Assembly: GCA_026414125.1 (NCBI GenBank)
Contig: JAOAJQ010000001.1
Span: forward strand, 3,349 to 28,557
Direction of reading: 5' to 3'
Length of the DNA: 25,209 nucleotides
Origin: Thermoproteota archaeon
GTDB lineage: Archaea; Thermoproteota; EX4484-205; JAAOZP01
The position numbers were made by a program, and so were the translations under genes. Numbering within the stretch: the first letter of the stretch is position 1; every line of letters begins with the position of its first letter. The notes beneath the pieces were generated by a model. The model searched no databases. It was given only the letters and a program-made list of their open reading frames with translations, and had not been told where the DNA came from. This document shows positions 1 to 25,209 of the stretch, in pieces.

Positions 1-1
1 T

Positions 2-598
2 GACAGAGGCTTGCCAGTAACTGTAGAAACATGCAACTCTGGTTGGGGGCTTGGCTTTCAGGACGATCCGGGTATGCCCAGACTAAGACGGCTTTTGCAA
101 ACAGTATCTAATACGGTAATCATAGGTCATGGTCCTGCCTTCTGGGCGGAGATCGGCCCGGTCAAATCAGCAGAGGAAAAAGGCAGCTATCCGAAGGGCC
201 GCATAGTAGAGGAGGGTGCGTTACCAGATCTTTTCCGATGCTTTCCCAATCTTTATGCCGACATTTCTGCTGCCAGCGGTTTCAATGCTCTTTCAAGAGA
301 CTTGGAGTATAGCGTGCGCTTCCTTAATGAATTCCAAGACAGACTTATGTTCGGCACCGATATAATTTCTAGAGATCTCGCCCAAACTGAGAAGGAGCAG
401 CAAAACATTAGGGAAATGCTAGAAGTGTTATTCAAAAAAGGCTATGTAACCCCGGAGGCTTGGAGCAAGATAAGGTGGGGGGAATGCCTCATGCCGCAGC
501 TTGATTACTTGAAAAAGCTTGTTGAAGAGGGATTCATAAGCCGAAAGGTTTTTCGCAAGATAACTTGGGATAACGCGGCAAAATTGTTAAAGCTATAG
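2..598 (+). CDS. Amidohydrolase family protein (amidohydrolase_2-like), 5'-truncated by the window edge
   Basis: The frame is open to the left edge (GAC AGA GGC TTG...). Motifs IIGHGPAFWAEI, LYADISAASG, LMFGTD and the C-terminal KITWDNAAKLL are typical of this TIM-barrel family. Confidence 0.8.
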   Translation, partial: DRGLPVTVETCNSGWGLGFQDDPGMPRLRRLLQTVSNTVIIGHGPAFWAEIGPVKSAEEKGSYPKGRIVEEGALPDLFRCFPNLYADISAASGFNALSRDLEYSVRFLNEFQDRLMFGTDIISRDLAQTEKEQQNIREMLEVLFKKGYVTPEAWSKIRWGECLMPQLDYLKKLVEEGFISRKVFRKITWDNAAKLLKL

Positions 599-674
599 GA
601 TTAACAGAATCCGTTGCACAATGATCTTACAATGGATGTTTAACGCGTGGTTCTGGCACCGTTAAAGCTATAGG
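586..674 (+). repeat. 14-nt direct repeat GTTAAAGCTATAGG (586-599 and 661-674)
   Basis: Exact copies read directly. The first contains the amidohydrolase stop codon, and 61 nt separate the copies. Confidence 0.7.
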
Positions 675-770
675 GTGTTAGTCTTGAGATCCATGCTTGT
701 TCGAATCTAGTAACATTGGTCAAGTATCTCAGTGCAACAGTAAGAATAGGATGATACTGGTTGCTTAATG

Positions 771-781
771 AAAGATTTAAG
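771..781 (+). promoter_or_regulatory. Putative BRE/TATA promoter of tfe
   Basis: AAAGA-TTTAAG lies about 33-43 nt upstream of the TTG start at 814. Confidence 0.45.
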
Positions 782-813
782 GACGAGTCCTTCTATTCTA
801 GAAAGAGAGAGAA

Positions 814-1341
814 TTGAGCGAGGAGAGGCTTGACGCTATAGGCCATCTCTACACGCAGATCGTAGGCCTCATAGGGGGAGACGAGGCTATAGAGGTGGCT
901 GAAGCATTGATACAGCTTAAGAAGGCGAGTGAGGAGCAAATATCCTCTAAAACCGGTTTGAGAGTGGGCGACGTTAGGAAAATACTTTTCAAGCTTTACG
1001 AGAAGGCTCTGATAACCTACGAGGAGCTAAAGAAGGAGGAGGGGGATAAGATAAAAAGCATATTCCTATGGATGCCACTCATAGACCAGGTTGAAGGAAT
1101 AGCGGCAAACTACAGGAGGATGATTCTTCAGAAGCTCAGGGAGAAGCTCGCGTTCGTTGAGGCTAATGAGCTCTACCACTGCGGGAAGGAGGGGCATAAA
1201 ATACTCGTTTTCGACGAGGCTGTTGAAAACCTTTTCAAATGCCCAGTTTGCGGCGAACCCCTGTTCCGAATGGATAAGGAGGAATACTTGAGGAAGCTGA
1301 ACACATTAATAAAAACTATTGAAAATGAGGAGAAAGAGTAG
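814..1341 (+). CDS. tfe: Transcription factor E (alpha subunit)
   Basis: N-terminal winged helix (EQISSKTGLRVGDVRKILFKLYE), zinc ribbon (YHC...H...FKCPVCGEPL), 175 aa, and next to a TIGR00295-like HD gene as in many archaea. Confidence 0.95.
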   Translation: MSEERLDAIGHLYTQIVGLIGGDEAIEVAEALIQLKKASEEQISSKTGLRVGDVRKILFKLYEKALITYEELKKEEGDKIKSIFLWMPLIDQVEGIAANYRRMILQKLREKLAFVEANELYHCGKEGHKILVFDEAVENLFKCPVCGEPLFRMDKEEYLRKLNTLIKTIENEEKE

Positions 1342-1891
1342 AATACCGAGCGAGGAGAAATGCGTTAAGATTCTCCTAGAGGAGGGGGTTAACAGCAACG
1401 TTCTCAGACATGTCTTGAAAGTCAGCGAGGTCGCTAAAGAATTGACAAACAGTGTTGAGTCGAAAGGATACCGCGTGGATAAGAAGCTGGTTGCTGCAGG
1501 AGCGCTTCTCCACGATATTGGAAGAGCAATTACTCATGATGTTTCACATGGAGTAATAGGTGGCCAAATAGTTAGGAGGAGGAAACTAGACGAGAGGCTT
1601 GCGAAAATAGTTGAGAGACATGTGGGAGCAGGAATATCTGAAGAGGAGGCTTTGAGACTGAAACTAGGCTCCACAAGCCTGATCCCGGAGACCATTGAGG
1701 AGAAAATAGTCTGCTACGCCGACAAGCTCGTAGACGGCGATAAGAAGGTAGAGTTCACGGAAACACTGAAATACTTTAAGGAGAAACTGGGTGCAGACCA
1801 CCCGGCGATAAGAAGGCTTGAAGAGCTAGACGCCTTTTTCCAAGAAATCCTCCGAAAAGACAACAAGGACAAAAAACCCAAGCATTGCTGA
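1325..1891 (+). CDS. HD-domain phosphohydrolase (TIGR00295-like)
   Basis: HVLKV...GALLHDIGR...HGVIG...ERHVGAGI...EEKIVCYADKL. The ATG at 1325 overlaps the end of tfe and is preferred over the TTG at 1319. Confidence 0.9.
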   Translation: MRRKSRIPSEEKCVKILLEEGVNSNVLRHVLKVSEVAKELTNSVESKGYRVDKKLVAAGALLHDIGRAITHDVSHGVIGGQIVRRRKLDERLAKIVERHVGAGISEEEALRLKLGSTSLIPETIEEKIVCYADKLVDGDKKVEFTETLKYFKEKLGADHPAIRRLEELDAFFQEILRKDNKDKKPKHC

Positions 1892-1932
1892 AACCCTTGG
1901 GGAAACCTGGTTAGCGGTTAAACAATTGCTTA

Positions 1933-1949
1933 AAGGAAATATTTTTATT
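1933..1949 (+). promoter_or_regulatory. BRE/TATA promoter of tRNA-Lys
   Basis: AAGGAAATA-TTTTTATT ends about 24 nt before the mature 5' end at 1973. Confidence 0.6.
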
Positions 1950-1972
1950 CACCCCAAAATACTGAGCAGTCG

Positions 1973-2066
1973 GGACCCGTAGCTCAACCTGGTTAGAGCG
2001 CTGGGCTTTTAACCCAGAGCCGCGCGCGGCGGGTAAATGTTGCGGGTTCAATTCCCGCCGGGTCCG
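1973..2066 (+). tRNA. tRNA-Lys(TTT) with a 19-nt intron at non-canonical position 43/44 (2018-2036)
   Basis: Acceptor GGACCCG/CGGGTCC, D stem GCTC/GAGC, anticodon arm CTGGG-CTTTTAA-CCCAG, T arm GCGGG-TTCAATT-CCCGC. BHB: helix ACCC/GGGT, bulges AG^A and AA^A, inner hairpin GCCG/CGGC. Removal leaves variable loop ATGTT and a 75-nt tRNA. Confidence 0.95.
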
Positions 2067-2080
2067 TTACTTTTAATGTT

Positions 2081-2094
2081 CAGAAAAATTTAAT
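2081..2094 (+). promoter_or_regulatory. BRE/TATA promoter of tRNA-Ile
   Basis: GAAAAA-TTTAATAG ends about 25 nt before 2120, suggesting transcription separate from tRNA-Lys. Confidence 0.55.
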
Positions 2095-2119
2095 AGCTGG
2101 CTTAGAATGAGGAAGACAG

Positions 2120-2221
2120 GGGCCAGTGGCCCAGCCTGGTTAAGGCGCCCGGCTGATAATAGATAAATATAAATTAATATCTGAAACCGGGAGATCGCCG
2201 GTTCGAATCCGGCCTGGCCCA
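2120..2221 (+). tRNA. tRNA-Ile(GAT) with a 27-nt AT-rich canonical intron at 37/38 (2159-2185)
   Basis: Acceptor GGGCCAG/CTGGCCC, anticodon stem CCCGG/CCGGG, loop CT-GAT-A^A, T arm GCCGG-TTCGAAT-CCGGC. C32 pairs with intron G(-3). The mature tRNA is 75 nt. Confidence 0.95.
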
Positions 2222-2404
2222 CTTTCCCACACATATTCTTTTGGTGTCGTTTTCGCTACCGAGCCATGATTGGGCTTTGCCCTCATCATCTCTCTATTTA
2301 TCTCTAACAAAAACCTACTTTTCAGTGAATTAGAACCATTCGAACAATAGGCTATAGACTAAACAAGTCCTAGTATTTACGTCTTTTACGCTTGACGTCA
2401 AATA

Positions 2405-2450
2405 GAAAAACTTATATAAATACGCCTCCTCTGAAAATGAAAGAGGGAGG
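2405..2450 (+). promoter_or_regulatory. BRE/TATA (GAAAAAC-TTATATAAA) and Shine-Dalgarno GGAGG (2446-2450) for the glycoside hydrolase gene
   Basis: Strong TATA at 2412-2420, and GGAGG 7 nt before the TTG at 2458. Confidence 0.7.
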
Positions 2451-2457
2451 TTTATTA

Positions 2458-4452
2458 TTGGATAAGGTTGAGTTAAGGTTTCGCCAAGTTCATCTCGATT
2501 TCCACACGAGTGAGCATATCGTTAATGTGGGGACGGATTTTGATCCAGAAGAATTTGCCTCGATGCTTGAAAAAGCACATGTTGATTCAGTAACCTGCTT
2601 TGCCCGATGTCATCACGGCTGGATATACTTTAACACGAAGCTTTTCCCCGAGAGGCGCCATCCACATCTGGCTAGGGACCTTTTGAAAGAACAGATTGAA
2701 TCTTGCCATGAGAGAAATATTAGGGTGCCAATATACACTACGGTTCAATGGGATCATTATACTGCAAATGAGCATCCTGAATGGCTAGTTTTAGATGAGC
2801 ATGGGTGCCCAACTGGCACAGGATTATATGAACCTGGCTTTTATCGGAATCTATGCGTAAATTCACCATATAGAGATTTCCTTAAAGTACATGTCAAGGA
2901 AATATTGCAGACTTTTCCTGTAGACGGTTTATTCCTAGATATTGTCCGACCCTTAGACTGCTCATGTAGATATTGCAGGACTGGAATGGAGGCCGAAGGC
3001 TTAGAATCTTCAAATCTACAAGCAAGATGGAAATACGCCGTGAAAACCATAAATGCCTTTAAAATTGAAATGACTGATTTTATTCGTCAATTTAATGAAG
3101 ATTGCACTATCTTCTATAATTCTGGGCATGTCGGTCCGATGCAGAGAAGCACGGTTAGCGCTTATACCCATTTCGAGATTGAATCGCTTCCTAGCGGGGG
3201 ATGGGGGTATATGCATTTTCCAGTAGCTGTAAGGTATGCTCGTAATCTTGGTGTTGACTGTTTGGGAATGACGGGTAAGTTCCATACTTCGTGGGGTGAC
3301 TTTCATTCGTTCAAGAACAAGCGGGCTCTAGAATTTGAATGCTTCAGAATGCTAGCTTTAGCTGCAAAATGTTCCATAGGTGACCAGTTGCATCCATCTG
3401 GGAGGATCTGCCAAGCTACTTACAAGCTTATTGGAGAGGTCTATTCTCAAATCAAGAAGAAGGAGCCTTGGTGTAAAAGCACGAGGCCTTTAAGCGAAAT
3501 AGGTGTCTTAACCCCTGAAGAATTTATGGAAAGCTCTAGCTTCGGCCAATTACCTCCGGCTATAATAGGTGCCGCACGGATGCTCCAAGAAGGTTTCCAT
3601 CAGTTTGAAATAATTGATTCCGCTTCAGACCTTTCTAGATTTAAAGTCCTAATACTGCCAGATAATATTCCAGTCTCCCCAGACTTAGCCCGTAAATTGG
3701 GAAAGTTTATAGCTGACGGCGGTTCAGTCATCGCCTCCTACGAGTCAGGCTTAAGTAATGATAAAACCGATTTCGCTTTTAAAGAGCTAGGAGTCAAATT
3801 GAAGGGTCACGCTCCCTATAGCACAGACTATATTGTTCCTAAGGAAGAAATTGGAAAAGGATTGCCAGAAACTGAGCATGTAATGTACACGAGAGGATTA
3901 GAAGTAGAACCTGAACAAGGTAGCCAGGTTCTAGCTTATGTTGTTGCACCCTACTTTGACAGAACGTACAAACATTTCTGCTCGCATCGTCAAACACCAT
4001 CTTCCGGAAAATTAAGTTATCCGGGCATAATCCGAAACGGACGGACGATTTATTTCGTTCACCCCATTTTCTCACAGTATCACAAAAATGCGCCATCATG
4101 GTATAAAAAACTATTTCTAAACGCTCTAGATATACTGCTTCCGGAACCTTTGGTTAGTGTAGAAGCTCCCTCAACAACTCTAGTAACTTTAAACGAGCAG
4201 AAGTTTGAGAACCGCTGGATACTCCATTTACTGCATTACATACCTGAACGTAGAGGCCAAGATTTTGACACAATTGAGGACCTAATTCCTCTGTTTAGTC
4301 TTAAGATTTCACTGAGAGTTTCTAACAAGGTTAGAGAAGTGCTACGTGTCCCAGAGGAAGATCCATTAGATTTCGAAGTAAAGAATAACCGTATTGAATT
4401 CACGCTGCCAAAGCTAGAGGGGCATCAAATGGTTGCCTTAAACTTTACATGA
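2458..4452 (+). CDS. Putative glycoside hydrolase (GHL6-like TIM barrel plus beta-galactosidase trimerization-type domain), cytoplasmic
   Basis: FRQVHLDFHTS, AHVDSVTCFARCHHGW, VDGLFLDI, EIESLPSGGWGY, MTGKFHTSWGDF, FKVLILPD. The start is moved from 2392 to TTG 2458 because the upstream extension contains the TATA box and SD. No signal peptide. Confidence 0.8.
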   Translation: MDKVELRFRQVHLDFHTSEHIVNVGTDFDPEEFASMLEKAHVDSVTCFARCHHGWIYFNTKLFPERRHPHLARDLLKEQIESCHERNIRVPIYTTVQWDHYTANEHPEWLVLDEHGCPTGTGLYEPGFYRNLCVNSPYRDFLKVHVKEILQTFPVDGLFLDIVRPLDCSCRYCRTGMEAEGLESSNLQARWKYAVKTINAFKIEMTDFIRQFNEDCTIFYNSGHVGPMQRSTVSAYTHFEIESLPSGGWGYMHFPVAVRYARNLGVDCLGMTGKFHTSWGDFHSFKNKRALEFECFRMLALAAKCSIGDQLHPSGRICQATYKLIGEVYSQIKKKEPWCKSTRPLSEIGVLTPEEFMESSSFGQLPPAIIGAARMLQEGFHQFEIIDSASDLSRFKVLILPDNIPVSPDLARKLGKFIADGGSVIASYESGLSNDKTDFAFKELGVKLKGHAPYSTDYIVPKEEIGKGLPETEHVMYTRGLEVEPEQGSQVLAYVVAPYFDRTYKHFCSHRQTPSSGKLSYPGIIRNGRTIYFVHPIFSQYHKNAPSWYKKLFLNALDILLPEPLVSVEAPSTTLVTLNEQKFENRWILHLLHYIPERRGQDFDTIEDLIPLFSLKISLRVSNKVREVLRVPEEDPLDFEVKNNRIEFTLPKLEGHQMVALNFT

Positions 4453-4528
4453 AGCCGAAACAAACCTTAAGGAATAAGTAGCTGCCTCTTAAGAGAGAAA
4501 GCGTCAGTAGCTTGGGCTCGTGAAAAGC

Positions 4529-4843
4529 GGGCGGCAGCCCCATGGGGGTCGAGCCCCTCCGACGCAGCTGGCGTGCAACAGGTTTACCCTCCAGCCGTCT
4601 CTTACCAACGCAGGTAGCTTGCCTTACCGCTGCTCCCTCCCGGGCCTAGCGGGTTCGGCAATTAGGCAGACGCGCCCACCCTACGGCGGGCGAGCCTGCT
4701 ACTCCCGCCCAGTAAGGATGGCTTTCACAGACCTGCTGCAGCCGGCTGCGTTGAGGCAGCCCTGTCCCCAGGTTATCGGCTCCCCGCGTGTCGCCAGTTT
4801 CGGGTTCAGGGAATGGCGAGCTCCCCGAGCCTACCTGCCGCCC
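4529..4843 (-). ncRNA. Archaeal signal recognition particle RNA (7S RNA), about 315 nt
   Basis: On the minus strand: helix 1 GGGCGGCAG/CTGCCGCCC, Alu-domain sequence TCCCTGAACCCGAAACTGGCGACACGCGGGGAGCCGA, helix 6 with GTAG (GNAR) loop, and helix 8 CTAGGCCCG-GGA-GGGAGCAGC. A T-run follows the 3' end and a TATA-like TATTTATG lies about 25 nt upstream. Confidence 0.95.
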
Positions 4844-4965
4844 AGGGAAAGATTGGGGGAGGCATCATAAATACGTTTCCATCGGCTTTAGCATCCTGTT
4901 AAACGATAAGCCTAGGGTTTAAATGGATACTTTAATAAGCACCTTCTCGCCCCAGCCTCAGAGCG

Positions 4966-6018
4966 ATGAAAAGGGAGTCTAAGGCTCGGAAGAACATAGT
5001 TGGCCTAGCTCTTGAAATACTTAAGCAGGTTGAGAACAGGCAGCCTCCCTCACTCGAGCTACCTCTTAGGACTGTTGACAACATTATCTTCGACGATAAG
5101 AAGGGCCATTATGTTCTTGGGCCTAAGAAGGCGGTTCGCACCTCGCGCAACGTGAAACACTTGAAGCCTTTAACCCAGCTCATATGGATTGCAAGCCTAG
5201 CGAGGAAGCTTATCGACGAGGATAAGACCAGTACGTTAAGAGATGTTTTCTACATGGCTGAGGGCGTGGACCTTGGCTTCGAGGATCAGAGCGAGTCAGA
5301 CAGGATAATAACCGAGCTTGAATCCGTAGTGGGCTCGCCCAGGGAGGATTTCAACATTTACCCTGAGGAGAGGAGCGCCATATTCGCAGACCTAACCATC
5401 GAGTATACTGTTAAAGGCTACGAGGGTAAGAAGATTAATCTGACTTCACACCCTGACGGGTTGATGATAGGCCCAGCACTAGCCACAGCCAGGTTCGTGA
5501 AAACCCCGGCTGACAAGGTTCTCTGCATCGAGAAAGGCGCCATGTTCACAAGGTTCGTCGAGGAGAAGGCTTGGAAAAAGTATAACGCTATTCTCATCCA
5601 TACTGCTGGGCAGGCTCCCCGGGCTACTCGACGCCTCATAAGGAGGCTTAACGTGGAGCTAGACCTGCCCGTGTACATTTTCACCGACGCGGATCCATGG
5701 GGGCTGCATATTGCGCAGGTAATAATCTCAGGTTCTGCCAATGCTGCGCACGTGCCTGAGCTGGCTACGCCGAAGGCAAGGTGGATGGGTGTCTACGCTT
5801 CAGACATAGAGGAGTATAAGCTTCCAAGCACCAAGCTTCTAGACGTGGACATCAAAAGGCTGAACGAGCTTAAGAAGGATAAGAGGTACGCTAAGGACCC
5901 GTGGAAGAGGGAGATAGACAGGTTCTTCGAGATAAAGAAGAAAGCTGAGCAAGAGGCGTTCAGCAAGTACGGTTTATCATTCATGGTCGACGTGTACCTT
6001 AAGAAAAGACTAGCGTAA
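4966..6018 (+). CDS. top6A: DNA topoisomerase VI subunit A
   Basis: STLRDVFY (catalytic Tyr), Toprim LCIEK and FTDADPWG, IIISGSANAAH, KKAEQEAF. Confidence 0.95.
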   Translation: MKRESKARKNIVGLALEILKQVENRQPPSLELPLRTVDNIIFDDKKGHYVLGPKKAVRTSRNVKHLKPLTQLIWIASLARKLIDEDKTSTLRDVFYMAEGVDLGFEDQSESDRIITELESVVGSPREDFNIYPEERSAIFADLTIEYTVKGYEGKKINLTSHPDGLMIGPALATARFVKTPADKVLCIEKGAMFTRFVEEKAWKKYNAILIHTAGQAPRATRRLIRRLNVELDLPVYIFTDADPWGLHIAQVIISGSANAAHVPELATPKARWMGVYASDIEEYKLPSTKLLDVDIKRLNELKKDKRYAKDPWKREIDRFFEIKKKAEQEAFSKYGLSFMVDVYLKKRLA

Positions 6019-6097
6019 AACAAGGCACTAACGTCCAAAATTTGAGAGAAGACTCCGGGGAAAGATTTATCTTAAAGATTTAAAGCGTAGAGGCGAT

Positions 6098-6283
6098 TTG
6101 AAAGCAAACATCGTTGCGGCGAAACTGTTCGCAGCCCTCTTAACCGGTTGTGGAGCTGTACTGCTATACTATACTATTAACACGGGGGAAGCCCTAGGCA
6201 TAACTTACCCGTTTTTCCTCTTCACAAGCATAGTAGTAACGCTTCTGGGCGTTATCGGACTTATTTTCAGGCTTAGAGAATAG
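6098..6283 (+). CDS. Small two-TM membrane protein of unknown function
   Basis: 61 aa with two hydrophobic segments. AAAGATTTA promoter-like motifs at 6061 and 6074 fit a leaderless TTG start. Confidence 0.65.
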   Translation: MKANIVAAKLFAALLTGCGAVLLYYTINTGEALGITYPFFLFTSIVVTLLGVIGLIFRLRE

Positions 6284-6297
6284 AAAAATATTTTAAG
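6283..6297 (+). promoter_or_regulatory. BRE/TATA promoter of tRNA-Asn
   Basis: GAAAAATA-TTTTAAG ends about 25 nt before 6322. Confidence 0.6.
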
Positions 6298-6321
6298 CCC
6301 AGACGTTTAACGTTAAGCCGC

Positions 6322-6427
6322 GCCGGCGTAGCTCAGCAGGTAGTTTAAACGACCCACAGCAGCGGACTCGGAAAAGAGGCTGAGGCTGTTAACCCGTTGG
6401 TCGGAAGTTCGAGTCTTCCCGCCGGCG
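6322..6427 (+). tRNA. tRNA-Asn(GTT) with two non-canonical introns: 22/23 (6344-6357, 14 nt) and 30/31 (6366-6384, 19 nt)
   Basis: Acceptor GCCGGCG/CGCCGGC, loop CTGTTAA, T arm GGAAG-TTCGAGT-CTTCC. Removing both introns restores D stem GCTC/GAGC and anticodon stem GCGGG/CCCGT (73 nt). The 30/31 BHB is strict (CAGC/GCTG, CTC/GAG); the 22/23 BHB is relaxed (AGGT/ACCC). Confidence 0.9.
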
Positions 6428-6544
6428 CTTTCCGCGGGAAGAAACTATTGAAGTACAAGGCTTATATTCATCCTTGATTTCACCGGTTTGAAAAATGGCT
6501 TATGATTCTTCATCGTCACCAAGGTGTGGAGGAAGAAGAGTTTT

Positions 6545-7594
6545 ATGATTAGGGTAGATTATGATAAGAAGGTTTTAGAGATTAGGCCGTTCTCAGGCGA
6601 GGAATTGTGGAAGGCTTACCATCTTATTGACGAGGGTGATCTGGCTTCTGCGGAAACCGTGCGAGTACTGAAGATTGATGAAGGCGAGAAGAGCAGGCGT
6701 AAAGCTCTTCTGAAAATAATGGTTGAAAAGGTTGAGTTCGAAGTCTTGGCTGAAACCATTCAGCTTAGAGGCAGGGTTTTAGAATGCCCGGAGGACATGG
6801 AGGGCGTCCTCGGCCACTACCATACTCTGACCATAGGCGTAGGGGACAGGGTTGTGGTTGAGAAGCAGGAGATTTCCCCCGTTCACAGGAAGATTCTAAG
6901 CCAGGATGTGAACACGAAGAAGTATATCGTCGTGGCGGTTGAGCTTGGAACCGCTACACTGGCTGTTGTGAAGGACTACGGTGTTGTTGAGAGCCTCGAG
7001 GTTGAGCAGGATATTCCTGGGAAAAACTTTCCTGAGGAGCGTGAAGCCCTGGCCGTAAGGTTTTTCCACGAGGTGTCGAAGACTCTTAGAAGCGTCTGGG
7101 TTAAGGAGGGTAAGCCGAAGATAATCCTAGTAGGCCCCAGCGTCACGCGCGAAGCCTTTTTGAAATTCATGGAGGAAAAATATAGGGATCTTCAAGCCTC
7201 TGTAGCCGGGTGCTTCCACTCTTCCGGGGGAACAATATCGGCGGTAAACGAGTTTCTAAGGAGCAACGAGATGAAGGTTGTGGCAAGGGAGTTGAAGATT
7301 GTCGACGAGATAACGGCTATAGAAAGCTTCTTTGAAAGCCTGGTTGAGGAGAAGGCTGTCTACGGTTTGGAGGAAACCTGGAAGGCTGTTGAAAAAGGGG
7401 CGGTAAGCCAGCTGATAATACACGTTAAGCAGGCCTCCAAGTCAGGCTCCCTGAGGGAGAGGGTGATGGAGATGATAAGGCTCGTTGAACAGTACGGTGG
7501 GGAAGTAACAATAGTTAGCGGCAGACACGAGTCGGCGGAGAAACTCAGGAGGATCGGCGGCATAGGGGGAATTTTAAGATACAGGCTCTATTAA
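6545..7594 (+). CDS. pelA: Pelota/Dom34 ribosome rescue (mRNA surveillance) protein
   Basis: LWKAYHLIDEGD, LRGRV...GHYHTL, IPGK in place of eRF1 GGQ, AVYGLEET, HESAEKLRRIGGIGGILRY. ATG 6545 is preferred over GTG 6524. Confidence 0.92.
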   Translation: MIRVDYDKKVLEIRPFSGEELWKAYHLIDEGDLASAETVRVLKIDEGEKSRRKALLKIMVEKVEFEVLAETIQLRGRVLECPEDMEGVLGHYHTLTIGVGDRVVVEKQEISPVHRKILSQDVNTKKYIVVAVELGTATLAVVKDYGVVESLEVEQDIPGKNFPEEREALAVRFFHEVSKTLRSVWVKEGKPKIILVGPSVTREAFLKFMEEKYRDLQASVAGCFHSSGGTISAVNEFLRSNEMKVVARELKIVDEITAIESFFESLVEEKAVYGLEETWKAVEKGAVSQLIIHVKQASKSGSLRERVMEMIRLVEQYGGEVTIVSGRHESAEKLRRIGGIGGILRYRLY

Positions 7595-7787
7595 GTTAAC
7601 AATAGTATTCGCGGTTTAAACTATTAAACCCGGTGTAAAGACTTAAAAACCGTGCAGCATTTTCTTATCAGAATACTCGGCTTTGCGGGGGGTGGGTGAT
7701 GGAGAAGGATTCTACTATTCGCTACACCGAGTTTGAAAAACGGATGATAAGAGGATCTAGAAACCTGTATAAGGGGAGCCCCGTAGC

Positions 7788-8225
7788 ATGCATGAGGAAC
7801 CTCAGGAGTTATCCATAAAGTGGTATGAATTGTCACCTTGGCTTATAGGATGGCTCATAATTTCTCCCCTGCTCCATCTGTGGTTCTGCCTCTGGAACCC
7901 TGCTGCAAGCGACATACTGTTTCTAAGCGGTTGGCTATTCCTCTCAATTCACTATCTTCTCGGAGTAATGATTACGCAGTTCAAGGTGAAGATGAGAAGC
8001 ATACTCTTCCTAGCTCTATTCACACTCTCATTATCATTCATATTATTCTTTGGCGAGGTTCACCATATGTTCGCTCAATTCGGATTGGTTTCTCAAGTAA
8101 TTTTCGCAACGGGTTTGATGGTGCTGACACTGCCGTTTTACGCGGCGGCGGTTTACAAGCTGATTAAAGAGTACAGGAAGAGCGGGCAAACATTACAATC
8201 GGAGCAAACTTTTAAAACAGAATAG
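7788..8225 (+). CDS. Hypothetical multi-pass membrane protein
   Basis: About four hydrophobic segments, with a GGGGAG SD-like motif about 10 nt upstream. Confidence 0.6.
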   Translation: MHEEPQELSIKWYELSPWLIGWLIISPLLHLWFCLWNPAASDILFLSGWLFLSIHYLLGVMITQFKVKMRSILFLALFTLSLSFILFFGEVHHMFAQFGLVSQVIFATGLMVLTLPFYAAAVYKLIKEYRKSGQTLQSEQTFKTE

Positions 8226-8254
8226 GTTCAGCAAGATGCTTGCTAAGAGCTCTT

Positions 8255-8548
8255 TTAATCCCTGTTTATCCGCTCGTTAATGCTTTCCTCGTTAATGTGT
8301 TTCCTAATGTAAACCAGGATCTTCTCGTCTTTAACGACTGCATTCGCCGCGTCCTTAACCATTAATGCTAGAATCTCTGCCAGAGGGCAGAAGGGTGTTG
8401 TCGCAACGAATTCCACAATTATGCTGCCGTCTTCCCTTCTAACGTCTTTGATAAGGTTGAGTTCTCCGAGGGTTAGCCCTATCTCAGGGTCGACAACATT
8501 GGAGACAGCCTTCTTAACCTCTGAAAGCACGTCAGACTCCTTGCTCAT
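8255..8548 (-). CDS. DUF59/MIP18-type Fe-S cluster assembly protein
   Basis: VVDPEIGLTLGELNLI and TTPFCPLA with the conserved Cys. Confidence 0.9.
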   Translation of the reverse strand: MSKESDVLSEVKKAVSNVVDPEIGLTLGELNLIKDVRREDGSIIVEFVATTPFCPLAEILALMVKDAANAVVKDEKILVYIRKHINEESINERINRD

Positions 8549-9245
8549 GCTTCCTCCTCCTAGCCTCGTACTCTTCCCTAGTAATATATATTCTTGCCGG
8601 TACGCCTAGGACAACAGTGTTTGGAGGAACATCCCTAGTCACCACGGAGCCTGCTGCAACCACAGAATTATCTCCGACGCGTACTCCAGATATGAGTGTT
8701 GAGTTAGCCCCTATCACGCAGCCATTGCCTATTGTAACAGGGGTCAGCCTGCCTGAAACCGGGTAGCGATCATTAGTGACACACGTGTAAGGACCTATGA
8801 AAACGTTTTCGCCAACAATAGTACCGTGCGGGAGATACACGCCCGACTGTATTCTAACATTGTTGCCTATTGAAACGCTTCCGTCGAGCATCGACCCGGT
8901 TCCTATTAAACAATTATCCCCAATTCTGCTTCCTTCTCTGATTAGAATATTGTGGCCTGTTACGAGGCCCCTGCCGGTGACAACTTCTTCGTAAATCACG
9001 CTTCCAGACCTTATTAGGCTGCTGGAGCCTATTTTCGTGCCGCTTGAAAGTTCGTCGAGAATACTGAGGTCTTCCGGCATAGTTCCTAAGCTTGATAGGC
9101 TTTTCTTAGAGGGATACCCTATTATCGTGTTGAAACCGATATATGATTCCTCCCCTATCTCGCTTCTCCCTAGAACCAGATTATTACCTTCAAACCTGAC
9201 TGTCCCATGGATAACCGCCTTCTTCGACACATAGTTTTGAAGCAT
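8532..9245 (-). CDS. Hexapeptide-repeat (left-handed beta-helix) acyltransferase, probably a sugar N/O-acetyltransferase
   Basis: Repeated [LIV]-G-x4 hexads, TGHNILIRE, FIGPYTCVTND.YP, VAAGSVVTRDVP...GVPAR. Confidence 0.88.
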   Translation of the reverse strand: MLQNYVSKKAVIHGTVRFEGNNLVLGRSEIGEESYIGFNTIIGYPSKKSLSSLGTMPEDLSILDELSSGTKIGSSSLIRSGSVIYEEVVTGRGLVTGHNILIREGSRIGDNCLIGTGSMLDGSVSIGNNVRIQSGVYLPHGTIVGENVFIGPYTCVTNDRYPVSGRLTPVTIGNGCVIGANSTLISGVRVGDNSVVAAGSVVTRDVPPNTVVLGVPARIYITREEYEARRRKHEQGV

Positions 9246-9306
9246 CGTTTAAGCTCAGCAGACTTTAAAATAAAGATTTTTAACCCTCGTGTAAATACGG
9301 CTAGCG

Positions 9307-11052
9307 ATGCAGCCACGTGGAAAAACAGGGTGTACGCTCGTCCCAATACTGATTCTAATAATGGTTTTCAGCCTTCTTGTAAGCATAAAGACGTCGGGCC
9401 AGTTCGAGCTTTCAGACCTCTATGTTTATGTGAAGGCCAACATGGATGAGGAGGCAATCGCTTTTTTCAACGTGAACCTGACGATGGGCCCGAAAACGAT
9501 AAGAGCGTTAGACGAGGCAAACTGGACTTTCAAGATACAGCTTCCAAAATGGGCGGCTCCAAACCTTGTTTTATCCGTAGACATGCCTAAACTATTCCTG
9601 GAGAATGGGGAAGCGATAGCTCTGAAGCTTGAGGAGGCTGAGGACTATGATTACTTGGTTGCAGAGATTCCTCCTTTTCAGGGTGAACGGCTGAACGTTA
9701 CAGTCAGGTTCGGCCTGGTTCAACGCGACAATGTGACTGAAGACTACGTGGGGTTTAAGCTACCGGTTTTAACCGGCTTCAGCATCATGCCTGAATACGT
9801 TAACTTCACCTTCTTAACCACGGGCGTGATTAAAGGGTATTCTCTGCAATACTTCCACCCTATTTTCCTGAACGACAGTGTAATAGGATTATGGAACCAG
9901 TATTTCCGGACGAAGACTGTGGGAAATGTGACTGGTAGAATAGTTTTCTCTAAATCGTTCGACAGGTGCGTGATAAAAAGCCTGGTTAGGGAGATAACTG
10001 TGGCTAAGCAGCTACAAGTCAAAGTGAAAGACTTGTTAAAGCTGAAATACGTTGGAAACTCCTACAGGAGTGAAATACTTAAGATAAACATCCCCACAAG
10101 TATTAATCAATCGGTTAAGGTGAAGGATGCGCTGGGCCCACTTCAAACATACTCTAGCGCATCATCAGTAGCCAACACGAGTGTTATAACGGTTTATTCG
10201 CGATACTCCTTGAGACCAGGCCAGGAGTATGAAGCAATAGTTGAATACAGCGTTCCTGTTAAAAACATGCTTGTGGGCTTAAACGGTGGTTTAACCACTA
10301 TTCGGTTGACAGGCTTGCCCAACTATACGGATATTGTCAGCACGTATTATTTAAGCGTGAGAGTAGAGGGTAGGAAAAGCTGGAAGATAGAGGCGGAGTC
10401 AACCGTTACAAGCATCGAAAACAGTGAGGCATTCTCCCTCACGATACGTAACGCTATGCCGGACATACTTGCCCAGCCTTTTCAGATCAGTTTCTCCTCA
10501 GCACAGCTAGAGGCTGGTAAAAGCATCTCAATGCTCCTCGGCTTATTGACGTTGCTCGTATTGATGGTGACTGAGATCTTCAGAGAGGAGGTTGCGAAGC
10601 CCGTTGAAGCTAAGGGAGGAAAAGAGGCTGAGAGGCTTGTGAACGATTTGGCTGAGGCTCTCCGTGAAAAGGTTGATTGCGAAACGCTTTTGGAGGAAAT
10701 CAAGGTTAAAAACGCTGTTGGAAAGATTTCTTCCAGAGAGTATAGGGAGAGAGTTGGAGAATACGAGAGGAGAATATCAAGAGCTGAGAAAAAGATTTTG
10801 AAAGCAATTGAGGAGGTCTCACGGATAAACACTAGGGTGGGCGAGGAGGTTGAGAGACGCTACAGGATCTTCGAGGAAATAAACAGCGATTCTAAAAACA
10901 TGATTAACAGCACTATCGAAAGGTTTAGAGGAGGACGCATCACGAGAAGCGTTTTCGAAAACCTGGCTGGAAAATACTTGAAGGAGAATAAAAAGAGAAG
11001 GGAGACGGCTGCGAGCGACTTATACTCAGCCCTAGAAAAACTACTGTCGTAG
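9307..11052 (+). CDS. Type I membrane glycoprotein resembling ribophorin I (OST1)
   Basis: N-terminal hydrophobic signal, about 375-aa beta-rich region with 10 N-x-S/T sequons, a single TM near aa 405-425, and a 155-aa helical tail. Motifs SLVREITV, VKDALG and RYSLRPG..YSVP recall ribophorin I. Confidence 0.6.
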   Translation: MQPRGKTGCTLVPILILIMVFSLLVSIKTSGQFELSDLYVYVKANMDEEAIAFFNVNLTMGPKTIRALDEANWTFKIQLPKWAAPNLVLSVDMPKLFLENGEAIALKLEEAEDYDYLVAEIPPFQGERLNVTVRFGLVQRDNVTEDYVGFKLPVLTGFSIMPEYVNFTFLTTGVIKGYSLQYFHPIFLNDSVIGLWNQYFRTKTVGNVTGRIVFSKSFDRCVIKSLVREITVAKQLQVKVKDLLKLKYVGNSYRSEILKINIPTSINQSVKVKDALGPLQTYSSASSVANTSVITVYSRYSLRPGQEYEAIVEYSVPVKNMLVGLNGGLTTIRLTGLPNYTDIVSTYYLSVRVEGRKSWKIEAESTVTSIENSEAFSLTIRNAMPDILAQPFQISFSSAQLEAGKSISMLLGLLTLLVLMVTEIFREEVAKPVEAKGGKEAERLVNDLAEALREKVDCETLLEEIKVKNAVGKISSREYRERVGEYERRISRAEKKILKAIEEVSRINTRVGEEVERRYRIFEEINSDSKNMINSTIERFRGGRITRSVFENLAGKYLKENKKRRETAASDLYSALEKLLS

Positions 11053-11134
11053 ACGCTTAATTCTAATAGAGTAGTGCACGCATATAAGGCTAACAGTGAA
11101 CAGCATTAAAACCAAAGCTTTAAACCATTTTTAG

Positions 11135-11266
11135 TAGCCCGGGAGAGATTCGAACTCTCATCAAGGGGTTTCTCCGCAAGCATACGCTAAACTGCACCAA
11201 AGCCCCCCATGTCTTGGCGCGACGCTTTGCCATTACAATCGACGCCTTTTTTGGCTCCACCGGGCT
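11135..11266 (-). tRNA. tRNA-Gln(TTG) with three introns: 10/11 (11256-11238, 19 nt), 21/22 (11226-11213, 14 nt), 37/38 (11196-11170, 27 nt)
   Basis: Removal gives AGCCCGG TG GTGT AATGGCAA ACAT G GGGGG CTTTGGA CCCCT TGAT GAGAG TTCGAAT CTCTC CCGGGCT A (72 nt, A1-U72 as in archaeal tRNA-Gln). Each junction has a 4-bp helix and 3-nt bulges: CGGT/GTCG, TGGC/GCCA, CTTT/GGAG. Confidence 0.9.
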
Positions 11267-11296
11267 TCCCGGGCTTGTTGTAAATCTGCTTGAGGG

Positions 11297-11311
11297 ATTA
11301 ATAACTTTTTA
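11297..11311 (-). promoter_or_regulatory. BRE/TATA promoter of tRNA-Gln
   Basis: Minus strand TAAAAAG-TTATTAAT. Usual spacing predicts a TSS near 11274-11276, about 9 nt before the mature 5' end. Confidence 0.65.
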
Positions 11312-11574
11312 GCGCGCGCTTGGGGGATTCGGGAGAACCTGATTTCGAAATTAAAATTACCGAAACTGTGACCGTGAATGGAAAGATGTTCAATAAAGAC
11401 ACCTATATTACTGTGATCGAGGTAAAATATGTAGAAAATCCTGAGAATATTGAGGGATTTGAAAGACAAATAAAGGATGCAAGGACAGAGAGCAACCGCT
11501 TTGAGGATCCCAAATGGGCAGCTCCTTATGGGGTTATTTTAATCATTACATGGTCTCCTGAGCAAAATAATTGA
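11305..11574 (+). pseudogene. 5'-truncated PD-(D/E)XK nuclease-fold gene fragment
   Basis: The frame is open from 11305: RLGDSGEPDFEI...VIEVKY...FERQIKDA...YGVILIITW. There is no SD or ATG, and the fragment abuts the tRNA-Gln promoter. Confidence 0.45.
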
Positions 11575-11653
11575 GGGTGAGTTATACCCGCCGATGGTGG
11601 GAGATTTTAAGAACCGTATTTAGAGTTCCTCTGTAGGGAGGAGGGTTAGAAGG

Positions 11654-12359
11654 ATGAACCAAGGCTTCCTTAACAAGCTGAAGAACTACTTAGACGTAAG
11701 GCTAAAGGATGAAGTAACAATTGGCAGCTTTGAACCGTTCGAAATAGATATACCGGAGGTATCTCGTAGATGGAGATGGGGAGTGAGAACTCCGAGTTTT
11801 GCTATGGTCAGGTTCGTTACAGAATATGAATACGGAACGGTAACCGTGCAATCAAAATCGTTGGATAGGGCTAAAGATTATATAGGCGAGTGCTTAATTA
11901 AGAGCTATCGGTTTAGGTTCGCTAAAGCAAAGAGCGATAGGGAAGAGAAGGAGAAAATATGGGAGATCATCGAAAAGAGGGAAAAAGAGGCTCTTGAGGA
12001 CTACTTCAACAGGAGGAATTTAGAGAAACACCTTAGAGAACCCTACTGGCATGCATTCCTAAGGTTGCTTTTGGTTTGATGAAGTAGCTAAAAGGATATC
12101 GGAGAAGTATGAGGTTGAAGTCAGGGTGAATATCGATGAAGTCAGTTACGAGCTTGGTCTAATATCCAAATTCGATGGAAGCGACATAGATGAAGAAAAG
12201 AAATTCGAGGAGATTAAGAAGAGGGTTGAAGCAGTTATTGCTGCATGTAAGCTCGCACAGCAAGCCTACTATACCTTAAATGAGAAACGGAAAGAGTTCT
12301 TAGAGTTCTGCAATGCCATCTTTGCGAAGTATGAAATAAGGAGGAAGAGGGGACTATAA
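11654..12359 (+). pseudogene. Hypothetical protein, probably one gene (about 234 aa) split by a net +1 frameshift near 12061
   Basis: Strong SD (GGAGGAGG) before ATG 11654. The frame of ORF 12126-12359 stays open and protein-like back to 12063 (GCFWFDEVAKRISEKYEVEVR), and deleting one A of CTAAGG fuses the two ORFs. Confidence 0.55.
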
Positions 12360-12456
12360 GACTCAGTTTAAACATATAGCACGTGCTTTGTATATCCGAA
12401 TCCTCGTGACTGCCTATTATCTGGTTTCATATTGTGCTTTGATAAATGAATTCTTA

Positions 12457-12479
12457 TGGGTTCAAATCCCACCCCCGCA
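12457..12479 (+). other. Orphan tRNA 3' fragment (T arm plus acceptor 3' strand, Leu-like), possible attachment-site remnant
   Basis: TGGG-TTCAAAT-CCCAC-CCCCGC-A, with no matching 5' half (GCGGGG...) nearby. It is one C short of a full 7-nt acceptor strand. Confidence 0.55.
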
Positions 12480-12548
12480 TCTTGTTCTAACGTTTTTAAA
12501 TTCTCAGTTTTAACTTTGTTTTTCTGAAAGCATAGCATGTCATTAGAT

Positions 12549-12964
12549 TTACTCGAACAGCTCGTAAGTTAGGTGTACGCTAACAGCAGCTAATCTTGGA
12601 AGAATAACACTCGACAGAATCACATTAACTTCCAAAACTGCAGCGGCAGCGATTGCAGCAATCCATATCACCGTGTTCCCTAATGTATCTTCATACTTGT
12701 TCTTCTGGAATAGAGCCAGCTTGTTAGATGTTATTGTTCTGAGTAAGAGGCTGTAAGCATCTTTCCCCTATCGGAGTGAGGCTGTATTTCCCATTCTCTT
12801 GTTTTATGAAAGGAGCTAGGCTTCGGAGATGATAGGAAAGAGTTGGACTATCAGGTATTTTGCTTGCACGTAGAATCTCAGTGAAGGCAGCTGTTCTTTT
12901 CACCAACGTATCTTAGGATATCTCTTCTCTTCTGATGATCCAATTCCTTAAAGACCTCTTCCAA
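12549..12964 (-). pseudogene. ArsR-type winged-helix regulator with C-terminal TM segments, two frameshifts
   Basis: Three frames join as LEEVFKELDHQKRRDILRYVGE / TAAFTEILRASKIPDSPTLSYHLRSL...YSLTPIG / KDAYSLLLRT...VIWIAAIAAAAVLEV...ELFE*. The shifts are at about 12894-12900 (A runs) and about 12765-12768 (G4 run). Confidence 0.75.
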
Positions 12965-13127
12965 GACTCAATTCTTGACTTTCTTTTACCTACGTAAAAT
13001 GATTTTTGGTAAAACCTGCTTAGCGTGCGCTACTAAAAGTAAGGATTAAATACCGAAGAGGGCGAGCTCTACTTTTGAATAGTCAAATTGCTGAGAGGGC
13101 AATCTCAGATTTTTATTAAAGGCTGCT

Positions 13128-13592
13128 CTATTTTCGGCAGCAATCAATTGTCGGTGCTTTTTCACAACATGGTTTATTTGTTTCCGTAGCGACTAGCTGC
13201 GAGGCGGCTAGTAGACTTGCCTTAATGATTAAGTCTGCAGGGATTACTTCATAGGCCTCCTCTCCTATCGTGACAGTCCTACACTCGGAAGAGCCACAAA
13301 CATCGCAACACGGGCTCTGACCGACTTTTCCATCAATCCAGTCTTCTAACGGTAAACCGTTAATCAAAATCTGATTGGATTTTAGAGGATCTTTTTCGAA
13401 TTCCGCGATAGAAAGTTCGTCTTTTTCTAGGATAACCTGTATGTTCATTAGGGCAAGAGCTTGTTTAAGAGTGGAAATAGCCTTTTCCAATTCTTTTTCC
13501 GTTAACCTACATCTTGGACAAGTTTTTCCATCGGACATAAGCCGTTGCCACTTAATTTTTAGAGTCTTATTTTTCACTTCTTTTCTTTTCAT
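13128..13592 (-). CDS. DUF2703 domain protein (thioredoxin-like, Cys-rich; often found near metal/arsenic-resistance genes)
   Basis: IKWQRL...TCPRC...SNQILING.PLEDW...SPCCDVCG..ECRTV, with C-terminal CC pairs. Confidence 0.85.
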   Translation of the reverse strand: MKRKEVKNKTLKIKWQRLMSDGKTCPRCRLTEKELEKAISTLKQALALMNIQVILEKDELSIAEFEKDPLKSNQILINGLPLEDWIDGKVGQSPCCDVCGSSECRTVTIGEEAYEVIPADLIIKASLLAASQLVATETNKPCCEKAPTIDCCRK

Positions 13593-14022
13593 TTCGCAAT
13601 TCTCTCCACAGGATTTAGATCTTTATTGCTTTTTAAACCTTTCAAAATAATGGTTTTTCTGATTTAAATTAAGGACGGCTTTGCCTTAATATCTGCGTTA
13701 CCAAACCCTTATACTTGTAAACATAAGCGTGTACTACTTCTTTTTAGGACGGGCCTCATTAAGCGTATGGATGCTTTTTATCTAAGAATGCTTAGGCCAA
13801 ACTTTTAAAGAGCGCGGATTCAATGACCTGTGTATGTTTATCTGATAGTTCTGACATATTTTTAGATAAAACCGAGAAATTAAGCTGATGTTTAAACCCT
13901 AACCTCGTATTTTTCCGTTAAGTTTTGCTACTTTTGGTTGCTTGTTTGTTGAGTGGTTCATTCTTTTTCCGCAGCATATAACTTTATATGGATTCTTCCT
14001 CATTCTTAAGGAGTAGACTGGA

Positions 14023-16428
14023 ATGCAGAGTTTTGAAAAGCTTGGGGTATTCTACCTAGGTCGTCTTTACGATATTGAGAAGAAGTCTCCTTTGAATGAG
14101 TTGCTGCTTTACGACTCTAAGGATCTTGTTACACATGCAGTGTGCATCGGCATGACTGGGAGCGGGAAGACAGGATTATGCATTTCCCTTATCGAAGAGG
14201 CTGCGATTGACAGTGTCCCGGCTATTTTAATAGACCCTAAGGGGGATGTTGTGAACCTGCTTCTCACTTTTCCCGGGCTGCAGGGCCAGGATTTTCTGCC
14301 TTGGATAAATGAGGAGGACGCACTGAAAAAGGGGCTTTCTCCAGAAGAGTTTGCTGAGCAGCAGGCTGCTTTATGGAGGGAGGGATTGCAAAAATGGGGT
14401 CAGGATGGAAACCGTATTAAAAGGCTTCGTGATTCAGTTGAATTCCTAGTTTACACTCCTGGGAGCAATGCGGGGCTGCAGATTTCAATTCTGAAGTCTT
14501 TCGCAGCGCCTCCTCCCGAGATAATACAGGATGAGGAGCTTCTTCAAGAGAGGATAAACACGACGGTTACAAGCCTGCTTTCGCTTCTAGGGATAGAGGC
14601 TGACCCGATTAAATCAAGGGAGCATATTCTGCTGTCTAATATTCTTGCACAATGCTGGCGGAATGGTGAAGACCTAGATCTGGGACGCTTGATTCAACTC
14701 ATCCAGTCTCCGCCTTTGAAGCGTATCGGGGTTCTTGACCTAGAATCATTCTACCCGTCGAAAGACCGTTTCGAACTAGCCATGCGCCTGAATAATCTTC
14801 TCGCCGCGCCGGGCTTCAGCCTTTGGCTTGAAGGAGACCCGCTGGATGTAGGCCAGCTTCTTTACTCGCCGAGCGGTAAGCCGAGGGTAGCAATATTTTA
14901 CATTGCTCACTTGAATGATGCTCAACGAATGTTCTTCGTGTCTCTTCTCCTCAACCAGATAGTGGGGTGGGTGAGAACCCAGTCCGGCACCACGAGTTTA
15001 CGCGCCATACTTTACATCGACGAGGTCTTCGGGTTTCTTCCGCCTGTGGCTAATCCGCCTTCAAAACTCCCTCTCATAACCCTTCTGAAACAGGCTCGTG
15101 CTTTCGGGCTGGGCGTAGTGTTGGCGACGCAGAACCCGATAGACTTGGATTATAAGACGCTTTCGAATGCAGGCACATGGTTTCTCGGGCGGCTTCAGAC
15201 TGAACGGGACAAGGAACGGGTGTTAGACGGGCTCGAGGGCGCTGCGTTGGCAAGTCACAAACAGTTCAGCCGGCAGTATTTCGACAGGGTTCTGTCCGGC
15301 TTGGGGAATCGGATATTTCTTATGAATGATGTGCATGAAGACATGCCTGTGGTTTTCGAAACAAGATGGGCAATGTCCTACTTGCGGGGGCCTCTGACGA
15401 GGGAGCAGATCAAAGTACTGGCTGAGCCGATGAAAAAACAGCGTGGAAAATTAATCAGCCCACAGCCCACTCCTCATCCTGCAGTAGCCCCGTCTGCTCC
15501 AGCAGCATTAACAGCAACCGGTAAGAAACCCATCGTACCGCCTGGCATAAGAGAATATTATATGCCTTTTGAAAAAGAAACAGGAAAACGAGCAGAGCTG
15601 ACTTATCAACCTATGCTGATTGGGGCTGCACGTATTCAGTACTCGGTGCCGAAAGAGGGCATTTACATGACGTTGGAAAAAGCCTTCATCACTCCTATCA
15701 GCGAAAAACCAGTGCCTGTCAATTGGGACGAGGCTAAAGAAGTAGACGTGAAGGTCTCGGATCTTTTAGAAAAACCGCCGGAGGATTTGCCATATGCTGA
15801 TCTGCCTCCAGCTGCCATGAATGCGAAAAACTATGTTTACTGGGAGAAAGACTTTTCAAACTGGCTTTTAAGAACTCAGAAGCTCCAGCTTTTAAGAAGT
15901 CCTTCTCTCAACGAGTTGTCGAAACCAGGGGAAACCGAGCGTGACTTCAGGATTAGGCTTCAACAAATCGCAAGGGAAAAGCGTGACCAACAGATTGAAG
16001 AGCTTCGGAAGAAGTACACTACAGCCTTCGCCAGGCTAGATGAGCGGATAAGAAGGGCAAAAATGACTTTAGAGGAACAGCAGGCACAGGCTAAAAGCAG
16101 GGAATATGAGGCTGCAGTATCCTTGGGTGAAACCATTTTAGGCTCGATTCTTGGAAGAAGGTCAGGCACTCGTGCCACAAGGGCGACGAGAGAAATATCC
16201 CGTACTATGAAGGAGAGGAGGAATAAAGAACAAGCAGAGGAGAACCTGAAAGCCCTGCAACAGGAGCGGGAAAAACTTGAAGCCCAGTTCCAATCTGAGA
16301 TCAATTACATGGAAACAAAAATCAATCCTCTTGCTGAAACTTTCGAGAACGTATTATATGCGCCGAAAAAAACAAATATTCATGTTCAGCTAGTTACCCT
16401 AGTGTGGGTTCCTTCAAGCAGGGTTTAA
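14023..16428 (+). CDS. HerA/FtsK-superfamily (DUF87-like) ATPase with C-terminal coiled coil
   Basis: Walker A GMTGSGKT, LIDPKGD, Walker B LYIDE, LLKQARAFGLGVVLATQNP, Pro-rich linker and a long helical C-terminus. Confidence 0.85.
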   Translation: MQSFEKLGVFYLGRLYDIEKKSPLNELLLYDSKDLVTHAVCIGMTGSGKTGLCISLIEEAAIDSVPAILIDPKGDVVNLLLTFPGLQGQDFLPWINEEDALKKGLSPEEFAEQQAALWREGLQKWGQDGNRIKRLRDSVEFLVYTPGSNAGLQISILKSFAAPPPEIIQDEELLQERINTTVTSLLSLLGIEADPIKSREHILLSNILAQCWRNGEDLDLGRLIQLIQSPPLKRIGVLDLESFYPSKDRFELAMRLNNLLAAPGFSLWLEGDPLDVGQLLYSPSGKPRVAIFYIAHLNDAQRMFFVSLLLNQIVGWVRTQSGTTSLRAILYIDEVFGFLPPVANPPSKLPLITLLKQARAFGLGVVLATQNPIDLDYKTLSNAGTWFLGRLQTERDKERVLDGLEGAALASHKQFSRQYFDRVLSGLGNRIFLMNDVHEDMPVVFETRWAMSYLRGPLTREQIKVLAEPMKKQRGKLISPQPTPHPAVAPSAPAALTATGKKPIVPPGIREYYMPFEKETGKRAELTYQPMLIGAARIQYSVPKEGIYMTLEKAFITPISEKPVPVNWDEAKEVDVKVSDLLEKPPEDLPYADLPPAAMNAKNYVYWEKDFSNWLLRTQKLQLLRSPSLNELSKPGETERDFRIRLQQIAREKRDQQIEELRKKYTTAFARLDERIRRAKMTLEEQQAQAKSREYEAAVSLGETILGSILGRRSGTRATRATREISRTMKERRNKEQAEENLKALQQEREKLEAQFQSEINYMETKINPLAETFENVLYAPKKTNIHVQLVTLVWVPSSRV

Positions 16429-16581
16429 ATTCCTGAGTAGTGCATACGTCGAACAACCAGTTGAAATCTTTCAACACATCTAGAATCATTTCTACCCGTA
16501 CGCCAATTTTTGGGAAGCATCTTGCTCTGAACTCATTTCCAAGCTAAGATTTAAATGCCTGCTGAAGAGGGTTGCTTTAAA

Positions 16582-17412
16582 ATGAGACCCGAAGAAAACT
16601 TGAACCGCAGCTTATGGTTATATTTCTTAATTGCCTTTGCTTTCTCATGGTTGTTCTGGGTTCCTCAAGCTCTAATTTCAACCGGTTCACTACAAGCCCC
16701 CTCTGTTTTCACCGGGTTCCTATTCAGCCCTTTTAACCCAGCTGCTTTCGGCCCGTTCGTCTCAGCCTTCTTCCTCACTTATGCTTTTGAAGGAGGAAAA
16801 GGAGTAAAGAGTCTGCTGAAAAGAGGAGTTGACTACAGGTTTAGTAAAAAGTGGCTTATCCCAGTTTTCCTCCTTTTCCCAATCATGACCGGTAGTGCGC
16901 TTCTACTGGCAATAATTAGCGGCGAGGCTTTGCCTCAACTATCCGTTTTAGCTAACCCGTTATCTGTTGCTGTTGGCTTTGTATACATATTCTCTCTAGG
17001 AGGGCCGTTCCAAGAGGAGTGGGGATGGAGAGGATACGCCCTGGACAGGCTTCAGGCGAGATGGAACGCGCTCGTCTCAAGCCTAGTGCTTGGAGTCATA
17101 TGGGGAGCTTGGCACCTGCCCTTGTTCTTCATATCCGGATCGATTCAGTCTCAAACTCCAGTCTGGGGCTTCATGATCCTAATACTCTGCGGAACAATAC
17201 TATTCACTTGGGTGTACAACAATACTGGCGGCAGCATCTTAGCCATGATGCTATTGCACACAATGAACAACCTATCTTTCTTCATGTTTCCAACACTTGA
17301 GACTACGCTAGGCGGTCTTTATCTGTTAATTCTGAACATAGTCTTCGTGACAGGGGTAGTGGCAACATATGGTTATAAAAGGCTGGTTCGTGAAAACAAA
17401 AACCACGTATAA
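16582..17412 (+). CDS. CPBP (CAAX/Abi) family intramembrane metalloprotease
   Basis: EEWGWRGY, WGAWHLP and LLHTMNN motifs with multiple TM helices. ATG 16582 is preferred as start. Confidence 0.9.
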   Translation: MRPEENLNRSLWLYFLIAFAFSWLFWVPQALISTGSLQAPSVFTGFLFSPFNPAAFGPFVSAFFLTYAFEGGKGVKSLLKRGVDYRFSKKWLIPVFLLFPIMTGSALLLAIISGEALPQLSVLANPLSVAVGFVYIFSLGGPFQEEWGWRGYALDRLQARWNALVSSLVLGVIWGAWHLPLFFISGSIQSQTPVWGFMILILCGTILFTWVYNNTGGSILAMMLLHTMNNLSFFMFPTLETTLGGLYLLILNIVFVTGVVATYGYKRLVRENKNHV

Positions 17413-17619
17413 ATTTCAAAATTAAACAAGCATTTACACGTGTTTCTTACTATTCTTCTGCGCTGCTTAAAAAGCCTTTACGGCATGTGGATTGCAACAG
17501 TGCTTATGGAGACGTGAGCATTTTTTCACAGTCTAAGGCGGAAGAGTTTCGCATGCTTAAGGGTTTTTAAGCAACCGGGCTTGCGAACTCCTCAATATTT
17601 AACGTTTAGGAGAGAAACA

Positions 17620-18586
17620 ATGCCGGCGAAAACAGTCTTGCTGCTGTCTTTTCTCATAGTGGCTGCATTAGTAGTTGTTTCAAGTTTCGCCGGGAATAAC
17701 CAGTTCTTTTGAAGAAGCCTATTCTCAAGCAGCGCAATACTCAGAGTTCTCGCCTGTCTGGGGAAGGCCGACGCCATCCTACAGTATCGCCGGAGAACTG
17801 TTAGGAAGCTTGGGACGCGAATTTGTGGATAAAAACATACGTGGGAATGGAATGTTTCCATTGATCCATGTCTCGTTCATCGGGCCTAACGTTACGCTCA
17901 TAACCCCACCGGGCATGGAAAACGCTTCTCTAAGCAACCCTATGTGGAGGGAAGCCTATAAGCAGGCAGTCCTTGACGTTGTGAAGTCTTTAAGACCACT
18001 GTATCTTTCTATTGGTAATGAGGTTAATTCGGTGGTATGAGAAATAAGGTAGGGATGAAAAGAATCCTAATGGTTTTCAGCATTTCGTCAGTCTTTATGA
18101 AGAGATATATGACGCGGTAAAGAAGATCTCTCCTGAAACCAAGGTTTTCTGCACATTCGCTTGTGAAATAGTGTCTGAGAATGGGGAGGCGGATCTTAGT
18201 GTTCTACGAATGTTCAACCAGGGAAAAATGGATCTCCTCGTCTTCACAAGCTATCCTTACGCTGTTCAGGGAATAAGTAGGCCTTCTAATATTCCTGATG
18301 ACTATTACTCTGAAGCATTGGGCTACTTGCCGGGTAAACTATTCGGCTTTAGCGAACTAGGCTGGCCCTCAATAGATGTTTTTCGGCGGTGAACAAGCAC
18401 AAGCCAACTTCATAGTACAAGTTAGTGGGGCGTCTCACTAGGGAGCAGGGAATAAACTTACACCTGCTCGGTTGGGCGTGGTTGCACGATTTGAATGTGA
18501 ACGACTGCATCGGCCTCATAAAAAGAAACGGTGAGGAGAAGCCTGCTTACGAGACATGGAAAAATATTTCGGGATCAAGTAAGTAA
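17620..18586 (+). pseudogene. Degraded secreted clan GH-A glycoside hydrolase (GH53-like)
   Basis: Signal peptide from ATG 17620, acid/base motif LSIGNEVN, nucleophile motif FGFSELGW, and C-terminal KPAYETW. There are four frame switches (about 17680-17710, 18028, 18383, 18430) and an in-frame TAA at 18045-18047. Confidence 0.85.
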
Positions 18587-18631
18587 CGTGAGTCAAGATT
18601 TAAATAAAAGATTTAGATTCTAAATAAGAAG

Positions 18632-19597
18632 ATGATTAAAACAGCTTTATTTACAGTAACATACTGCGGCCTTTGGTATAAGGGGGATGCTCTATCTTTG
18701 AAAGAACAGATCGCGAAAGCGAAGGAACTGGGTTTCGACGGCATAACCGTAGAGACTAAAAGACCAGTGGCACTGCCCTGCGACCTAGACGAGTCTGCGA
18801 GAAAAGAAGTAGCGGAGCTGGCGTGCTCTCATGACATTAGGATAGCGGCTGTCGAAACTATGTCGAATTTTGTCAGCCCAATTATTGAGGAACGGGAGAA
18901 CAATCTCTGCATGGTGAAAGAATCCATAGGGCTTGCAGCAGACTTGAACACAAACATAGTGAAGGTTTTCGCAGCTTGGCCAGGCACCTCTAGGTATGAT
19001 GATCTAGGGACCTACGATTTTGGATACAGGCTTTTTGACTTTAAAAGCATGTTTGCAACGAGAGAGAAAATGTGGAGGTGGGCCGTGCAGGGAATTCGGG
19101 ATGCGGCTAAATGGGCAAGTGACTATGGGATCATAATCGCACTGCAAAATCATCCTCCAGTAATAAGGCTCGGGTATGAGGACGCGCTTCAAATGGTTAA
19201 GGAAACAAGTATGGATAATGTGAAACTATGTCTGGACGCTCCTCTTTTCACTAATCAGAGTAACGAGTATATTCGTGAGGCTGTTGAATCGTGCAAAGAG
19301 ATTGGGATAGTTCTCTCGCACTACAGCTCGTCCTCGTTCGACGAATCTCCTTCCGGCGAAATCATTATGAAGCGCAGCCAATTTATTGGAGACCAGTATA
19401 TTAACTACCCCGCGTTTATAAGGGAGCTTAAGAGAATAGGCTTCGACCGGTTTATTTCCTCAGAGGAATGCTCGCCTGTGCTGGAGAACCATGAGTATCA
19501 AGGGATCGACGCGGTGGATAGGCATGTTAAAGCAGCATTGAAATATATGAAGAAACTAATAACTGATGGTGTGGAGCCGAAGATAGTTAAGTGTTAA
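18632..19597 (+). CDS. Sugar phosphate isomerase/epimerase (xylose isomerase-like TIM barrel)
   Basis: AKELGFDGITVE, ALQNH, VKLCLD, LSHY, GFDRFISSEE. Confidence 0.85.
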   Translation: MIKTALFTVTYCGLWYKGDALSLKEQIAKAKELGFDGITVETKRPVALPCDLDESARKEVAELACSHDIRIAAVETMSNFVSPIIEERENNLCMVKESIGLAADLNTNIVKVFAAWPGTSRYDDLGTYDFGYRLFDFKSMFATREKMWRWAVQGIRDAAKWASDYGIIIALQNHPPVIRLGYEDALQMVKETSMDNVKLCLDAPLFTNQSNEYIREAVESCKEIGIVLSHYSSSSFDESPSGEIIMKRSQFIGDQYINYPAFIRELKRIGFDRFISSEECSPVLENHEYQGIDAVDRHVKAALKYMKKLITDGVEPKIVKC

Positions 19598-20174
19598 GGT
19601 AAATCGGCAAAACAGCATTTAGGAGAAAAACTATTCCAAACAGTATGAAGACTACTCCGCCTCCAAGCTTGACGAGTCGCAGGGGTATGAGCCTCAGAAG
19701 CTTACAGCCGATTAAGACTCCAAGCCCGGTTATGGCTGTGAAAGCTAATGCTACTCCAGCATAAACTAGGAGGGGTGTGCCATACTCTGCTGCAAGCATC
19801 ATAACCGCCAGCTGCGTCTTGTCTCCAAGCTCCATCAGGGCGACCATTGAGAAGACGGATAAAGCGACAGACTTTGAGCCAAACCTTTCAACCTGTTCCT
19901 CTTTTTTTCCAGCTGATAGAATAGTGTAAACGCCGAAAGCTAGGAATAGGATTGCTGACGCGAAGCGTATCATGGACAGAGGGATAATCATAGTAAAAGT
20001 TTCCCCGATGGCCACACCCAAACCTGAAACCAGCAGTAAAGCCAGAATCCCACCGATGAAGACGAGAAGAGCATTATGATGGGACGATAAGGTTATGACA
20101 GCAATCTGTGTCTTGTCTCCAAGCTCTGCAACTGCCACCAGCAGGAAGGAGGCTAAGAGCGGCGTTAAATCCAT
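19587..20174 (-). CDS. TMEM165/GDT1 (UPF0016) Mn2+/Ca2+ transporter
   Basis: Two copies of the ELGDKTQ signature with about six TM segments. Confidence 0.92.
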   Translation of the reverse strand: MDLTPLLASFLLVAVAELGDKTQIAVITLSSHHNALLVFIGGILALLLVSGLGVAIGETFTMIIPLSMIRFASAILFLAFGVYTILSAGKKEEQVERFGSKSVALSVFSMVALMELGDKTQLAVMMLAAEYGTPLLVYAGVALAFTAITGLGVLIGCKLLRLIPLRLVKLGGGVVFILFGIVFLLNAVLPIYLNT

Positions 20175-20259
20175 TAGTCCGGGAATAAATCACAACTATA
20201 TAAGCCTAAAGGTTTTCCAATCCAGCTGTGAAAGGCGAACGAAGCATCTTCCCATGGTC

Positions 20260-20535
20260 TTACTCCAGCCTTTTTATTATATGCCAGCCGAACTGTGTCT
20301 TAACAGGCTGGGAAACCTCGCCTTTTTTCAATGCGAATGCGACTGTTTCAAACTCGCGCACCATCTGCCCTCTTCCGAAGAACCCTAAGTCTCCACCTCT
20401 TTTTTTCGATGGACACAGAGATTTCTCAGCAGCCAGCCTAGAGAAGCTCGCTCCCTTCTTCAACTGTTCAAGAATCTCTTTAGCCTCCTGCTCGGTCTTA
20501 ACAAGAATATGAGCACAATGTATTTTATCAGCCAT
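20260..20535 (-). CDS. Parvulin-type peptidyl-prolyl cis-trans isomerase (single domain, 91 aa)
   Basis: CAHILVK, SLCPSKKRGGDLG.F.RGQMV.EFE..AF, KTQFGWHII. The start is reassigned to ATG 20535, which has a GGAG SD. Confidence 0.92.
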   Translation of the reverse strand: MADKIHCAHILVKTEQEAKEILEQLKKGASFSRLAAEKSLCPSKKRGGDLGFFGRGQMVREFETVAFALKKGEVSQPVKTQFGWHIIKRLE

Positions 20536-20753
20536 ACTCCCGTTACACTCCCTATTCTTATAAGCATTATCTCCCAGAGTTGAGAAGAACACGTTATTTG
20601 CATATGCTCGACATGTAAGTAAGGCTACGGGGTGAGATAAATGTTCACAGAGCTGGGATTCTATTCATGAAGACCATTTAGAGTGTAGGAGAGGAATTAA
20701 AATGGGGATTGGGGAGTAAAACTTTTTAACCGCCATTCTCTATCGATGAAGTG

Positions 20754-20845
20754 GCGGCGTTCGTCTAGTCTGGCCAGGACATCAGCCTGCCATCGCCTTT
20801 CGCGGCTGAGCGCTGGTAACCCGGGTTCAAATCCCGGACGCCGCA
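20754..20845 (+). tRNA. tRNA-Gly(GCC) with an 18-nt canonical intron at 37/38 (20793-20810)
   Basis: Acceptor GCGGCGT/ACGCCGC, anticodon stem TCAGC/GCTGG, loop CT-GCC-A^C, T arm CCGGG-TTCAAAT-CCCGG. TATA TTTTTAAC at about 20724. The mature tRNA is 74 nt. Confidence 0.95.
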
Positions 20846-20852
20846 TGTCCCG

Positions 20853-20872
20853 TTTTTCATTTTTCTGCTTTT
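20853..20872 (+). terminator. Oligo-T archaeal terminator after tRNA-Gly
   Basis: TTTTTCATTTTTCTGCTTTT begins 8 nt after the discriminator base. Confidence 0.55.
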
Positions 20873-20960
20873 AAACTAGAGGTGCTGGATAGTTTTATTT
20901 CGTGTAAATAAATATTAGTAATGCTTATTAACATGTTACTACAAGCAATAGTAGCTTAAA

Positions 20961-22199
20961 ATGAGATCGGTGGAAGACTCTTTAACACATCGAGATGCCG
21001 GCAGGTCTACCGTAGTCTTAGCAGTAGTATTTATGCTGATAGGGGTTTTGATAGGAGGGTTGATAAGCTATGCTTTCAGCAGTCTGTTTATCGTAAGCAG
21101 GATAGATGAGCTTCAAAACAGGCTTTCAAACCTTGAAAACCGCGTGTCCGCCTTACAGCCGATACAGAATTATTCAACCAACATAACCTATTTTTTAGGT
21201 GGGAACTTTTCTCTATCGCAGCTTTATGAAAACGTTAGGGACTCGATCGTCCTGATAACGGGTACCGTTGTAAAATACGATATTTTCTACCGTCCCTATT
21301 ACAGTAGGGTTCAGGGCTCAGGCTTCGTCTATAAGTTCAAGGATCAGTTTGTGATTGTGACGAATTATCATGTTGTATACAATGCGCGTGACATAACTGT
21401 AAGGTTTAGAAGCGGAAACACTTATCCTGCTGTTATCAAGGGTTCAGACGCTTATGCTGACCTAGCAGTTCTCACTGTGAACGCTTCCAGCGATGAATTC
21501 AAGCCGCTTAAAATCGTAAGCTCGTCGACACTAAGAGTCGGAGACCCCGTGGTGGCTATAGGGAATCCATATGGATTGGCAGGATCGATGAGTTCAGGTA
21601 TCGTGAGTGCTCTCGGTAGGACGATCTCTGAAGATATTACAGGAGGATATTCAATAGCGAACTGCATTCAGACAACTGCCCCAATAAACCCAGGCAACTC
21701 GGGAGGGCCTCTTCTAAATCTTAGAGGTGAGGTTGTTGGGATAACTACCGCTATAGTGAGCGACTCGCAGGGACTTGGCTTCGCTATCCCTTCTAACACG
21801 ATACTGCGAGAGATAGAATCTTTGGTCACGAAGGGGACTTATGATCAGCATCCTTGGCTTGGAGTAACCGGTGTTGATATGACGTACGACATAGCGTCAG
21901 CAATGGGTGTGAACGTGACGTATGGGTGGCTGATCGTGGGGGTTACGGCAAACGGGCCTGCTGCTAAAGCAGGCTTACAGGGCGGAAGCAGGCAGGTTAT
22001 GATCAAGGGAAACAGGGTTACCGTGGGTGGAGACATTGTGATAGGGGTGAACGGCACGAGGATTACAAGTGGAGACGACCTTCTATCCTTCCTAGAGGAA
22101 TACACGCTTCCAAACCAAACAATCATAGTGACGATAGTTAGAAACAATCAAATCATGGATATTCCAGTTACGCTTGGAGCAAGGCCCCCGCTAACATGA
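20961..22199 (+). CDS. Membrane-anchored HtrA/DegP-like trypsin serine protease with PDZ domain
   Basis: N-terminal TM plus coiled coil, TNYHVV (His), DLAVL (Asp), INPGNSGGPL (Ser), and C-terminal PDZ (GPAAKAGL...GDIVIGVNG). Confidence 0.92.
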   Translation: MRSVEDSLTHRDAGRSTVVLAVVFMLIGVLIGGLISYAFSSLFIVSRIDELQNRLSNLENRVSALQPIQNYSTNITYFLGGNFSLSQLYENVRDSIVLITGTVVKYDIFYRPYYSRVQGSGFVYKFKDQFVIVTNYHVVYNARDITVRFRSGNTYPAVIKGSDAYADLAVLTVNASSDEFKPLKIVSSSTLRVGDPVVAIGNPYGLAGSMSSGIVSALGRTISEDITGGYSIANCIQTTAPINPGNSGGPLLNLRGEVVGITTAIVSDSQGLGFAIPSNTILREIESLVTKGTYDQHPWLGVTGVDMTYDIASAMGVNVTYGWLIVGVTANGPAAKAGLQGGSRQVMIKGNRVTVGGDIVIGVNGTRITSGDDLLSFLEEYTLPNQTIIVTIVRNNQIMDIPVTLGARPPLT

Positions 22200-22318
22200 T
22201 TCAATGGCTTATTAAGCTGATTCTGCGACTCCCTTCTGCAAGGATTAACTGATCTTTCATGAGTCAGCGTAGCTACTGAAGAGAAACTAATGCCTTTAGG
22301 AAAGCGCTTGGGTCTGGT

Positions 22319-23419
22319 TTAGTGTAAGACTTCTTCATAAACTTCTTCTATCTTTTCGACTATTATGTCCCAATCGTATTTTCTCACTTCTCTGAACGCG
22401 TTCGAAGATATTCTCTCAGAAAGCTCTTTGTCTTCAAGCAGGGTTAAGATGCCTTTCGCCAAATCTTCTGTTCTGTTCTTTCGTGCTAATAAACCTGTTT
22501 CCATGTGCTTAACTATTTCACGTACCCCGCCTTGGGCCGTAGCCACTATTGGAGTCTTGGAGGCCATGGCCTCCAGCAGAACGATTCCAAAGGACTCGCC
22601 GAAGATGGAGGGCAGTACAAAGACGTTGGCCCTTTGATAAAGATTGACAAGCTCGCTCTTCCCCAAGCCTTCTCTTAGAAAAACATTATCTTGAAGACCT
22701 GTTGTTTTCACGGCTGCCCTTAAAATAGGGCTTAAATATCCGGAGCCTGCTATCGTCAGCTCCACGTCTCTCTTTTCATCCACAACTTGCTTAATGGCCT
22801 CTAGAAGAAGGTGTAAGCCCTTCCTATACACCAGCCTGCCGACAAAGAGCACGCTTTTCCCGTCAAACTTCTTAGTCTGCGGGACAAACTCTTCAACTTT
22901 CACCCCGTTAGGGATAATGGCTACTTCTTTATCTGTGAAATGAGATATGAAGATTGCTGCCGCCCTACTTACAGCTATTATCCTGTCAGCATTGTTAATG
23001 TATTGTTTAAACGGAAACAGCATAAAGGAAGAAGGTTTCCATAGGTAGTTGAAATCGTAAAGGAACTGTATGGAGTGGTTGGTCAGAACAGTCTTTATTC
23101 CAAGTCTTTTTCCTACAAGTAGGGAGAACAAGGAGATTGGAGAGAAAGCGTGGTGAGCATGTATAATGTCTGGCCTGTTTTCTCTGAGAGCTTTTTCCAA
23201 CTCGTCTATATTTGGGATATCCAGCGTCTGCGAGCTACGAAACAGGGATTTGATACGTAAGACGTTTAACCCATGGGTTTCATCGTTGAAATCTGCAGTT
23301 TTGGTTATTATGGTAACTTCATGTCCTCTATTCTTCAGCGTTCTCGCCAAGTTTTCTGCATGTGTCGTTATGCCGCCTGTTTTCGGATAAAAATAGTCGC
23401 TGCATAGGGCGATCTTCAA
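22319..23419 (-). CDS. Glycosyltransferase family 4 (GT-B)
   Basis: YPKTGGITTH, LFVGRLVYRKG, FVLPSIFGESFGIVLLEAMAS. Confidence 0.92.
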   Translation of the reverse strand: MKIALCSDYFYPKTGGITTHAENLARTLKNRGHEVTIITKTADFNDETHGLNVLRIKSLFRSSQTLDIPNIDELEKALRENRPDIIHAHHAFSPISLFSLLVGKRLGIKTVLTNHSIQFLYDFNYLWKPSSFMLFPFKQYINNADRIIAVSRAAAIFISHFTDKEVAIIPNGVKVEEFVPQTKKFDGKSVLFVGRLVYRKGLHLLLEAIKQVVDEKRDVELTIAGSGYLSPILRAAVKTTGLQDNVFLREGLGKSELVNLYQRANVFVLPSIFGESFGIVLLEAMASKTPIVATAQGGVREIVKHMETGLLARKNRTEDLAKGILTLLEDKELSERISSNAFREVRKYDWDIIVEKIEEVYEEVLH

Positions 23420-24321
23420 GAGTTTCCACCGAATTGGAAAGGGGTCATCCCAGGTTCTTTAAGAAGAAGTAAGACGTATATGATACATGTGGAGATATTC
23501 GCAAGTCTCAAATAGCGGTCAGACAACACTCGTCTCAGGCCTGTTGAAGCAAATAATACAGTAAAGAAGAGGTTGAGGAACACGATATGAGGATGGATGG
23601 AAACAGAGATTGCCGATAGGAAGAGCCAGTGGAATGTTAAGAAAACTTTTAAAAGAGTTAATGATTTTTCATAGCCCAGCCAACAGGCTGTGGTTCTTGT
23701 TCCGGAGCTTAAGTCCACTTGGAAATCATTAAGATGGTTTCTTAACTCAAGAACAGCCGAGTAGATAAAGATTGAAACACCGATGAGGAGGATTTGAAAA
23801 GTAGTGCTGCCTGATGCCGAAACACCGTAGAAATATAAGAGTACGCCAAAGAATAAACCGTGAGAAACCAGGTCGATAAGAGGTACAAATTTAAGCCTGA
23901 AAGGGGATGCAGAGTAGGCTAGGGAAAGGGCGACGAGCAGAAGGTAGAGCGGAAAGCAGCTTTTGAACCAAAAGTGTGTTAGCAACAGACCCGTAGCAGC
24001 TAGGCATGATGAAAGCACAACTCCTTCTTTAAACCCAATTCCTCCTGTGGCAACAGGATTTTTCTCGGCTTTTTCTTTCTGCAGGGCGTCGCTCCTCGCG
24101 TCAAAAGAATTATTTATAGAGAAAGAAAATGCAAGGTAGAAACCTATCGTTAACATAAACTTGAAGACTTCTAATGGCACCAATGTGGCAATGAACGTTG
24201 GGCCAGAGATAAAACCGAGCACAGCCATCCCTATGTATGCCCTCCATTCAAGAATCCTAGAATTACGATAATAGAGGATGAAGCGTGACGTGGACAAGTT
24301 GTAGACGATTTTTGAAAGCAT
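23416..24321 (-). CDS. UbiA-family prenyltransferase
   Basis: NNSFDARSD..Q.EK..KNP, YSASPFRLK..P..D..SHG, NHLNDFQVD...G..TT, many TM helices, and a 4-nt overlap with the GT4 gene. Confidence 0.85.
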   Translation of the reverse strand: MLSKIVYNLSTSRFILYYRNSRILEWRAYIGMAVLGFISGPTFIATLVPLEVFKFMLTIGFYLAFSFSINNSFDARSDALQKEKAEKNPVATGGIGFKEGVVLSSCLAATGLLLTHFWFKSCFPLYLLLVALSLAYSASPFRLKFVPLIDLVSHGLFFGVLLYFYGVSASGSTTFQILLIGVSIFIYSAVLELRNHLNDFQVDLSSGTRTTACWLGYEKSLTLLKVFLTFHWLFLSAISVSIHPHIVFLNLFFTVLFASTGLRRVLSDRYLRLANISTCIIYVLLLLKEPGMTPFQFGGNS

Positions 24322-24355
24322 GGAATACGTTTTCCTCCTGATTTTGCAGACTTAT

Positions 24356-25207
24356 TTAGTCCTTTAAAGAATAAATGTTTAAACGAGGTTCGACGGCGGG
24401 GTGATAATTTGGGCTTCCCTCTTTCATCTTTAAAACTATTATTCTGAAATACAATTCGTTGAAATTGCTAGGAGAAACATTCCTAAATCTAAAGAAACCG
24501 AATGCGTGTATTTTCCCTGTGCTGTCTAAAACGTATGTTGGAATCAGTCTTTTTTCCTCCAGAGGTGTATTAAAGAGTATCATTGGTAAATGCTGCCTTA
24601 TGAAGGAGCTTTGAATGGAAGCAAGATAATACGTGCTGACTATCCCCACTGCAATTATTAGGATTGACACTGACACTGATAGTAATGGACTGGGGTGAGC
24701 AGCTTCTCCTCTCTTGTCCAGCCTCCTGATGTTCTCAACCCTCTGATCCAGCCTCGGATGGGTAGAAAGCAACATCATGCTCCCTACTGAGATTGGGTAG
24801 GACAGGAATAGGCTGGATGCTAAGCGAGTTATAATGCTCTCTTTAGGAAATGCTCTGGAGGCCTCATATATCTTTACAAGCGTCTTTGCCAGAAGCCTCG
24901 GCTGTCTTAGAATCTGTGCGCCTTCCTCGTCGGCAAGGATTTCTCTTTCCCTTTGGGCTGTTGCAGACGCGAAGTATGCGAACGGGTTGAAGAAGGACAA
25001 TAATGCTAGTGAAACCGATACTGTCTTAAATAGGAAATCATTGTTTTTCACATGGGCCAGCTCGTGGGCTGCGACTGCAGCCAGTTCTCTTTCATTCAGA
25101 GTCTTGAGAATGCCTAAGGAGAATACTAGCATCGTTCTCCGTCCATATCCTACTGTAAAGGCATTTGGCCTTAAATCCTCCACGAGCCCGATCCTGGGCG
25201 GGTTAAT
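24356..25207 (-). CDS. M48/M56-family zinc metallopeptidase, 5'-truncated by the window edge
   Basis: PNAFTVG, ELAAVAAHELAH (HExxH), REREILADE, STHP...RVENI. The frame is open to the right edge. Confidence 0.85.
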   Translation of the reverse strand: MNPPRIGLVEDLRPNAFTVGYGRRTMLVFSLGILKTLNERELAAVAAHELAHVKNNDFLFKTVSVSLALLSFFNPFAYFASATAQREREILADEEGAQILRQPRLLAKTLVKIYEASRAFPKESIITRLASSLFLSYPISVGSMMLLSTHPRLDQRVENIRRLDKRGEAAHPSPLLSVSVSILIIAVGIVSTYYLASIQSSFIRQHLPMILFNTPLEEKRLIPTYVLDSTGKIHAFGFFRFRNVSPSNFNELYFRIIVLKMKEGSPNYHPAVEPRLNIYSLKD

Positions 25208-25209
25208 CC

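Follow-up and report, generated by a model that had tools for sequence, protein, structure and literature searches.

Introduction

Can 132 nucleotides of archaeal DNA that ordinary tRNA finders pass over encode a functional tRNA-Gln, and how would an intron whose splicing motif is built from the acceptor stem itself be removed from such a gene? These questions are raised by positions 11135-11266, minus strand, of the window, by which we mean the whole 25,209-nt stretch of DNA that was analyzed (contig JAOAJQ010000001.1, assembly GCA_026414125.1). The original prediction, made from the sequence of the window, read this locus as a tRNA-Gln(UUG) gene interrupted by three introns, one of them at position 10/11, at the base of the D stem. 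The genome is represented by an assembly of 1.25 Mb in 228 contigs, 70% complete. Its genus belongs to the Brockarchaeota (placed in phylum Thermoproteota), since one ortholog of the gene, L009, from another species of the genus, has exactly the sequence of a contig (L038) of "Candidatus Brockarchaeota archaeon JZZ.bins.4".

Archaeal tRNA genes with several introns are already known as a type; what is unusual in the present case is a motif built from the acceptor strand and its tight association with a copy of that strand in the leader. Reviews of 2014-2015 stated three introns to be the maximum for a tRNA gene, and a review of archaeal tRNA introns names the positions 3/4, 20/21, 22/23, 25/26 and others, 10/11 not being among them.

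Results

A tRNA-Gln gene in four exons

The features of the locus, in the order of transcription, are:

11297-11304, minus strand: TATA-like box TTATTAAT, 22 nt upstream of the leader copy (read from the sequence; kept in orthologs)
11267-11275, minus strand: leader copy AGCCCGGGA of the acceptor 5' strand, 9 nt, abutting nt 1 on its upstream side (conserved in all same-genus orthologs)
11135-11266, minus strand: tRNA-Gln(UUG) gene, 132 nt unspliced and 72 nt spliced, CCA not encoded (ARAGORN on the spliced form; orthologs)
11257-11266, minus strand: exon 1, tRNA nt 1-10, AGCCCGGUGG (GGTGG/TG junction backed by the intron-less ortholog L016)
11238-11256, minus strand: intron 1, 19 nt, position 10/11, relaxed BHB of the HBh' type (motif geometry; same-genus orthologs)
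11227-11237, minus strand: exon 2, tRNA nt 11-21, the 3' part of the first D-stem strand and the D loop (ARAGORN fold of the spliced form)
11213-11226, minus strand: intron 2, 14 nt, position 21/22 (motif geometry; presence or absence in orthologs)
11197-11212, minus strand: exon 3, tRNA nt 22-37, with the anticodon UUG inside (ARAGORN fold of the spliced form)
11170-11196, minus strand: intron 3, 27 nt, canonical position 37/38, strict hBHBh' (motif geometry; presence or absence in orthologs)
11135-11169, minus strand: exon 4, tRNA nt 38-73, comprising the 3' strand of the anticodon stem, variable loop, T arm, acceptor 3' strand and discriminator A (Rfam T-arm match; ARAGORN)

The gene begins with AGCCCGG and ends with the T arm GAGAG-UUCGAAU-CUCUC, followed by CCGGGCU and the discriminator A. 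Excision of 19, 14 and 27 nt had been proposed to leave a standard 72-nt tRNA-Gln, and this is borne out both by ARAGORN, which calls the spliced product tRNA-Gln(ttg), and by the junctions of the orthologs described below. The product has A1-U72, U8, A14, G18G19 and the anticodon loop CUUUGGA, with all tRNA identity features intact. The unspliced gene is missed by ARAGORN and by the Rfam tRNA covariance model, to which the T arm alone gives a score (13 bits, at an E-value cut-off of 10), a failure of standard scanners that the original prediction had thought possible. A search for another tRNA-Gln(UUG), proposed at the same time as a check, found no second tRNA-Gln gene in the window's own 70%-complete assembly. 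A split or permuted tRNA gene was ruled out: the four exons stand in order on one strand within 132 nt, and the three separate BHB introns lie within one contiguous, co-linear gene.

In all three introns, a central helix of 4 bp lies between two 3-nt bulges, one on each strand, and the cut site follows the second bulge nucleotide:

Intron 1 (10/11): bulges GG^A and AU^U; central helix C5-G, G6-C, G7-U, U8-G; inner stem GCC/GGC with a loop of six A; outer helix of 1 bp
Intron 2 (21/22): bulges AA^A and AG^A; central helix UGGC/GCCA; inner stem of 2 bp; no contiguous outer helix
Intron 3 (37/38): bulges GG^U and AA^A; central helix CUUU/GGAG; inner stem of 4 bp; outer helix of 7 bp

Classed by motif, only intron 3 is strict (hBHBh'); introns 1 and 2 fall under the relaxed HBh' type, their inner stems measuring 3 and 2 bp and their outer helices 1 and 0 bp. 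The central helix of intron 1 consists of acceptor nt 5-8 paired with GUCG of the intron, and in the window's gene it contains two G-U pairs; the original prediction had every detail of this motif right, from the helix strand C5-G6-G7-U8 and its partner to the two bulges and the inner stem. The intron strand of this helix, at 11242-11245 of the window, reads GUCG and so gives a G7-U wobble; 10 of the 14 same-genus orthologs have GCCG there. For intron 2, a register shifted by +1 yields an identical mature sequence and was rejected for loss of the central helix.

Exon boundaries in related genomes

When 40 related genomes were searched by BLAST, the gene turned up in 14 further species of the genus (L002-L015, the window's gene being L001), in which the exons are near-invariant and the introns diverge. 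The 10/11 insert is kept by all 14, with a length of 15-20 nt, between G10 and U11. The other two come and go: the 21/22 insert is present in seven orthologs (L002, L007, L009-L013) and missing at the exact predicted junction in seven (L003-L006, L008, L014, L015), and the 37/38 insert is present in seven (L002-L006, L008, L014) and missing, again at the exact predicted junction, in seven (L007, L009-L013, L015). Of the 15 genes from the genus, only the window's own and L002 combine all three inserts, and L015 has the 10/11 insert alone. A neighboring family of the same order supplies a gene free of inserts, L016 (73 nt), in which GGTGG is joined directly to TG and which the Rfam model matches over its full length (63 bits). 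The placement of an intron at 10/11 is therefore backed by this gene as well as by the 14 same-genus orthologs, and the natural presence and absence of the inserts fixes the exon boundaries independently of the motif. Moreover, since 14 same-genus orthologs share this architecture, with introns 2 and 3 there or missing at the very same junctions, a chance origin is far too unlikely. Judged by its sequence and that of its relatives, the locus is a genuine three-intron tRNA-Gln(UUG) gene, and the initial observation is confirmed.

An alignment made without reference to motifs merged introns 1 and 2 of the window's gene, because its D loop differs from that of the intron-less gene; this parse was rejected in favor of the junctions that the orthologs define. 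The orthologs are themselves poorly seen by the Rfam tRNA model, which recognizes L015 only from model position 9 onward (39 bits) and does not detect L009 or L003.

Within the genus, introns 2 and 3 are nearly mutually exclusive: beside the 10/11 intron that each of L001-L015 carries, six genes have the 21/22 intron only, six the 37/38 intron only, two have both and one has neither. This pattern points to a three-intron ancestor followed by differential loss, or else to exchange between lineages. A second tRNA-Gln(UUG)-like gene, found in one genome of the genus (L211, G012:C69:7770-7981), differs in its T arm, lacks the 10/11 intron and carries two other inserts; it is either a paralog or bin contamination. 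Upstream of the intron-less tRNA-Gln of L016, at a distance of about 220 nt and on the same strand, is a 5S rRNA gene (L016 1799-1919, minus); Rfam places none beside the tRNA-Gln of the window.

The 10/11 intron across the Thermoproteota

The same 10/11 arrangement was found in tRNA-Gln of Nitrososphaera, Nitrososphaeraceae, other Nitrososphaerales, several Bathyarchaeia and Brockarchaeota by an exact-pattern scan of one genome per species; its 120 hits were mostly chance matches in bacteria, and a hit was kept only where the T arm and acceptor end of a tRNA-Gln followed. In an even sample of 401 Thermoproteota genomes, 28 carry the interrupted pattern and 266 an uninterrupted 5' region, and a reversed control pattern gave zero hits for the interrupted pattern in the same sample. 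Of these 28, 15 are from the window's genus (out of 17 genomes, counting the window's), three are from family f4 (out of six) and about ten are from eight other families; among these last, L205 was set aside as a chance match.

Among 41 interrupted genes from three classes, the intron strand opposite C5-G6-G7-U8 pairs at all four positions every time; loci L001-L020 were free of any constraint, and for those from L021 on the search pattern had fixed in advance the first bulge A and the last two positions of the helix. This strand is GCCG in most of the 41 genes and GUCG, GCUG, ACCG or AUCG elsewhere. The inner hairpin covaries, with unrelated sequences forming 1-9 bp, from GCC/GGC up to a 9-bp stem. 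The features of the intron that hold throughout the 41 genes are its first A, the 4-nt complement to nt 5-8, a 2-nt tail starting with A, and a covarying hairpin. On this comparison of sequences, the 10/11 intron is a conserved tRNA-Gln feature of several Thermoproteota classes and is not special to the window's gene.

Alignment to an intron-less ortholog further identified three inserts in L178 and L020, and four in L095, L179 and L206, and each of these five genes splices to 73 nt and is called tRNA-Gln by ARAGORN. Three introns are neither the maximum nor confined to the Thermoproteales. The prediction had described triple-intron tRNAs as rare and known from that order: the gene with three introns stood, but the restriction to Thermoproteales did not, given the four-intron tRNA-Gln genes and the up to five introns that a 2026 preprint reports for Asgard archaea. 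The four-insert genes, L095 from a Bathyarchaeia MAG (CAYXJU010000006.1) and L179 and L206 from one genome (G377), are 145-156 nt long, with inserts at 10/11, in the D arm/anticodon-stem region, at 37/38 and in the T arm.

A leader copy of the acceptor strand

Immediately upstream of the tRNA, the leader (11275-11267, AGCCCGGGA) copies acceptor nt 1-7; the corresponding place was compared in L002-L020 and L028-L134. The core of this copy, GCCCGG, occurs within 12 nt upstream of 37 of the 41 interrupted tRNA-Gln genes, those with the copy being spread over at least nine families, and of none of 30 uninterrupted tRNA-Gln genes taken from as many other genomes of the phylum, counts that were drawn from related genomes and hence from non-independent samples. 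Of 12 further interrupted genes, two of them duplicates of earlier loci, 11 have the copy as well. The same association is seen at close range. In the genus, a UUG gene with both intron and copy stands in the same genome as a CUG gene without either (L018, L209, L210, L212, L213), and within family f35 both features occur in one genus and neither in another.

A split of this kind and the contrasts inside one genome and inside one family argue against a copy that has nothing to do with splicing, in which case the gene and its three introns would be real and the copy would be a promoter-proximal or initiator element, an RNase P determinant or a co-inherited duplication scar. We regard that reading as possible but rather unlikely. 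It draws support from three genes of the same order that keep the copy without a 10/11 intron (L016, L215, L020) and from two that have the intron and no copy (L090, L095), and shared ancestry could account for part of the association. A further exception is L214, in which the copy is decayed. With exceptions in both directions, the link between leader and intron is therefore strong but not absolute.

Folding calculations bear on the same choice. When the precursor is modeled without its leader, the acceptor stem forms with a probability of about 1 and the 10/11 helix with a probability of 0; with the native leader, the copy captures the acceptor 3' strand with a probability of about 1. Minimum-free-energy folding does not form the 10/11 central helix even with the leader, as would suit a copy unrelated to splicing, and constrained energies were compared instead because unconstrained folding fails to give this helix. 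Forcing the 10/11 motif costs 12.9 kcal/mol in the window's gene without leader, 6.3 with the native leader and a mean of 11.7 with 50 shuffled leaders; over the 41 genes, the mean costs are 9.3, 4.1 and 7.8 kcal/mol, respectively. The native leader beat the shuffled ones in 38 of the 41 genes, and the three exceptions have no exact copy. This modeled saving, together with the fact that the copy matches exactly the strand whose partner the motif leaves unpaired, speaks against an unrelated leader. As the 10/11 motif is not the minimum-energy fold, enzyme binding would have to supply the remainder.

On these grounds, we infer that the leader copy probably helps removal of the 10/11 intron by serving as a stand-in partner for the acceptor 3' strand. 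The case for such a helper is one of calculation and of correlation among related genomes, and falls short of demonstration. No description of a leader-encoded splicing helper of this kind was found in the searchable literature. Within the genus, the window's 10/11 motif is the costliest in the folding model with leader (6.3 against 0.9-5.0 kcal/mol).

Splicing enzymes and RNA data

Each of the 16 other genomes of the genus has two genes with the EndA catalytic-domain fold. The 188-aa paralog has a match (E 1.7e-48) in the catalytic subunit of the Aeropyrum pernix heterotetramer and retains the catalytic His, the residue mutated in the inactive crystal form. The paralog of about 200 aa (28% identity) has GLKPAK at the position of this residue, so that the catalytic His is missing. 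The pair fits the alpha-beta type of EndA, of broad specificity, which PMC5829648 counts as one of only two types able to cut non-canonical introns. The window's own 70%-complete assembly contains only the His-less EndA (G000:C144:10314-10571; L141, ORF 1450-2052, minus strand), and the 188-aa catalytic subunit presumably sits in the unassembled 30%. An RtcB ligase is present in the window's own genome (PF01139, E 3e-171, 485-aa open frame).

A route other than the proposed motif for removing or tolerating the 19-nt insert at 10/11 is highly improbable, be it another register or helix, another nuclease, or retention in the mature RNA. The relaxed motif, with its 1-bp outer helix and two G-U pairs in the central helix, and its competition with a 7-bp G+C-rich acceptor stem leave some room for such a route. 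Yet the junction is fixed by the intron-less L016, and sliding the boundaries alters the mature sequence; the sole invariant features of the intron over 41 genes are those that the motif needs; and retention would destroy the D stem. The idea that the locus is a decaying pseudogene with fortuitous motifs deserves hardly any credence: the standard scanners give no hit for the unspliced gene and no RNA run with the locus was found, but the exons are near-invariant in 14 species of the genus while the introns diverge, this is the sole tRNA-Gln gene of the assembly, a conserved TATA box and leader are in place, and the tRNA identity features are intact.

The locus is present in DNA runs from hot-spring metagenomes; no RNA run with the window's locus was found, and only DNA runs contain it. 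In two libraries labeled metatranscriptomic there were no spliced joints, and the unspliced gene of a relative, without intron 2 (14 nt), was present. Contigs of 74 nt (word depth about 58-68) in the metatranscriptomic-labeled libraries X4 and X5, compared with window positions 11135-11173, end at tRNA ends; their sequence resembles an intron-less tRNA-Gln(CUG) from another organism. These contigs may be mature tRNA reads, but they are not assignable to the window's gene.

Discussion

A proposed path from precursor to mature tRNA

Observed here are the gene, its junctions and motifs, their conservation, the enzyme genes and the association between leader and intron. The best explanation of the whole, in which we have high confidence, is a functional tRNA-Gln(UUG) whose three BHB introns would be cut by EndA and whose exons would be joined by RtcB, with help from the leader. 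Going by the usual archaeal spacing, transcription would start near 11276-11272, driven by the putative promoter, the TATA box about 30 nt upstream, and would give a precursor of about 145-150 nt. A putative alpha-beta EndA tolerant of relaxed motifs would then cut the BHB motifs at 10/11, 21/22 and 37/38. The three motifs use separate nucleotides, and therefore no order of splicing is forced. As the central helix at 10/11 uses acceptor nt 5-8, the acceptor stem would have to be partly open at the time of cutting, and the 9-nt leader copy is proposed to pair meanwhile with the acceptor 3' strand, thereby freeing nt 5-8. RtcB would join the four exons into the standard 72-nt tRNA. After splicing, the true acceptor stem would reform, and RNase P would remove the leader.

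A broader proposition is that an old, conserved 10/11 intron of Brockarchaeia, Bathyarchaeia and Nitrososphaerales, with a motif that borrows from the acceptor strand, has co-evolved with the leader copy as a cis-acting RNA chaperone. We would give this proposition an even chance. If it is true, tRNA splicing would have a built-in RNA chaperone. If the copy is indeed a helper, it would offer a simple, directly testable example of a precursor that brings along a folding aid of its own, to the benefit of an enzyme guided by RNA shape alone.

Comparison with known interrupted tRNA genes

The closest likeness in number of introns is to the multi-intron tRNAs of Thermoproteales, for example Pyrobaculum islandicum tRNA-Pro(UGG), which likewise has three introns, at 25/26, 37/38 and 56/57 (PMC4090602, PMC4390854). 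The genes of both groups are co-linear and have short BHB introns, one canonical and two non-canonical, with relaxed HBh' motifs; the hosts have a two-subunit EndA (putative here, from its genes), and ordinary tRNA finders miss the genes. Unlike them, the window's gene belongs to the Brockarchaeota and has an intron at 10/11 whose central helix is formed by acceptor-stem nucleotides. This intron, in addition, is conserved across classes, does not look like a recent lineage-specific gain, and is accompanied by a leader copy.

Another Thermoproteales intron, at 3/4 (Sugahara 2008, as summarized in PMC4090602), has a motif that likewise needs acceptor-stem nucleotides, so that the stem is not fully formed at cleavage; it differs from the 10/11 case in its position and in the tRNAs that carry it. 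The tRNA-Gln genes of Nitrososphaerales, seen in many Nitrososphaera and Nitrososphaeraceae assemblies, share with the window's gene both the leader copy and the 10/11 layout (A, hairpin, GCCG, A-N). They differ in that the 10/11 intron usually stands alone and that the hairpins are longer and A+U-rich. tRNAscan-SE 2.0 has an intron model specific to Thaumarchaeota (Thaum-BHB), and 53 non-canonical introns are given for three Nitrososphaerales genomes (PMC8450103), so that a GtRNAdb entry for 10/11 is plausible and the site may well be listed there.

In Asgard archaea, according to a 2024 paper and a 2026 preprint, tRNA genes may contain several introns, as many as five, and it is the D-arm introns that escape annotation. 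Those genes are alike in having several introns each, which were located, as here, by comparison with compact relatives. They differ in belonging to another phylum and in reaching five introns, and the portions consulted make no mention of a leader copy or of a tRNA-Gln intron at 10/11.

Implications for annotation and intron history

Our literature search found no earlier report of a multi-intron tRNA in Brockarchaeota, and the three-intron gene extends heavy tRNA interruption to this group. Unless intron-aware tools are applied, annotations of Brockarchaeota genomes will appear to be without tRNA-Gln. Non-canonical tRNA introns have been regarded as late, mobile acquisitions (PMC4390854), a view with which the 10/11 intron contrasts, as it occupies the same site in the same tRNA in three classes.

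The window contains further RNA genes. Three more tRNA genes lie on its plus strand, at 1973-2066, 2120-2221 and 20754-20845; at 92-102 nt, they exceed the length of a mature tRNA and are therefore intron-containing. An archaeal SRP RNA is located at 4529-4843 on the minus strand (Rfam, 131.7 bits).

Follow-up and report, generated by a model that had tools for sequence, protein, structure and literature searches.

The window analyzed here, a stretch of 25,209 nt from the genome of a Thermoproteota archaeon, carries on its minus strand a tRNA-Gln(UUG) gene with three introns and, directly upstream, a second copy of the 5′ strand of the acceptor stem. The features of the locus are listed below, with positions numbered from the first letter of the window.

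11135–11266, minus strand: tRNA-Gln(UUG) gene with three introns, 132 nt to the discriminator A73; spliced product called by ARAGORN
11297–11310, minus strand: promoter, comprising an A-rich, BRE-like stretch and the TATA box TTATTAAT at 11304–11297; read from the sequence
11267–11275, minus strand: putative leader decoy AGCCCGGGA, positions −9 to −1, a copy of acceptor nt 1–7 plus GA; complementary to U64–U72
11259–11262, minus strand: acceptor nt C5–U8, which form the 5′ side of the 4-bp central helix in the BHB of intron 1
11238–11256, minus strand: intron 1 (10/11), 19 nt, with an inner 3-bp helix (GCC with GGC) and bulges GG|A and AU|U
11243–11240, minus strand: GUCG, the central-helix strand inside intron 1 and partner of C5–U8; GCCG in most relatives
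11213–11226, minus strand: intron 2 (D loop), 14 nt
11170–11196, minus strand: intron 3 (canonical 37/38), 27 nt
11136–11144, minus strand: U64–U72, the putative decoy target, comprising the 3′ acceptor strand and the two final bases of the T stem

The unspliced gene was missed by ARAGORN and by Rfam, the latter at both gathering and permissive thresholds. The intron model was built by hand and then verified on the spliced product: removal of the three introns leaves 72 nt that ARAGORN calls as tRNA-Gln(ttg) and that fold as a cloverleaf. Intron 1 fits a relaxed BHB at a non-canonical position, its central helix of 4 bp being flanked by a 3-nt bulge on either strand and the cut sites falling behind the second base of each bulge. 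The inner GCC/GGC helix of 3 bp lies right behind the 5′ bulge, the outer helix consists of C4–G12 alone, and excision of intron 1 together with the other two yields a canonical tRNA. A preliminary description of the locus, made from sequence alone, had stated that this BHB needs nt 4–8; indeed, the central helix uses nt 5–8, and C4 takes part in the outer pair. Because the central helix uses C5–U8, the BHB of intron 1 and the acceptor stem are mutually exclusive.

Two open reading frames of the window lie on the opposite strand. The first, at 9307–11052 (plus strand), is located just downstream of the tRNA-Gln gene and encodes 581 aa with no Pfam match at E <= 0.001. The second, at 14023–16428 (plus strand), encodes an 801-aa protein with a weak HerA/DUF87 match; its relatives, 55–90% identical, are found in archaeal, Acidobacteriota, Chloroflexota, and Campylobacterales MAGs, which suggests horizontal spread.

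On the minus strand, 11276–11257 reads AAGCCCGG-G-AAGCCCGG-TGG, with the second copy opening the tRNA. The preliminary description had reported both this duplication of the tRNA 5′ end and the TATA box at 11304–11297, and both are confirmed. It had also proposed that the leader copy, AGCCCGGG at 11275–11268, can form 8 bp with nt 65–72. This held, the copy being complementary to C65–U72, and a ninth pair, between A(−1) at 11267 and U64, extends the helix to 9 bp with U64–U72, one more than originally counted. The window as a whole contains 5 exact tandem 8-mers at a period of 8–12, vs 2.3 expected (maximum 8) in Markov shuffles. Because this count fits the shuffles, the tandem repeat by itself is not significant; the signal is the place of the copy at the 5′ end of a tRNA, together with its conservation, and not the repeat per se.

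The position of the promoter predicts that the copy is transcribed. In ~19 other tRNA genes of the source genome, the end of the TATA 8-mer lies 22–26 nt from the mature 5′ end, so these ordinary genes should have leaders of only 0–4 nt. (These distances were taken by eye, automatic TATA picking being noisy.) In the tRNA-Gln gene, the corresponding distance to +1 is 30 nt, which places the predicted start at A(−9) or G(−8), i.e., window position 11275 or 11274, with the copy inside the transcript. The leader would then be hardly longer than the copy itself, although this is a prediction from TATA spacing and the start has not been mapped. The earlier suggestion of a transcription start near 11274–11276, with transcription of the copy, is supported to the same extent, as a prediction from the TATA spacing of the genome. 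A tRNA-Leu gene elsewhere in the genome (G000 contig C56, plus strand, start 4173) also has a long leader, with its TATA box 31 nt upstream. This leader contains GGCCAA, which resembles a D-arm segment beside a D-arm intron, maybe by chance.

Conservation of the leader copy and its co-occurrence with the 10/11 intron

The close relatives of the source organism are hot-spring MAGs labelled Thermoproteota or Candidatus Brockarchaeota. Fourteen same-genus orthologues and the window gene make up a set of 15 tRNA-Gln genes, all of which have the 10/11 intron. Just before the tRNA, the core GCCCGGGA is invariant in 15/15, one gene having an extra A, and the promoter block AAAGTTATTAA is likewise kept in every gene. 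The spacer between TATA box and leader, the intron loops, and the trailers diverge. Invariance of the leader core while neighboring segments drift makes purifying selection on it likely. Position −9 is variable (A, G, or U), meaning that the leader copy cannot be base 1 of the tRNA. As for the other introns of these genes, the D-loop intron is present in 9/15 and the 37/38 intron is missing from 7/15; both come and go species by species within the genus, with the 10/11 intron fixed.

The pattern extends across the class, which consists of one order and was surveyed in 26 genomes. The copy precedes all 23 class tRNA-Gln genes that have the 10/11 intron, of both UUG and CUG isoacceptors, with a spacer of 1–4 nt. 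Intron and copy are both missing from ten Gln-CUG genes of the genus and from one Gln-UUG gene, that of G017.

We surveyed the phylum (401 genomes) with a pattern drawn from exon 1, the 3′ end of the intron, and exon 2; the leader was not used. The pattern found 24 Gln genes with a 10/11 intron in 15 of the 401 genomes, spanning 10 families, the source genus included. In 24/24, the leader contains an element capable of pairing with the 3′ acceptor strand, at spacers of 1–11 nt. Genomes with this layout in the sample include two assembled as single contigs, G352 and G376. Beyond the class, each of 18 further tRNA-Gln genes with the 10/11 intron, from 8 other families, carries the copy. Among the 24, the leader contains exact GCCCGG in 21, AGCUCG(G) in two, and AGCCGGC in one, with the AGCUCG(G) variants still able to pair with the 3′ strand via G·U. 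In these families, the copy starts 21–25 nt past the TATA 8-mer (again by eye), which is the predicted transcription start. For comparison, 263 genomes contain ~428 instances of tRNA-Gln with an uninterrupted 5′ part. By a strict criterion, exact GCCCGG no more than 5 nt upstream, 14/24 intron genes have the copy, vs ~4/~428 uninterrupted genes (about 1%). We give no P value because related genomes are not independent; the number of independent evolutionary events is small, and isoacceptors in one genus have identical introns.

A copy, decayed in one case, persists in seven genes that lack a 10/11 intron. In G021 and G024, the intron has been lost and GGCCCGGGA is retained; in G019, it has also been lost, and GCCCGAAA in the leader looks decayed. 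G018 and G020 retain the copy and have a homologous intron at 15/16 instead of 10/11. In three genomes of one family (f31: L109–L111 in G176, G111, and G146), the leader contains AGCCCGGAC and the gene has a D-loop intron without a 10/11 intron. A few intron-less genes thus probably retain the copy, or a decayed version of it, after loss of the intron; the decoy model presented below does not account for the f31 copies unless they too are relics. With these exceptions, the comparative pattern predicted in the preliminary description, i.e., duplication in genes with the intron and no duplication in genes without it, is borne out.

Other introns were observed in the course of this survey. The 15/16 intron (L020 and L069, in G018 and G020) has a sequence like that of the 10/11 intron and pairs with D-stem nt 10–13, which looks like intron sliding. 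Three tRNA-Gln genes (L069, L129, and L143) have an additional intron within the T arm, in its 3′ half, and that of L069 terminates in a repeat of the preceding exon bases.

A second case in tRNA-Phe, and folding models

When the source genome (G000) was scanned for T arms accompanied by matching acceptor strands, ~28 tRNA genes emerged. An acceptor-invading BHB is present in only two of them, and these two alone also carry the 5′ strand in tandem copy. The second gene is a tRNA-Phe(GAA) gene outside the window (L021:467–595, on G000 contig C20). It reads GGCGAGG-A-GGCGAG, followed by a 15-nt intron at 6/7, in which CGCU pairs with G1–G4 of the second copy to form the central helix. Intron and copy are both present in three genomes of the genus and both absent from five. 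Each copy, Phe and Gln, matches the acceptor stem of its own tRNA, which rules out a common DNA motif. The TATA end lies 24–26 nt from the first tRNA-Phe copy, and 26 nt from +1 in intron-less orthologues. The promoter thus holds its distance to the first copy, from which we infer that the old 5′ end perhaps became the decoy at intron gain. Alternatively, the exon could be the first copy, with the second acting as a decoy inside the intron, which would leave the principle unchanged.

The effect of the leader on RNA folding was modelled with ViennaRNA/RNAfold, which covers secondary structure only; tertiary structure lies outside the model. With the 9-nt leader, the tRNA-Gln precursor forms the 9-bp leader helix (P = 0.97) and almost never the true acceptor stem (P = 0.003); without the leader, the acceptor stem forms with P = 0.98. 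The central helix of the BHB has a P of about 0 in the window gene with or without the leader, and only its relative cost shifts. Because unconstrained RNAfold never populates this 4-bp helix, we compared the cost of forcing the BHB. For the window gene, this cost is 12.5 kcal/mol when the leader is absent or replaced by poly-A, vs 5.5 kcal/mol with the native leader; at 70 C, the values are 12.8 and 6.7 kcal/mol, respectively. The model therefore predicts that the leader makes the splice-competent fold about 6 kcal/mol cheaper, and none of 60 shuffled leaders matched this saving. Across the 24 genes from 10 families, the leader brings the cost down from 7.1 to 1.0 kcal/mol, the smallest saving being 2.7 kcal/mol, and for tRNA-Phe it falls from 7–9 to 1.8–3.2 kcal/mol.

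Two aspects of the models complicate this picture. In two dimensions, the decoy helix is still preferred after splicing (P = 0.96), as it is in natural intron-less genes that retain the copy (P = 0.97) and that must mature anyway. We infer that the switch back must depend on tertiary structure and on the irreversible cleavage by RNase P. Furthermore, the near-palindromic sequence of the Gln acceptor gives the leader a second possible partner, the true 5′ strand. For tRNA-Gln only, the model of the nascent transcript predicted a 5-bp hairpin of leader and true 5′ strand (P = 0.98) until the 3′ strand was made. The Gln gene alone cannot separate the 3′ strand from the 5′ strand as the target of the leader.

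The proposed decoy and rival explanations

We propose that the 9-nt leader is a cis-acting decoy strand for splicing at 10/11. We consider this the likely explanation on the basis of comparison and modelling; there is no transcript or enzymatic evidence. The analysis itself establishes complementarity, conservation, co-occurrence with the intron, and model energetics. In the proposed pathway, the leader copy, at the extreme 5′ end of the primary transcript, would pair with U64–U72, which would release the true 5′ acceptor strand without leaving the 3′ strand unpaired. The freed C5–U8 would join GUCG of intron 1 in the BHB, and the splicing endonuclease would then cleave. Ligation would remove the partner of C5–U8 and restore the D arm; the genuine acceptor stem and the L-shape would displace the leader, and RNase P would then cut the leader off. 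Intron 1 would thus be spliced ahead of 5′ maturation. The start of transcription, the conformers present in vivo, the return to the true acceptor stem, and the timing with respect to RNase P are all inferred. The preliminary description had already suggested that a decoy on the 3′ strand frees the 5′ strand, for which comparison and modelling now provide support without bench evidence, and that the leader could postpone RNase P until the intron is removed, which remains inference only.

The enzymes that this pathway calls upon are at least partly visible in the genomes. A type-A RNase P RNA is present in the source genome (G000:C14:3949–4201, 129.8 bits) and in 22 of 25 other genomes searched, 24 of those 25 being from the class. 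The splicing endonuclease EndA (PF01974) has two paralogues in each of three near-complete genomes of the genus, as a heteromeric type would have; one PF01974 paralogue was found in the source genome, which is 70% complete.

Several other explanations of the copy can be considered. The most serious holds that pairing of the conserved leader, be it with the 3′ strand or the true 5′ strand, serves a function other than splicing, e.g., timing or blocking of RNase P, protection of the 3′ end against CCA addition or exonucleases, or a quality-control gate, with only an indirect link to the intron. In favor of such a role are the copies without a 10/11 intron in G021, G024, G018, G020, and the three f31 genomes, and, in the models, the 5-bp hairpin that the nascent leader first forms with the true 5′ strand (P = 0.98) and the hiding of the RNase P site in the decoy conformer. 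However, the copy is present in all genes with the 10/11 intron and nearly missing from the ~428 Gln genes without one, tRNA-Phe acquired intron and copy together, and the copy in G019 looks decayed following loss of the intron. We therefore regard a non-splicing role as unlikely. Less likely still is that the copy is a functionless footprint of intron gain, i.e., a short duplication at the insertion site. The TATA spacing of tRNA-Phe does look like an insertion of 8 + 15 nt behind the old 5′ end, and the Gln copy likewise begins at the predicted transcription start. A neutral 8-mer, however, would not be expected to be invariant in the genus and recognizable in 10 families while spacers, loops, and trailers diverge, and substitutions in the leader preserve pairing via G·U. 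The footprint reading may account for the origin of the copy but not for its maintenance.

An element acting at the level of DNA, such as an initiator, a promoter-proximal site, or a protein-binding palindrome, is similarly very improbable. The position of the copy, at the predicted start site, and the palindrome CCCGGG speak for it. Against it, GGCGAGG of tRNA-Phe is no palindrome and corresponds to the acceptor strand of that tRNA rather than to the Gln motif; nothing similar is found at ~19 ordinary tRNA promoters of the genome; and the spacing from copy to +1 ranges from 1 to 11 nt. A chance tandem repeat, for which it can be said that the window has comparable tandem 8-mers by chance, is contradicted by conservation and co-occurrence, and can be all but dismissed. 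The same holds for a fourth, tiny intron or an alternative 5′ exon: 9 nt is too short for a BHB, the base needed as U8 is G in the first copy, and position −9 is variable. Three other candidates were rejected. Removal of the leader by the endonuclease would require a BHB at the −1/+1 junction, where no 4-bp helix with 3-nt bulges can be drawn. A leader of the split or permuted tRNA type does not fit a gene that is contiguous and a leader that pairs with U64–U72 and not into the BHB. Lastly, partial duplication of a tRNA, with a repeat tens of bases long, can flank an integrase element (PMC3293823), but for a relic of such an att site the repeat is only 8–9 nt, the copies directly adjoin, and there is no inserted element.

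The decoy strand that we favor would solve a specific problem. It has been unclear how the endonuclease obtains its BHB when an intron adjoins or invades the acceptor stem, since BHB and cloverleaf are exclusive; a decoy would give access to the BHB at such acceptor-side introns. If correct, it would couple splicing to 5′ maturation in a fixed order, and it would account for leaders longer than the near-leaderless norm of the genome. It would also supply gene finders with an easy sequence signature of tRNA genes overlooked by ARAGORN and Rfam, and make intron gain and loss traceable, since copies linger or decay once the intron is lost. A bolder reading, on which we would not wager in either direction, is that, in archaeal tRNA genes generally, any BHB intron whose central helix intrudes into the acceptor stem depends on a transcribed spare acceptor strand, in most cases at the transcription start, and that decoys are born when the old 5′ end is duplicated at intron gain. 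Were this true, the order would be obligatory, splicing first and RNase P second, and the signature could be used to find hidden multi-intron tRNAs and to reconstruct intron gain, sliding, and loss.

Comparison with known systems

To our knowledge, no leader decoy of this kind has been published. The preliminary description knew of no example, and we found none in reviews of archaeal tRNA introns and disrupted tRNA genes or in the open-access literature searched; the search was not exhaustive and did not cover subscription papers. Non-canonical and multiple BHB introns are known from archaeal tRNAs of the Thermoproteales and others (PMC4090602, PMC4033280), and the 10/11, D-loop, and 37/38 introns described here are ordinary members of this group. 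Such introns have a 4-bp central helix and 3-nt bulges, are cut by an endonuclease of broad specificity, and form their BHB only on partial unfolding of the cloverleaf (PMC4090602, PMC4033280). The same reviews contain no leader-encoded strand that replaces the displaced acceptor strand, as is present here.

Split and permuted tRNAs of Nanoarchaeum, Caldivirga, and Thermofilum (PMC3218864, PMC3978253) are similar in that a flank outside the tRNA provides base pairs that enable cleavage by the endonuclease. In those genes, however, the flank is a strand of the BHB and is removed by the endonuclease, whereas the leader described here lies outside the BHB, pairs with the 3′ acceptor strand, and would require removal by RNase P. 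Ordered processing has a parallel as well: Tocchini-Valentini and co-workers (PNAS 2009) are reported to have shown that splicing of multi-intron pre-tRNAs is ordered by mutually exclusive folds. Alternative pairings of the precursor would set the order of processing in both cases, but in the reported system the switch is between introns, with no leader element and no interplay with RNase P, unlike here.

More distant parallels come from outside tRNA biology. In attenuators, riboswitches, and leader-assisted folding of rRNA, a 5′ segment transiently takes one strand of a helix and so chooses between exclusive structures. The strand-swap logic is the same as that proposed for the tRNA-Gln leader; what it controls in those systems is transcription, translation, or rRNA folding, rather than the excision of a tRNA intron.
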